Shown one piece after another: positions 1-64,000 of a DNA stretch of 64,000 bases. The notes below the pieces were generated by a model. The model was given only the letters and a program-made list of their open reading frames with translations. It was not told where the DNA came from and searched no databases. How positions within the stretch are numbered: the first letter of the stretch is position 1; each line of letters begins with the position of its first letter. This stretch comes from Minutocellus sp. GHC0000111 (taxonomy: Eukaryota), in assembly GCA_977018835.1 (NCBI GenBank), contig OZ361256.1:5456001-5520000 (forward strand), in the 5' to 3' direction. Both the position numbers and the translations under genes were made by a program.

Positions 1-1909
1 TATTGGATTTAGCCAAGAGCCCATCGGGAACCGCAGCAGATCCTGGCACAGAAGCAGCGGCCTTCGTTGCGACGGGTGGAACATTCGTAACGGGAGCGGC
101 AGCGGCGGCCGGCGGTTCCACGGCAACTGAAGCTTGTTGCGGTGACGGTTCTGCTGGCGCAGATGGGACGGCGGTCCCGGTGATTGACTTGCTTCTCTTG
201 GCAGCCTCCTCGGCTGCAGCGGCCTCCATAATCTTTCTCTTTCGGGATTTGCCTGAGGTTTGGGCGGTCTCCTCAGCAGCAGCTGCCTGTTTTTCCTTAT
301 TGAGCTTCTCCACCTCGGCCGAATCAATCATCATCATCTTTGATCGACCTCCCACACCGCTAGCTGATGCCTTCATGGCCCGTCCAGCTCGGCCTTTCAG
401 TGTGGATGAGGCCGCGGCACCTCCTACTGCACCAACTCCTGGCGCTGTTGCACCCCCCGACCCCGACATTGCAGCAGCAGCAGCCTTACCACCGAGACGT
501 TTGCTGGTATTGCCCATCGCAATCGGCTTCTTCGTCGGAACGCCAAGCGATTTGCCCCCCGCAGCGGCTGCCGATCCGCGGCCGATACCTCTGCCCCTCC
601 CAGCACCAGCAGCACCCCGACCACCACCTGGACCTGTCGCACCACGTCCACGGCCGAGCAATGCTCTGGCTGTTCCTCTGCCCAACGTGGCGGTGGATGC
701 CGTCGGCTTCTTGGAACGGATGAAGAGCGATGCAGTATCCGGACCAGCGGCGCTCTGCCGTCCCAATCCTCTTCCACCACGGCCGGCACCCAACGCCGAT
801 CGACTGGGAATGCCTCGCCCTGCGGCTCCAGCCCTACCACCAACGCCCCTCCCTCTACCGCCCGCACTAGCACCGCCAGTACCGTTCCCCTGCAACTTTT
901 GCTGCTGCTGTGCCATACGATGGGTCCGCTCTCGATTCTCCAATTCCTTGGTCTCCTCGTCGGCGCGGCTCTGTTCCACATCGGCATCCACCTTGAGGAT
1001 GGGTGCATCGATATTGACAGTGAAATCAGTATTGGATGCGCTCTCCGGTATGCATACTTTCACGTCCGATGGCGACAACAATGCAAGAGATTGTGGAACA
1101 AAGTGCATCGGATCGAGATTGGCCCTCGTGCTTGTTGATCCTGACGCTGGCGTACTGGTATTGGTCTCACCACCCTCCGAGGAGGCTTCTGCTTCTATCG
1201 AAGCTTCCGCCCTTTCACATACCTTGCGGATGATGCCCTTAGCGACATCTTCCAAGTGTTTGGTACATCTTTCCTTTTCTTCCTGAGGCTCATCTTTGTA
1301 AAACATAGCGCTCTGAACCAGCGACGCCAACACTCGGACCCACTCGTCTTCCACATCGGGCTGGCCCGTAACGTCGTTGGTTGCACCAGATACTGCCGCA
1401 TCTTCCATTACTGCACCATCACCGCCGGTATCTTCGGCCGAGGCTCTGGAGAGGATGTCCCATATGGCATTGTTGAGATTCTCGTTGCCGGCACTACTAC
1501 TCGTAATACCGCCGACGGCACTGCCTGCACCGCCACCGGCCGAACCCTCCAACCCCATCAGACCAACGATTGATCGGAGCTTGACGGGCTTGGCCATGCG
1601 ATCAAAGACCTTGCGCAAAAGTATTACATTGTCGGCCTCCTTGGATACGGCATCGGCACCGGCATCCGCGGAAGCGCCGGCCGAAGACGACGACACATGA
1701 TGCTGATGTGCCGACGTGGTTTTGGACGACGTGAGGAGCCGACTGAGCTCAAAGCTGCTGTACGGATTTCGGAGGCGGGATTCCACCAGGGACAGGAACG
1801 GATCGAGGTCGACCCCGGGTTTCCCTCCAGACGATGCCGGTGTAGCGCTGGCATCGGCGGTGCCGTTGCCGGTTCGGTTGGTGCGTGGCCGTGGTTGCTT
1901 TTTGAGCAT
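1..1909 (-). CDS. NELF-A-like protein (negative elongation factor A); 3' end runs off the window
   Basis: Minus-strand frame from ATG 1909, absent from the ORF track because no stop lies in the window; the 3..1286 + ORF is its shadow. Reads ...LSLVESRLRNPYSSFELSRLLT...LLRKVFDRMAKPVKLRSIVGLM...EDEWVRVLASLV... then a low-complexity region and GRSKMMMIDSAEV...RKRK. This resembles, from memory, NELF-A blocks (IASLLT / VKLKLLL / DPWVLMVA / GVKLLDISEL). Confidence 0.55.
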   Translation of the reverse strand, partial: MLKKQPRPRTNRTGNGTADASATPASSGGKPGVDLDPFLSLVESRLRNPYSSFELSRLLTSSKTTSAHQHHVSSSSAGASADAGADAVSKEADNVILLRKVFDRMAKPVKLRSIVGLMGLEGSAGGGAGSAVGGITSSSAGNENLNNAIWDILSRASAEDTGGDGAVMEDAAVSGATNDVTGQPDVEDEWVRVLASLVQSAMFYKDEPQEEKERCTKHLEDVAKGIIRKVCERAEASIEAEASSEGGETNTSTPASGSTSTRANLDPMHFVPQSLALLSPSDVKVCIPESASNTDFTVNIDAPILKVDADVEQSRADEETKELENRERTHRMAQQQQKLQGNGTGGASAGGRGRGVGGRAGAAGRGIPSRSALGAGRGGRGLGRQSAAGPDTASLFIRSKKPTASTATLGRGTARALLGRGRGATGPGGGRGAAGAGRGRGIGRGSAAAAGGKSLGVPTKKPIAMGNTSKRLGGKAAAAAMSGSGGATAPGVGAVGGAAASSTLKGRAGRAMKASASGVGGRSKMMMIDSAEVEKLNKEKQAAAAEETAQTSGKSRKRKIMEAAAAEEAAKRSKSITGTAVPSAPAEPSPQQASVAVEPPAAAAAPVTNVPPVATKAAASVPGSAAVPDGLLAKSN

Positions 1910-2038
1910 GCAAGGTGGCGCCATCGGCAGAGTGGCTGCACCATCCGGGTTCTTTTGTCGCATGCGTACGTAGCGTACGTCCATGCGTAAGGTTTCTCCA
2001 ACCTCCACCCCCTGCATCTCCCAGCCAAAACTGCAACC

Positions 2039-3241
2039 ATGAGCACGCTCAAGACCTTTCTCCTCGTCCTCGAGTACGATGGAACCAACTATTTTGGGTT
2101 CCAGCGGCAAGAGGGCACCGAGCGGGTGGACATCAGCTCTGGCCAACCCCCCAAGAAGCAGCCCCGCCAGTCGACCAACACAAGCGTGAGCGGACGTGCC
2201 GCCCGACGTGCCGGTGCTCCTCCCATAACGATTCAGGATCAGCTGGAGACGGCCCTGGTCAGGCTGACGGGCAACTCTCTGGCGCAGCTTCGGGTGAGAG
2301 GGGCTGGAAGGACGGATAAGGGTGTTCATGCGACTGGTCAAGTGGTGGCATTCGATTACCATAACCAGCAGCAAATGATTGAGGACAGATGCGCATGCGA
2401 TGGTGGCGGCAAATCGGACGACGCAATGGACATTGCTACTGGCAGTGGTAGTACCAAGAAACGCAAGAAAGAAAAGCAGAGACAGCACCAGGACACTTCG
2501 CTATTTGAAGATGCTTCTCGATCAGAAGAGTTGTGGCAGATTCGGAGGGCCATCAACTCGAGACTTCCAAAAGACATTGCCGTCCGTTCGTGCCGGTTGC
2601 TTCCACCTCCTCCACCGGGCGGCAGGCCATTTGAGGCGAGGCACGACGTTCAGAACAAACGCTACACATATCGGTTACGATTCCATAGAAAACAAAGTGT
2701 ATCAGTTCTCGGCGAGGACGGCTTGTTGCAGCCGCAGATCATTTCGCCCATATGTCAGAGTGGACCAAACACTATGCGACGTGCTCATGATCCTTCCAAT
2801 GTGAGGATTTGTCCGTGGGCTTTGGACGTAGAACTAATTGAGAAGGCTTGTAACCTGCTGCAAGGGCAGCACGACTTTTCTTCCTTTGTTGTCAAGGCTG
2901 ATAGAAGAAGTCGAGATAATAATATTGATCTCAGCAGATTTTCCATTTGCTTCAAAGATGCTGTTGATCAGGACGATCATGATGACGATGATGGCTCAAA
3001 TGCCACAATAGACAATGCAGATGATGTCCCTTGTAATGCCACCTTCACTCTGCAAGCGAGTGGGTTTCGGCGGCAAATGGTCCGACGACTGATTGGATAC
3101 GTCGTAGATGTTGCCCGTGGACACTGCAAACTTGATGGCGTTGAAGAAATACTCAAGGGTAGCGATGAGGCTGCTCAGAAGGTCAACGCTGCACCAGCGT
3201 GTGGTCTGTGCCTGAGTAAAGTCGAGTATAAGATTATTTAG
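2039..3241 (+). CDS. truA: tRNA pseudouridine synthase, TruA family
   Basis: LEYDGTNYFGFQRQ, GAGRTDKGVHATGQV (catalytic Asp), GQHDFSSF, GFRRQMVR, APACGLCL. Confidence 0.93.
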   Translation: MSTLKTFLLVLEYDGTNYFGFQRQEGTERVDISSGQPPKKQPRQSTNTSVSGRAARRAGAPPITIQDQLETALVRLTGNSLAQLRVRGAGRTDKGVHATGQVVAFDYHNQQQMIEDRCACDGGGKSDDAMDIATGSGSTKKRKKEKQRQHQDTSLFEDASRSEELWQIRRAINSRLPKDIAVRSCRLLPPPPPGGRPFEARHDVQNKRYTYRLRFHRKQSVSVLGEDGLLQPQIISPICQSGPNTMRRAHDPSNVRICPWALDVELIEKACNLLQGQHDFSSFVVKADRRSRDNNIDLSRFSICFKDAVDQDDHDDDDGSNATIDNADDVPCNATFTLQASGFRRQMVRRLIGYVVDVARGHCKLDGVEEILKGSDEAAQKVNAAPACGLCLSKVEYKII

Positions 3242-3274
3242 ATCATGTGCCTAGTAGACATATTGCAACTTTTG

Positions 3275-4642
3275 CTAACTATTAGCATCGGCAAAATCTA
3301 ATAGGCTAGAAGACCAAGATTCGAGGACCCTGCGTTGCGAGATCCTCAAGGCTTTTGCTAAACTGATCGATATTGCAGCGCTCTCGTCTGAGGAGGCACT
3401 GATCTCCCCGTCTTCCTTTGATAGCATATCAGTAGCCTCCTCTGCTGCTCTATTGGCAATTCTTCGAGCTACTTCGGGTGTAAATATTTCATCCGTTTCC
3501 TCCAAGGCTCTGCCCTCGGATTCTGCCAAAGCTGCAGCAGCAGCTTCAGCCAGCTCGAACGGGACACTATCTGCTCCAACGTTTGCTCTGGCACCATCCA
3601 CAACCAGCTCAACAGTGTTTCGCTCGTCGGCAATATCCAAACTGGGAACAAAGCCATAACTCAATAAGCACTTCCATGCTGGTGTAGTTGACGAGTCGCC
3701 ATATGAAATGAAGACTTCTTCTCCCCGAGCGATTGAACGCACAGCTCTTACCACCAAAACACTTTTGCCATCAGCATTCGTCTCGAGAGCAAAGCCTGCG
3801 TTGGCTGATGGTCCATGATTCAACAAATCAAAGACCGGCGCAAGGATACGCAGTTGAACCGCATGGTCTTCTTCACCCCCCAGATGCACTCGGCACGTGC
3901 GAGTCTGCACAATGTCGAGTGCATCGTGGCATAAACGCGTCAATTCGTCGTCGCTGTATTGGTTGATGCCAGATTCACTTACTTCTTTCAGTGCTTCTGA
4001 CAAATCCATAACTGCATTTGCTCTACCAAAGTAGGCACTATCGACAGCAAGCTCAAGCGGTTGGCATTTGGCACTTTGCAATACATCAGACGGCCAATGG
4101 ATTGGGAGCGATGCTCGCAGATTTGTAGCGTCGGGAAGCATTGATATCCAACCTGACAGCTGATCACTCGTTGGCTTGAGAAGTCTGAGGTCGATCAGAG
4201 ATGCCGCCAGCCGAGTAGCCCATTCACTACCAGCGCTGTAACTATTTGACGAGTTCTCCTCCTCTTCATCCAGTTGGAACCAGGATGGAGGCTCATCGTC
4301 ACGAAGACAGGAAGAGAGTGGTATGGACAAGATTGGAGACCCCTCTGCGATATCGTCAGAGGAAGCATAAAGTCCTCGGATCCCATCACTATCCTCACCA
4401 ACGACCAATTCCGTGGCAATCTCAAGACCGTCGCAAAGCTCTTGGAGCTTGCTCTGCTGCTCCTGGAGCGTTTCAACAATAATCTCGTTTCCATCGGCAC
4501 TTGTTGTTGAAGATTGGAAGCTTGGTGGAAGATGATGAAGACGTGCCGGTACCGGTCCTCGAACACCACCAGCTTGGAACGCCAGCGACGACGAAACGAG
4601 AAAGGACGCAGTAATCGTGAGAAGAAAAGGGCTGCTGCTCAT
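3275..4642 (-). CDS. SET-domain protein lysine methyltransferase (Rubisco-LSMT-like), probably plastid-targeted
   Basis: GIRGLYA, LAPVFDLLNHG, RGEEVFISYG, LLSYGFV. N-terminal signal peptide ends SSLA-F. ATG at 4642. Confidence 0.85.
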   Translation of the reverse strand: MSSSPFLLTITASFLVSSSLAFQAGGVRGPVPARLHHLPPSFQSSTTSADGNEIIVETLQEQQSKLQELCDGLEIATELVVGEDSDGIRGLYASSDDIAEGSPILSIPLSSCLRDDEPPSWFQLDEEEENSSNSYSAGSEWATRLAASLIDLRLLKPTSDQLSGWISMLPDATNLRASLPIHWPSDVLQSAKCQPLELAVDSAYFGRANAVMDLSEALKEVSESGINQYSDDELTRLCHDALDIVQTRTCRVHLGGEEDHAVQLRILAPVFDLLNHGPSANAGFALETNADGKSVLVVRAVRSIARGEEVFISYGDSSTTPAWKCLLSYGFVPSLDIADERNTVELVVDGARANVGADSVPFELAEAAAAALAESEGRALEETDEIFTPEVARRIANRAAEEATDMLSKEDGEISASSDESAAISISLAKALRISQRRVLESWSSSLLDFADANS

Positions 4643-4999
4643 GAGTGACTCCACTTTGATTTACGTTTAGTTTGTTATGTTGGGCTGAAGAAAATGAAGG
4701 CAAGCAAGCATCATCTCATGCAGTGCATGCGCAGTGCGGCGGCGTGTGCGTACGTCATTTGTATCATAATGACGTCACAGAAACAACACCTCCCGCGCCC
4801 GCCAGGCTCATTTTTTTTCGTGCCCTGGCTGGCTGCGCGATGCCACAAGGCAAGGTGCACCTTGCGCTCTGAGTTGCCTGCAAGTTGCTGCTATCATTCC
4901 GCACCGAGCTGCCTGCAAGCAGCAAGATACCCGACAAAGGCGAAGAGACGGTCGCTCCTGGTTTAGTACTACGCCATATTTCAACACCAACCTCGAGCA

Positions 5000-6859
5000 A
5001 TGAGCTCCCCAACATCACGGCCGGAATACGGTCTGTATGAGTCCCCGACCAATGCCAAGGCGGGGCCGAATGGAACGACCAGCAGCGGCAGTCCCAATGG
5101 TCAGTCCCCCACCTCTCAAACTCGTGGGTTGATCAGTGACAAGGAGCTGTACTCTCCCCGGGCCAAGCCTGGGGGTGGTCGGTCCAGGCATAGTCGGAAG
5201 GTGTTCGTCTCTGCCGTCATTTTCCTCGCCGCGGTTTGCGGGATTGTGGCTCATTCGCATTCCAAGCACAACAATGCCAAGGCACAGCAGGGTGGGGGCA
5301 TCCGTCCCAGTCGGAGCCAGAGCAAACCGTCTGCTTCATCTGCCCCAATAACAAGTATGAGCAACGATGAGGACAATAGCAGTGATGAGAATATCAGCAA
5401 AGACTCCACAGCATCAGCTGAGCAACCAGCGCCACCTGACGAGAAGCCAGCGGAGAAGCCAGCGCCGTCAATCCCACAGCAGCAGCCCCAGCCCCAGCAG
5501 ACAACTCCGATCGCCATTGCCGCCTCGTCCAAATCAAAGGAATTCAACCCGTATCAAAGATTTTCGGACGCAGATAAATCTGCAGCGAATGCTGATGATT
5601 TCAAGGAGCCCAAGGTGGCATGGCTCATGAGCTTCCCCAACAGCGGGACTTCCTACACACTCCGTTTGGCGCAGTGGGCATCGAACGTGACCGCCGCCAC
5701 CAACTACGGCGACGAATGCGATCTGGACCCCAATGGCTGGAACGTACCGCTCTACGACGGCATGTCCAACGGACCCGCTCTAAAGTACCCGTACAAGTAC
5801 AGCCTTCCGACGCGATATGCCCTCACCAAGACGCACTGCGGGGGACGGTGTACGCATTGCGCACCGGACAAGTATGTGGAGACGCAGCAAACCTTCCACG
5901 AGCAGTGCCTGCAGGGGAACCGGATGGAGCCGCTGAAGGAGGACCGGAACCCCTCTCCGCAGAATATTCGCAACAAGGGCAAGTCGGAGAGGGTTATGGA
6001 GATCCGTTATCCCGAGGAGCTGGTTGCCAGGGCGGTCCATGTCATTCGAGATCCTTTCAATAACGTCGTGGCAAGGTGAGGAAATGTTGACGCCGACAGG
6101 GTCGAGAAAGTTTTGGTCACCTGCTCAAAATGCCTTGCATAACTATCTCCATTATTTGACTCACCGATATTCCTCCTATTCTTATCTAAAACGCTCACAA
6201 ATGAAAAAGATTCCACCTCGACTGGGGCAAGTACAATCACAAGGCCGATAAGGATAAGGAGGCCAAGGCATTTGTGGAGAAATACACATACGATCCCAAG
6301 GGCTTCCTCAAATGGTGCAAGTCGATCGATGATATTTATATCAAGGACGAGGCCAAGTCTCGTTTCATTACCGAAGAGGTTCTAGAGCTCTTCAAGAAGA
6401 TCCCATGCGTAAGTTTTTTAATTGTGCATTTTCGTTCATTGATCACCTCACTTCGATGCCGTTCCTTTTGTGATCTTTCAGTGATCTAATCCTTTCCTTT
6501 CATTTTTCGTTTTTTCTTCACTTCAAAAACTATAGCACGGTGACTTCTTCAGATATATCCAGTGGCATAATTTGGCGGTTGCGACGACGGCCAAGCTTGA
6601 TCTGCCGACGTATGTTTTGCACTATGAGAACTATGCCTCTGACTTTGATCGGACAAAGACTCAATTGATGGATTTCTTGGAATTGGATATTGTTGGCGAA
6701 GTTCCAGAGTTCATCCCTGGCAAGTCGTATCGCAACTATTTTACGGAGGAGCAGCGAGAGGCGGCTCTGGAGCTCATGAAGAGACTATCCAATCCTGAGA
6801 CATGGCAACTTCTTGACCGATATGATTACAATGCGGAAGAGCTGCGCAACCCGAAATAG
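5000..6859 (+). CDS. Sulfotransferase-like type II membrane protein, 3 exons (5000-6075, 6210-6408, 6536-6859)
   Basis: TM segment (VFVSAVIFLAAVCGIVA), PAPS-loop-like LMSFPNSGTSY, KTH, HVIRDPF, VLHYEN. GT-AG introns 6076-6209 and 6409-6535 restore the frame (VARFHL, IPCHGDFFRY). Confidence 0.75.
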
Positions 6860-7071
6860 ATGCGAGATGTAAAAAGTGCTGATGGGACGATATTTCAACA
6901 TTTGCTCACAGTGGAGGTTAATTCTGTCCTGGGAAAACGAAGTTAGAGAACTAAATTATGTACTCGATAGCGATAGTACTAATAACAAACGAAGGCTATA
7001 GTTTTATTCTCTTCTAATATTTCTTCTTTCTACGTAGCTAGCTAGCGTCTAATAGCTGCCTCTTGTTCGCC

Positions 7072-9191
7072 TCAATTACTCTCCGTGGAGCTGCTGCAAG
7101 TATTCTGTTGCTTACTCTCGCCCTCTGAGATGTACTCAAGGAGATCGATCCTCGTAACGATGCCCGAAACAACACATCGAGTAACAACATGATCTGCCGA
7201 TGCGTCGCTATCCTTCCGATCACCTGCTGCCCTTCTCTTGCCACTGAAGCATCTCTGCTCAGTGACAATCAGAGCGTAAGGCTCATGGTCCAAGGCATGA
7301 GCGAGATCGGCAAGTGAATCATTCATGCTGAACTTGTGGAATGTTTTGTACATCACTCCGGCATCTGCGACCGATTGATCGGGTTTCGCACGACCGCTTA
7401 GAATTTTGGACGTCATGTTGCCCTCGGTAACGACTCCGATGACATTTCCGTTATCCAGAACGGGGACCATATCGAACCCCTCTTCCTTGAGAAGGGCAAT
7501 GGCATCCTTGCAGGTGACCTCCGAAGTAATCGTGAGTGGAGTGGCCATTGGAATGTCACATACGCGGCGGCTTGACCACCAGGCAGTGTAAGTTGGCTTG
7601 CGGATTACATCGTTGTCGACGAAGCCATGGTCGATCATCCATTCATCCGACAAGCTCTTTGTCATGTAATTGCGCACAGAGTCAGGGAGGATCACGACGC
7701 ACCGTTGACCCTTCTTGAGGGATTTGGCCGCCTCTAGAGCACAGGACACGGCTGCGCCGCATGAACCGCCACAGAGCAGACCCTCCTGCTTGATCAAACG
7801 GCGCATCATCACAAGCGAGTCTTTGTCATTGGACTTCATCCAGTTATCCACTAGACTTCTATCGAGTACATCGGGAATGAAGTCATATCCAATTCCCTCG
7901 GTCTGATAGGGAGCCAACCTATTTTCATCATTGAGACTGTCGGGCAGAGCAAGGACACTCCCCTAAATAAAGCAGAAGAAAGTTGAAGAAGTGAGCAGAA
8001 GTTTCAAGACGCATAAACACCAGCGGTATCACTTTCGGCCTGGCATCCAAAGGGCAGCACACAACACTGCGTAGTACTGAAGTGAGCAGAAGTTTCACAA
8101 AGCATAAATACCAGCGATATCACTTTCGACCTGGCATCCAAAGGGCAGCACACGACACTACGCATTACTCACCACAGGATCAACCCCAACCACCTGAATG
8201 TTTGGGTTGTACTCTTTCAGTTTCTTCGCTATTCCCGATATGGTTCCGCCAGTGCCAGCACCCGCAACCAACAAGTCTACTTTCCCACCGCATTGCCTCC
8301 AGATCTCTTCGGCTGTACCCTCGTAATGAGCCAGCGGATTCGAAGGGTTGGCGTACTGGTCCAAGATGTGCGAATTGGGAATCTCGGCGTTGAGGCGTCG
8401 GGCCACAGAGATGTGACTCTCTGGGCTGTCGAATGCCGCCTCGGTGGGAGTACGAACGATCTCGCCCCCCAAGGCCTTGAGCACATCCACCTTCTCCTTG
8501 GACATTTTTTCTGGCATTGTGATGATGCATCGATAACCCTTGATGGCTGATGCCAGGGCGATGCCGATGCCACTGTTGACAGGATATCAAGGGAAACATG
8601 TGATTACAAAAGTGGGCATAAGTAAGTTTCGTATCAAGACACAAGAACAAAATGAGCACGAACCAGGCCTGCGTGCCAACCAAGCACTCACGTGTTGCCG
8701 CTCGTGGGCTCGATGAGGGTGTCGCCGGGCTTGATGCGGCCCTCCCTTTCGGCATCTTCGACCATCCTCCGGCCGATCCGATCCTTTACGCTTCCCCCCG
8801 CGTTGAACCATTCGCATTTGGCCAGCACTTCCACGCCGCGGGAGGTCAAGCCCGCCATCTGCTCGGGGATGGTATTGAGCTTGACGAGAGGGGTGTCACC
8901 GATGGCCGATAGGATGTTGGGACAGATGGAATCGCGGGCGGAGACAAAGGCTGGCAGTGAGTTTGTGGCATTGGCGGTGCTGGCGATGCTGGCGGCGATG
9001 GCCGTGTCATCCTTCTTGGTGCGCTTGGCGGCATTGTTGTTGATGGCCGCATCAGATTGATATTGATGGTGAGAATCTTTGGCGCCTGATGGTGATGACA
9101 AGGCGCCAGCCGAAGCGGCGGCGACCTTTTCGGGAGACCCGGTCTCGTCTGGCGACGTGGGAGACGTCGGTCCTCTCTTCTTCTTGGCCAT
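7072..9191 (-). CDS. CBS: Cystathionine beta-synthase, 3 exons (9191-8692, 8572-8173, 7962-7072)
   Basis: [21 protein letters not shown] (PLP lysine), [26 protein letters not shown]-terminal CBS-domain pair. Introns 8573-8691 and 7963-8172. Confidence 0.95.
7988..8169. repeat. 91-bp imperfect tandem duplication filling CBS intron 2
   Basis: gaagtgagcagaagtttc...tggcatccaaagggcagcacac at 7988 and again at 8079. Confidence 0.9.
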
Positions 9192-9489
9192 GTTGGTCTG
9201 AGGGGATGATATGTGATGTGAGAATTTTGTGCCATTATTTATCATCTTCAAGAAATGAGCTGAAAAACATGTCGAATCCGGGTCTTTTTGGGTGTGGTAA
9301 CGTACGTACCATGCCCGTAGGTACGAACGACCCGTAGACCTACGTACGAACGCGCACATACTGTGCGTGTCATTGAAACGGGCGGAAGAGAGCGGCGGAA
9401 GATACCGACCAAAAACGAGCAACCTTGCTTACGCTTGACCAAGCATAAAGCAACTTCGCTCGTAGCCGATTGCCCATTCGCCAACGGCC

Positions 9490-12400
9490 ATGAGCAGCGG
9501 CAGCGTGGCGGGCAGCGCCGCGAGCGCCGGCGGGGCCAGCGTCCACAGCGCCGCCAGTCGCCGTGCGGTGTCGGCAAGGCTCTCCAACACGAGCGCTGCT
9601 GCGGCGGATGCTGCTGCGGCCGCCGCTGCTGCGGCTACCACCACTTCTCAAAATGATGCGGAGCACAATGGCCTCGGCAATTCTCTCGCTGCCAATGCGA
9701 AGAAGGAGCCGGCCCTCATAACGGCCCTGTCGTATCGGGGAATGGAGGTGCTGTTCACCACGTCGACGACGCCTTCGGCCGGCACAGTCGGCTTGGGTTC
9801 GGGTCCTTCGGCCTCGCAAATCAGTGCTGGCGGCACTTCCACCCCCGGCACCACCATTACTGGCATCTTTGCTCGAACGCACGCGCCATTTTAGACGCTG
9901 GATCTGCCCGAAAATGATAACAGCGGCAGCGGCAGCAGCAGTAGTAGTAGCAAAAGCGGCGAATCTCCCGTGACCGTGGTGGCCCTGGTGTCCAACCCAA
10001 CGACCGGCCTCATCTGTGCGGCAACGTCCGATGGTCGGGTTCATACGTACTATCCCGTGGAAACATTGCCGGCTGCTTCAGGAGGTCCTGCTGCTTCCTC
10101 GTCCAATATGCCCTCGGGCCACTTTGGGGGTGTAGACGATGATATCATCGCCGAGGAGGGTGGTGAGATCGAGATCGGAGAAGGCGGAGATGCCTACTTT
10201 GCCGAAGGCAATGCCAGCGGCGGCGGCAGGGGCGGCAATGGTCCTTCCGGCGCGGCGGCATCTACCCGTCCCGTGGCGGCCTTTGGTCGGTACCGGTGGC
10301 TCACCGGCCGTGTGATTGACTGCACCGATGTGTTTGACGTGGCCGACGTCGAGCAGGATGACAACATGGAGGAGAAGAGATTGCGATTCGAACGACGCCG
10401 GCGAGAGGTGACGATAGCGATGGATAGAAGCAGCGACAACAGCAGAAAGGATGGTGGTGATGGTGGTGGTGGTCGTGATGATAATGATCAAGCAGGCCAC
10501 GACAGTACCAATCACAGTCCCTCGCGGCACGTCATATTATCCACTTCTCTGGATTGGAAGGTTCTCGTGGCCCACCGGGAGCAGTTGGCGATATTTGATG
10601 TGGCGCCAGTCGACTTGGTCGATGGACCAGTGCCGGGTTTGGACTACGGAGGTGCCATCCCCCCGACACATGCTGCATTCGAATTCGCGGGGGAAGTCCC
10701 CTGAACGCTGCTGAAAACTCCCCTCCTACATCTCCCGGTGGTACTAGTACGAAGAAGGATAGCCACGGAGGTGGCAAAATGCTCCTCCCGCCTGCTGCTG
10801 CGTTGCTTTGGACGGTCAAGACACCGGCCGTCATTGTAACGGCGTCTATGAGCGGCAACGGTCGTGCAGTTGTTTATGTATTGTCCGGTGAGGGGGAAGG
10901 TGTGCCCTACCCCTACGGCGCAAGGACGTATGTGAGGGATGGAGATGATGGTGCAGCGTCTTCCCCGCCGTCTCGAAGTCCAGAGTCGTCACCCATGCCC
11001 ACAAAGAAAGGTCTGTCGCCGAAACAGATGAAACAGTTGCAAAAAAAATGATGAATGTCTCTATCTCGTCGGACTTGTCCAATATTGGCATTGTGTACAA
11101 GGCAGGGCCGTTCTTGAATCATTCGGCTCCTGTTACGAGGGTATCCTTCCGAGGACGTGGGCTTAACCATTCTACGCTGTTTTCGCCACCCTCTTCCATG
11201 CTGGATGACTCAATGACAAGCGATGGCAATGCCGAAGATGAGGGCAATGATTTGCTCTTGACTTGCTGCCGGAGAGATAGTACTTGCCGAGTATTTTCGC
11301 AAAATTCCTGGAAGCAATTGCTCCAATGGACGGCTCCACCGAGCTCTCGTGCAGACTGGGTGCAGGGCATTACTGCGGCAAATCTTGGAGACTTGGATAT
11401 CGCTCCCGCAAGGAAAAAGGGTGGCGGCGGGGGTAGCAGCGGTAGCGGTACAGGCACTGTTACCAGCAGTCCAGCGGGAAGTAGACCGGGAAGCCAGCCT
11501 GGTTCAAGCCCAGCTTCCCGACGTCCTTCTGGTTCGTCGGATGGGGGAGGCAGTGGAGGTATCAACCGCCATTTGCTAGGACAAGATGGTTCATCGCAGC
11601 CATTCCAGTCACTACCATCGCACCCCTCGCCGAGTTCCAATGCTGGCGCTTGGATATCAGAGTTGACCTTTCGAGGAGGTTTCCCTGCCCTTCGACTTTC
11701 TCGACTGAGCTATCTCAAATCTGGCAACAATGATACCGCCCCTGCTCATTTTGAAAGCGTTGCTGCAATATTACCCCCCGGCACCCTTAACGCCGATGCC
11801 GTTCTTGGCGGACGATGTGGAAGCGATGAGGACTATGTAATGGCCGTGCAGGGATTGTGGTGCGGATGGGACCCTTGGGAATGTGGCCACGGGGGGAACC
11901 AAATGAGTAGCGGCGGCGACCTGGCAGGGTCTGCTCTGGCCCTTCTTGGAGGCGCGCCGGCTTCGACATTGCAGGGAGGGAACCTTACTTCCTTGGGGAC
12001 TGGCAATCTTGGTGGTAGCCATGCCCCTCCATCTGAACTTCGAATTATATCTTCTCACGGGGTCCCTGGTAAAGCTATCATTATGGAATTCCCCTTGTGG
12101 GGCGATCGGGAGTTGGGTGCCATGGAGCTTGGATCTCCATATCGATATCTCCTCTCTTTGCCTGGAAATGACGAGGACGTTGCTGAAGACCTTCCCTTGA
12201 AACCTTTGCCGGCTGTGCTCGAATTTGAGTCGTCACATCTCAATGCATCAGTATCTGACGATGGCAAGGCGATTGATTTGACATGGAGGAAGAAGGGTTC
12301 TATGAATGTTGTTTCATTGGGGCCGAAAATGGTGGACTCGTTCTCTCGGATACCTTCGTTGGAATCCATGGCATCAACCGCTAGCCTTGACTCTGATGAA

Positions 12401-15400
12401 AGCCGCACATCATTTGGAGCTGCGATGGAAGATCCTGACAACAACAAATGCTTACCGAAACGTTTGAGAGACTACAGTTCCACGCCGTTACCACTCTCTC
12501 TTCCACAACTGCTGGTCCCATCCTCATTGGACCAAGATTCCCCCTCGTGCGGCAATGGTGATAATCTCAATGCAGTTGAAGCCATTGGGTGGTGGCCAGA
12601 CGAAAATTTTGGTGGCCCACCACGTCTTATCGCTTTGACGAGATTAGGAACGATCGTTGTGTATGAAATGCCACCGCCTTGGTCTGCTCTGGAGCCGCCG
12701 ATGCCGGTCTACGATCCGTTTAGCGGAAACGTGGGGGGTCGAGTTTAGCGAGTGGCTTTTCTTCCCCTGTAGCGATCGGTGCAGTGGGGGGAGTATCCAA
12801 GGGTTACGACAGTGACGAAGAGGGCAACCAATCCGACGACGAAAGCGAAAGAGAAGAGTATGAAGTAACTCTTCAGCCACATCCTGATTTTGGCATTGGC
12901 CTCCGTTTGGAAGCGCAAGCCCGTGGTATGCCAGCAGTGGCAGGTTCATTTAAGAAGCATCCGCTCAGCAATGGGCGGCTTCCAGCCGAGAAAACGGGAG
13001 AAATTACACTGGGGGACGAGCTACTTGCAGTCAATGGTGTGAGTTTAGAAGGTCTATCTTTTGACGATATAATTGGCAGAGTGAGAGATATTGGCGCCCA
13101 AGCAAAAGGCGGACCTCTCACCATGAGATTTCGCCCAGCCCCAAAGGCAGCTCGTGACAGTAGAGCCATCAATAGTACGGGGTCGAGCAGCGGTCAGGAT
13201 CCAAGGCGAACAATTTTTGGTTCACCGTCGGATGAAGAGCCCGCAACTCCTACGATGACCAATTACGCGAATGATAAAGTAGGTAATCGCCCAGAGACAC
13301 CTGTTAGGGCCGTAAATGAGACAAATGCACATTCCGTCTTGGTTGGGGCCGATTCTGAAGTGCAGCAAGAATTTGGCCGGATCGTTGGATACGTAAGAAA
13401 GGCACGCCCGCCGGCGCCGCAGAAGCATTGTCCTGGCCCAATGATAGTACTACCCTTTAATCAGTTTGACGGTGCACCCGAATCTGAAGATGTGGAATCT
13501 AGCGCTTTGGTCGTCACTGCCGAACAGAGAACAATAACAGTGTCGCGGCTGGAAATAACAGATACCTGTGCCATTAATCCAGAAGGAGCTAGACTCCTGG
13601 ATCTCGGCGATGTTGTTCTCGATTTAGACGACAAGCGACGCATTGAGTCATTGTCTGTTGTGAATATTGCTACAGTTGGGTGGTGCGTGGCAGCTACTGA
13701 TAGTTGTGGGGAGGTGTTCTTGATTTTTGTTGATGTTGAGTCCGGTCCTCGCAGTGATGGCCAATCGCCCTCTCGTGCAGTATTCCGCCATTACAAAGCG
13801 TTCCAATGCGAAGACATTGTCTCACAGTCGCCAAGTACTGATGGCAATCAAACAAAACTCAAGATCAGACCAAGTTCAGTTGACTTGTTTGCGACCATGG
13901 CGACGGGGGGGAATCAGACGGAGGTTACCGTCTGGTCTGCTGCTCCAAGAAGCATCCCGTGGAGTTCCGTTGATCCAAATGCTGCTGATTGGAATTATGT
14001 GTCGACCAAGGTTTCACATAGCGGCAAACCAGGAGACGAAGAATCAATCCTTGACTTTTGTTGGGTTACAAGCGGTTCGCTCGACGCCTTTCCTTGGTTG
14101 GTAACGTTTTCGGCCAGTTCTGCTGTTGTGCACCGAAGGCCTGGCGGGCAGCTACGTTGGATATCGGTAGCAGAACTCTGCTACAGTCCGCCGTTTCGGT
14201 CTTCGCAGCTACAATTCATTTCAAACCCATCCCACAAAAGAAGAATGACGCACGGGTCCCCGCCGAGTCCTGCCGATGCATATCCTCACATTGTATCAGC
14301 TCTAAGAATCGCTGTAACGGCGAGTGATGAGAAGGAATTTTTGAGATCAGACTGGAATCCTGAATCCATCCTTGCTTCTATATGTACTGAGGAAGGCGGG
14401 GTCCAATTGGCTCTCAAGAGAAGTGTTCAGGGTCTGTTCCGGTGGCTTTCCTTGTGGATGAGTCCAGATGTTGGAGCTCGCCCACAGTGGAATTCTCGAT
14501 TGCCACTCGGAATTGCCCCCTTTGGTGCCGTTAGTGACATGTCTGTGACGGAATCTGACTTGAAGGACGAAGAGGATACAGCTGAAGCAGACAACGCAGC
14601 CGCTTTGATGTCATCCTTTGCTGTGTCATCTACAACACCAAAGAAAGCTGCGCATACAGAGGAAGAGGTATTAATGTTTGAGCTTCAAGCAGCTCTTTGT
14701 CCAAGCCGCCGCCGTCCAGACGAAAGATCCAACGCCGGGAAAACGCCTCAAAGGAAGAAGGTTAGCAAGGAATTCAAACTTGCAATGGGCGCAGGTGGCG
14801 CTTTAACGCAAGAGAATGACTGCGATGGAGACGGCGACGGCGATCATGTTTCTATCCCCGACCCCTTGAAGAAACTGAACAGAGACGAGCTTCGATTCTT
14901 GTGGGCATTGGGCGAGGTGAACAAAAAGCCTCCGAAGTTCAACAAGCTCGACAAATTCGCTCAATTGGCTGCCTTATGTGCTGCACTGATGCGCAGTATT
15001 GACAACGCCAAATCGAACGACGACGATGACAAGAAGGAGCTGGAAGGCTCCGCCCCGAAGAACAGTGCCACCAGCCGAGCATTCCTCGTCAAGAGATCAT
15101 CTTCCTTCCATACCTCTCAGGAGGAAGCCAAGCCCCCGGTGATTGCTTCTGCCGCTTGTTTAGCCGCCCTCCTTTGCGACACACAGAGTGAGCTTTTTGA
15201 TTCTCTTCGCATACCGAACGAGAAGATGGACTGGTCGACTGCAAGGGCACTTAATCTCCCATTTTGGCTGCGGTCTGACACGGTTCTGCGTGCTGTGGCC
15301 GAAGAGATTGCCCAGGATATATTCAAGAAGAAGAGGGATGTAATGGAGTGCGCTATTTTTTACGTGGCGACTCGCAACATGCGATCGTTGCGTAATTTTG

Positions 15401-18400
15401 CCGCCGCCGATCAGAGTCAGTCCGGGAAGATGTTCTTCAAGTTCATCACGCAGCACGACTTTGCATCCCAGCGGGGTAGAAAGGCTGCAGAAAAGAATGC
15501 TTATAGTCTCCTGAGGAAGCGCAGATACGGTGTGGCCGCTGCCTTCTTCTTGCTTGCCGAGCCCCCTATGGTTAAGAGTGCACTTGAGATTATCGTGACG
15601 CAGATGAAGGATTTATCTCTCGCCTTCATGATTTCGCGATTAGTCGAACAGTCGCAATCGGCGCCGACAGCGAGTGGTGTAAATCTCAGCGCGATGGGGG
15701 GCGGAGGAGGATTCGTTAACGCCGGGGGAGGACTTAGTGGCGGTGTTGGCGCCACAACTAGCATGGGTGGTGATGAAACGAGCTTTGGTGATTGGACTCC
15801 CAAGATAGGCGACAGCACTCGAAATCTTCTGACGGTAAGGGGCCTTTTTATGGTAGAAGACGATCCATTCCTCGAGGCAGTACAGCAAGTCTGGCTCGGC
15901 AGGCAGAACCAAGCTGCTCTGTGCATTGCCCGCTTGCCTGCGGGTGACGATGATGTTGTTGTTCCACCAGTATTTGATATGACCTCGAACGACAAGAAGA
16001 AGTATGATTCTGTCAATGATCGAGTCCTTGCAAAGGCGAACAAGATCATCGACTTTTCGTCGGCTCCGCTTCTGCTGAAGAGGCTCAAGACAAGCAATAG
16101 AGTCCGATATGCATCGGCGTTGTTGGTCTCTCGTGCTCTGTCACGTCGTGGAAACGAACTGGCTTCAATGAAGACACTACTGTACGCAGTTGAAGAAAAT
16201 GCGGGAGAGTCAGAGGCTTTAGAGAAGAAGGAGAAGGTAACGGGGCAAGACGCGGCAGCAGTAGTCCAAACACAACCGACGCAAACCTCTATTTTTGATT
16301 CCTTCGATGCTGCACCGCAGAGATCGAGGCCCAAGCCAACACCCTCTGACACCGGTAGTATGCAATCATCGATATTCGATTCCTTCGATGCGCCAGTGCA
16401 GAAGCCCAAGCCTAAGCCGCCTCCGCCACCTGCTCCGTCAGCTGGTGGAGGAATGCAGTCATCGATATTCGATTCCTTCGATGCGCCAGTGCAGAAGTCC
16501 AAGCCTAAGCCGCCTCCGCCACCTGCTCCGTCAGCTGATGGAGGAATGCAGTCATCGATATTCGATTCCTTCGATGCGCCAGTGCAGAAGTCCAACCCTA
16601 AGCCGCCTCCGCCACCTGCTCCGTCAGCTGATGGAGGAATGCAGTCATCGATATTCGATTCCTTCGATGTCGCTCCACAGAGGCCTAAGTCGACGCCCTC
16701 CACACCATCGACTCCTGGCAATTCCTCTTCTGCCATCGGTTCCACCGCTGCGACATCTACTTCCAGCCCCAATAATGCCGAGACCGAAAAAGAGGATGAG
16801 GAGGACGTCAACTTGGACTTCCGAGTCCCTTCTATATGGAAAGAATGGCGCGACGATTTCCTAGCGTCGTCATTTGCCCGTAGACTCTTGCGTGAAATCG
16901 CCCGCATCGCGGCTCGTTTGGAAGGTGATATTGTCGTCCCTCCAATTTCTGCATTCCGTCGTCATGTCCATCCTCTCATAACTCACAATGCATCGCATGT
17001 GCTGCAGTATCGCTGTCAGGGCGATGCCATTCTGAGCAGCGCTGAAAGATGCCTTGAAGATCTGATAGAGGCGTATCAGGTTGATAAGATTGCAGTTATA
17101 GAGCAGGCTCTACTCCTTCTTGCCTGCCCATCGCAACCTCGCCGGATAGTTTTCGCAGTGCTCCTTCATTGCCTTATGGGTCGACCAGATCTTGCCGAGG
17201 ACGTAATTCGAAATGCGGCTAATGACCAGATTCGCAAGTGTGAGTCGTTTGCTTATGCCAATGACGAGCTTTATTCCAATCGGAAGACGCAGCATCATGT
17301 ATCGAGCCAGTACATCAGGCGTCAAGCCACTGGGGTTAGCCTACAGCTCGAGCTCTGTTTATGGCTGCACCGTGGTGGAGTGTTCACCCTCAGTGGAATG
17401 GCCGTAAAAGAAGCTGTTATTTCTGTGCGCACAGGATATCTCGTTGCAGGGTGGGGGCGTTGTTATGAGAGTTTAGAGACGATGCTTAAGAACGACCCCG
17501 ACTGCCAAATGGATCACGACATGGGAAGGCAGCTATGGAGTAGTATGAAAATCATGTCAAGCTACGACGAAGCCGCTGCGGGTGCTGGCAGTGGTACTAC
17601 AAGCGGTGGCTGGGAATTCTTGGTTGATTGCCAAAGGAATGAAGCCACGGCGATGTTGCGCGACACTGAGCTGGGTACCTTCTTAATACGACCCCACGCG
17701 GAAGATCATGGAGTCTTCTCCTTGAGCTTTCGAACCAATCTCACGGTCACTGAGCAGCCAAGTGATGCCCTTCAAAATCAGGGCATCGACAGTGCAACTC
17801 CACCTGGTACCGCTCCTATCAAGCAGCCCGCTGACGCGACTGCTGCTGCTGCTGCTTCTGCTGAAACTGGTGCTCCGACAGCTGGAAGCACTCCACAGCA
17901 ACAATCTCCGAAACCACCTTCTGGAAGCAGTGCAGTATCAAAGCCACCAAACCAACGCCCAGTAAAGAAAGACGATATTGTTCAACATGCGATTGTTCGT
18001 TTATCAGACGCTGGCTTCCGTTGTGGTTCATTCGGTCCCTTTACCTCTTTGATCAAACTCCTGGAGGCCGTTTCTTCGTCTCTGCCGTTTGACTTGCGCT
18101 TCGATCAACCGCCCATTCAAGGTATCATCAAAGAGCAGACCTTGGCACCGAGCCCGAATTCTGTCTTCATTAGAAAGCTTGCCTTACATTCAAAGACCGA
18201 GAATTACCGCTGGAATGCCCAAACGCAGAAAGAAGCGCTTGCTGAGACGATGGATGAAAGTGTCGGGCAGCGAAACAAAGTACAAATTCAGACCAACTCG
18301 GCCGATACTGTGCTGCAGCGACGATTTGGGTTATTTTCCCAGCTTTTGGCGCTCACCGAAATTCGAAAACAGTTGAGTGCGATCGCTGCTGCTGAGTCTG

Positions 18401-20034
18401 GATCTTGGCACGATGAGGCTGGTGGTGGAGGTACTCCTCGCATGGGTCGATCTGGCGCCGTCGTCGGCCACGACGATGACTTTCAAGAAGGCCTGTCTGA
18501 GGATAGCTTTGTTATCGGCGAGGAAGAGATTTATGCTATGGCATCTCGAGTTTTGCGCCCCCTGTTGAACTGGTGTCGAACACTGGAGACCGGGTTGGTC
18601 CACGAACTCGCACCTGCACTGTCTCATGTGGTACAGGAGGAGGTTGCAGCGATCGATATTGCTGATTCTACACTTGCAAACGAAGTCGACGCAGAGGGCA
18701 TTGTTTCGGCTACTTTCCGCCCTTGCACCGACGGTGGAGACTCCGATATTCGGCTGATGATCCAACCCGATTCAGGAGTTGAATTCCGCACTTTGAGAGT
18801 CGGGGAAGGCAATAATAGCTCCATTGTCGTCATGTTCAGCAAGAAGGAGGCTATTGCATGGTTCATATCAAGCGGTGCAGAAACAGATGATGAAGGTGCT
18901 ACGAAACGACTCGAACGAATGGAGAAGAGACGCATCATCGAGCAGTTGGATCTCAATGAGCTTGCCGTAGGAAAATCTTACGGCGATTCTCACGATCACG
19001 AAAAGGATGTTCGCTACCGCTTCGTAGATCCTTGGGAGGTTGAAGTTGTGGAGTCGAGAGATGGAGAAGTTGCCAGCGCCACAATCGGCCGAGGTCACTA
19101 CCTAACATTCAACATTGGCCGTGTGACAAAGGCTTGCGAACTGATGCAACGAAGCCTCGGAGGCGTTCACCTGCTGGCTCTTTGGAGCTTTGCCAAGGGC
19201 GGTATCTGTCTTACGAAAGCATTGGCATCGGTGCATCCACCGTGGGAGCGAGATGCTGGCGGGGATTTGCAAATGAAATCAAAGATTGTTACCGAGCCAA
19301 CTCCTTTTGCGAACAGTATCCGGCAGCACCTCTACCGCAACATGCTCTTTCGTCGTCTCCAGGTACCACAGCGCTTCCTTGCCCTCTTGCAGGTAGAGCT
19401 CTTGGATTTGAAGAATTTGACCTCTCCCGCCGGTTCCTCTTCCTTGATGGCGTATGCCCTCCTTCGTCTGAAAAGACCTGGATCCGGAGCGCCCCTTACC
19501 CACAAGGCCAGAACTCTGGACAGTGCGTGCATGCAGCCGCAGAAGATTATCAAGATATCCGGCCCCAACGCACCGGCCTCGTGGGGAAGTCTCGTTAGGT
19601 TGCGCTTCCCCCTGCCAGAGGGTGTAGATTGCGACGGCATTAGCTACGGCGACGACTGCGAGGCCCCCTTCAAGGGACCGCCGTCGGTCCTTCAGCTCAC
19701 GGTGTATGAGAAGAAATTTATGAGCGATGCCGCGCTTGGTGGTGCCGACATCAAGCTCGACGCCCTCACCAGCGAAGGGCAGCTCGAAGAATGGGTACCA
19801 CTCCGGGCACCCAATGATGGGGAGATCACCTGGTTCGCACGCGTTCGACTTACCCTACGATTCGAGCTAATGTGCCTTGTTGATGAAGAAGAAAAGGGCG
19901 AGAAATGTCCCAGTGTCGGCCTAACAAAGATCCATGCCTTGAGCAAGGCGGGTGGAGCTCACGAGGACGCCAAGGGAACCAAACGAGTCATCAGCAGCCC
20001 CGACTTCGTGCAGTACTTGGAGAGTTATTTGTAG
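9490..20034 (+). CDS. Rav1/rabconnectin-3 (DmX)-like V-ATPase assembly factor with WD40-like, PDZ, Rav1p_C, SH2, DEP-like and C2 domains; 5' third interrupted in this sequence
   Basis: Rav1p_C motif KAAEKNAYSLLRKRRYGVAAAFFLLA and WSTARALNLPFW. PDZ (FGIGL...GEITLGDELLAVNG). SH2 (GTFLIR...VFSLSF). C2 (LQLTVYEKKFMSD..LG...EEWVPL). Upstream ORFs 9490, 9970, 10779 and 11048 join through one in-frame TAG and three frameshifts. Confidence 0.8.
16360..16669 (+). repeat. Coding 93-bp tandem repeat, ~3.3 copies (MQSSIFDSFDAPVQKxKPKPPPPPAPSAxGG)
   Basis: Near-identical units start at 16360, 16453, 16546 and 16639; a diverged SIFDSFD copy lies just upstream. Confidence 0.95.
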
Positions 20035-20626
20035 ATCTAGGAGCTAGAGTCTCGTAGTAAAGAGACAATGATAACATCATATTTGTATGTGTTTCGCCCT
20101 TCGGCGATTCCTCACATAAAATAAGAACGTTCACTCTTTGCAATACGATGAATTGATCTGACAATGATACTAGTAACATCTGCACTTACAATTGTACCGA
20201 CCGGTAGGAATTCCTAGATCTACACAAAGATTTTGATGCTTGGTTCGAAGTGTACCGGTAGATTCTATATTAACAATTATAAGCGGTAAGCGGTAGCGGT
20301 AAGCATTCCTTATATTAGACAGGCTAGCTATCTACTGTCCCACGAAGGGAACTCAATTATAAAAGTGTCGGGTGTCTCACAGCACCATCTGCCAGCCGGA
20401 TGACTCGCATACTTTTGGTCGCACTTTCGGTGGCCGGCCGGCGCGCGAAGCAACCGACCGGCGCGCCCAACGCGAGCCACCATGGCGGCAAAAATTCAAA
20501 TTGCCGCCGCTACGTGCAGAACGAAGGCGATATCTCGCGCTGGTGTGGGAGAATTACGGCACGAGACCAACCAGGTACTCCCGACATCCTGGTGATATTC
20601 CCGTTGGTCTCGATCCATAATTCTCC

Positions 20627-22253
20627 ATGAGCAAAAAAAACAACGGCCGCAATCCCGCGGTCAACACCGCAGACAGAATTGCGGTGCAGGACGCCCTTGG
20701 CTGAACTACTCGTCCGTCTTCGCAGAAAGGAACTTCATTACTACAATTTCATCGGCAACAACAACGACTCCTTGATGAATGTGTTGGGATGCAGTCCCAT
20801 CATGTACGGCGCCGTCATGTGCACTGCGGGCATCTTGGGTTTGAAGAAGAAGAAACACGAAGACTGCGATGTGTTTTTTGTGAGGACAGACAACCAGAAT
20901 GGATGGGATGAAATGGTATCAAGACACTGCCTTGCCGACGACGTTCAGCGAACCCCATGCAAAAAGAGCATGTTTGTTCGCCTCGGTTCTGTCAATCCTC
21001 GTGCAGCCGACGCTCTCCATGATGATGGATGGATGGCTTTCGACATGGTCACGGTCGAGCAACAATTTCGCCTCGAAATGCCGCCGCCGCGGCTCAATTT
21101 GACGAAGGCATGTAATGCATTCCTCAAGTCGGTCGCACCACATATGTCGGTGGGATGTGCGGCGATGGACTACGAAATCAACAGGCAGATGTTGCTCGAG
21201 GCCCAGAAGTTCCCTGGTGGGCACAATGGCCAGGACGATGGGTGGGACAATGACGACGATGTTGGGACGGTGGGCACCCTGACCACGACGGAGGCCGGCG
21301 AGATCAGTGAGGACGATGACGACGAAGACGAGGACTATGTGCCCTGTTATGAGGACGAAGCTGATGTTGCAAGAGAGGACGCTGCACATGAAGCATGCAT
21401 GCAGCAGCACTTTGAGAAGAAGAATCGTCAGAAGCGCGGTGATGGCGAGCCAGAGATGGGAGCTGTCGATGATGCCGAGGATGACGATGCCCCTCACTTC
21501 CATTTCCTGAAAAAGGCCGGCATTGAGGCGGCCGACTCAGGTAAAATAAGGGCAGTGCTGGCAGAATGCTGGAGAGCTTTATCTATTAATATTTCTGATG
21601 GCAACAACATGAAGAAACCAAGGACAACAGAGTTCATCCACCATAACACCTCCACCAAAGGAACTCTCCTAGAGCACAATCGCGAGGAAGATGGCATGAC
21701 GGATGACGACATCAAAGAGCTCTGCAAAGCTTGCTCTAATTTGCTCCACACTCTTGACGCAATATATTCCAGGTTTCTGAAATGGTACATGAAATGGGAT
21801 GATGAGGCAAAGAAGGCTGTGAGAGAGCTTGAAGCATTGATTGCAAGTGCCCTCAAGCAAGCACGGGCAATCGGTGTTAGCATAGCGCCCAAGTGGCACT
21901 TACTCGAAGATCACATCTTGGACCAACACATTTGGCTAGTGAAGAATGGATGGGGCGGCATCTATTGGCTCGACGAATCGTTTGTAGAGGGAGCCCACCA
22001 AGAGGGCGTTAAGGAAGATCGTCGGACTCAGGGCGTCAAGGGACATGAGGCCCAACAGACGGCGCAATTCAAGGCTGAGGAGAGGGCATCCAATCCAAAG
22101 GTCGAGGAGAGGCGGGAGCGAAACTCTCGGGTGGCAAGAACAAGGAAAAGGACCGAAGCTGTTAAAGCAGAAACTGATGACAAGCGCCAACAAATGATCA
22201 TGATGGCCACCGATGGAGATGAGGATGTCGAGATGGGAGCAGGGCATGTATAA
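20627..22253 (+). pseudogene. Decayed DDE transposase of the Chapaev/Transib/RAG1-like clan
   Basis: C-terminal block PKWHLLEDH...GGIYWLDESFVEGAHQEGVKEDRRTQG fits the K-x-H-x4-H...G...DE..E..HQ....R.QG signature. Likely start MSKKNNGR at 20627 needs a frameshift near 20695. The central catalytic region appears to be missing. Confidence 0.6.
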
Positions 22254-22444
22254 AATTAGAAAATGAAATTACACTACTACTACACAATAACAAATGAATT
22301 GCATAATCCAACTTTTACAAACAGCATCGCGATTGAGCAAAAAAGTAAATAGCACACCCAAACAAACACATCACGTCCTTCTTAACTCACCCATTTATCT
22401 CCCAGACCAAAAAGTCCCTTTGTCGGGTTGATTGTTGCATAAAC

Positions 22445-23284
22445 TTATCCCAACACTATCTGTCTCTCCTCGGGCGCAAAATTATTGTCATTCGTGATGG
22501 CCACAAGACCGGGAGGGGAGTACCAGTGTTCGTCGGTGGTCATGTCGACGGTACCGGTAGAGGTAGTGGCACCGTCGGCCATTTGCACATTCATGTTCTG
22601 CTGAGGATGAGCTGGACGAGCGGCGGCGGTAGTGCCGGTGGTAGGGACGAGGACAGTGCGGTCGGCTGTACCAGTAGCAGTAGATCTACCGGCGGCGGGA
22701 CTGGCAAGCATCGACGGTGCTGCTGCCGGGAGGGAACTTTTGAGAAGTGGGCGGCCGCATCGGCACTTGACCACCGTGACACGAAGGATGGTGCCACCGG
22801 TGCAATTCCTGTGGCGCTTGCTGTCGGTGAGGTTGGACTTGTGGTCGATGTCGGCAAAGGCGTTGCACTGGGAGCACATGTACATGCTGCATTTGCTGCC
22901 GGGGCGGATGTGATTGCGGATAAGTAATGGGTTGGCAAGCACTGCTTTTGCGATGAAACGGCGACGAACTTCGAGCTGCGCAGCGAGCTTTGACCAAGGG
23001 AAGTTTTTTGTAGCAAACCCCTGACAATTTCTTTTGCAAAAGTTTGCGAGGAGTCTGGGCGGACAAGCCTTGTCGGACGGGCCGATGCATGTAGCAGTGC
23101 TGCCGTCGGCATGGCGGAAGAAAATGCCCTTGATGCTGACGGAGAACGGCTGGCCAGGAAAGTCGGGAAGATGGACCGGCGCATCAAGGGCGGCAAAGCG
23201 ATCTTCCGAAGATATGCCAACGACGGGCGGCGGTGGCGGTGGCGGTGGCTCCTCGGGAGGAGGAGGAGGAGGGTCGAGCTCCAT
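22445..23284 (-). CDS. Cys/His-containing hypothetical protein convergent with the transposase; probable accessory ORF of the element
   Basis: ATG 23284 (MELDPPPP...). Contains C-x4-C-x2-C...H...H-x2-C...C-x-C. Intronless, tail-to-tail with the transposase ORF. Confidence 0.45.
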   Translation of the reverse strand: MELDPPPPPPEEPPPPPPPPVVGISSEDRFAALDAPVHLPDFPGQPFSVSIKGIFFRHADGSTATCIGPSDKACPPRLLANFCKRNCQGFATKNFPWSKLAAQLEVRRRFIAKAVLANPLLIRNHIRPGSKCSMYMCSQCNAFADIDHKSNLTDSKRHRNCTGGTILRVTVVKCRCGRPLLKSSLPAAAPSMLASPAAGRSTATGTADRTVLVPTTGTTAAARPAHPQQNMNVQMADGATTSTGTVDMTTDEHWYSPPGLVAITNDNNFAPEERQIVLG

Positions 23285-24205
23285 GGTGACGAACGCTTTT
23301 TCACGTACAAGTTCGGCGGAACAAAAAAAAGCACAAGCTCGCGAAGCAAGCAAAATCACGCACAACGCGGTGAAAGCACGTGCTGTTTGGGCTTGAGCAA
23401 AAATCTCATGTCAAAACCACCGTAGAGCCAGTGCGGCAAAATCACAGTGGCAAAAACGGTAGATTTAGTTTGTTCTACTCAAAATGCACTCAATGTGCAC
23501 GGGACCACCCCTCAAAGTACCTCAGCACACTTGCCGGGACCACTCAAAGTGCTTGAGAGCGCGCATCACCTTAGGCCCAAATGGCCGAGGTTGTGGTCAT
23601 TGCACCCTGCTGGAATGCTGGCCGCCGCTTGTTGAAGTTCCTTGAGCGCTTTGGCAACACGCTCGCGTTGGGGAGGTTGTCCTGGGTCATTCACACGTGT
23701 GATTAACTTGGTGGGGAGAGTCGGCGCTGCTGCGCCGAGAGGTTGGCCAAACACTGCGTCGGGACTCATGCTGTTGTTTCAGTCAGCGAAGACAGGCAGC
23801 ACGGCGGCGTTGCTGCGAGACGTGTGATCGACAGAAGGTTCGATCCAGAGAAGTGTGATCGATTGGATGGGTCGATCTGGTCAGGACTTTCGGGGAAGGG
23901 ATTGGATCGTCGTTCCAATGTTGTCGAAAGAAACGGTCGTTTTGGCCGACTGAAGATGTGTCGGTTTTTCTTGCGTGACGAGTGAGAACCCAAGACAAAC
24001 CGGTGAGGTGCGAACCGAAATGGGGCGAGCACGGGTGGAAAAGATGCATCTCGTAGGTCTGCTAAGAGGTCCTAAAGCTAAGCTAGACAGACATAGCTAG
24101 TAGAGGTTAACAGGACCTACGTAGATGAAAAATGGGCCATCGGAGATGTCGTTGGCCCATGGATCAACGGTCAGGAGAGGGCACTGAGTCAGTGGTCTGA
24201 TCACC

Positions 24206-24240
24206 GTACGTACCGTACGTATGTATACGTACGTACGTAT
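24206..24240. repeat. (TACG)n-like microsatellite
   Basis: gtacgtaccgtacgtatgtatacgtacgtacgtat. Confidence 0.8.
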
Positions 24241-24253
24241 CCCACGGTATCAA

Positions 24254-25400
24254 CAAAATCCACTCAAAAATCACGCCACCAACACTGCCAAACCATGCAA
24301 ATCTACAACTCCTAACCCTCTCCAAACCCAACCCAAACCATCCATCTTCACCTCCAAAATCCACTCAAAAATCACGCCACCAACACTACCAAACCATGTA
24401 AATCTACAACTCCTAACCCTCCAAACCCAACCCAAACCATCCAAACATCATCTCACACACACCACAGCTAACATCCCTATCAATCTGCTCTACATCCTAC
24501 ACCTCCTTCCCCACTTATTTTCCTCCTCTAACCCCACCTTCACCTCCAAAATCCACTCAAAAATCACACCACCAACACTGCCAAACCATGTAAATCTACA
24601 ACTCCTAACCCTCTCCAAACCCAACCCAAATCATCCAAACATCATCTCACACACCGCAGCTAACCGGCACCTACAACTACCTACCTAGCTGTGATCAAAT
24701 CGGTGTGATTTTATCGGTGTGAATTTATCGGTGTGATTTTTTCGGTGTGATTTTATTTGTGTGATTGTCGGTGTGATTTTATCGGTGTGATTATGTTTGT
24801 GTGATTTCATCGGTGTGATTTTATCGGTGTGATTATGTTGGTGTGATTTCATCGGTGTGATTTTATCGGTGTGATTATGTTGGTGTGATTTCATCGGTGT
24901 GATTTTATCGGTGTGATCACATCACGTCACCCACACCACCATACCATTTAAATCTACAACTACTAACTCTCCAAACCCAACCCAAACCATCCAAACATCA
25001 TCCCATACACCCCAGCTATCATCCCTCTCAATCTACTCTACATCCTACACCTCCTTCCCCGTCTATTCCTCCTCTAACCCTATGTTCACTCTAAAATCCA
25101 CTCAAAATTATCCCACCAACACTGCCAAACCATGTAAATTTACAACTACTAACTCTCCAAACCCATTCCAAACCATCCAATGCTCATCCCATACACCCCA
25201 GCGAACATCCCTATCAATCTACTCTACATCCTACGCCTCCTTCCCCGTCTATTCCTTTGCTGACCCTATGTTCACCTCAAAACTTTTTCATCTCAATTTT
25301 TTGTCTCGATCCCTAGATAACGGCATAAATCTACACCTAAACGACCTCCAACCCCACTCCAAAGCATCACATCCTCCTTCCTACATCCGCATCCGACATC
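24254..25400. repeat. G-poor C/A-rich satellite, ~100-190-bp units, ~5 copies
   Basis: aaaatccactcaaaa...ccaccaacact.ccaaaccatg.aaat.tacaact.ctaac near 24254, 24355, 24547 and 25093, with a partial copy near 24950. Confidence 0.9.
24690..24920. repeat. 13-bp minisatellite (ATCGGTGTGATTT) with 39-bp higher-order period, nested in the satellite
   Basis: About 17 GTGTGA-cored units; base skew is opposite to the flanking satellite. Confidence 0.92.
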
Positions 25401-25684
25401 CCTACCAATGCACTCGCAACAATGCGCCCTTTTATCATTTGTTCATCTTGATCTCATTTTTACATTCTAGAATTCTTCTCTTTTCATTTCAATGTTGGAA
25501 TTGAATTTGAATAAATCTACACCTAAATCAAATTATTTTGGAAGTGTACTAAATTCATTCTTACTCCAACAATTTTTTTTGTGCTTTAGATACAAATTCA
25601 TGGTCGCCCTTTGTTGCTGTTCTGTGTGTTACTGGCTCTATAATGTGTTTTGAAGTCGAAGATAGTAAATTGTAATCTATTATG

Positions 25685-27074
25685 TCAAAATTTTGTCAGA
25701 GCGGTAAGCGTTTCCAAAATAGCCTCTTGTAAGTTACCACCAGCTGAGTCATCTTTTAATTGATACCCGCCTTCCAGACCCATCATTATTCGTGGGAGGT
25801 CTACATGTGGTCCTATTTCTCTACTCAAATGCTCTTTCAGCAATCGCATCATTCGGCCATAGTCTGCTGCCGTCAAATCACAAGATGCAAGCTCATCACT
25901 ACTTAAGGCATCATATCCCGCACACACTATGATGAGATCTGATTCCCATGTATTTCTTTTGTATATAAATGGCAATATCCTCTCTTCATATGGTAATTTG
26001 TATCCGCACGTCCATGAACTTTCTGGGGGAAGCGGCACCGTGAGTACATTGTCGTGTAATCCTGCAATTCCTCTCTTGGATCCAAGATAGGGAAAGGCCG
26101 GATATTGGTGAAGGCTAGCATATCGACAGCTGTCATAGCTCTGCATTATGTCAGCAACTCCCTGCCCATAATGAACGTCAAAGTCCAGTATTGATACTCT
26201 GCGATTGCTTCCTCCTGAACTTTGGATTGCATGAATAGCAGCTGCTGCGGCAAAGTTGAAAATGCAAAATCCATTTGCATTGCTTTTTGTAGCATGGTGT
26301 CCAGGCGGTCGAGTGAGGGCCATTGAATATGCAATGGAATCGCCAAAAGGATCACCGCCTGATAATAGCACATCATCTACCGCCCGAATCCAAGCTGCTG
26401 CGGCTCGAAGTAGTACGTTGAATGATTCGGTTGTCAGGTAGGTATGTGTCACCACCATCGTCGACATATCCAATAAAACCCAACGGATCTTTCCCTTCGT
26501 CAACTCGGCGTTGCCGGCAGGCGTTGCATTTGTCTTCTATGTTGTGTACATACTCTTCGGAATGAGCTAGGATTAGCATATTCCGAGCATGCGCAAGTTC
26601 ACATGACGAGAATGGTCGATGACCACATGCAGCTGTGCCACCACCAGCATTTTTCGGCAAATCCGCTACGTCGTACAATCTCAAGGAACCCCCAATGGCA
26701 CTTCCGTCAGTATCATCCATCTCATTGCGTAGCTTATTGACACAAGCGTCGATTCTTGCCGGCGACTCTGGGTGATATGTCCGATCCCGATGACAATCGT
26801 TCGTAGAATCAAAGTAGATGTTGATGTAGCGCTGTTCTGTAATGTCATCAGTAGCCGCGGCTGCTGCCCTGACAGGTACTGGTACCAACCGATTGGCGCA
26901 AGATTGGCGAATTCCGAATGCAGGTGGCAGAACTGTCGTCCTTGCAGTTGGGGGCAGAGCATGTAACCAATTCGATCTGAACAGATCTTTGGTCGAGCAG
27001 CCGGACGATCTTTGTAGTGGGAACGAGAACAAGGCGAGGACAAGCGGCCACAACGACGCCGATGCAAAATGCAT
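25685..27074 (-). pseudogene. Histone-deacetylase-family protein with signal peptide, frameshifted by a 4-bp duplication
   Basis: HPESPARI, RPPGHHA, NGFCIFN, DFDVHYGQG, AGYDAL, LEGGY, split over two frames. Removing one GGTA at 26437-26444 restores DGGDTYLTTESF. Confidence 0.8.
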
Positions 27075-27461
27075 CTCGAAACCTCGAAAAATAATTTTGC
27101 AAAACACTCGAGATTCGACCAGTGCATTTACACTCAGCCTGCGTCCCATCATCGAGGGGCAGCTGACTGCCTGGCGACGATGATTTCGCCGCAGGATCTT
27201 TCACTCGGCTCATAACCCGTTGGATTGTCCGAAGGATCCACATCCCGCGCCTACTTGAGTACATGTCATGTAGGAGCTAGCTATGCCACATCTGTACAAT
27301 GAAAGTTGGGAAAAACACTCATGTAACATGTGGTACAATTTATCAGCGGTTATGCTTTCTCTGAAGATCAAGATAATAGTAGGTGGGATAGTTTATGCAT
27401 GTGTTGTTTAGATCTACATGTAGATCTGCTATCATGCCGATTTGCCTTTTCCATCAACTTT

Positions 27462-28250
27462 CTAGCTCCCACGGTATGTTGAATAGGAGTACTTTGAAAC
27501 CAAAAATGGGACGTGGTAATGCATTGTTGCATCGTCGACTCCAAATCTTATTGGTACCTTAGACAGGAAGGGGATTCCATCTCGCTGTTTCATGTGCTGC
27601 TGCTCAATTCTGCCATCAAAGTATGCCGACACATGAAAGATCAGCTCGTATTCTCCAGCAAAGAAGTCGTCTCCAGATAAAAGTGATGATCCGTCGATCC
27701 TGCCATCTGCATTGGTTGTGAAAGTTCCAAGCTTTGTTCTTGTCTCGCCATCTGCATATTGACTCTCTTCATCTTTGGATGCATGTGCTGTTTGTATTCG
27801 ACACAGCACAATATGCATTCCTTCTGCTGGAATGCCATTTGCAGTGTCCAAAACATGTGTGGTCAAACACCCGCCGTCGCAAAAATACGTCTGCTTTTGT
27901 TTTGCTTCGTTTATGTCGGCGCTGGAATTAATGTCGACTCCTGTCGCCGCGGCATGATTTGTTCGTTCCGCAATAATTCTGCTACTTTGCTTCTTTGCCG
28001 CACCGGTACGAGACTTTCCATCTTCGTTTCGTCCTAGCAGTAGATCCGACGAATGCGGCAATCTGTCGATGGCTACAAAAATCAGCAGGCCCAGCAGCGA
28101 TACCAAAACCAGGCATAATATGCGACGCTGATGGCCCAGGGCTGCTTTGCGGCTGCTTTCGACGAAGTATGCTGACGCCGACGACGAGGACAAACTTCCG
28201 AGTAAGGCAGCATGCTCAGGCGAGCTGAGGAAGCGCCTCTGATTGGTCAT
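27462..28250 (-). CDS. 5-hydroxyisourate hydrolase (transthyretin-like) with N-terminal TM extension
   Basis: LTTHVLDTANGIPA, TNADGR, HYHVPFLVSKYSYSTYRGS (diagnostic YRGS C-terminus). Hydrophobic ILCLVLVSLLGLLIFVAI upstream. Confidence 0.9.
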   Translation of the reverse strand: MTNQRRFLSSPEHAALLGSLSSSSASAYFVESSRKAALGHQRRILCLVLVSLLGLLIFVAIDRLPHSSDLLLGRNEDGKSRTGAAKKQSSRIIAERTNHAAATGVDINSSADINEAKQKQTYFCDGGCLTTHVLDTANGIPAEGMHIVLCRIQTAHASKDEESQYADGETRTKLGTFTTNADGRIDGSSLLSGDDFFAGEYELIFHVSAYFDGRIEQQHMKQRDGIPFLSKVPIRFGVDDATMHYHVPFLVSKYSYSTYRGS

Positions 28251-28666
28251 GGTCGGCACCGCTTGCCTTATTTTGGCCGTCTCATCCTGGCATCAGGGGT
28301 GTATAAGAGAGCAAGACGTTAGCCGCCGATAATGAGGGGATTCGGTGGTAGTGATGGTGTGAGGCAGGCGGCGCGCTTTGTTCGTTTTCGCCTCGTGGCG
28401 GTTCCGCCATCAGCCCGCGGCCACGACGCACATTACCAATGTAGAATGAGGCTTTGTTTTAGAGGGACATTTTTTTCCCTTTTTCCGGAAATCCCCCTCC
28501 TTTTCTTTACCCTACCAACGGAGAGTGACGAACGAAGGGCGCTCACTGGCGAGCGTTGCTGCCTTGCTTTGCGACGCTTTGCCGCTCTGACCGTTCGTTT
28601 CCATCACCGCTTGCACTCTTGCGTTGCTTTGTTGTCCTGGAGACAGATACGAATAGAATAAGAAGA

Positions 28667-30340
28667 ATGAAGTTCACTGCCTCCGCCATCGCCCTCGCGG
28701 CCCCTCTCATGGCCAATGGTGCGTTCCATTTTTCTTGGAGATTCATTTATCGAGCTGGTCGAACGAAATGTGGAGGAGGTCTGACGCATGATGGCCAGCC
28801 AAGAAAATACGTCGAATTTCTGAGCTGCATCAGCGATTGCACTGACTCGGAGCAGGTGGAAGATGAGATGCGGCCAAGTGCTTGTTGGAGAATCAACGAA
28901 TTAGTATCTGGTCCAATTGCAGCGGTGCTATTCACTCGAAGCTGTCGTATCTCTGGCCATTTTCGAACTCAGCTGGTTTCGAGCACATCATGTGCTACTT
29001 TTCGACTACTGCAAGGACATATCGTCGTCGGTGATATGCATCCCATTGCGACCGTGATAGATACCATATGAGACCATCCCGAACAACAATGATTCCTAAC
29101 TACATTGATTCTTATATATCTTCCATTCTTCAATTTCTTGCTTGCAGCCTTTGCCCCCGTCCAGAACCTTGGCCTTACCACCAAGGTCGCCGCTCCCGTT
29201 TCGTCGGTCGGACCTGCCGGAACTCACGGTGCCTTCTGCCCCTGCGACGGATGCCTTGCCATTGCCCGCCATCCCGTGAGTTTTACCAACTAGAAGCATG
29301 TGTTGCATGTTTGCATGTTTTACACAAATATCTTTCACACATATTCTAACCCTCTTATCATGTTACTTTTTCCCTATACAAACCCCATGCAGTCCACCTG
29401 CGGCTGCGATGCCTGCGGCTCGACCGCTCTTCGCATGTCGGATGCCACCGCCGAGGTCCCCGCCGAGGTCGAGGCCATGGACGGCATCGCCTCGGACGAG
29501 GAGGCCCACAACGCCGAGCGTCCTGCCCGTTCCTCCATCAGCAAGAAGAAGGGCGGCGCCAAGTCCGGCACTCCCCTCGCTGATCTCGAGATCGGCTCCT
29601 CCGTCGAGGGCACCGTCAAGGCCGTCCAGGCCTACGGTGCCTTCCTCGACATTGGCGCCCAGACCGACGCCCTCCTGCACGTGTCGCGCATCTCCGACGA
29701 CTTCATCTCCAACGTGGAGGACGTCGTCAAGGCCGGCGACAAGATCACCGTCCGCATCGTCAGCGTCGATGCCGACAAGGGACAGATCGCCGTCACTGCC
29801 CGCAGCGAGGAGGCCGAGAAGGCCGCCGCCGATCGTTCCGCCGGTGGCGGAGGACGTCGTCGCAACCGCCCCCAGCGCTCCGGTGGAGACCGCGAGGCCC
29901 AGAAGAAGACCCTGGCGGCTCTTTCCGATGCCGGATACGACGGTGACAAGTTCGTGGAAGGATCCGTTGCCTCCATCCTTGACTTTGGTGCCTTTGTTCG
30001 ATTCGATGTCTCCCAGCTTGCCGAGGGTGTTGAGGGTGAGCTCGATGGTCTGGTCCACATCTCGGCCCTTCAGGCCGGCCGTACCAATGCCGTCACCGAC
30101 GTTGTGTCTGTTGGCGATTCCGTCAAGGTCCGTGTCAAGAACCTCGACGTTGCCGGTGGCAAGGTCGGTCTTTCCATGATCTCCAAGGAGGACGAGCCCG
30201 CCCCCCGGGAGCGCAGGGAGCGCGCCCCCCGCAACCAGCGATGGAGTCCCGATGAGATGGGCGCCGCCGATTGGGCCGACACCATGAAGGACCTCGAACA
30301 GCCGACCTTTGTCAACGGGCCCGTGCTCATCGAACGCTAG
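28667..30340 (+). CDS. Plastid-targeted protein with two S1 RNA-binding domains (PSRP-7/ribosomal S1-like), 3 exons (28667-28718, 29148-29275, 29393-30340)
   Basis: Spliced N-terminus MKFTASAIALAAPLMANA-FAP...THGAFCPCDGC...HPSTCGCDAC.STALRM. S1 motifs YGAFLDIG..DALLHVSRI and FGAFVRF...DGLVHISAL. Confidence 0.88.
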
Positions 30341-30773
30341 ATTTTTGTGGAAGAAGCAATAATATCAAAGCAAGAAATGTAGCAACCACCCAACAAACAA
30401 AAGATACATTAGAATGTGGCAGATTCAATGCAAAGCAGCAATAAGATAACTTCTGTATAATTTTGTCTGATAATTTAAATGGAAATAGCAGTACCATCAG
30501 CTATCAGTCATCAGCTGCGGCGTGATTCAGTGTGCTTGCTTTGTTTGGTACCGGTATTGCAGTCGAAAGTTCGGATACTTTACCGGTACCAGACCATAAA
30601 TCGGTGATGGTGGCTGGGACGCGCGCTGAGAGCGCGGGACCAAAAAGCCCTTCGGTGCCATCCAAGTCAGAGGCTGACGAGCGAACCAAGAGTATCTAAC
30701 TACGTAGAAGCGACTGGATTCTTCCGTTTGTAACCAACCTAACCTTAAATCTTGCAGTATCGCCAGCTCAAAT

Positions 30774-31418
30774 ATGGCGCGCCTTTTCTCATTTATCGCC
30801 ACATCCACTCTCATCTTCCTACTTGCGATCTGCGCCCAAAACCCGGCTACAATTTTTGCGAGTGCGCAAAGTACCGGAGATGATCCATCGGAAGGAAGCA
30901 AGTGCCCGTCCAGTCTCAAGCTCAACCAAGAATTTGGCAGCGAAACAAAGAAGAATACTCGTTGCCTGGCCAACACATCGGGCGTCAAGTTGCTCATACA
31001 TATTCAACGACACTGTGCTATCGACGGCAGTGGCGGCTCCAGCGACAGCTCCGAGTGCACCGAATCACACGCCCTCAACGTCGCCGTCAACGCCATGAAG
31101 GACTACGAGGAGACGCATGGCATGAAACGCGGCAAGGATTATCACATCGCCATTGTCTTGAATGGCGAGGGCGCCATCTTTGGATTGGATCCTGATGCCG
31201 ACGATGCCAACGAGCGATCCACAGAAAATCATTCTCCCGAGGTTGTAAGCAAAGACCTCCTGGATCATGGCGTGTCGATCTATCTATGCCAAAATACCGC
31301 ACGCAGTATGGATATAAAGCTACACCAGCTTATCGATGGGGTCCAATTTGTTACTGCTGGAGTTACTGCCATTGGCGATCTCCAGTTGCAAGGCTATGCT
31401 TTATATACAGCATTGTAA
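30774..31418 (+). CDS. DsrE/DsrF-like family protein with signal peptide
   Basis: HIAIVLNGEG, GVSIYLCQNT (conserved Cys), GVQFVTAGVTAIGDLQLQGYALY. Intronless, hydrophobic N-terminus. Confidence 0.8.
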   Translation: MARLFSFIATSTLIFLLAICAQNPATIFASAQSTGDDPSEGSKCPSSLKLNQEFGSETKKNTRCLANTSGVKLLIHIQRHCAIDGSGGSSDSSECTESHALNVAVNAMKDYEETHGMKRGKDYHIAIVLNGEGAIFGLDPDADDANERSTENHSPEVVSKDLLDHGVSIYLCQNTARSMDIKLHQLIDGVQFVTAGVTAIGDLQLQGYALYTAL

Positions 31419-31697
31419 CTGCAGGCAGGCGCCTCATTTCTGCCTCTGCCGAAGTTCTTGTCGATCTCTATGTGTTGACCCAAATTTGAGTATAAGAATA
31501 GCACCTAAATTAGCGTATGATCTTCTTATCTGTTGATGTACAAAAATATATGCCTTGGCTTTGCAATTATCGCCTTGCTCTCGCTCTGATGAAGGTCTTC
31601 ACTGACACTCATCATTTATGATATCCGACCGATATTCAAATAATGTATTACCGATGGCCCTCTCGATAGCTTCCTTATCGGTATCATTTTTCACCGC

Positions 31698-32504
31698 TTA
31701 TTGGGAAACACCGGCGCAAGTAGCGCATGCGCAGCCAGCAGCGTGGGCCGAGGGGGCACAGGCAGCACATGCGCAGTTGGCGGGGTGGGCAGAAGTACTG
31801 CACGCAGAGCAGGTGCAGAAGGCACCGTGAGTGCTGGCACTGCATGCCGAGCAACCGCAATCATCACCGTGAGACGACATTTTGAGGCTAGTGGAACTGC
31901 ATGATGCGCAAGTGCACGTTGCCGAATGAGAGGCAGTGCACGCCGAGCAGCCGCAGGTGCTGGGATGAGCGGCCGAGGCACATCCAGGGCAAAGGCAGCC
32001 GGCAGCATCATGAGTCGACGAGGTGGCGACCGACTTGCCAGAGGTGGCCGGTCCACAGGTACGGCAAAGGCCATTCGACACCGAGGGTGCAAAAGCTGTG
32101 GTGTGAAGAAAATGCAATTATATAACGGTGTAACGGTGAGAACGATGAACATGATTGTGATCGATCGGACAATGTCCGAGGCTATTGCAAAAAGTCAAGG
32201 AATTGAAACTAGAACACGTCCTCATTTATTGATCCTGCTCATATCTTGTCCAATTCAAACCCATGCAAACGCCAATTAGGAGCAAGATGCTGCGTTCCAC
32301 CATGCATAATACATCGGGAGGAAGAGCCCGCAAGCACTCGTCACAATCACTTCCTGATTGAACCAATTCCTCCTCTTCATGTTGTATCTTTCGTCCGTTC
32401 GAGCCCAACTTCGCCGGCACAAAAAGTGAAGCGAGCCAAATGCGCAACTCACCCGAAACCGAAGCGGCTGAAGCGACGGTGAGGAACGAGGCGGCAACCT
32501 TCAT
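31698..32504 (-). CDS. Plastid-targeted metallothionein-like Cys/His-repeat protein, 149 aa, 2 exons (32504-32453, 32095-31698)
   Basis: Spliced MKVAASFLTVASAASVSA-FAP followed by 7 H-x3/4-C-x-C-x2-C modules; 23 Cys and 7 His. GT-AG intron 32096-32452. Confidence 0.82.
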
Positions 32505-33129
32505 CTTTATGCTATTCAATATCTTCAAACGATACGTAGCAACAACACCAATCTAACAGCGGGCAGAAGTTCCCCAAAGCAAGCGCAAGTGATACGACGT
32601 ACGACGTTGCTTGTTCCGCCGGGCAGTGTGGTAATGGGAATTTTTGTAGTTTTCGTTTAATTTTCATATCTATGAGGGACTGACGTGTTCCCAAATACTG
32701 TCTTCTAAGCGCGGCCGATTTGTCAAGCAGATTTCGTTCGCATTCTTCGTTCGCATTCTTTCGCCTTCTGAACGTTTCCAGCCTTCTGAGAGGCAGTCCA
32801 AAACAAGAGAGATTTTTGAAGGAAGCGAAAAACAGCCACGTCAGAAAACTTCCTTGGAAATTCGAGAGGGAAAAGCCCGCCAAAGCGATCAAGGCCGAAA
32901 CGAAAAAGAGGCAAGGATAAAAAACGAAGTGCTTGGCCAGACACTGGGCAAACCGATCGCGGAGACGATGATGCCAGGCGTTGGATGCATGTACCAGATA
33001 GATAGTATGATAATATGTGTACTCCTAGTTATATTTTGAAGCAAGATGCACAACAATCAGCCATTATTCTCGTGTTCGAGCAGTCAGCACAACACGTTTG
33101 CCCGCCCGCTACGTGTAGTTGTGCCAACG

Positions 33130-34542
33130 ATGGCGAGACCTCCTCATTCTCGACGTCGCCGTACCTCATTTGCTCGTGATAGACAAAATGATCGATTCTC
33201 TCATCTTGCAACGCTTGTAATCGTTCTTGATGAGGAAGAAGTGGAACATCTCGGTTCGAAACTTGGTTGTAAAAACATATCAAGAGTTCGGAAAAGCGTT
33301 GAGAAGATGATTCTCGAGCTCGGCATCAGCGCAAGAAAGGCATTGCGAATGGACCCCAATGCCTTTTACCATCTCCATGATGTTCTCGAGGCTGACATTG
33401 CTGCAAAGTTCAGTTCCCGAAAGGCTGGCGATGCCACTGGGGGTCAACTCGCTCCCAACGGTTTGGTGTCAACCAAGCTTCGGCTAAGTTGCGCCATACG
33501 ATACTTCGCCGGCGCGGCCGTGTACGATCTCATCCTTACTCACGGCATGGGACGATCGACCATATATCAATCCATATGGGGCATCGTAGACGTCATTAAT
33601 CAGAGCGATGATCTTGCACTCAATGCCGACAGTGCACCATTGCCGAGCAGGAAGACATTGCTGCTGGTTTTCTTGAAAAAAGTAGAGTTGGATTCGACAA
33701 TGTTATTGGTGCTATTGATGCAATGCTTGTTACAATTGATTTGCCCGATAAAGGCAGCTGCAGAGACATTGGAGTAGGTCAGAAGAATTTCCACTGCTCT
33801 AGGAAAGACAAGTATGGACTTGCACTACTTGCTACATGCGATAACGAGTGTCGATTTCGATGGGCCGATGTGTCCCAGCCTGGAAGATCATCGGACTACT
33901 TGGCATTCACCACATCGGAGTTACCGGCAGCGCTTGAAGATGGGCGAAATGGTGGCGATGGCGCCACGGAATCGGTTGTTGGTTGGCGGAGAAATGGCTC
34001 TTCGAGTGTGCGTGCAAAACCAGGATACATTGGTTGGTGATAATGCCTTCGTGAAGACTCATTGGATGGCTGTTCCATTTCCTGGAATAGTGGAATCACC
34101 AAAAGACGACTATAATTTCTTCCTCTCTCAGCTTCGCATAACAATCGAAAGAGCATTTGGAATTCTCATTCATCGCTGGGGAATACTTCGTCGACCCCTC
34201 GGTTGCCCCGTTCGAAAGGTAGGTGCACTCACAATGGCTCTCTTACGGTTGCACAACTTTTGCATCGACAACAATGGCAGGAACGTGCCAGGAAGCACGA
34301 CGAGAGACATTGCAAGAATTCATGAAAGGGCGGCAAGAAGGGTTAGAGGTCAGTCTGGTGAGGTGGTGGAGCTGGATCGCCATGGCCGGCCTGCCCAACT
34401 GCTTGGCCATGGCCATCACTTCACCGACCTTCCCAGAGGACGGCGGCCGGTTGTCGTCGGCGAGGACGAGATGACGCCGATGGATCTGATGGTCGAGGAG
34501 GTAGCGCAAAGCGGCCTTCGTCGACCAACTCGTAGGAACTAA
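33130..34542 (+). pseudogene. Harbinger/HARBI1-type DDE transposase with two frameshifts
   Basis: LRLSCAIRYFAG, IGAIDA (D), GRSSDYLAF, LVGDNAF (D), YNFFLSQLRITIERAFGIL (E), LHNFCI. Frames switch near 33640 and 34030. Confidence 0.9.
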
Positions 34543-34976
34543 TTTTAGATAAATTATTGATGTAAAAACAGATTGAAAATGATTTAGAAAATAGAACAAT
34601 AAAGTAGTAATAGAGCTTGTGGAAATCTACATGTACCGGCACATTGATATCCAACAGGTTATGAGCATGTATTTTATAAATTTAGCTTTGCCGTCATTTT
34701 TCAGCAATGATGGAATTGTGATCGTATGGGATGGGAGGATTATTCGGCATTGCAGCTCGAGTCCGTCGGTGGGTGAGAAAAATCGTGTGAACGGAATATT
34801 TTGGGGAACAACGGAACGATAAGCCTAGAATATGCTTTTAGGTGAGAACGGACTTTATGTTTCATTATTAATTTGTTGAGTTTAGCTACCGGTGCTCTAC
34901 ATGTAGATCAATAAACCAATTAGTTTTAGTAATATTCATGCAGGTAGAAAGGTGTGTCGCAAAAAATACAAGCAAA

Positions 34977-37536
34977 TCAACTTTCCATGTCGCCATCATT
35001 CATGCTTTCGTCCAACATGTCAACTTCATTGCTGGCTGTTGCATTGTCAGCATTGTCTTCGTCATTATCTTCGGGAAGGAGCATGTATTTCACATCATAC
35101 TCCTCGAAACCAATGGATTCAGGTTCGAGGATACCTTTGTCGACCAGATTGTCAAGAATGCGTTTCAGATCAGCACGATCCCTCATTTGGCAGAGTTCCT
35201 CACGAAGTTCAAAGAAGCCGCGTTCCTGAGTGAGATTTCCAGCGGGAGGGCAATGTGACTTGATGAACTCCAACGCCTTGTACCGCTTGGCATCGTCAGA
35301 TAGGGTGGACCAAGGTCCAGTCGACGACGTTCCCGTCATCGCTGTCTCGGCTGCCGACGTGGCTTGATGGCGTCTCTCTTCTTCTGCTTCCTCGGCCCTT
35401 TCTTCCTCGGACACCTGCTCCTGATATTTCTTTATATCTTCCTTCACCGTTTTCACCTGGGCGTCTGCATCTTTCCAATACATCCTGGCCATCTCCTTCC
35501 CACGAAGAATATCGCGTGCGTCATTGGCTTCCTCGGAATCGTCACGGGCGTCGGGACTCTCTATCCCTTGGGAAGCGTTAGTTGCTTCGATGAATTTACT
35601 GTACCTGTAGGAAAGCAATTAAAAACAGATTGTGAGATCATTCATTCAAATAGAGATGAAAAGAACACAGCAGAGCAAATGTACTTACGAATCCATCGAC
35701 AATCTCTTAGCTTGGTCGAGGCGATCATTTAGTCGAGCCATGTGTTCATCGCGATATTCTTTCTTCCGCAGCTTTTGTTCGCTCCTTCTCATCACAATCT
35801 CCTCTTCCATAAGAGCTACCGCTCTGTCCGATGCCTTGCGCTTGCCCCCCCCCCTTTCCGCCATTGCGGCCATTGCGGGCGGTCGACGAGGTCTTGATTA
35901 GGTGATTGAAAAGGAAACATTGCAAAATTGATTGAGATAAGTAAGTGTTAAGCTGTTCAACCAAAATATCACACATCAATGCACATAGGTACTCACTTCG
36001 GGCACGCTCGTCATTGTAGCAGCAGCATTGCGATCAAGGCACTGCTTCACTTCCTCTAGCATATTTCCATCTAGAGAGAGAATGTACTTCAGATAATAAA
36101 CTACAATCATGTCGAGTTGGCTGCCGGGTCCGTTGACAAAAGTGACGAATTCGTTGTCATCGACAAATTGCAAATCGATGTTGCCGTTGCTGTCCGTGGG
36201 GACAATGTTCCCATCCCCATTGCCACTTCTCTTGAAGTTGGCTTGAAGCTGCACATGTAATTGGAATGGAGTAGTTGCACACTTATGGGTTAGAACATAA
36301 CATGGCCAGAATAATTGAAATGATGCGCATTAAACAATACTGACTTACCGTAGTGACATTGGAACTGACTTTTGTGAGGGTATTTTTCATGTCCTTCTCT
36401 GTTGCTGGTCTGTTGGAAGATGGCGGTGGCAGATCATTCGCTTTGTTGAAGGGTTCGGGTAAATCAGGCATCTCAATCGACTGAATTGACACATCACTGT
36501 TGCACATTTGAGCGGCCTTCTCGTAGAAATTGAGAGGGCGGTTGGGGGAGTTACGATCGTCAAGCTCCCTGGCAGTTGCGGAGTTGTTTCGGTTCACAAG
36601 ATCATCACGGAGAGAGGGGTGAAGCATCACATGGAAGCGTCGGAGTACAGCAAATGTGCTGGCATGGGCGACTTGGCTGGCATCTTCCTCAAGCTTTGAG
36701 CAGAGATTTGTGAGCAGGGCGTTGACAACGGGACGCTCATTGGGAACAATGATCTCGCTAAGATATTTTTCCAGCTCCGATTTGGTCCAATTGGCACACT
36801 TCGGCATCTGCCTTGGCTCGTCGGAAGCATCATTAAGGAGGACGACGCGGCGCAATACCTCGCGTTTCATCACGATCGGATTCGACGACGGAACTCCTTT
36901 CTTCATTCCATACTTTTTGCCCTTCTTTCCGACAAAGTTCTGGAGGGTTTCGTGTTCAAGAGGATCGACAGCATATTCGGTACCGACAGTCATGGCAATA
37001 AGAACAGCTGGTTCGTCCAAGGCCTTATCATACCATTTCTGGGGCCGAAGTTTGTCAGCATCAATACTGAAGATAGTATACAAATCATTGGCCAAAGTTT
37101 GTGATGGGCGAGCGGGGGAAGACTGGGCTGGCCTGGAACGTGATGAACCACTCAAGCTGTTGTTGCTGGAACTACTGTTGGAAAGGGAACTGGGAAGATG
37201 GTTGCGGCATCGAGTTCGGTTACTGTCGGGGTTGATGTCCGACCATCCATTCATACACTCGACGCAAAAGGCGATGCCGCAGATGCGGTCGAGGTGATGG
37301 GGGCCTGGGCGGTAAGCAACAGTACTTTGTGGCACGATGAAGCGGCAGATGTTCTCAGTGAGGGTAGAAGTAGAGCACATGCTACATCGGACAGGTTCAA
37401 ACTTGTTGACTGAATAGTTGAATGAAAGGATGGTCAAACCATCCTCGTCGGCATCGGATGCGGCGGTAGCACCGCCCGCTGCTGCGGAAGCGGAAGCGGC
37501 GGCCGCCTCTGACGCCTCTGTCCGCGTGTTTGCCAT
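34977..37536 (-). CDS. Second Harbinger gene (DNA-binding partner), ~4 exons, N-terminal Cys-rich finger
   Basis: Lies inside the TIRs, convergent with the transposase. Exons approx. 37536-36349, 36248-35997, ~35899-35689, ~35605-34977 with GT-AG boundaries. CSMC...CGIAFCVEC...CRNH; FKRSGNGDG. Confidence 0.7.
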
Positions 37537-38130
37537 GACGGCGGCGGCCTCTGGTAGCAGACGCACAAGATACGGTGCACAGAAGGCCGGGCAAGGATGC
37601 AAAGCCCGATGCCGGGCGGGCCCGAGATAAATGGCTCAACCTTTTGAAGGAGAGCGTGATGGGCGGACTCCGTCGATAGATACCGCCCATTTTCACTGCG
37701 GAAAGAGGAGCTTGGCTCTTTCTCCGCCCCTCTCAAAGACGTTTGTCGACCTTGGAGCGAACGGCATTTCATCGAAGACCTCCGGGTGCTTTTGGAAAAA
37801 CATCGAAGTTGATCAACGTCTTGAAGTACACAAAACCATTACCTACTTGCCTCAAATTCGCACTTCCCTCAAAAACTCTCTTGTTTGGACCGCCTCTGAA
37901 CGTTTCCAGCAGGTGATAACTTTCCATGACGTCATCATTAACACCAAAAGAAAGAGCCTTACGACGAATGACTCATTCGAAACTGGTGCCGTCACTTTGG
38001 TTTCGATGCGCTGGTTCTGCCGCCAGCATGGCCATCCAACCAAATCATGGCGACAGCGCATCAGTCAATCACAACGTTTATAATTCTCATCGGAATCCAC
38101 CAATATGCAACGCAGATTATCAGCGTAACC

Positions 38131-39611
38131 ATGACCAGAGCAAGACTAGTTGTATCGGCGTTCGCCCTCGGCACTCAGGGATGCAAGGGTAAGTTGACAT
38201 GTGATAGAAGGTTTCGATACCGCGCGTCTGTCATCATGGAGAGAACGCTTGTTCTTCCGACCAAATATTCATTGATGCGGATCATTCCAATGGTACAGTC
38301 ATGGGGTGGAATGAGTCAGAGAAGAGTGTAACGGTGTACGCTCGATGGCTGCAGACACATACTTCCAACTGGCCATTCCAAAAACGAGCACAAGATGTGC
38401 TTGAATACTACCTGCCTGCGGGCTGGACCACGATGCGTTCGGCTCGGATATTGTTTGCGGATTGCACGTCGGCAATCAATCAGCAACATGTCGGCAACTG
38501 GCAATCGATGACAGTATTAGATTCCTGTCATCTTTATAACTAGGATCATTTCTTCTTCGCCCTTTCATTTTTATTCCTTCCAGGCTTCTCGACAATCCCG
38601 ATGACTGCAAACCCACCTGCCGCCGCCCAGCTGGCTTCAATTGAGACATCTCATCAGCAATATCGCACTGCACTTCATTCGACTGTCGAGGCGGCAGAAG
38701 TCGAGGTTGGCAACTTTTCTCCTGCGGAACCCGCCAAGAAGAGCAAGAACAAGAACAAGCGAAGCAACAGCAACAATAATGCCAACAAGAAGCGGCGGCC
38801 GAAATCCAAAGTCAATGGTTCTACGAAAGCAAAAGCTTCTGCTAACAAGAACAAGTCCAAAAAGAATGGCTCGTCGTCATCCTCTGGCAGCAATAAGAAG
38901 AAGCGCAATCCTCGTCCGACGCTCCAACCCTTGTCCGCGCTCAAGCTTGGATCCAAGATTGATGGCGTGGTGTGCGGCATCTCGGAATTCGGAGCCTTTG
39001 TCAAGACGCGGTATCAGATTAAGGCAAAGGACGACGACAAGTCCAAGCAATCGGGATATGCCCTCCTCCACAAGTCTCAGATCCAAGACGAGAAAGTGGA
39101 GGATGTGTCGCAAGTGCTGCGCGTTGGCGATCACATCAAGAACGCCAGGGTGACGAGCATCAACTACGCCAAAGGGGAAGTCTCGATTAGTCTGAGAAAG
39201 CCCAGGCCCCAGCGTCGGAAGCTGGACGAAATTCAGGTTGGCAAGGAGTACGACGGGAAGGTCTGCAATGTAACACCTTACGGCTGCTTTGTCGATGTAG
39301 GGGCGAAGAAAAATGCCTTGCTTCACATCTCGAGAATCACGCAGGAAAAGGTCCAAAATGTTCGAGATTACGTCAACGAGGGCGACTGGGTGACGGTCCA
39401 CATCATCGGCAATGATAAGAGTGGGTTGGCCTGCAGCATGCTGGATAAGACGGCCGACGAATACCTCAACAAGCGTCAAAGGCAGCAGAAGCGAAAGGCC
39501 GAGAATCAAAAGGCGGTCGGCGAAGCATCTGCCGTCATGGAGAAGAGCGAGCTCGCCGCCTTCGAAGAGGCCATCAAGGAGCTCGAGATGGCGTTCTCGA
39601 GCAAGAAGTAA
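38131..39611 (+). CDS. Second S1-domain protein, probably plastid-targeted, 2 exons (38131-38188, 38584-39611)
   Basis: Spliced MTRARLVVSAFALGTQGCKG-FST. S1 motifs FGAFVKT...ALLHKSQI and YGCFVDVG..NALLHISRI. An alternative in-frame ATG lies at 38047. Confidence 0.85.
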
Positions 39612-40218
39612 ATATTTCCTGCGAGATATTCTCCTTGTCATACCGGCCGTCGTATTGCCGGTATACGCCGTACTTTGGTTGCTTGTTGCACATAGATATT
39701 CTGGCGCGCTCACAACTGAGCCCGTATAAGTGATAATTTGTTAAATTCGATTATATATATTATGAATGGAATCAATACCATGAGCGTGGTCTATTCGCTC
39801 AGTGTTCTTTGGTTACGTTGAGCTTGGATGTACATGGGCACAAAAATTGGACAAAAGTAATCTTTCCTTAACAATAGAGATTATAGAAGGGTATTGTAGT
39901 GCCGGTAGATAACTGTACTTCACGCATGTGCGGTTCTAGCGCAAGTAACGAAACAAATACAGATGAACTAATTTGTTAGGCGAGAATTCATGGAGGGAGC
40001 ATGAATTTCTGGGATCCTCGGTGGTGGATATCTGTGCCAGTCGCTTGGGATTTTTGGGACTCCCGAACCCTAACTTTTGCTCGCCGCTTGATGCCTCGAC
40101 GATGCCATCATGCGGGCTCGCTCTCGGAGCTCGCTCTCATAAACTCGGTAATGTATAAATGTACGAACATAAGAAAGCGAGAATACAAAATAGAAACAGA
40201 AATACATCACCAAACATC

Positions 40219-42599
40219 ATGAAGATATCGTTGGCCAAGCATTTGGCGGTGATTCTGACAATCGGTAAGTTAAGTTGTTGCATTTATTCGTTCTGGCGCG
40301 TTTGAGGATGACCGTGCCATCGCCAACGATGGATTCGGGAACGCTCATTCTCACCTTGTCTCATTCTCTATGTTCTTCGCTCGGCTTCACCCGTTCTGTT
40401 CTGCGAACTGAAGGATCAGCCCATCTCTCCCCGACCAAACCTGTTGGCGCCGTCGATGGATCGAGCCACCCATGTGCGGTAAGTTGAGTTGACCAAACAG
40501 AGCCCGAGCCCCATCAACTTGAGCGAAGATGGACGAGAAGGCTACTTGCTTTGCGTGACAACGGTTCGCATGCGCCTCTGATTGCCAGTTAGCCGGATGA
40601 TGGACAGACGAAAACTCAATCTCACCGCACCAACGCCATTATTGTTATGCCTTTACTGTACCTAGGTACATGTACCATCCCCCCTTTCATGTACCCGTAG
40701 CACTTGCATCTCCGCCATCCGAAAAATGTAGCAGATGCTATCGGCCATGCCTTGGTCGGCAATGCGACTTCCAGCGCAATTGGTGGCCGATCCCTCGAAG
40801 AAGAGGACGCCAAGCTCGGACATTCCGCCGGTACTGCCAGCTCGACGCTCCCAAACGATGACGGCGGCACGTCCATGCTGCGTGGTCGTCAGCTCAGCGC
40901 GGGCTTTACCTGGAAACCATATGTGATTCTTGGAGACCACCAGAATCTAAAGATTCTTTGGAGGTCGCCGGATACAAGCTGCAGCATCACTACCACCTGC
41001 GGCACCGCAACTCAAGTTACGGACGGACTTCTTGACACTGGCGATCATTTCATGTATGAAGTAAATTTTCTGTCTGGCATCCCAATCTGCACCGGAGAGA
41101 CCTTCTTGAACTACACTGTTGCATGTAGTATGGGCGGGAACAACTACGAAGAGTCAGGTTCTGTTCTCTTGCCCCCCGCATCGTCAACCGAACGCACGAA
41201 GTTCATCGCGTACGGGGACACCCGAAGCTATCCTGCGGACCACAATAATGTTGCAGGATCGATCCTTACGAACTCAGATGCCTATCGTGGCCTCATTCTT
41301 CACGTGGGCGACTATGTAAATGACGGCTCGTGCATTTCGCAGTGGGACACTCAATTCTTTGACCCTCTTCGTACCAACATTTCGGACATGTTGATGGGCA
41401 GCCCAATGAATGGATGCAGGGGCAACCACGAGAACTACGGAGGATGCTATAGCGACATGGGAGCAGCTGACGATTACCACACACTTTACGACAACATCTT
41501 CCCTTTCGATTGGGCGACCCATTATTATGAGCCAGCTGCCTGCACATCCCCCGCTCCGCCCGGCGCTTCCTTGCCATCCCTGTTGGTCGAGCCGACTCGT
41601 CACCTATCGTACTCTTTCGATTATGGTGCCTTTCATGTCGCAGTTGTTGATCAGTACGGGCCCAAGCGGAAGGGGAAACATGGAACAGCATATAGCAATG
41701 GCGCAGTGTATGACGGCGACTATGCCACGTGCGGCACAGAGTACTTCAAGTGGCTCAACTGTGACCTTGCGCGAACTACTCAGCCTTTCAAGCTAGTTGT
41801 GCTCCATGAACCTCTCTACAGCGCAGGCACACGAAGCAACCTGTTCGTGCCAGACCTCGATGCCATACTGCAGGACAATAACGTGGATGTCGTGGCAGGC
41901 CATAATCATTACTATGCCCGTGCCAGCGTTCCCAATATGCGAGGCTATAGAAGCACCCCTGGAGGAGGCACTTCCCAAAGATGCATCGCCCACATCACCA
42001 CTGGAGGAGGCGGAGCTCCTCTGTATGGCCCGGGTACTGGATATCCCCACATCAAGAAAACGAGTGTAGTGCATCATCACACCCGATTCGACTCGTATTC
42101 TGCCGGTAATGCAGCCACCGATTATTTTTGCTTCGAGGCAGTGGACAATGATGGAAATGTCTTTGATTGCCTTGAGCATGGTGATCGCCCAACGTCACCT
42201 GATGAGTGGAACGCTCGTCTGTGTGGTCAAAATTATGCGCCCGTCAACAATGTCACATGCGACACCATTGACGATTGTGGAAACGAGGGCTGCACCAGTT
42301 CAAACAACTGCGACGCTACTCCTATTTGTGAAGGCGATGTCATGCCTTGCGATACAAACACAGATTGTGTCGATGATGGATCGTTCTGCAATGGATCAGA
42401 GACGTGCAATAATGGTGCTTGCGAGAGTTCTGGTGATCCTTGTCCTGAAGGCAAGGTCTGCAAAGAAGATACCGAAACCTGCGAAAATCCCAGTAGCGAC
42501 ATTTGTATTCCGAGGAATGCAGATTGCAGCGACGATCCCGAAGGATGCTGTGGTGACTTCACGTGCAGATCAGTCGGGCCAAATAGGAAGTGTCGCTAG
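40219..42599 (+). CDS. Secreted purple-acid-phosphatase-like metallophosphoesterase with Cys-rich tail, 3 exons (40219-40264, 40414-40478, 40701-42599)
   Basis: YGDTR, HVGDYV, GNHE, VLHEP, AGHNH, GGGGAPLY. Signal-peptide exons join in frame through GT-AG introns. Confidence 0.85.
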
Positions 42600-43168
42600 A
42601 GTAGATCTACCGGTAGACAAGCGCTCGCATCCGAAGCGAAGATGGAATTAGAGAAGTGCATCGATCAAAAATCAGTCTAGACTACGGCTGCTGTAGTAGT
42701 AGTAGAAATCTAATGCGTCGACCTATACGATGGAATAAATTTATAATTGATAACTCCAGATTTATCAGAGGCCATCTTCATTAGATCTACCGGTCCTGCT
42801 GCTGCTGCCTGCTCCGCCGGCGGCGGAGCCCCAGCTCGGCGTCCCTCTCCTCGCTCTCCGGGTTCTTTTTTGGTTCAAAAAGTTCTGCCTTGGCTTGCTG
42901 CCAGGTGGAGCGCCACAATGACGGACCACGACCGTCCGCCTCTGCCGCTATCGGCCCTTACCACTGCCCTGCAGTATCAAGAGAAACGGACACCACCGGT
43001 CATTGAACAGCCCTTGCGCTGGTTGAGCATTCTGGCTGCTTCAATTGCTGGTATCCCGAGGAAAACACGCCGTATCAACTTTGCAGCACATAACGTGCCG
43101 GTTCTTCCCTTTTATTTCCCGGCTTCGCCTTCATTCATTCTTGAACGCCGAACTCATCGGACGAATCC

Positions 43169-46100
43169 ATGAGGTTCTCCCGCCAATCGACCGCGGCCTT
43201 GACCACTCTGCTCTTGCTGAGCAGCTGCACCAGCATCGCCGAGGGTGGCCGTCGCAAGCTGGCCTTCTTCCGTCCCTCCTCGGTGATAACGAAAGGTATC
43301 TTCGTGAGCGGCGGTGGCCAGTCTTCGTCGTCGTCGTCATCAGCTTCGTCTGATGCAAGCAGCCCAATTGTTGAAGATTCTGGTGATTCTTCGCAAGATA
43401 TCAAGAGCAACGAAACCTCGAGTATCTTGGAGAGCTACGTAACGGCGGTCGATCGGAAGGACGAGCTGAAGCGGTCGGAAACTTTGTATGATCGGTGCGT
43501 TTCCGATGATGACGATGAATGTGAAACTGCTGATAGTAATGAAGACAATATTGAAGATTCGCGCAAGCCGAGCAAACCCAATCAAAACAACGGTGATGAC
43601 GATGAAGATGGCGAGCCAGAAGCACCCGTCGTGGTCAAAGAGAAGAAGAAGTCCCGCCGTCATGTCAATTCCTCCTCCTCGTCGTCTGGTCGACACGCGG
43701 CCAAGTCCAAATCCCACACGGCCCGCCGATCGTCTTCCGGCAAAACCCGATCCAACGCCGTCGGTGATCCCGATGGCAACTCCAGTGATTCCGAAAGCGA
43801 CAGCAGCGACGCCGGTCTGTCCGATTTGGATTCCGAGGAAATGGAGGAACTGATGGAGGAGGCGGCCGGATACCAACAGATGATGGAGGCCATGCAGGAA
43901 ACGCTGGACGTCATGGAGGAGGCCGAGGAGGCCGATGCCGAGGCGGCCGTCGTGATGACTGCAGCGGCTTCCTTTGCTGCTGGAGAAGAAGTGGAAGAGA
44001 AGGAGGATGAACAGTCGGATGCCGCTGAGGCTGTTGCCGCGGCTGAGGTGGAGGTTGATGTTGATATCGCTGTACAGACCAACGAGGAGGTTGGCGAAGA
44101 CGAGAACAAGTCCAAGTCCAAATCGAGCAATGGCGATGGAAGCCCAGTCGATGATGACAACGATGCACCCTCAACCTCTACCGATAAGACCGAAACGGCC
44201 GATTCGCTGTCCAACCGGGCCCACGCCCGTCAGTCCATCCGGGATGCCGAAGATTCCGAGGAGGCCGCCTTTGAGGCGGCCCTCATCAAGGCCATACTGC
44301 CGCATCTGTACCTGCCACCTCCCCCGTCGGCCGTTGAGAGTATGCGGTCCAATGCCCGGGAGATTGACGTGGCCGGTCGACGACGACTCGATCGCCGGAC
44401 CTTGTACGAAAGTCTCATGATTGAACTGACGCATTCTCACGCTCATTCTCATGCGAACGACGATGACAAGTCCCATGGAAAGAAGGGCAAGAAGAAGAAG
44501 GCCGCGCCTCCAGCACCACCGAAGCGTCGGTTCCTCGATCCCGTCACCACCCGATCCCTCCGCAGTGCTCTGAGTCTGGCCAGCCAACCAAAGTGGCGCA
44601 AGCACGTGACACTGGGTGCTTCTTCTGACGTGGATTCCGATGACGACGAGCAAGGCTCGGTATCGGCGGCTCAGTTTTATCCCAACCTTCTCCGACTGTA
44701 CCCTACCGACGAGGAAATTGCTCTGGCGCAGAATCGTGCCAAGATGGCCGCCGCTGCAGCCGCCGCCGCGGCCGCCGGACAGGATGGGCAGATGCAGGGG
44801 ATGATGCCCGGTATGCCCAATTTGGGCTGGGGGCAGGGCCAAGGTCAGCAGGGCGGCGGCGGTGGTGCCATGGACGAGGACGACGAGGCCAGCGGTTCAA
44901 GTCGGTCGACTCCTACCGCCGCCGAGCTTTGTGCCGCGTCGGACGTGTGCACTCTGGCCATGCAGGAGACTACTGCCATGGCACTGGCCCATTCGTTGTC
45001 GGCAGGATGCTTCTTGCTCGATGATAAGACCATCGCTATAATTACCGATGAATTGAAGCGTAACGACAATCTGAAGCTTGACGGTAATGATCCTCGGCTC
45101 CGACCGTCCAGCATCATCAATTCCCTCTGCCGACTGGCGGATGAGGGCAAATTCAGTCCATTTGTGTTGACGGACGATAACAACCGGAAAACGACACAAA
45201 AGGGTGGGTGGAAATTCGGTGGTAGAATCTCGAACCGATTAGCCAGAGATTCGTCGTTGGGATTAGATGATTCGAACGACGACATGGTTATGGAAAGCAG
45301 ACGTCTAATGGTTGGAGATGAGAATGAGTGGTTTGGCTTCGAAGAAATTTCCATCGATGAATTACTGGCCGATGCTGATCCTGCGGAGGAGGAGGAGGAG
45401 GCGGCGGCGGAGAATAACGATGCTGAGGAGGCTGAGCCAGCCGCACAGCCGAAACCGCTTCCGCTCATGATATTCCTCCGTACTACAACCTCGTCATCTC
45501 TTCTCAAGTCTCGAAGTGCCGTTGATCTCATTGCTCGTGAGTCGGTCCATCCCGATTCCATCCATCTCATTTGCCTTGGACGTGGAGTTGATGCCACTAC
45601 CGACGATCTCAGTGAGCTGCCAGGTAATGAAGTCGGTGCCGCTATCCGTCGGATGACTCCGCAGGTCACCGACCAGCCACAAGCACAGCAACAGCCGCAG
45701 CTGCCTCAGAATTTCAATCCCTTTGCTGGCATGTCCCAAGCACCTCCGGGCAATAGCCTCGGCCACATGGGAAATGGACCCGGTGGTTTTAATGAGCAGA
45801 ATGCGAACGCGTCTGGCATTAACGATCCCGAGGGGTCCCGGCGCTTCAACATTTTTCTGGCACGGACAGTCGATCCTGAGGGCAAACCAGGCATCATGGG
45901 GGCGATCGCTCCGCCGCAGGCCGGAAATATTTTCCCTCAAATGCTCTCCATGATTGCGCAGCAGCAGCATCAGCAAGGACAGGAAGGATTCGATGCCAAC
46001 AATATGCAAAAATGGGCCGAGCTGATGCAGTCTCAGATGCAGAATATGATGAACAATGCTGAAAATGGCGGCGGCGACGAATCTCCCCCTCCGGCTCTCT

Positions 46101-48889
46101 TTAATACTACGCTGAACGGTCTACCGAGTGCAAACCAGCCGTCAGATACTGCCGTATCTCCTCAAATGGTACAAAAGGCTATTCAAGAGGCAATTTATGG
46201 GGTCTTGGAGCGGCTGGCACAGATGAATGAGAGCGACGGTCCCCTCCCGCCCGGTGCAGGGGGCAGCAAGCTTCCACCTCACCTCGCCAAGGCGTTTGGT
46301 CAAATCTTGCGCAACCCCTCATTTCGTCAGAGCATCGCTCAGAACTTGTCCCAAGCGGCTCCAGCATTGACCGACCCTCGTTGTCAGGGCATCATGCTCT
46401 CCATTTATATTCCTCCCATGTCGGGTCCTAACCAAGGCAAGATGCCTGGGCCGCAATTCGCCAAGAAGCCGGACGGTGGTAGCAAGATGGAACCGCCGCC
46501 GTCGACAGCGGATGGGAGCAGTGTCCAGCAACCTGGCGTCGGTGGATGGCTCAACAAGGTCTTGTCCAAGGGATCCTCCATCGAAGGTGCCGATGAGGAG
46601 GACGAATCCGATTTTGAGGGCGATGAAGTTGATGACGACGAGGAAGAAGTTGTTGATGCTCTTGAAGAGGTAGAACACGAATCCGATACGGAGTTGGAAG
46701 TGGTTGATCTAGATACGGTGGAAGAGGAAGAGGACGATAATGCCGATGAAGACATTGAAGAAAATACCAAGGGAAAGTCCAAGAGCTCAAAGAAGAGGAG
46801 GAGGTCCCGTAGATCCAAGAAGAAGCGAATGGCGGAGAAAATTACGTCGACCAAGGATCGGATTCGAAATTTGGCGGCGGCAGCCACCGTTCTTCGGGCT
46901 CAGCAGAAAGAACTGGAAGAGAAGGAATCGACCAAACGAACCCTCACCGCTGCGCAAAAGAGTGCTGCCAAGGCTCGACGCAATCTCCAGCGACTCCATG
47001 CTCTGTCTCGGCCCATGCCCATCCAGACACCATCGGATCCCGTACGTGGTCGTACTTGGAAGGCTTGGATCGAGCGCGAAATCGGCTCGGTCATCTTTAG
47101 GTCGAATCGCCGGGCACTCAATGCTGAGCTTGCCAAGCGTCACCTCCGCATAATGACTCTCACCGGTACCAAGGGTGTCGGCTCGTCTCTGCGACAGATG
47201 CTATCTGTGAGACAGTTGGATAGCTCGATGGCAGATATCGTTCGGACGGCGGTTGAGATCGAGGCGGCCAAGAGTGCAAAGCATGGCGAATCGCCTTGGG
47301 AGACTGAACCAACACTCGACGGTGAGGGCAATACCAAGAGCGAAGATGCCAGTCTGAACCAGCTGATTGATGAGCGCTACATGGACGCACTCAAGGGCGG
47401 AAAGGAGGACGCTCATGAACTCCGCGATGTGCAATTCTTGCACCCATCAAGCCTCGAAAGTTCAATATCACTCGTTTGTAGCATTAGTCCCTCCGCTTCT
47501 GGTGGTGTATCGTCGTCCTCTCCCGTCACCGGTGCATCGGGCGTTGCCTCGCATAAAGTGACCAAGGATGACTTGACCGCGCTGGCAAATGACAAGCACG
47601 AGAAGGCCCTTATATCACAAGTTGTGCTGCCGGGAGAAATTGGCGTTAGCTACGATATGATTGGAGGCCTGGAAGAAGTCAAGGAATTGCTGAGACAAAG
47701 TATCACCTATCCGCTCAAATACCCGCATCTCTATTCCGAGGGTATTGCCAAAGAAGCCGTCAAGGGAGTGCTTCTATTTGGTCCACCAGGTGAGAAAACT
47801 CAAGAAGTTATCGATATTTTCGGGTTTTCGCCCTCGTCCTGCGTTTAACTTTCTGAAATTTGCCTAATCTCATATTTTTTAATTCCCCCTTCTCTTTTCG
47901 TTTTTCCTCCAACATTTGAAGGCACCGGCAAGACCATGTTGGCAAAAGCCGTCGCTACCGAGGGTGGAGCGACTTTTTTATCCGTCGACGCTTCGTCCAT
48001 CGAGAACAAGTGGCTCGGTGAAAGTGAGAAAAATGCAAAGGCAGTTTTTACGCTCGCTCGTCGCTTAGCGCCGTGCGTAATCTTCATTGATGAGGTCGAT
48101 TCAATTCTCAGCAGCCGAGAGGGGTCGAGTGATGATTCCGCGCACGGTACCCTTACCTCAGTGAAAACTACGATGATGGTAGGATACATGTATTGTGTTT
48201 TTTTTGTTTTTTTCATTCTTACGAGTTCATATGTATTTGTTTGTGATCTTGCCATGGCTGCAACTAACACACATTGATACCTCCTTCTCTTCTCTTCTCT
48301 TCTCTTCTCTTTCTTCCTTGGCGCGTAGTCCGAGTGGGATGGACTAAACTCCGGAACCAATGGCGTGGGCGATGCTGGAAGCGATCGCGTCATTGTGATC
48401 GGCTCAACGAATCGTCCATTCGATTTGGACGAAGCAGTCCTCCGTCGCTTCCCTCGTCGAATCATGGTTGATTTACCAGATTTGGCCACGAGAGAGGACA
48501 TTATTGTCAAAACTCTTGCTGATAATCGACTCGACTCATCGTTCAATGCCACGGCCATCGCTCAGAAACTTGAAGGCTACACAGGCTCTGATCTGAAGGA
48601 ATTGTGTAGAGAAGCGGCCGTGGCGATCGCTCATGAGCAGGCTCGGCTACTAGACCAGGGCTTCGACGAAACAGAGGACGAGAGTGGCGAGGTTGCCGTG
48701 GCGAGTCTTCAGCGTTTGCGTCCCATTTCTCAAAGAGACCTGGAAAAAGCAATGGCCAAGATAAAGAAATCAGTATCTGAAAAGGGAACGGAACTCCAAA
48801 AAGTCATTGCTTGGAATGAGGAATATGGCGAAATGAAGAGAAAAGATAAGCCGGCTACGTCGTCTCCGGTTATGAACATGTTCCTATAA
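43169..48889 (+). CDS. AAA+ ATPase (ATAD1/Msp1/spastin-like) with long acidic N-terminus and signal-peptide-like start, 3 exons (43169-47789, 47922-48178, 48329-48889)
   Basis: Walker A GPPGTGKT across intron 1, Walker B IFIDEVDS, SEWDGL, STNRPFDLDEAVLRRF, GYTGSDL, WNEEYGE. Confidence 0.92.
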
Positions 48890-48934
48890 ATCTAAGCTCA
48901 AGAAAAATAATATGGTATTAGCTTATGTGAGTTT

Positions 48935-51121
48935 TTAACACGGTGTACTAATGTCGTCATAGCAACGCATTCGCTTCAGCAATGCCGCGAATTCCGCCGA
49001 CGCCTTGAATTCATCGAGCGTCGACGTAAGTCTCTCATATAATAGTTGTTTAGGAACTTGGAATGTGCTGCGGTCCACCTCACCGTCCACGTCAAAGGTT
49101 ACTCGCTCACGAGCCTCCTTGGTCGCATCGTCGGGTAGCTCGACATAATGCTCTTGATTCTCAGCAGTGAGATACCGATCGACGATATCCTTGGCTTTCT
49201 TCCAGACATGCAGTGACATCCCTCCATCCTCAGGAAACTCCTTCTCATAGTTCGCGATATCATCGTAAAGTGCAAGCTCAGAAGAATTGAATCCATCAGC
49301 ACTGGCAAAAGCATCTCGCGCCATCTTACAATTCAACATTGATTGCAAATCCACGGAAGCAGCCTTGGTGCGAACGATGAACTCGGCCAAAAGATTGGCA
49401 TTGCTTGCAAAGCACGAGGCAAACTTGTCTGCCGAAATTTCCAGCAAAACAGCGTCGCTGGTAGCCCGGACAGTGGCGAGACGAGCGCTACCGGTGATCA
49501 GGGCCAGCTCACCAAAATAATCTCCAGAGAAGAGGGATCCAATGGTGTCATGCTTCCCGTCGCAGGCGTTCTTCTCTACAACCAAGGTCCCACTGTAAAC
49601 AAAGTAAAACTTCTCGGCGGCCCATCCCTCACGGAAGACGATGGTGCCGCTCTCGTAACGAACAATGGAACTATTTTCGGCCATTTGGTGCATGTGATCG
49701 GCACCGATGGTTTCCTGGAACGGTGACTTGAGCTCGAAGAGATTCGATAGCATGTAATGCTTGATCTTGTCTTCGAGCGTCGCCTCAAGTCCAGGCGACA
49801 GCGATTTACAAAGCGTGCGGAAGCTGGCGTTGCTGAGAGTTGCGAGGAGTAGATTGGACTCCGCAGTGACGGTGCCTGAACGCGAGAGATCAACAAAGCA
49901 AGCCATTTCCCCGAATGAATCTCCAGCTCCCAACTTTCCGAGCTCAACAGTATCGGTCTGTTGATCTATGCCGCCGCTTGCATGGCCGTCGTGCTTAGCC
50001 TCCTTTCGGAGCTTGTCTCCAGCGGCGACAAGAGTTCGACGGTGCAATTGCAGCTCCTCCCGGCCTTTGGATAGGCGCTTGCTCGTCTCATAGTCGCAGC
50101 CTTTAATCACCGACCCCTTCCTCGCGCTCCTAGTGCTATGATCTTCATTATCGCTGATACCAGCGCCGGTCGAAGATTCGTCAATGATCATTTCTCGCCC
50201 TGACAATCCCTCAAGGCCCTCTTCCGCTCGAGCGATTTCTGCCTCAGTTCGAATGATATCCGCCACGCCTTTGCTCGCCAAGGCTTCGACTCGGACCTCT
50301 CCGCTAAGGATTATGTACGCCTCATCACCCTTATCGCCTTCCTCGAATATCACATCTCCTTCCTTCTTTACGCAGTAGCGGCACAGTCGCGACATCATCT
50401 CGAGCTTCCCAAAGCTGATCTCCTCGAGGATCGGTACGGTACTGAGATAGTCCGTAAGGTTGGTCTGCATGATCGATCGGAGCATGGAAATATCCAACTT
50501 GGAACCGGCGGGACGCTCAGCGAGGGGACCAAACTTGGCCTCAAACAATGGCCAATCCAGTTGCAGCAGAGTCGAGTTCTCCAAACTCTTGATACCAACT
50601 GTATCGATGAGATCCAGCACATTCTTGTGCGAATGGGGCGACCTGTTTTCTCGATTCTCCCTCTCCAACGTCTCTCTGGCATTGGATTCACCGATGAGCT
50701 TGCGAACAGAGGGCATGAAGACCATATCACCCATCTGCTTCTTGGCCAGAAACTCACGAACATTGTCCGTCTTCTTCGACTTGGTGGGGACCAGGGCGTG
50801 AATCTCCACGGCGCCGCGGCAAACTAGAAAGAACAATCGATCGTTGGCCTTGCCGCTCGCAGGTATCTCCTCTCCACACTTCACATGAATTGGTCGGAAA
50901 CAAGCGGAGAAATCGTCGAGGTCCTCCTTGGTCCAATTGAGTGTCGAGCCAGGCCATCCATTGGCGAGAAAGTCAATGAACTCCTTGTTGTGCTTCTGGC
51001 GACGCTGTGCTACAAACTTGTGATGTTGAGAGGGCGAACCTGGCGTTGCGGAAGAGGATGAAGAGGAGGAGCCATTGATTTTGGATATCTTCTCCTGGAT
51101 GCTGGCGGGGATAAGGCCCAT
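48935..51121 (-). CDS. Multi-cNMP-binding-domain protein with C-terminal RGS-like domain
   Basis: IFEEGDKGDEAYIILSGEV, GDSFGEMA, FREGWAAEKFYFVYSG, GDYFGELALITGSARLATVRA. C-terminal AKDIVDRYL...VELP...EFKAS is RGS-like. Confidence 0.82.
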   Translation of the reverse strand: MGLIPASIQEKISKINGSSSSSSSATPGSPSQHHKFVAQRRQKHNKEFIDFLANGWPGSTLNWTKEDLDDFSACFRPIHVKCGEEIPASGKANDRLFFLVCRGAVEIHALVPTKSKKTDNVREFLAKKQMGDMVFMPSVRKLIGESNARETLERENRENRSPHSHKNVLDLIDTVGIKSLENSTLLQLDWPLFEAKFGPLAERPAGSKLDISMLRSIMQTNLTDYLSTVPILEEISFGKLEMMSRLCRYCVKKEGDVIFEEGDKGDEAYIILSGEVRVEALASKGVADIIRTEAEIARAEEGLEGLSGREMIIDESSTGAGISDNEDHSTRSARKGSVIKGCDYETSKRLSKGREELQLHRRTLVAAGDKLRKEAKHDGHASGGIDQQTDTVELGKLGAGDSFGEMACFVDLSRSGTVTAESNLLLATLSNASFRTLCKSLSPGLEATLEDKIKHYMLSNLFELKSPFQETIGADHMHQMAENSSIVRYESGTIVFREGWAAEKFYFVYSGTLVVEKNACDGKHDTIGSLFSGDYFGELALITGSARLATVRATSDAVLLEISADKFASCFASNANLLAEFIVRTKAASVDLQSMLNCKMARDAFASADGFNSSELALYDDIANYEKEFPEDGGMSLHVWKKAKDIVDRYLTAENQEHYVELPDDATKEARERVTFDVDGEVDRSTFQVPKQLLYERLTSTLDEFKASAEFAALLKRMRCYDDISTPC

Positions 51122-51697
51122 GTGCAGAGTAGGTGTAGAGATACAGCACGCAATTGATACAAAGAAGTGATGGGCCGTGGGGCTCGGAGTCCTGCTCGGG
51201 GGATGATCTTGCTCGGAGCTTGACGGTGTCAGAAAAAAAATGAAAAATGTCGGAAATCGCTCATCCACGTAATGACCCGCCTCCCATATTATCGGCACAA
51301 ATGGCTTCTCGTAATCAAGGCAATAATCCAGTCACACAAATATACATACTATAAGTCGCTCTCGATGCACTTGTCCCCTTTTCTTGTAGCACTCAAGGCC
51401 CCGCATAGACGCCCCCCCCCCGTCAATCGTCTGTCGTCTTGAAAATGTGTCATCGACCTTCTCGAAGAATCCTAATTTCGCCACCAAATCATCAAGATTT
51501 GCAGTAAATACACGAACCTTTCCGTCAGCAGACCGTATCATATCATAGCTAGGCAGAAATGATAAGCCACAGGACATATTGTCGCCCGATGGTTCCGATC
51601 TATCCCAAATTCGGCGAAAATTTCCCCATCGAGAAATCGAGGAAAATAGACGAGAGCGATTATAGATTTGGTACTGATAATTGCCACACCATCACCA

Positions 51698-51739
51698 AAG
51701 GCATACCATGGAGCTACCAAGGCATACCATGGAGCTACC
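51698..51739. repeat. 21-bp perfect tandem duplication
   Basis: aaggcataccatggagctacc x2. Confidence 0.9.
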
Positions 51740-52814
51740 AATCGATCAATAGTGCCAATAGTCGTCTTTTGATGTGATCCCGGTGGATTCATTCCATGTC
51801 CTTGTCATTCATCGGAAGGGCGACGTTCCCGCTGAGATCCTCCACGAGCGTCATCACCCCCCTCCAGAAATCAGTATGTAGCCACCAAATTACCAGTACT
51901 AGCCGAAACCCCACGAAACCTTCCATCAATAGGATCCCTCATACTACCGCTTGGCGACAATGATAAGTTATTGCGGCAGTCGTACCCAAATGTGTCTCTA
52001 CTATCCCCAAATCGCCTAAAATATGCCAGCCGAGCAACAAAAGTGAGAAAAATCCAGCTCATTCAGGCTCTTATGCTTCCTTTTTCGACACGAATGATAT
52101 ATCGGAGGCATGGCAATCGGCCAAGGATACTAACGGTCGGATTTTTATGTCCTTCCCATGCAGTAGTTGCGATGACAAGTTGCTCAAGAGCAATAAATCG
52201 CTGTGGTGACGGCCCAACAGTTGCGACATAAAACCTCCACGATTCAGTCGAGTAGCCACCAAACCAACAAGAATCACCGAAACCCCGCGAAACTTTTCAT
52301 CGATGGACGGTCTTATATCATACTCGAGCGATGATGATGATTGACACGAGCAACTGGCCAGCTTTATTCCTCATCTTCCCCTATTTCTGAGCAGTGAGAT
52401 CTCAGAAATTGCGTCACCGACCTCCACGACGCATCCATACCACCCCAAACGGACCATTGGTTGATCTTAACCCACGAAACTTTGCATCATCACTCGACCC
52501 TATACCATATCAAAGGTATGGAAACATTTCAATCAGGTGATTGCATGCATATATGTCCATTTGGCATCATAATCTGTACGTCTGGGCGGTGGTCGGCGTT
52601 CTCGGCGAAATTTCAGGATCTCAGGGCCTGATATCTCGGCACTCTGGGCGAAAGTTGTCATCTCCACCACATCAACATCAAGATATATACTCAGAGGAAA
52701 GATTGAATGGCCACAATCTTGGTCGAACTCTTATTCAGTAGTTGCACGCAGAAAATTGTATTTTATGGCGCAATCTCGGGTTTCAGCCAAATTCAGAGGA
52801 AAGGATTATATCAT

Positions 52815-53360
52815 TTCTCAATCCACAGCGCAAATTGGTTCAAACGACAGCACGGCGACCCACCCATTCACCAAAAAGAGCGATCCGATTGCTACAATCC
52901 CGGGCCGGACCAATAAATTGGCAAGATAATACCCCAATACTGGATTCGACGGCAAAAAAACGGATTCTGGCGCCATTTTCAGCAGCAAACACGCAATCTC
53001 TCGATCCATGCTGCAAATTCAGTTCTATCGACTGCACGACAATCCACCCTGGTACAGAAATCGATTGAATACGCCCAACCCTGGCCAGGAAGCATTGTCT
53101 TGCGAGATTTTATCGGAAAACCTCCTTTTGAGGTACTTGGCCGATTCTGGCCCGATTTTGAGAGTAAAACGCGCGTTCTCTCGATCCACTCAGGCAATCC
53201 AGTTCTATGGACCGCACGACAATTCACCCACATACCAAACTCAACGTATTGAAATGGTTGAACCCGGGTCTGGACGGGATATCTGAGAAGTACATTTTGG
53301 GCAGTAAACATGCGTTCTCTCGACCCAGCATGGCATTTCAGTTCTATCGACTGCACGCCA
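52815..53360. repeat. Degenerate ~140-180-bp tandem repeat, 4 copies
   Basis: tctcgatcca...cagttctatcgactgcacg core near 52998, 53178 and 53317, with a diverged copy near 52816. Confidence 0.75.
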
Positions 53361-54474
53361 TTGGAGGTTGGGAGTATAGAGAGCGAATGAACACGGGTAA
53401 TGTGGGGCAGTACGCTGTGGATCAGGAGATACGCGCCTCCAAAGGCACCGCCGGGGACGATTTTGGGCTCATCTTGCGTTGTGTGGCGTGGTGGGCGAGC
53501 GTCGGTCGTCGTCGTGCTTGCATACTTCCAAAATAAATTGGTCGCAATTCAACTCACTTACCGACGACGGCCAGAGCACATTCGTGTGCCTTGCTTTTGC
53601 CCGCGGCCCCCTTTCATCACAACCTTGAGTTCTCTCTGTGGTCGGTACGTTGACGGCTTCGGTATCGGCGGTGGTGCTCTTCTGCTGCACCCATCGGACG
53701 CTCTATAATTGCAGCGTGGTCGGTGTGTGGATGGCCGGGCGGCGGCGGTCCGGGCGGAATCGGTAACCGCCGCTGTTCGACGCGATTTTCAGCGACGAAG
53801 TTTCGGGGGGTGTTCCCCCCATATCTGGCAGGACGGTGGCATCGATTGGATGCTCTTGGCCGCCGGTGCCAGGCTTACTATGTCGTGCCGTTGCTCCCGT
53901 TCGGTGTATTCTTATTTTGCGGGACTTGCTCGTCTTGTCGGCTCGGGACATATCTCCCTCTCGTTTTTCTCCGTCGGCTTTCGTCGGCGTTCGGTGTCCG
54001 CTCCGGACCTCTCGGCGCGGCCCCGACCTCTTTGCCCACGCAACACAACACATCTGCAGATCAAGAGACCGTTTGACTCCCTGGGCCAATGATTAAATTA
54101 CCAGTAAAATTGTTCAAAAAATTAGATGACGATCAGACGAGGCTCCTTCGGGTGCCCTGTTGAGCAACAAAGGGATTTACATGACGGCCTTTTTTTGGGG
54201 AAAGACAAAAATCAAACGGTTCCTTCGGACGGCTGCGTTGTGTCGGTAGAGGTCGGGGGCGGGGTCGATGTAATCGGGTCGGGTCTTGGAGATGGTCCAC
54301 GGCGTCGGCGTATAGTGGTCCGTCCTGGGCGGCGTTTCACATGTCATCAGCTTTGATACTCATCGCGCATATCTCACTCGTCATCCCCGACTTCTCTCAT
54401 CCTCTTCCGACACCCTTCTACTCTCGCAGATATTACGCCAATATCATCACTCTACCTCCACCGCCACTACAATC

Positions 54475-55221
54475 ATGGTCTGGGGAGTCGTCAAGAATGT
54501 CCAGCAATCGCTAAAGTACCGAGGAGGGTGGAAGGGCCTCCTCGAGCACATGTACACCAACGGCGACTATCCCTTCAAGTTCGGCACCCTCATGGGCATC
54601 GACGCCGCCGGAAACAAGTACTACGAGAACCGCAAGGACTATCCCTTCGGACAGCACCGATGGGTCGAACCGGGCGACATCCACAACTTTGACTCGTCGT
54701 CCATCAGTCCCGAATGGCACGGATGGATGGTATCCCAGAACGACGCCCCGCCCGCCACCGAGGACGCCCTCATCGCCGAACGGCAAAAGTCCATCCCCAA
54801 GCTGTGCCGGAGCGACGTTCCGGCCACCATGGACAGCAACGTCGGCCATCAGGAGACGCTCATGAACTTCCATCACATGCACGACCAATCCCAGGTCCGG
54901 TCCCGGGGTTACAACATTGGCAATCCCGTCGTCGGCCTGCCCCCCGGCGTCAAGGACTCGTACTACACCCAGCCCGGATCGCCGTACAATCCCGCCAGCA
55001 TCCGACCTCTTGATTTCATCGGTGAGACCGAGAGCGGCAAGAAGTACAAGAGCGCCAAGTGGGCCGATCGGTTGCAGACGCCGGAGGAGAAGGCCAAGGT
55101 TGCCGCCGAGCATGCGGCCGATGCCGCCAAGACTATGGAGGAGGTCAAGATGGCCCAGGCCAAGCGCATGGCGGCCAGACGTAGCCGTGGTAGGGGTACC
55201 GTCGTGGGTGCTGGAAATTAG
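54475..55221 (+). CDS. NDUFA12: Complex I subunit NDUFA12 (B17.2)
   Basis: GTLMGIDAAGNKYYEN...GQHRWV...ISPEWHGWM. Confidence 0.92.
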   Translation: MVWGVVKNVQQSLKYRGGWKGLLEHMYTNGDYPFKFGTLMGIDAAGNKYYENRKDYPFGQHRWVEPGDIHNFDSSSISPEWHGWMVSQNDAPPATEDALIAERQKSIPKLCRSDVPATMDSNVGHQETLMNFHHMHDQSQVRSRGYNIGNPVVGLPPGVKDSYYTQPGSPYNPASIRPLDFIGETESGKKYKSAKWADRLQTPEEKAKVAAEHAADAAKTMEEVKMAQAKRMAARRSRGRGTVVGAGN

Positions 55222-55460
55222 ATGGAAGAAGGAATTGTAAGAGTAGATAATGAGAATTCGGCAAAATAAGTAAATAGCATAGTTGGCGCGTCCAGATCTT
55301 TCTGAAGCCATTCTTTCTTTTAGGTGTGAGAGTCGCTTTTGGCTATGGTAGCACTACCATAATTGTCATAGAAAACCTATGCCATAGATTTGAGGTCTAG
55401 TGAAGGCATGTGGGTTTTGCCCAAAGACCAAAATGAAGGCATGCTATGTCCTCTACTCTA

Positions 55461-57029
55461 CTACCACCCCCTACTTTTCATCCATCCGGCAAACTTAGAT
55501 TCTCCACCGGCGCTCGACCAGATGTCACTGGGCTTATTGCCGCCATCATCAACTTTTCCGGCCTCTTCTTTTTCAACCGGGCTCATGCTTTGATGGCACC
55601 ATTCGATGACCTCCTGATTCTTCTTTTGTGCTGCCTTATGGACTGCTGAATGACCCTGCTTCTGTCGTTCATGGAAGCAAGTATTATATTTTCCCCTCAA
55701 ATACTGGCATACTTGCACGATTTTTTCTCGCTTTGGATTCACCGACATAGCAATCCAGTGAGCAACTCCGCAACCCCAATCGTTTTGCCTTTGGACGTCG
55801 GCACCATACCGCTCGATGAGAAGCCGCACCGTGGATAGGTGGGCAGAGAAGCACGCAAGGTGGAGAGGCGTCGTTCCATCTCCGGTTGGAATATCAACAT
55901 CAGGCTTTGCTATTTTGCCAGGTTTCTCGAGTAAATATGAAATCACGTCGTCTTGGCCATTCTTGCAAGCAAAGTGGAGCGACGTCCTACCATCACGCCT
56001 TCGCTGACGCCGATTGCTTGGAGTTGCCAAGTCGTCATCATCATCATCTTTCTTTTCCTTTTCATTAACATCAGAGTCAGCAATCTTATCACGATACTTG
56101 TGAAGCAGCCGCAGACAATTCAAATGACCACCTCCTGCGGCCCAATGCTCGGCGATCGATCCATTGCGATCCTGCTGATCCAAGAGCCTTCGGATGCGAT
56201 CGTTCTTTTCGGAATTCGATAGAGACGAATTATTGACCTCCTCGTCAAGTAACGCTTGGATCTTTTCAGCATCGCCATCGGCAGCGGCAGCCAAAAGAGG
56301 TGGAAGGCTCTTGCGATACGAAGATACTGCATTTGTTCCCGTCCGATCGCGGCCTGGTGGTATGTATCTCGTGGCATTTGTCGAGATTGAATCATTGGCA
56401 TCGCCCATCCGGCGTCTCTTGTTGGGAGGTGGTTGCGTCGATGCATCCGTTTCAGCTCCAGCTTCGGCTTCGGCGCCAACTCTACTTGCCTCCTCTTCCA
56501 TCTTGGCAGTCAATTCGGCCACTCTTTGCCCCCATGCCTCTATTTCCTTCTCAGTCGGCGTCCAGCTTGACGGCAAAGGTTCCGTTGCTGAATTGCATTT
56601 GTCATTCGCATCATCGTCGCCTTGCTTCGATATCTGCACATCCTGTTCAACTTGCTCCTGCTGGCCGTTGCCGTTGCAGTCCTCCCTCTTTCGTTTCCTT
56701 GCAATATTTTTCTTATTTCGCTTGTCCATGTTTTCTCTGCGCTTCCGCGCTGCCATCCGTTCCTTCTCCCTCCGTTTCAATTCGCTCTTGCCGAGCTTCC
56801 ATGGCGTGTGGACTGCATGGAGATGAGCGGCGATGCCACGTCCAAGAGCATATCGTTTGGTAGAACGAGGAGGACACAGCGGACAAGTAGTCCAACCGGC
56901 GATCGATCCGCGTCCCGAAGAGGTGGAGGTGGAGAGGCGGGAGTAGGCATCGCCTGCTTTGACGGTGTTGGGGGGTGGAAGGGAAGATGAGGTGCTCGTT
57001 GCGCATGCGCAGTCGGAAGAAGGAGGCAT
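55461..57029 (-). CDS. Ankyrin-repeat protein with N-terminal C2H2-type finger
   Basis: CPLC...HLHAVH; HWAAGGGHL, GRTSLHFACKNG, GTTPLHLAC, GHSAVHKAA. Confidence 0.85.
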   Translation of the reverse strand: MPPSSDCACATSTSSSLPPPNTVKAGDAYSRLSTSTSSGRGSIAGWTTCPLCPPRSTKRYALGRGIAAHLHAVHTPWKLGKSELKRREKERMAARKRRENMDKRNKKNIARKRKREDCNGNGQQEQVEQDVQISKQGDDDANDKCNSATEPLPSSWTPTEKEIEAWGQRVAELTAKMEEEASRVGAEAEAGAETDASTQPPPNKRRRMGDANDSISTNATRYIPPGRDRTGTNAVSSYRKSLPPLLAAAADGDAEKIQALLDEEVNNSSLSNSEKNDRIRRLLDQQDRNGSIAEHWAAGGGHLNCLRLLHKYRDKIADSDVNEKEKKDDDDDDLATPSNRRQRRRDGRTSLHFACKNGQDDVISYLLEKPGKIAKPDVDIPTGDGTTPLHLACFSAHLSTVRLLIERYGADVQRQNDWGCGVAHWIAMSVNPKREKIVQVCQYLRGKYNTCFHERQKQGHSAVHKAAQKKNQEVIEWCHQSMSPVEKEEAGKVDDGGNKPSDIWSSAGGESKFAGWMKSRGW

Positions 57030-57379
57030 GGTGTTTTGTGCTCGAATATCGCTCAACCGAGAACTATGTGCTGGAAATATTTGGTGCGAACACAATAGAA
57101 AGGTGGTGCCGATACCGTCGCTGAATCGCTACAATTGCATCAAGCAAACAAGCCCAACTACAAGTCACGTTGCAACGTCTCCTTTGGCCTTTGGCTTATT
57201 CCTTGGGGTCGTGCTGGTGGGAAAAGAGCCGACGAAGGACAGGTCATTTCATAAAAAAATCGCTTCGCGGTTGCGGGCTCTATTATCTTGGCCGCCAGGC
57301 TCTTCCCTCTCATTCAAATCAAATCTGCCTCCCTCTCCGTAGGCTCGTACCATAAACAAATTGCAGCGCAATTTATACC

Positions 57380-58432
57380 ATGTTTGTCGATCCCAACGCC
57401 CTCTCCTCCGTCGCTGCCTTCCACCGGCTTTTCCGCGCTCCAATTTTGGCGTCTCCTGCCATCCCCTCGGCTGATCGGTGCCAGCTCCGTGTCTCCCTCC
57501 TCAAGGAGGAAGTGCAAGAGCTCGCCGATTCCATCAAGGACAATGACCTCGTGGAGATTGCCGATGCCTTGGCCGACATCCAGTATGTTCTGAGCGGCGC
57601 CGTCCTCGAGTTCGGCATGGGTGGTATCTTCAAGACTTTGTTCGACGACGTCCAGCGATCCAACATGAGCAAGGCCTGCAAGACCCTCGAGGAAGCCGAG
57701 GCCACTCGCGCTCACTACAAGAAGACCAAGGACACCGAATCGTACGTGCAACAGATCTCCGACGATCAGTGGCTGGTCTACCGCCAGGGCGACGACAAGG
57801 CTCTCAAGTCCGTGGAGTACAGCCAGACCGACCTGGCGCCCATCGTTTCTGCCGGCGTTGCCTCCCCGTGTGGCGCCGAGGCCACCTTCCCCGAACCCGA
57901 GAGTCTCAACTCCGTCGCGGCCTTCCATCGGCTGTTCCGTTGTCCCGTGGTGATGCAGCCCGCCATCCCCTCGGCCGATCGGTGTCAGCTTCGCGTGTCT
58001 CTCCTCGAAGAGGAGGTTCAGGAACTCGCCGATGCCATCAAGGACGATGATCTCACCGAGGTTGCCGATGCTCTCGCTGATATCCAATACGTCCTCAGTG
58101 GTGCCGTTCATGAGTTTGGCATGGGCCACATCTTTAAGACTTTGTTCGATGAGGTACAGAGGTCCAACATGTCCAAGGCATGCGCGACGATGGAAGAGGC
58201 CGAGCGGACCCAGGAGCACTACCGTGCCACCAAGGGCGTCGAAAGTACCGTGGAGGAAGTCGATGGACAGTTCCTGGTGTTCCGGGAGGGGGATCGGAAG
58301 GTCCTCAAGAGTGTAGAGTACTCACCCGCTTCGCTCAAGAGTATTTTGGACGTCGAAGAGGAGAAGGAGAGCAACGAGAAGATTGTTGCCCCTCGGGCAT
58401 CTCCCACTTCTGTCCGGACTGGTGTGCAGTAG
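57380..58432 (+). CDS. Tandem-duplicated all-alpha NTP pyrophosphohydrolase (PRA-PH/MazG-like)
   Basis: Two copies of SVAAFHRLF...LRVSLL.EEVQEL...ADALADIQYVLSG...FD.VQRSNMSK. Confidence 0.88.
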   Translation: MFVDPNALSSVAAFHRLFRAPILASPAIPSADRCQLRVSLLKEEVQELADSIKDNDLVEIADALADIQYVLSGAVLEFGMGGIFKTLFDDVQRSNMSKACKTLEEAEATRAHYKKTKDTESYVQQISDDQWLVYRQGDDKALKSVEYSQTDLAPIVSAGVASPCGAEATFPEPESLNSVAAFHRLFRCPVVMQPAIPSADRCQLRVSLLEEEVQELADAIKDDDLTEVADALADIQYVLSGAVHEFGMGHIFKTLFDEVQRSNMSKACATMEEAERTQEHYRATKGVESTVEEVDGQFLVFREGDRKVLKSVEYSPASLKSILDVEEEKESNEKIVAPRASPTSVRTGVQ

Positions 58433-58759
58433 ATCTAGTTTTGTTGAACAAGCAAGCAAGCAGAAGGGATTTGTGTATTTGATATTTTATCCAATAAAAT
58501 ATGTAGCAATTTAATTTATTCACATCGACGTTGCTACATTTCTAAAGGGGCTGACTTGTTTCTTTAGAGCAGATAGCTGAATGAACTATGTAGCTAGAGA
58601 ACATTAGATACACAAAGAAAGCATCGGCCGGCGGCCCTCCCTCCGGCAGGCAAGCAAGTCGGAAAAACTGAACCCGGAAGAAGAGCTAACTCCCGACGAA
58701 GGACGGACCGATTTCAGCCTCATTTCTCATTTTGCGGGCACACATCTCGTGTTGGAACG

Positions 58760-60880
58760 ATGGCGTCCTCCAACGCCGCCGCTCTCGGCACCCCGACGGA
58801 ATATCCCAACACCATCCACCGCAAGGTCAAGGGGACGCTCATCCTCAATGACTCCCGCCTGACGTTCCGACCGGAAAGCAACACAAATAATGGCGGCAGC
58901 AGCAGCACCGACGACGCCCTAACCATTCCCTGGTCGGCCGTGACGAAGCATCAGGTCAGCCCGAAGACGCATCCCAAGCATTTGCTCCGAGTGTTGCTCA
59001 AATCGGCGGGCGGCGGCGATGATAACAATGGAAACAACAAGAAGAAGGCACCGGCCAAGGCGTTTGAGCTGCCAAGCCGATCGGAGCTCGATCGCATTCG
59101 AAAGGATGTTACAGGTAGGCTGCAAGCGGCCGCATCGGCTGCCTCCGCCGCCACAAACACAGCTGGTGGTGCCGATCGGAAGCGCAAACGTAGCAACGAT
59201 GGCGATGGTGATGACACACCCTCCTCTCCCGCACAGTTTTCGTCGCCGTCCTACACCGACCTCGACCCGTCCACGATCGCCGTAGCCCGCTCGTCCCTCC
59301 TCTCGTCCTCTCCCACGCTGCGCTCCCAGCACGACCATCTGGTAACGCAAACGCTGACGCTGACGGAAGAATCCTTCTGGTCTCATCACGCCCAATCTGT
59401 GGCCGACGAGGCGGCCCGGATCCACGGCCGGCTGTCGGCGGGCCAGTCCTCCACCATCAAATCCAACCTCGACCTCGGTCCGCGCGGTCGAGTCCGTCTC
59501 GGCGTCGAAGAGATGCGCCAAATTTTCATCATGTACCCCGCCGTCCATGCCGCGTACGAGGAGAAGGTGCCTCTGGAACTGAGCGAGGAGCAGTTCTGGC
59601 GACGGTATTTGGAGAGTGAATTTTTCCATCGAGATAGAGGACGGATCGGTGCCCACATTGGCAAGACGGTGGAGGGTGTGGCCGGGGCGGGTGGTGGCGA
59701 AGAGAAGAAGGACGATGGAGACGATGGCAAGAAGATCGATAAGAAGTCTGCCAAGGAGGACGAGGCGGCCAGGACGGCGCGGTTGGGTGCTGCTGGGGCC
59801 AACGATTTGTTTTCAAGGGTGGAGGCCGAGCAGAGACAGGGAAGTGATGTGCCCATGGGCGGTACCAAGACCAAGCGGCCCAAGGCCAAGGGACAATTCG
59901 ACCTGGCCGCGACTGCCGCATCCGACCGTGGAGATAGAGTATTGAACGCCACCGATCTGTTTCCGCAGGATGATGGCAAGACCGGCGGTAGTAGTGATGC
60001 TACCACCGCCCGAGTCATCGATAAATATAATCGGCACTCCCGCCTCGTGGTGTTGCACTCCGACGAACCTGCAGCATCCGCCGCCGAGGATGGCGATGGT
60101 GACGAAGAGAACGAGCCCGGTACTGATGCCGAGATGCGTCGTTTGGTTGGCTTTGCTGATGCCACGGAGGACTCGGCCGATCATGTCCATGGCACCGTTG
60201 ATGGAATGTACGAGGAGCTACTCCTTCGCAATGTCGGAGCATACTCCGGCAATATGGGCAACGATACCGACGCAGCAGCTTCTGGCAATAGCGCGTCTTC
60301 TGCGGAGGAAATAATGAAGAGAGGTGTCCTGTCCAAGTCTGTCGCTGCTGCAACGCGAGAGATGGCGACCCAGTTGCTTCAAGCCGGTGGAGAAACGAAT
60401 GGCAAGAATGGTAGCTCGGCGTTGGAGGGTGGCTTCCCGCCGGCGGCGTTGGGAAAGGAGCTTTTAGCGGCTCTAACCAAGCGTATGGCACAAAATTCCA
60501 GCGCTGACACTGACGCCACAGCAATCACCAACCAAATGCCATCTGAATTTCGTGACAAGCTCAATTCTTACTTCCGCCGTTCATCAGAACTGCTCCGGCA
60601 CTTTTTTGGCATCCGTGATAGCCTCGATGACAATGTGGGTGGCGGTTGCAGCGAAGCCGACCTGCAAAAGTTGAACAAAATTGTCAAGGGGATGGAGAAA
60701 GTCTACCGTGAGATGGAGGCCATGCGAAAGAGCTTGCCGCAGTCCAAGCTTGGAGAGGCAATGCGAAAAATGTGCGTACCAATCATGGACCAACTAGATT
60801 TGGCCTTCAAACTCCACAGAGAAAATGCCAGTGGCAGAGCAGGCGGTGGCGGCGGATTCGTCACCGTTGAGGAGTTATGA
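58760..60880 (+). CDS. GTF2H1: TFIIH subunit p62/Tfb1
   Basis: N-terminal PH-like domain (GTLIL...IPWSAV.KHQVSPK), BSD motifs LTEESFW and QIFIMYPAV...VP..LSEEQFWRRY, C-terminal ELLRHF. Confidence 0.88.
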   Translation: MASSNAAALGTPTEYPNTIHRKVKGTLILNDSRLTFRPESNTNNGGSSSTDDALTIPWSAVTKHQVSPKTHPKHLLRVLLKSAGGGDDNNGNNKKKAPAKAFELPSRSELDRIRKDVTGRLQAAASAASAATNTAGGADRKRKRSNDGDGDDTPSSPAQFSSPSYTDLDPSTIAVARSSLLSSSPTLRSQHDHLVTQTLTLTEESFWSHHAQSVADEAARIHGRLSAGQSSTIKSNLDLGPRGRVRLGVEEMRQIFIMYPAVHAAYEEKVPLELSEEQFWRRYLESEFFHRDRGRIGAHIGKTVEGVAGAGGGEEKKDDGDDGKKIDKKSAKEDEAARTARLGAAGANDLFSRVEAEQRQGSDVPMGGTKTKRPKAKGQFDLAATAASDRGDRVLNATDLFPQDDGKTGGSSDATTARVIDKYNRHSRLVVLHSDEPAASAAEDGDGDEENEPGTDAEMRRLVGFADATEDSADHVHGTVDGMYEELLLRNVGAYSGNMGNDTDAAASGNSASSAEEIMKRGVLSKSVAAATREMATQLLQAGGETNGKNGSSALEGGFPPAALGKELLAALTKRMAQNSSADTDATAITNQMPSEFRDKLNSYFRRSSELLRHFFGIRDSLDDNVGGGCSEADLQKLNKIVKGMEKVYREMEAMRKSLPQSKLGEAMRKMCVPIMDQLDLAFKLHRENASGRAGGGGGFVTVEEL

Positions 60881-61004
60881 GTGAAAGCTGCACATGCGTT
60901 CGTGTTCTTTGAAGAAGAATACAAAGTCTTGCTGGATCATTTAAATTTGCTATCTAGCTAGATTAGCTTTCTATAAATACCAGTGTATCTCTATCCTCCT
61001 GTGC

Positions 61005-63641
61005 TCACTCACTGCGACCGCTACAGCGCTGGTAGACCAGAGTTAAGTCTTGCCTCCCCTCGCCAGAGCTTCCAACGATCATCCACTGACCGCCTGGATG
61101 CACCGCAAGTACGTGCGGGGTGCCGTTGTCAATCGGTATTCTGCTCACAACGCCTTTAGGCTCAATTGAAGCAGAGTCTAAATCAACAAGAAGTATTGCA
61201 TCGCCATCATCTCGAGACAGACGTTCAATCTCCGCTTCGGGCGAACTTGAAAGGACGCGCTTGTCCTTGTTTGACATTACCTTGATATTTCTTTTCACCG
61301 AAGCAATGGCCAGCAGGGAAGCCTGACCGGGAAGTGCGCACACTGGGGTCGGCACGGGAGGGAGGCTGAAAGTCAAAGCGTTTTCGCCAACAAAAATCTC
61401 CTCGAGATCTGAATTAAGCCATTTCGTCGTGGCCGTCTTGAAAGCTATCTGAAGGGATAATGTCGCCAAAGCTTCGGCCGAGTGGTTGGAAGAAGTCTTC
61501 CCTGATCTGCCAAGATCGCGGATCGATGCATTCAGAGCCCATCCGCAATTCGTCACAATCGTAATGCGAGCCTCTTCGGCGGGGACACTCCTACTTGAAG
61601 GAGATGAAATCCTTCCTCCTCCCGACGAAGAATCATCATCCCATAGAGTCATCTTCTTAATGCCCATCCATGAGTTTGAGGGAAGGACTGCATCGACTAG
61701 TCTCCGTCGTGCAATGTGACGAACTATGTTGCTAGACCAAACCACCGTCGGGGTCAGCTTGGTGGAGAAGGCTTTCTTGGAAAGCTTGTCCAGATCGATG
61801 ATCGCAAGACTTCCCTTGGTTCCACCGACCAAAATGAGGCCACCGTGTTCCCGAGAGGTGTTGGACAGACCGTTACAATCTCTGAGATGACACATGGAGG
61901 AAATGCCTTCACTGTCCGCTGAAAGTTGCGACGAGGACAAAAAGGGAGATATCGACCAAACAAGTTTTGGATTTTGACCCTTCTTCTGGCCGCGCGCCAT
62001 ATTTCTGGGAAAGTTCCACAGCCTCAGCGTCCCATGCGCTCCTCCTGCCAAGAGGCTTGAGACCTTTCGGCTAGTGGACGGTAACTGAAGGATAGAAATA
62101 TTCCCTTCAGTACGAAGGTGTCCACGTAACGAGTCGGCGTCGGATAGTACAATATGATTGGGGCCCTCGGCTTCGGAACCCGAATTGAGATCATATATTC
62201 GAATTCTACAATCCGTGGCAAACGAGACCACAAGCAAATCTTCGCAGTACGGATTCCACTTGATAGAGCTGATTCTGGAAGTAGAGCGAGTACTGAAAGC
62301 CAATACCGGACCGATAGAAGTAGCTTGTCGAATATTTCTACTGTTTGGATGGACGGTGTCAGGTGCTGCTCGTGCACGGTACGCAACCCTTCGTGCAGCG
62401 ATATCAGCTGCACATAGCTCGTCAAAGTCATAAACAGTAATGATGCCACGGGTGTCGGCCGTTGCCAACAAGACTCCTAGTCTATCAAATTCAAGCGCCA
62501 CGGTGCCATGGGCAGGAAGGTTTACTGTTTCGCATTTCGTCCACTTATCGGACGCATTTGCGAATCGCCGAAGAGCATTTGTCGGTTCAGGGCGGCAAGG
62601 CTTTGGAGGAGCACTTCTTGTGCGACCATGGGCAATGGAAACACTTCGGCGAAATAGAGCAGATAGGACGTTCACTCTGTCCGTATCATTACTGACCTCA
62701 GATGGCAAAGTATTTGGAGGGACACTAAAGTGTCTCATTCCAAATTGCATGGCATTCGAATTTTGCTTCGGATCGATTTGAACCTGTTCGTCAACAATAC
62801 CTCCATCACTCACAGATGATGTGGCCCCGTTATCACTGTGGGCGACTGGAATATTATCCGAAAGAGGGGCGGGGTTGCCGTTGGTTTCGGTGTCTGCGCG
62901 GTCCAATGAGATATCATTCGCGTTTATCGTGGTGGCCGCTGATGTGCTTGTCAATGTGTTTTCTGGAACGCTCGTCGTACTAGTTGTGCTATTGTCTCTA
63001 CTTCCTTTCTGCGACAAGGAACTCGAAAGGAATGCCCCGATACCCAGTTGACGGCGCTGCTGCTGCGGTTGTTGCTGTTGTTGTCGCTGCTCCTTTTGCT
63101 TTCGCCCTTGTTTGTCATTTGCACCGCTTTGACCGGTGTGGCGGCGAGCTGATGATGTGCTGGACACATCAGAGCTGCTCCTGCTCTCAAGCTTGCGCCT
63201 CTTGGCACCGCCGCTATTACTCCCTCTGCGGTCATTTCTTGCGTTGCTTTCGCCAACACGTAATCCACTGCTAGTTTTGCTGCCCTTGCTCTTGCTTTTA
63301 CTGCCAGCCAACGATGCGAGCGGCACCTCATCATTGTCGTCGTCGGAATCCTCGATCGATGACAAGTCGTCTTCCTCGTCACTCCTCTTTTTGCTTATTT
63401 TAGTTTCGCCACCCCTTCTTGCCAGCGATTGGAACAGCGGATAGCATGCCACAGATGATCGTGAGGTGGCTGAAGAGGACGTGGTGCTGCTGCTGCGTCT
63501 ACTCGTGCTGGTAGTGGCGGTTGCACTTGCCGCCCCCGATTTGCTCGTCTTTCTCCTCCTTTGCTTGTCGTCCGAAGTATCGAGTTGTGCCGGTATTGCC
63601 GAGAGCCCCTCCGGCAGTCCGAAGGAACCGATACCGTCCAT
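61005..63641 (-). CDS. WD40-like repeat protein with low-complexity N-terminus
   Basis: ALEFDRLGVLLA, ISSIKWNP, IRIYDL, GTLRLWNF, LAVHPGGQWMIVG; long intronless ORF. Confidence 0.7.
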   Translation of the reverse strand: MDGIGSFGLPEGLSAIPAQLDTSDDKQRRRKTSKSGAASATATTSTSRRSSSTTSSSATSRSSVACYPLFQSLARRGGETKISKKRSDEEDDLSSIEDSDDDNDEVPLASLAGSKSKSKGSKTSSGLRVGESNARNDRRGSNSGGAKRRKLESRSSSDVSSTSSARRHTGQSGANDKQGRKQKEQRQQQQQPQQQRRQLGIGAFLSSSLSQKGSRDNSTTSTTSVPENTLTSTSAATTINANDISLDRADTETNGNPAPLSDNIPVAHSDNGATSSVSDGGIVDEQVQIDPKQNSNAMQFGMRHFSVPPNTLPSEVSNDTDRVNVLSALFRRSVSIAHGRTRSAPPKPCRPEPTNALRRFANASDKWTKCETVNLPAHGTVALEFDRLGVLLATADTRGIITVYDFDELCAADIAARRVAYRARAAPDTVHPNSRNIRQATSIGPVLAFSTRSTSRISSIKWNPYCEDLLVVSFATDCRIRIYDLNSGSEAEGPNHIVLSDADSLRGHLRTEGNISILQLPSTSRKVSSLLAGGAHGTLRLWNFPRNMARGQKKGQNPKLVWSISPFLSSSQLSADSEGISSMCHLRDCNGLSNTSREHGGLILVGGTKGSLAIIDLDKLSKKAFSTKLTPTVVWSSNIVRHIARRRLVDAVLPSNSWMGIKKMTLWDDDSSSGGGRISSPSSRSVPAEEARITIVTNCGWALNASIRDLGRSGKTSSNHSAEALATLSLQIAFKTATTKWLNSDLEEIFVGENALTFSLPPVPTPVCALPGQASLLAIASVKRNIKVMSNKDKRVLSSSPEAEIERLSRDDGDAILLVDLDSASIEPKGVVSRIPIDNGTPHVLAVHPGGQWMIVGSSGEGRQDLTLVYQRCSGRSE

Positions 63642-64000
63642 GATGGCCGGTGGTATAGCTGAGGGGCGCAAGGCTCACTCACGGAAGTGCCGGTGGGAGT
63701 GGAGGGAAGGAGGGAAGGAGGGAAGGGGGGTTTTGAGGGTTGAGGAAACGGGTGGGCCAAGCCGGCATGGCAGTAAATTGAAAAAAATGGCCATCTTCGG
63801 TTTGGAGGCATGACTGAATGAATGTACATGTAGGAATTCCTACCGGTACCCGAGCAATAGCCAAGCCTATACCATCATTTGAAGGTAGACTACTCTAGAT
63901 CTACTACTACTTAGCGTTATGCCCAAGTCTAAGATTATGCAGATTCCTTCTCCTCCGTTCCTCCTCTCCTCTTTCTTTGTTGCTGCAGCTCCTCCTTCTT

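Follow-up and report, generated by a model that had tools for sequence, protein, structure and literature searches.

A conserved cysteine–histidine module in the transit peptide of a diatom S1 protein and in an apparently derived, metallothionein-like neighbouring gene

Transit peptides are usually treated as disposable, unconserved address labels. In the window analysed in the present study (64,000 nt of contig OZ361256.1 from Minutocellus sp. GHC0000111; all positions are counted from its first letter), a gene for a predicted plastid protein with two S1 RNA-binding domains carries in its presequence a Cys/His module that recurs in a Cys-repeat gene nearby, raising the questions of whether the module is under selection, what it could do in a peptide that is cut off, and how both genes came to hold it. 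Sequence comparison reveals a real and conserved form of diatom plastid presequence that appears to be undescribed, together with a metallothionein-like gene family apparently derived from it; neither a Cys/His module within the transit peptides of diatoms nor such repeat proteins were found described in the full-text literature, in which few subscription papers were covered.

Structure and expression of the two genes

The S1 gene consists of three exons on the forward strand, which when joined encode 376 aa. Exon 1 (28667–28718; 17 codons plus 1 nt) encodes a putative signal peptide and is followed by a phase-1 intron of 429 nt (28719–29147) in the codon before the F of ANA-F. Exon 2 (29148–29275) encodes the start of the transit peptide, module 1 (HGAFCPCDGC, 29225–29254) with the spacing H-x3-C-x-C-x2-C, and the H-P of module 2 (HPSTCGCDAC, 29270–29416), which is split between HP and ST by the phase-0 intron 2 (117 nt, 29276–29392) and completed by exon 3 (29393–30340). 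The spliced product contains both modules, THGAFCPCDGC and HPSTCGCDAC, between ANA-FAP and STALR-MS, and the joining of the second across intron 2 in the preliminary description of this locus was right. After splicing, ANA-FAP reads as a signal-peptide-type end followed by F at +1, as in diatom bipartite presequences, and the end of the transit peptide (29417–29437) contains STALR-M, whose Met codon is 29435–29437 and at which cleavage in the stroma is predicted; STALR-M-SD fits the rule of Leu at −2, removal of Met and an acidic mature start given in the accessible part of the reference study (PMC3774753). The predicted mature protein (29438–30340), which contains no Cys, is made up of an acidic leader followed by a pair of RNA-binding domains of the S1 type (PF00575 twice). 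Two S1 domains and plastid-type targeting are shared with bS1c and PSRP-7/PETs, but the EF-Ts part of PSRP-7/PETs is absent; matches to chloroplast S1 and PSRP-7 have E values of 7.5e-18 to 4.8e-17, PSRP-7 ranks tenth among S1 proteins, and bacterial bS1, Rrp5 and CvfD/GSP13 score as well as or better than plastid S1/PSRP-7, which leaves any assignment to bS1c or PSRP-7 tentative.

The Cys-repeat gene lies on the opposite strand, 1.4 kb beyond the S1 stop codon. Its exon 1 (32453–32504) encodes a putative signal peptide, again of 17 codons plus 1 nt, and is separated by an intron of 357 nt (32096–32452) from exon 2 (31698–32095), which encodes three modules, a cleavage-site-like STSLK-M (Met codon 31880–31878), four further modules and the stop. 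The precursor of 149 aa therefore has seven modules in a 3+4 layout around STSLK-M, with 23 Cys, 7 His and 3 aromatic residues in total. A six-frame scan of the whole window for unspliced H-x3-C-x-C-x2-C detected the motif once in the S1 gene, six times in the Cys-repeat gene and once at 11053 on the reverse strand, to which the split S1 module and the first module of the Cys-repeat gene (with H-x4) have to be added.

All three introns, two in the S1 gene and one in the Cys-repeat gene, were spliced as predicted in six of six near-identical RNA runs (X1–X6) from two studies, the spliced joint of S1 exon 1 being present in RNA contigs, and the transcript-sized relative P0002 has the same joined S1 presequence. 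No splice form skipping a module was detected in the RNA contigs of these runs; skipping of S1 exon 2 would shift the frame. RNA contigs also cover intron 1 of both genes (28719–29147 and 32096–32452). A DsrE-like gene with a signal-peptide-like start lies between the two genes (30774–31418, forward strand) and had no RNA cover in the runs compared, so carry-over of DNA is an unlikely source of the spliced joints and the intron-covering contigs. For the Cys-repeat gene, spliced and intron-covering contigs were both present, with end-to-end cover in several runs. Retention of intron 1 would detach the signal peptide in both genes alike, and the next in-frame Met after this intron is, in either gene, the Met of the cleavage site, which could yield cytosolic forms.

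Of 16 genomic orthologue loci, eight have S1 intron 1 in the identical codon and three have it a few codons further on; in the other five, the rule used did not detect it. Intron 2 was read by eye inside the last module also in three other loci (L030, L037 and L047), which implies that its position is old.

Conservation of the module and removal of the presequence

The S1 part of the protein has 995 relatives, and among the 120 listed, 53 have a complete presequence, of which 43 carry at least one module. A wider set of 92 distinct and complete presequences was assembled from the listed relatives, cluster members and 80 metagenome loci, with intron-containing loci left out. Carriers made up 79 of the 92, with one module in 34, two in 34, three in nine and four in two, and 13 had none; outside this set, the intron-containing locus L058 has seven modules, and L066 has five. 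Named carriers include Odontella aurita, Helicotheca, Dactyliosolen, Chaetoceros debilis, Skeletonema menzelii, Thalassiosira rotula, T. profunda and Discostella pseudostelligera. M1 and F19 were invariant in 30 aligned presequences, which had been chosen as module-bearing.

For the analysis of selection, 28 sister pairs were taken from a quick tree of the 92 rows (SH-aLRT only) and aligned with lowered Cys and His scores to guard against circularity. Cys was identical at 238 of 266 positions (89%) and His at 52 of 78, compared with 46–54% for other residue classes, and 50 further Cys fell in gaps, which represent gain or loss of whole modules. Within the transit peptide 10.5% of the residues are Cys, and within the mature part 0.13%; the Cys codons are mixed (202 TGC, 110 TGT). 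In the 13 of 16 locus pairs that were comparable, 14 of 39 Cys codons differed silently, the absence of Cys replacements being by construction, and 45 of 78 spacer codons changed residue. On these comparisons, the conservation of the ligands is a matter of protein-level selection and not of a DNA repeat, and the module is conserved in orthologue presequences; the putative metal-ligand residues are kept across centric diatoms and probably more widely.

The module-less presequences fall in several separate clades, even beside near-identical carriers (L021 versus P0050), and the lack of a full module in 13 of 92 implies that it is dispensable. Such losses, together with degenerate copies (P0106, P0120 and P0050) and the free copy number, would suit an old functionless insertion in a permissive transit peptide, kept or spread by slippage and conversion. 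This explanation is very improbable and largely refuted by the far better conservation of Cys and His than of their flanks alongside silent codon change, and all ligands are kept in the expressed stand-alone genes as well. Also against it, C-x-C-x2-C occurs in none of the 63 measured transit peptides of T. pseudonana in the accessible data of the reference study, which are 12–42 aa long (PMC3774753); according to our own count, only five of them contain any Cys, with six Cys overall.

Other features place the module-bearing peptides within the diatom bipartite type, namely the signal peptide, F at +1, a Ser/Thr-rich basic transit peptide (mean charge +3.2 and 1.1% acidic residues in the module family), Leu at −2 with the Met then removed, and the acidic mature start (compared with the accessible part of PMC3774753). 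They differ from that type in their length, which is 56 aa for the present S1 gene and about 125 aa for L058 where 12–42 aa were measured, and in their 10.5% Cys at fixed spacing with ligands conserved across diatoms. With 56 aa, six Cys and conserved ligands, the transit peptide of the S1 gene lies outside the short, Cys-poor and unconserved norm.

Evidence on whether the module persists in the mature protein comes from an orthologue. An N-terminal peptide of T. pseudonana protein 21235 was recorded at Ser90, with six acetylated and three dimethylated spectra (Table S5 of PMC3774753, from its accessible part), and it matches the conserved mature start of the S1 family, directly after the L-x-M site, so the module is probably not retained. 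In the family, the first mature residue lies at 42–64 in presequences with no module, 57–89 with one, 74–89 with two and 90–102 with three, and in the Thalassiosirales clade 15 of 16 rows have full modules. Because position 90 belongs to the three-module class and is far from the module-less class, the precursor of 21235 is predicted to have three modules, and a three-module presequence is probably removed from it. As far as the accessible text states, the reference study examined N-termini at positions 16–75 and annotated plastid proteins (PMC3774753); position 90 is outside this range, which accounts for the absence of 21235 from the 63 transit peptides and points to a blind spot of N-terminomics, since an N-terminus at position 90 was not listed. 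Four Cys strings searched for in the N-terminal table of that study returned no module peptide.

The module appears to belong to the S1 family and its derivatives and not to plastid proteins at large. A repeat profile run against longer proteins gave one match among 7994 scored candidates, an S1 orthologue, which is weak evidence, and the ESM Atlas yielded no usable match.

Metal-site likeness and possible roles of the module

HXXXCXCXXC has been described as a putative Zn site of TRPC5, and a similar site was reported to coordinate Zn in UHRF1, according to the accessible part of PMC7683545. The same source notes that the Zn density in TRPC5 left some ambiguity and that these Cys can also undergo glutathionylation or palmitoylation. 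The ligand spacing H-x3-C-x-C-x2-C is identical in the diatom module; however, the TRPC/UHRF1 Cys3His site is single and lies in a folded protein, whereas the modules of the S1 gene are tandem and lie in a targeting peptide, and the shared spacing is likely convergence. A different CxCxxC, in DUF971, is found in the accessible part of PMC7980591. At the position four before the first Cys, 87 of 135 modules have His and 16 have Cys; three fixed Cys and a fourth residue that alternates between His and Cys would fit one tetrahedral soft-metal site per module. Each module likely binds one soft metal ion, with Zn as the most likely candidate.

A search of PDB sequences with the repeat HMM returned no significant match (best E 0.1), the fold search returned S1 proteins only, and metal-free AlphaFold models were uninformative, with a pLDDT of about 36–53 for the presequence and a mean of 40 for the stand-alone protein. 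The latter matched no Pfam family at E 0.1 and none in NCBIfam at E 1. As in metallothioneins, the stand-alone product is small, His-containing, built of repeats and without a predicted apo fold, with 15% Cys; unlike them, it has a plastid presequence, and the nine motifs given in the accessible part of PMC7216689 do not include its unit. According to the same source, few metallothioneins are known from diatoms, with one predicted in T. pseudonana.

A transit peptide with ligands kept across diatoms must act before or after being cut off, and since the mature S1 protein is without modules, selection would fall either on the precursor during its passage or on the peptide once it is freed. The best explanation, with a probability of about 0.5, is that the cassette is cleaved and released in the stroma as a small metallothionein-like metal-binding peptide. 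The tandem-S1 protein would be made as a precursor whose transit peptide holds the conserved His/Cys3 repeats, each repeat would take up one soft metal ion, most likely Zn, the repeats would likely be cut off in the stroma, and the freed peptide would act in the manner of a metallothionein that is supplied together with the plastid translation machinery. This reading is favoured because the number of copies varies freely, as it does in metallothioneins, and because the stand-alone genes place most of their modules after the cleavage site, which implies a stromal role. Against it stand the dispensability of the module, the lack of an evident reason for a metal buffer to ride on one protein, the normal degradation of transit peptides (PMC3774753, accessible part), and the negative result for the four Cys strings in the N-terminal table of that study.

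The fixed distance of the last Cys, which lies 6–7 residues before the Met in 33 of the 43 module-bearing presequences among the matches listed, would speak for the main rival, a metal-sensing gate, in which binding of Zn or Cu folds the transit peptide or masks its cleavage site and thereby tunes the import or processing of a translation factor. The stromal processing peptidase is a zinc enzyme, and in a variant of this model free thiols might contact its zinc. The tie of the module to one RNA-binding family and the intron within the last module, here and in the three loci named above, also speak for a gate. Nevertheless, a gate is unlikely considering that the copy number ranges from zero to seven and differs between near-identical relatives, that repeated loss argues against a strict and essential gate, that the four modules after the cleavage site in the stand-alone genes cannot gate cargo, and that the orthologue was processed normally in standard culture.

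Diatom plastid proteins take an established route via the ER lumen, and the passage of the precursor through this oxidising compartment could favour a thiol-redox or lipid-modification element, in which disulfides formed there, glutathionylation or acylation control passage across the second membrane. Glutathionylation and palmitoylation of the TRPC5 motif Cys (PMC7683545, accessible part) are in line with such an element. The odd number of Cys per module and the swapping of His with Cys nevertheless fit four metal ligands better, and this explanation is considered quite improbable.

Under the preferred released-peptide reading, the module would join the cleaved N-terminal pieces that are selected beyond addressing. 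Known presequences and N-terminal partners with a second life include the Rieske presequence in complex III, ubiquitin–ribosomal protein fusions and phosphorylated plant transit peptides, and to our knowledge none of these is a tandem metal-site repeat or a source of stand-alone genes. In the zinc-poor seas where diatoms live, a metal buffer hidden in the plastid, or an import step that responds to metals, would, if true, be new biology. The broader proposal that the plastid S1 transit peptide is a metal-carrying or metal-sensing device, freed in the stroma as a His/Cys3 metallopeptide and tying plastid protein synthesis to Zn (or Cd/Cu) status, and that it has been duplicated more than once into stand-alone plastid metallothionein genes, so that a targeting peptide would have given rise to new genes, is put forward tentatively and is less likely than not.

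Origin of the stand-alone repeat genes

The DNA of the two genes is alike in one short stretch, as the preliminary description had noted: 29222–29245 is identical at 23 of 24 positions to the reverse complement of 31809–31832, in the fifth module of the Cys-repeat gene, and all other 24-mers in the window are below 19/24. Given identical residues, the seven identical codons have a probability of about 0.017, uncorrected over 14 module pairs, which is modestly beyond codon bias. In both genes the protein begins with MK and intron 1 follows after 52 nt, and their exons 1 are identical at 27 of 52 positions (a level reached by 81 of 2000 codon shuffles), while the first introns are unalike (their score is matched in 60 of 200 shuffles). 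Once Cys is masked, the Cys-repeat protein finds its best match among the 92 S1 presequences in that of its own genome (score 85; P0002, 83; next, 77); when only the part before the first module is used, its own S1 presequence ranks tenth. Shared ancestry or conversion of the two presequences had been proposed, and of these, shared ancestry is supported by the Cys-masked alignment and the common intron, the weight of the latter hinging on the background rate of such an intron in plastid genes, whereas recent gene conversion between the two genes is possible but weakly supported.

The direction was most likely from the S1 presequence to the Cys-repeat gene, since the module goes far back in the S1 genes of diatoms in general. 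In this history, the duplicated 5' end of an S1 gene would have undergone repeat expansion and lost its S1 domains, giving a predicted plastid metallothionein-like gene. Four relatives of the Cys-repeat gene were found among 68 candidates, and three of them are close orthologues that also have the 3+4 layout. A search of 1.84 billion representatives with an HMM built from 30 presequences gave 11 matches, comprising four full S1 proteins, four probable fragments of S1-precursor starts, two stand-alone repeat precursors and one unrelated repeat; in this search, single short modules on other proteins fall below the threshold. Stand-alone precursors whose modules flank a cleavage-like site occur in the present lineage, in Odontella aurita (P0167) and in a distant lineage (P0166). 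The best match of P0166 is the S1 presequence of the distant P0116 (score 190, next 100), and P0166 and P0167 both end in CAACK, with stops not seen as DNA, so either may be a cut-off S1 precursor. The S1 precursor of L058 has three modules, an internal STRLYA, four modules and then STRLF-M, recalling the 3+4 layout. The simplest history would have the stand-alone genes arising from the S1 5' end on two or more occasions, or on a single occasion followed by concerted change. The variant HGAFC is present in the window and in P0002 and P0154, and HGASC in P0007 and P0155, the S1 and Cys-gene relatives being of like divergence; these paired variants would be a hint of concerted evolution if P0002 with P0154, and P0007 with P0155, each come from one species.

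At locus L072 the same tail-to-tail S1/Cys-repeat pair is present, with no room for a DsrE-like gene, and it is the only one of 21 other loci of at least 2.4 kb with a stand-alone cluster beside the S1 gene, the flanks often being short. In addition, P0157 (a JGI contig of 120,875 nt) has a presequence-like start, six modules, GLR-M and a short non-repeat tail, and may thus represent another cargo, from a different alga; family scans of the whole protein gave no match, and the tail may resemble HopJ-family proteins.

No ancestor of the module was identified among tandem-motif loci from DNA scans, which comprised 75 prokaryotic and 13 viral loci, mostly low-complexity frames or frames with stops. 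Scans of 11 ORFs assigned one to CobW, one to Hsp90 and two to surface-repeat proteins and left seven without a family; in L120:1060-2343 and L087:763-2751 the motif is a double insertion, in the His-rich loop of a GTPase of the CobW family and in a clostridial Hsp90 linker. In bacteria, two to four diatom-like tandem units were also observed in ORFs lacking a Pfam match, namely in L081:880-1965 and L107:1096-2271 (Leucobacter), L082 and L153 (Dehalococcoidia) and L140. The viral contigs L158 and L161 have an ORF of 333 aa in which a hydrophobic stretch is followed by two modules in tandem, that of L158 being without a Pfam family.

Adjoining the Cys-repeat gene, the region 33040–34542 (forward strand) holds two ORFs whose translations give the impression of a Harbinger/DDE-type transposase region, the first of them without a Pfam match. 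Upstream of the S1 gene, an HIU hydrolase/transthyretin gene (27462–28292, reverse strand) was recognised by Pfam and a histone-deacetylase-like gene (25685–27200, reverse strand) by eye.

What the first reader, a model, noticed from the sequence alone, without database searches (positions are those of the whole stretch)
31698..32504. Plastid-targeted metallothionein-like protein made of H-x3-C-x-C-x2-C modules
Seen: after splicing, a 149-aa protein with signal peptide + SA-FAP and seven modules (HDAAGCLCPGC, HPSTCGCSAC, HSATCTCASC, HGDDCGCSAC, HGAFCTCSAC, HPANCACAAC, HAAGCACATC) joined by Ser/Ala/Thr linkers, with no recognisable folded domain. A typical diatom transit-peptide end (STSLKM-S) lies in the middle, so three modules fall in the presequence and four in a ~60-aa mature peptide. 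Known: ASA-FAP marks diatom plastid import; His+3Cys is a standard tetrahedral Zn/Cd site; classical metallothioneins are mostly cytosolic and use other spacings. Inference: a stromal metal buffer or chaperone of a family I do not recognise as described. It is small and split by an intron, so gene callers could easily miss it.
Basis: partly seen in the sequence, partly recalled or inferred. Interest (0 to 1): 0.88.

Follow-up and report, generated by a model that had tools for sequence, protein, structure and literature searches.

The report
Zinc-knuckle arrays inside plastid presequences
A spliced, conserved diatom gene encodes a small protein made almost only of repeated histidine-plus-three-cysteine units that likely bind zinc inside the chloroplast, and the same units sit in the predicted address tags of several other algal chloroplast proteins (shown cut off in one), which would be an undescribed way of handling metal in this organelle.

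Summary
The gene is real. The 357-nt intron is joined in RNA contigs of two studies, and against one orthologue all 30 His/Cys codons are kept while synonymous sites are near saturation. Six modules fit H-x3-C-x-C-x2-C; the first has x4. No Pfam, PDB or Atlas family fits.

The larger result is that the module array is a mobile algal element. It forms stand-alone stroma-type and lumen-type proteins, and it sits in the presequences of a two-S1-domain protein (encoded about 1.4 kb away in this window), HopJ-like proteins, a twin-arginine family and a theta-carbonic-anhydrase-like protein. Published N-terminomics put the mature, mostly acetylated start of the Thalassiosira pseudonana S1 protein at Ser90, directly behind three modules, so modules are cut off in vivo. 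The window protein has the same geometry (Met90/Ser91), conserved in 7 of 7 close relatives.

Best reading: a plastid-imported polyprotein whose cut yields a 59-residue, four-site zinc-buffer peptide and a 71-residue module-bearing presequence that is itself under purifying selection. Metal binding, localisation and function are untested. Ten literature searches found no description.

The parts
32453..32504 (-). exon 1: start codon and predicted ER signal peptide (17 codons plus 1 base)
   Evidence: covered by spliced RNA contigs; signal peptide judged by eye
32096..32452 (-). 357-nt GT..AG intron, phase 1, inside the Ala codon before the +1 Phe
   Evidence: joint 32095/32453 in 4 of 4 RNA runs laid, 2 studies; same position in orthologue L074
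31698..32095 (-). exon 2: predicted transit peptide, seven modules, stop codon
31881..32093 (-). predicted 71-aa transit peptide holding one CxxC (32066-32055) and modules 1-3
   Evidence: 1 Asp/Glu, 3 Lys/Arg, 34% Ser+Thr; dN 0.07, dS 1.24 against L074
31980..32012 (-). module 1, H-x4-C-x-C-x2-C
31938..31967 (-). module 2; DNA 82% like part of the neighbouring S1 gene's second module over 22 nt
   Evidence: I3
31899..31928 (-). module 3
31878..31886 (-). Leu88-Lys89-Met90: predicted stromal processing site (cut before Met, Met then removed)
   Evidence: fits the rule of PMC3774753; present in 7 of 7 window-type sequences
31701..31877 (-). predicted 59-aa mature peptide, modules 4-7 (31871-31842, 31829-31800, 31787-31758, 31745-31716); 12 Cys, 4 His
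   Evidence: module 5 region 73% like the neighbouring S1 gene's first module over 56 nt (I1)
31518..32645 (-). span of the single spliced RNA contig (771 nt) in runs X6 and X7
   Evidence: table 8; contigs do not fix true ends or strand
28667..30340 (+). neighbouring two-S1-domain plastid-type gene (S1-A), predicted exons 28667-28718, 29148-29275, 29393-30340, 375 aa, with two modules (29225-29254; 29270-29275 plus 29393-29416) before its Leu-Arg-Met-Ser site
   Evidence: exon model from GT..AG ends and intronless homologues, not confirmed by reads
38544..39611 (+). second S1-domain gene (S1-B), the other conserved neighbour

Best explanation
The gene encodes a protein predicted to be imported into the diatom plastid and likely cut by the stromal processing peptidase into a 59-residue peptide with four likely zinc sites and a 71-residue presequence with three more, which together would act as a metallothionein-like zinc buffer inside the organelle. 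Shown: transcript, splicing, module pattern, purifying selection on both halves, and removal of a three-module presequence from the related S1 protein in T. pseudonana. Inferred: import; the cut in this protein; one Zn(II) per module in a His-Cys3 knuckle (His first, each module self-contained); survival of the metal-loaded excised presequence against presequence protease while the apo form is degraded. On this reading the fused versions are polyproteins that co-deliver buffer peptide with an abundant plastid or lumen protein. This particular gene likely arose from, or exchanged sequence with, the 5' part of the adjacent S1-A gene.
For: Splice joint in 2 studies. Against L074: 30 of 30 His/Cys kept with 13 synonymous changes; presequence half dN 0.07 and dS 1.24, as constrained as the S1-A C-terminus (0.10 and 0.91). 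In 50 hand-picked algal-type sequences, 235 of 237 CxCxxC cores have His 4-5 residues before; the first core does in 50 of 50, and 1 of 50 has a His after the last core, which fixes the register (partly circular, as the set was chosen for modules). The same spacing binds Zn in UHRF1 (PDB 3zvz) and is a putative Zn site in TRPC5 (PMC7683545 passages). Other stand-alone members place all modules behind a canonical transit-peptide end (P0017, P0018, P0025, P0026) or behind an RR...AxA lumen signal (P0029, P0030), so the bare array is itself a mature product. T. pseudonana JGI 21235 starts at Ser90 in 6 acetylated and 3 dimethylated spectra, directly behind three modules. Tandem modules also occur in the insert of a bacterial CobW-family protein (L172) and before a theta-CA/LCIB domain (L097). 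Meets the size, Cys and aromatic criteria for metallothioneins.
Against: No metal-binding, localisation or metal-response data for any member. Supplement searches of a diatom zinc proteomics paper gave nothing (4 small files). No module-bearing N-terminal peptide was found in the T. pseudonana tables for 12 short search strings, so no free array peptide has been seen. Transit peptides are normally degraded (PMC3774753) and are 12-42 aa long, not 71. A buffer does not explain why modules sit so consistently inside cleaved presequences of unrelated proteins. dN/dS rests on one sequence pair. The cleavage evidence is from a different protein and species, and 38% of N-termini in that study map beyond position 75, many from other proteolysis.
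Confidence: 0.5

Rival explanations
1. Metal ferry: modules load zinc in the ER or periplastid space and carry it as tiny folded knuckles through the plastid envelopes, and by the Tat route into the thylakoid lumen. Cleavage and degradation of the presequence release the metal, and the stand-alone gene is a dedicated carrier.
For: Modules lie in presequences before the processing site in S1-A, HopJ-like and theta-CA-like precursors, and between the RR/hydrophobic stretch and the AxA-like site in 7 twin-arginine precursors. Tat carries folded cargo (recalled). A lumenal theta-CA is known in diatoms (PMC9010474 passage). Removal in vivo is shown for one protein. It needs no survival of the cut peptide.
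Against: Import across the periplastid membrane is thought to need unfolding (recalled). Most fused partners (S1, HopJ-like) are not known zinc proteins. No data on where loading happens.
Confidence: 0.17
2. Metal-gated presequence: zinc occupancy folds the modules and so slows or permits import or processing of the attached protein, tying the supply of a plastid S1-domain RNA-binding protein and others to metal status. The stand-alone protein is a decoy or titrator.
For: Modules are kept before the S1-A processing site in all 11 S1-A loci the motif scan returned (selected by the motif), and in both model diatoms. The presequence is under purifying selection. The stand-alone gene stays linked to S1-A in L074.
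Against: Module number varies from 2 to 7 on the same partner, which suits capacity more than a switch. Stand-alone members with all modules in the mature part have nothing to gate.
Confidence: 0.13
3. The ligand is not zinc: Cu(I) or Cd detoxification, a 3Cys-1His iron-sulfur carrier, or a thiol redox buffer.
For: Cys-rich peptides bind soft metals broadly, and 3Cys-1His also ligates [2Fe-2S] in NEET proteins (recalled). The plastid is iron-sulfur-rich and redox-active.
Against: The exact spacing has a zinc precedent. An invariant His and an odd Cys count per module argue against disulfides and against Cys-only Cu clusters (inference). The CDGSH pattern is absent and Pfam gives no hit.
Confidence: 0.16
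4. A functionless by-product: a local duplicate of the S1-A presequence with expanded repeats.
For: Adjacent to S1-A, shares module DNA with it, and its N-half scores best, outside its own orthologues, against two S1-A presequences (z 4.9 each). L038 and L081 have S1-A beside S1-B with no such gene between.
Against: Transcribed and spliced; purifying selection with synonymous sites near saturation; relatives down to 61-62% identity keep all seven modules and the site.
Confidence: 0.04

Closest known systems
Metallothioneins (15 families as reviewed in PMC7216689, section 5 read)
   Same: Small, Cys-rich (15% of the precursor, 20% of the predicted mature peptide), aromatic-poor, no predicted fold without metal.
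   Different: Described as cytosolic, whereas this has a bipartite plastid-type signal and an internal processing site. One His per three Cys in fixed, spaced modules suggests mononuclear sites, not clusters. No Pfam metallothionein hit for the window protein; one distant hit, P0014, scored below the cut-off of PF12749. I could not see the one predicted T. pseudonana metallothionein (XP_002296843) named in that review.
HXXXCXCXXC zinc site of the UHRF1 PHD finger (PDB 3zvz) and TRPC channels (PMC7683545, passages)
   Same: Identical ligand spacing, His first.
   Different: Single site embedded in a large folded protein; Zn density was not resolved in TRPC5. No sequence relationship was found, so it is a chemical precedent only.
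Diatom bipartite plastid presequences (ASAFAP type; PMC4329603, PMC3774753)
   Same: Signal peptide, Phe at +1, basic and acid-poor transit peptide, Leu at -2 and Met/Ser after the cut, acidic residues just downstream.
   Different: About 70 residues rather than 12-42, filled with His-Cys3 modules and under purifying selection. The N-terminomics study examined only positions 16-75, so this class fell outside its list.
PETs polyprotein (PSRP-7 plus EF-Ts; PMC12156993 passages)
   Same: A plastid precursor with two S1 domains that is likely cut into separate products.
   Different: The co-product here would be a metal-binding peptide from the presequence. S1-A orthology to PSRP-7 is not established: it scores no better than other S1 proteins.
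ZCRP-A and other COG0523/CobW zinc chaperones (PMC9010474 passages)
   Same: Proposed zinc trafficking in diatoms; one bacterial CobW protein carries two such modules in its insert (L172).
   Different: GTPase fold, no plastid presequence; unrelated to this protein.

Membership tests
Metallothionein | at most 300 aa, under 10% aromatic, 15-35% Cys | tested here: met
   149 aa, 3 aromatic, 23 Cys; criteria
Metallothionein | cytosolic location | tested here: not met
   bipartite plastid-type signal in the sequence and in relatives; location itself is predicted, not observed
Metallothionein | match to a described metallothionein family profile | tested here: not met
   0 Pfam families at E up to 1, 0 NCBIfam
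Metallothionein | binds several metal ions in thiolate clusters | not testable with these tools
   needs ICP-MS, native MS, Cd or Co spectroscopy
Metallothionein | no stable fold without metal | tested here: inconclusive
   AlphaFold2 mean pLDDT 47.5, pTM 0.19 on a 15-row alignment; low confidence may reflect the shallow alignment
Metallothionein | induced by metal excess | not testable with these tools
   contig depth cannot show expression level; nothing found
ASAFAP-type plastid precursor | signal peptide followed by Phe at +1 | tested here: met
   18-residue Ala/Val-rich leader then Phe-Ala-Pro; by eye, no SignalP
ASAFAP-type plastid precursor | transit peptide basic, acid-poor, Ser/Thr-rich, ending Leu-x|Met/Ala/Ser | tested here: met
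   7 of 7 window-type sequences: 0-1 Asp/Glu, 3-5 Lys/Arg, 30-34% Ser+Thr
ASAFAP-type plastid precursor | transit peptide 12-42 residues | tested here: not met
   69-71 residues against Table S7; the S1-A orthologue shows such a long one is processed
ASAFAP-type plastid precursor | observed import into the plastid | not testable with these tools
   needs GFP fusion or organelle proteomics
UHRF1/TRPC-type His-Cys3 zinc site | H-x3-C-x-C-x2-C spacing | tested here: met
   6 of 7 modules exact, 1 with x4
UHRF1/TRPC-type His-Cys3 zinc site | homology to the surrounding PHD or TRP domain | tested here: not met
   no PDB sequence below E 0.02; no Pfam
CDGSH/NEET iron-sulfur proteins (pattern recalled) | CDGSH signature with His last | tested here: not met
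   His-first register in 50 of 50 arrays; no Pfam hit

The most novel reading that the evidence does not exclude
Algae have turned plastid presequences into metal-handling devices. A mobile His-Cys3 zinc-knuckle array is built into transit peptides and thylakoid signals, and it either ferries zinc across the four plastid membranes and into the lumen or gates import by metal status before the processing peptidases cut it off. This gene is the payload-free carrier, with knuckles on both sides of the cut.
Probability: 0.3. Interest if true: 0.93.

Novelty: new variant of a known kind. Interest (0 to 1): 0.78.

Why it matters
Zinc is scarce in surface oceans and diatom plastids need it for carbonic anhydrases (PMC9010474 passages), yet the review I read lists metallothioneins as cytosolic and almost unknown in diatoms (PMC7216689). 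An organelle-targeted, module-built metal-binding peptide family would supply a candidate plastid zinc buffer or carrier. Transit peptides are treated as disposable address labels; conserved metal sites inside a presequence that is shown to be removed in vivo would give them a second job. The idea is directly testable in P. tricornutum and T. pseudonana, whose S1-A precursors (Phatr2a_17981; JGI 21235, catalogued as Thaps3a_2351) carry the modules.

Tried and rejected
No whole genome is held for this window, so copy number elsewhere in the genome is unknown.

Family searches for the window protein were blank: Pfam, NCBIfam, ESM Atlas by features (also blank for P0025, whose structure matches were all under TM 0.5), PDB by profile (best E 0.02, a short zinc-finger overlap), Foldseek on the low-confidence model (0 matches). 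The search for longer relatives gave one mis-started copy of the same gene and missed the fused forms that the DNA motif scan later found.

Other splice pairs were enumerated; only the GT at 32452 with the AG ending at 32096 is seen in RNA contigs. The overlapping 167-aa frame (31691-32194) was rejected as a shadow because conservation follows the His/Cys frame.

The two-module DNA pattern is not specific by itself: most prokaryote and viral matches look like off-frame reads of repeats. I do not count them as family.

The model-diatom catalogues in PMC4329603 showed no stand-alone or twin-arginine member for the 17 distinct strings tried, but those files are cut when stored, so this is no evidence of absence. 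A search by gene number was useless. PSRP-7 orthology of S1-A was considered and left open. The size limit of presequence protease was not found in the review passages and is recalled only.

Four look-ups of earlier scan findings returned nothing. No complex prediction was sent: no protein-protein binding is claimed. A transit-peptide scoring matrix was not built; the published rule was applied as a pattern. The S1-A exon model has no read support.

Full report
Observation. On the minus strand an ATG at 32504 opens a 52-base exon, a GT..AG intron spans 32452-32096, and exon 2 runs to a stop at 31700-31698, giving 149 residues. Thirteen runs were listed as holding the stretch or part of it. I laid 4 of them, all RNA contigs, and all 4 show the 357-base joint (at most 3 samples, 2 studies). 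No DNA run was laid, but the window itself holds the intron. The protein has 23 Cys, 7 His and 3 aromatic residues. Six modules are H-x3-C-x-C-x2-C and the first is H-x4. The window holds 8 exact matches against a simulated mean of 0.3. The organism is inferred to be a diatom from the presequence type and from the likeness of the neighbour gene to T. pseudonana and P. tricornutum proteins.

Selection. L074 holds an orthologue with the intron at the same place. All 30 His/Cys codons are kept, 13 with synonymous changes. The presequence half has dN 0.07 and dS 1.24. The C-half has pN 0.21 and saturated pS 0.79. The S1-A C-terminus, for comparison, has 0.10 and 0.91. This is one pair only.

No known family. 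Pfam, NCBIfam, the Atlas, PDB sequences and Foldseek gave nothing usable; AlphaFold2 gave mean pLDDT 47.5.

Relatives. Protein searches returned 4, 17, 1 and 24 hits. A two-module DNA pattern with a 3-residue linker returned 119 metagenome loci (19 of 64 parts scanned, about 410 estimated), 75 prokaryote loci and 13 viral loci. By eye, 30 of the 119 are of the algal type: 11 S1-A, 15 stand-alone (several near-duplicates), 3 twin-arginine and 1 theta-CA-like. A composition filter flags 32, of which 28 are among my 30. None of the 75 prokaryote or 13 viral loci shows such a presequence by eye; most look like off-frame repeats, though real tandem modules occur in a CobW insert, an Hsp90 linker and a BspA-type surface protein. 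The only source-named stand-alone member is from Pelagophyceae sp. CCMP2097. L097 looks green-algal from its N-terminus (inference); other taxa are not determined.

Architectures. I tabulated 50 sequences chosen for holding modules. I left out P0007, P0010, P0014, P0020, P0022 and P0028 (mis-called, duplicate or unrelated) and 11 algal-type loci that were duplicates or split by introns. The 50 fall into: stand-alone with an internal processing site (7, the window type); other stand-alone proteins (15), several with all modules behind a canonical transit-peptide end; modules before Leu-x-Met-like sites ahead of two S1 domains (10), a HopJ-like start (4; Pfam match below cut-off) or an LCIB/theta-CA domain (1); modules between an RR/hydrophobic stretch and an AxA-like site of an unnamed family (7); and RR-like or degenerate forms with little or nothing after the modules (6), two with modules behind the AxA. 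Linkers are mostly 3-4 residues and the spacer positions are small residues. His precedes 235 of 237 cores and follows the last core in 1 of 50.

The neighbour. The S1-domain gene at 28667-30340 carries two modules before Leu-Arg-Met-Ser, and its first intron is in the same codon position as this gene's (model not read-confirmed). The two genes share module DNA (56 nt at 73%, 22 nt at 82%). Outside its orthologues, the N-half scores best against two S1-A presequences (z 4.9 against shuffles that keep His and Cys fixed; most other S1-A rows are under 2). L074 has S1-B, this gene and S1-A in the same order and orientation without the DsrE-like gene and the transposon. L038 and L081 have S1-A beside S1-B with nothing between. 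Local origin from, or exchange with, the S1-A 5' end is likely but not shown.

Cleavage. PMC3774753 (passages; Table S7 whole; supplement searches) gives the diatom rule: Leu at -2, hydroxylated residues before it, Met/Ala/Ser after, then acidic residues; length 12-42. The window type fits except for length in 7 of 7 sequences, with acidic residues just after the site; several of the 7 are close relatives. Its Table S5 lists protein 21235 starting at position 90 in 6 acetylated and 3 dimethylated spectra. The supplement of PMC4329603 (passages; supplement searches; files cut when stored) shows a protein with that same peptide, Thaps3a_2351, with three modules directly upstream. By my hand count, removing an apparently retained intron from that model puts the Ser at 90. 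The P. tricornutum orthologue has two modules and is called plastid, high confidence. So a module-bearing presequence is removed in vivo from S1-A; the authors looked only at positions 16-75. Against: 38% of their termini lie beyond 75, an earlier first cut or an uncut fraction is not excluded, and no module-bearing peptide was found.

Chemistry. A motif search found the spacing in PMC7683545 and its preprint. The passages read say it coordinates Zn in UHRF1 and is a putative Zn site in TRPC5, where the ion was not resolved. One Zn per module is therefore inference by precedent.

Mechanism. Most likely (0.5) a plastid polyprotein yields metallothionein-like zinc-buffer peptides. Rivals are a zinc ferry in presequences (0.17), another ligand or a redox role (0.16), a metal-gated presequence (0.13) and a by-product (0.04). 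That presequence protease spares folded peptides and that Tat moves folded cargo are recalled; PMC12731061 passages say only that M16 proteases favour unfolded substrates.

Known or new. It works like a metallothionein in composition but fails the location and profile tests, so I do not file it as one. Ten searches of the open-access library (listings with abstract starts only, except the papers named) found no description of the family or of such presequences. Subscription papers are not covered, and I could not see XP_002296843. PMC7216689: passages and section 5. PMC9010474: passages and a blank supplement search. PMC12156993: passages. Earlier scan findings: none.

Verdict. A real gene of an apparently undescribed algal family, more interesting for where its modules recur than for the protein alone. 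Interest 0.78; new variant of a known kind, with a 0.3 chance of a new kind of presequence function.

Noticed in passing
window 32096-32452: In runs X1 and X5, RNA contigs also cover the intron at a depth like the joint's while the outer flanks have no cover: a weak hint of intron retention (which would give an early stop), though DNA or pre-mRNA is not excluded.
   Followed up: no
window 30774-31418 (+): Intronless DsrE/DsrF-like gene with a signal-peptide-like start between S1-A and the finding; absent from that position in L074, so a likely later insertion.
   Followed up: partly
window 33040-34542 (+): DDE_Tnp_4 (Harbinger-like) transposase in two reading frames just upstream of the gene; absent in L074.
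   Followed up: partly
L038 723-3523; L081 2-2433; L074; window 28667-39611: Two different S1-domain genes (28% identical) stay linked in several algal contigs in changing orientations.
   Followed up: partly
L067 2420-3748: An S1-A precursor with seven modules in a 3 + processing-like site + 4 layout, the same layout as the window protein, followed by the S1 domains.
   Followed up: partly
P0016, P0032, P0035, P0036, L035, L070, L117: Unnamed twin-arginine precursor family with 2-6 modules inside the predicted thylakoid signal and a conserved C-terminal body without a Pfam match.
   Followed up: partly
L097 1-540 (-): LCIB/theta-carbonic-anhydrase-like precursor, apparently green-algal, with two modules in its predicted transit peptide.
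   Followed up: partly
L172, L139, L141, L133, L159: Bacterial tandem modules, mostly acidic, in a CobW insert, an Hsp90 linker, a BspA-type surface protein and an unnamed Leucobacter protein; probably convergent.
   Followed up: partly
L025, L031, L003, L006: Low-GC contigs, some listed as giant-virus assemblies, encode proteins with 2-3 tandem modules and no Pfam match where tested (L025, L003).
   Followed up: no
PMC4329603 Table S7, Thaps3a_2351: The catalogue model appears to retain the first intron and is therefore called 'not plastid'; a likely gene-model error.
   Followed up: partly
window 30543-30594: 25-bp inverted repeat (76%) between S1-A and the DsrE-like gene.
   Followed up: no
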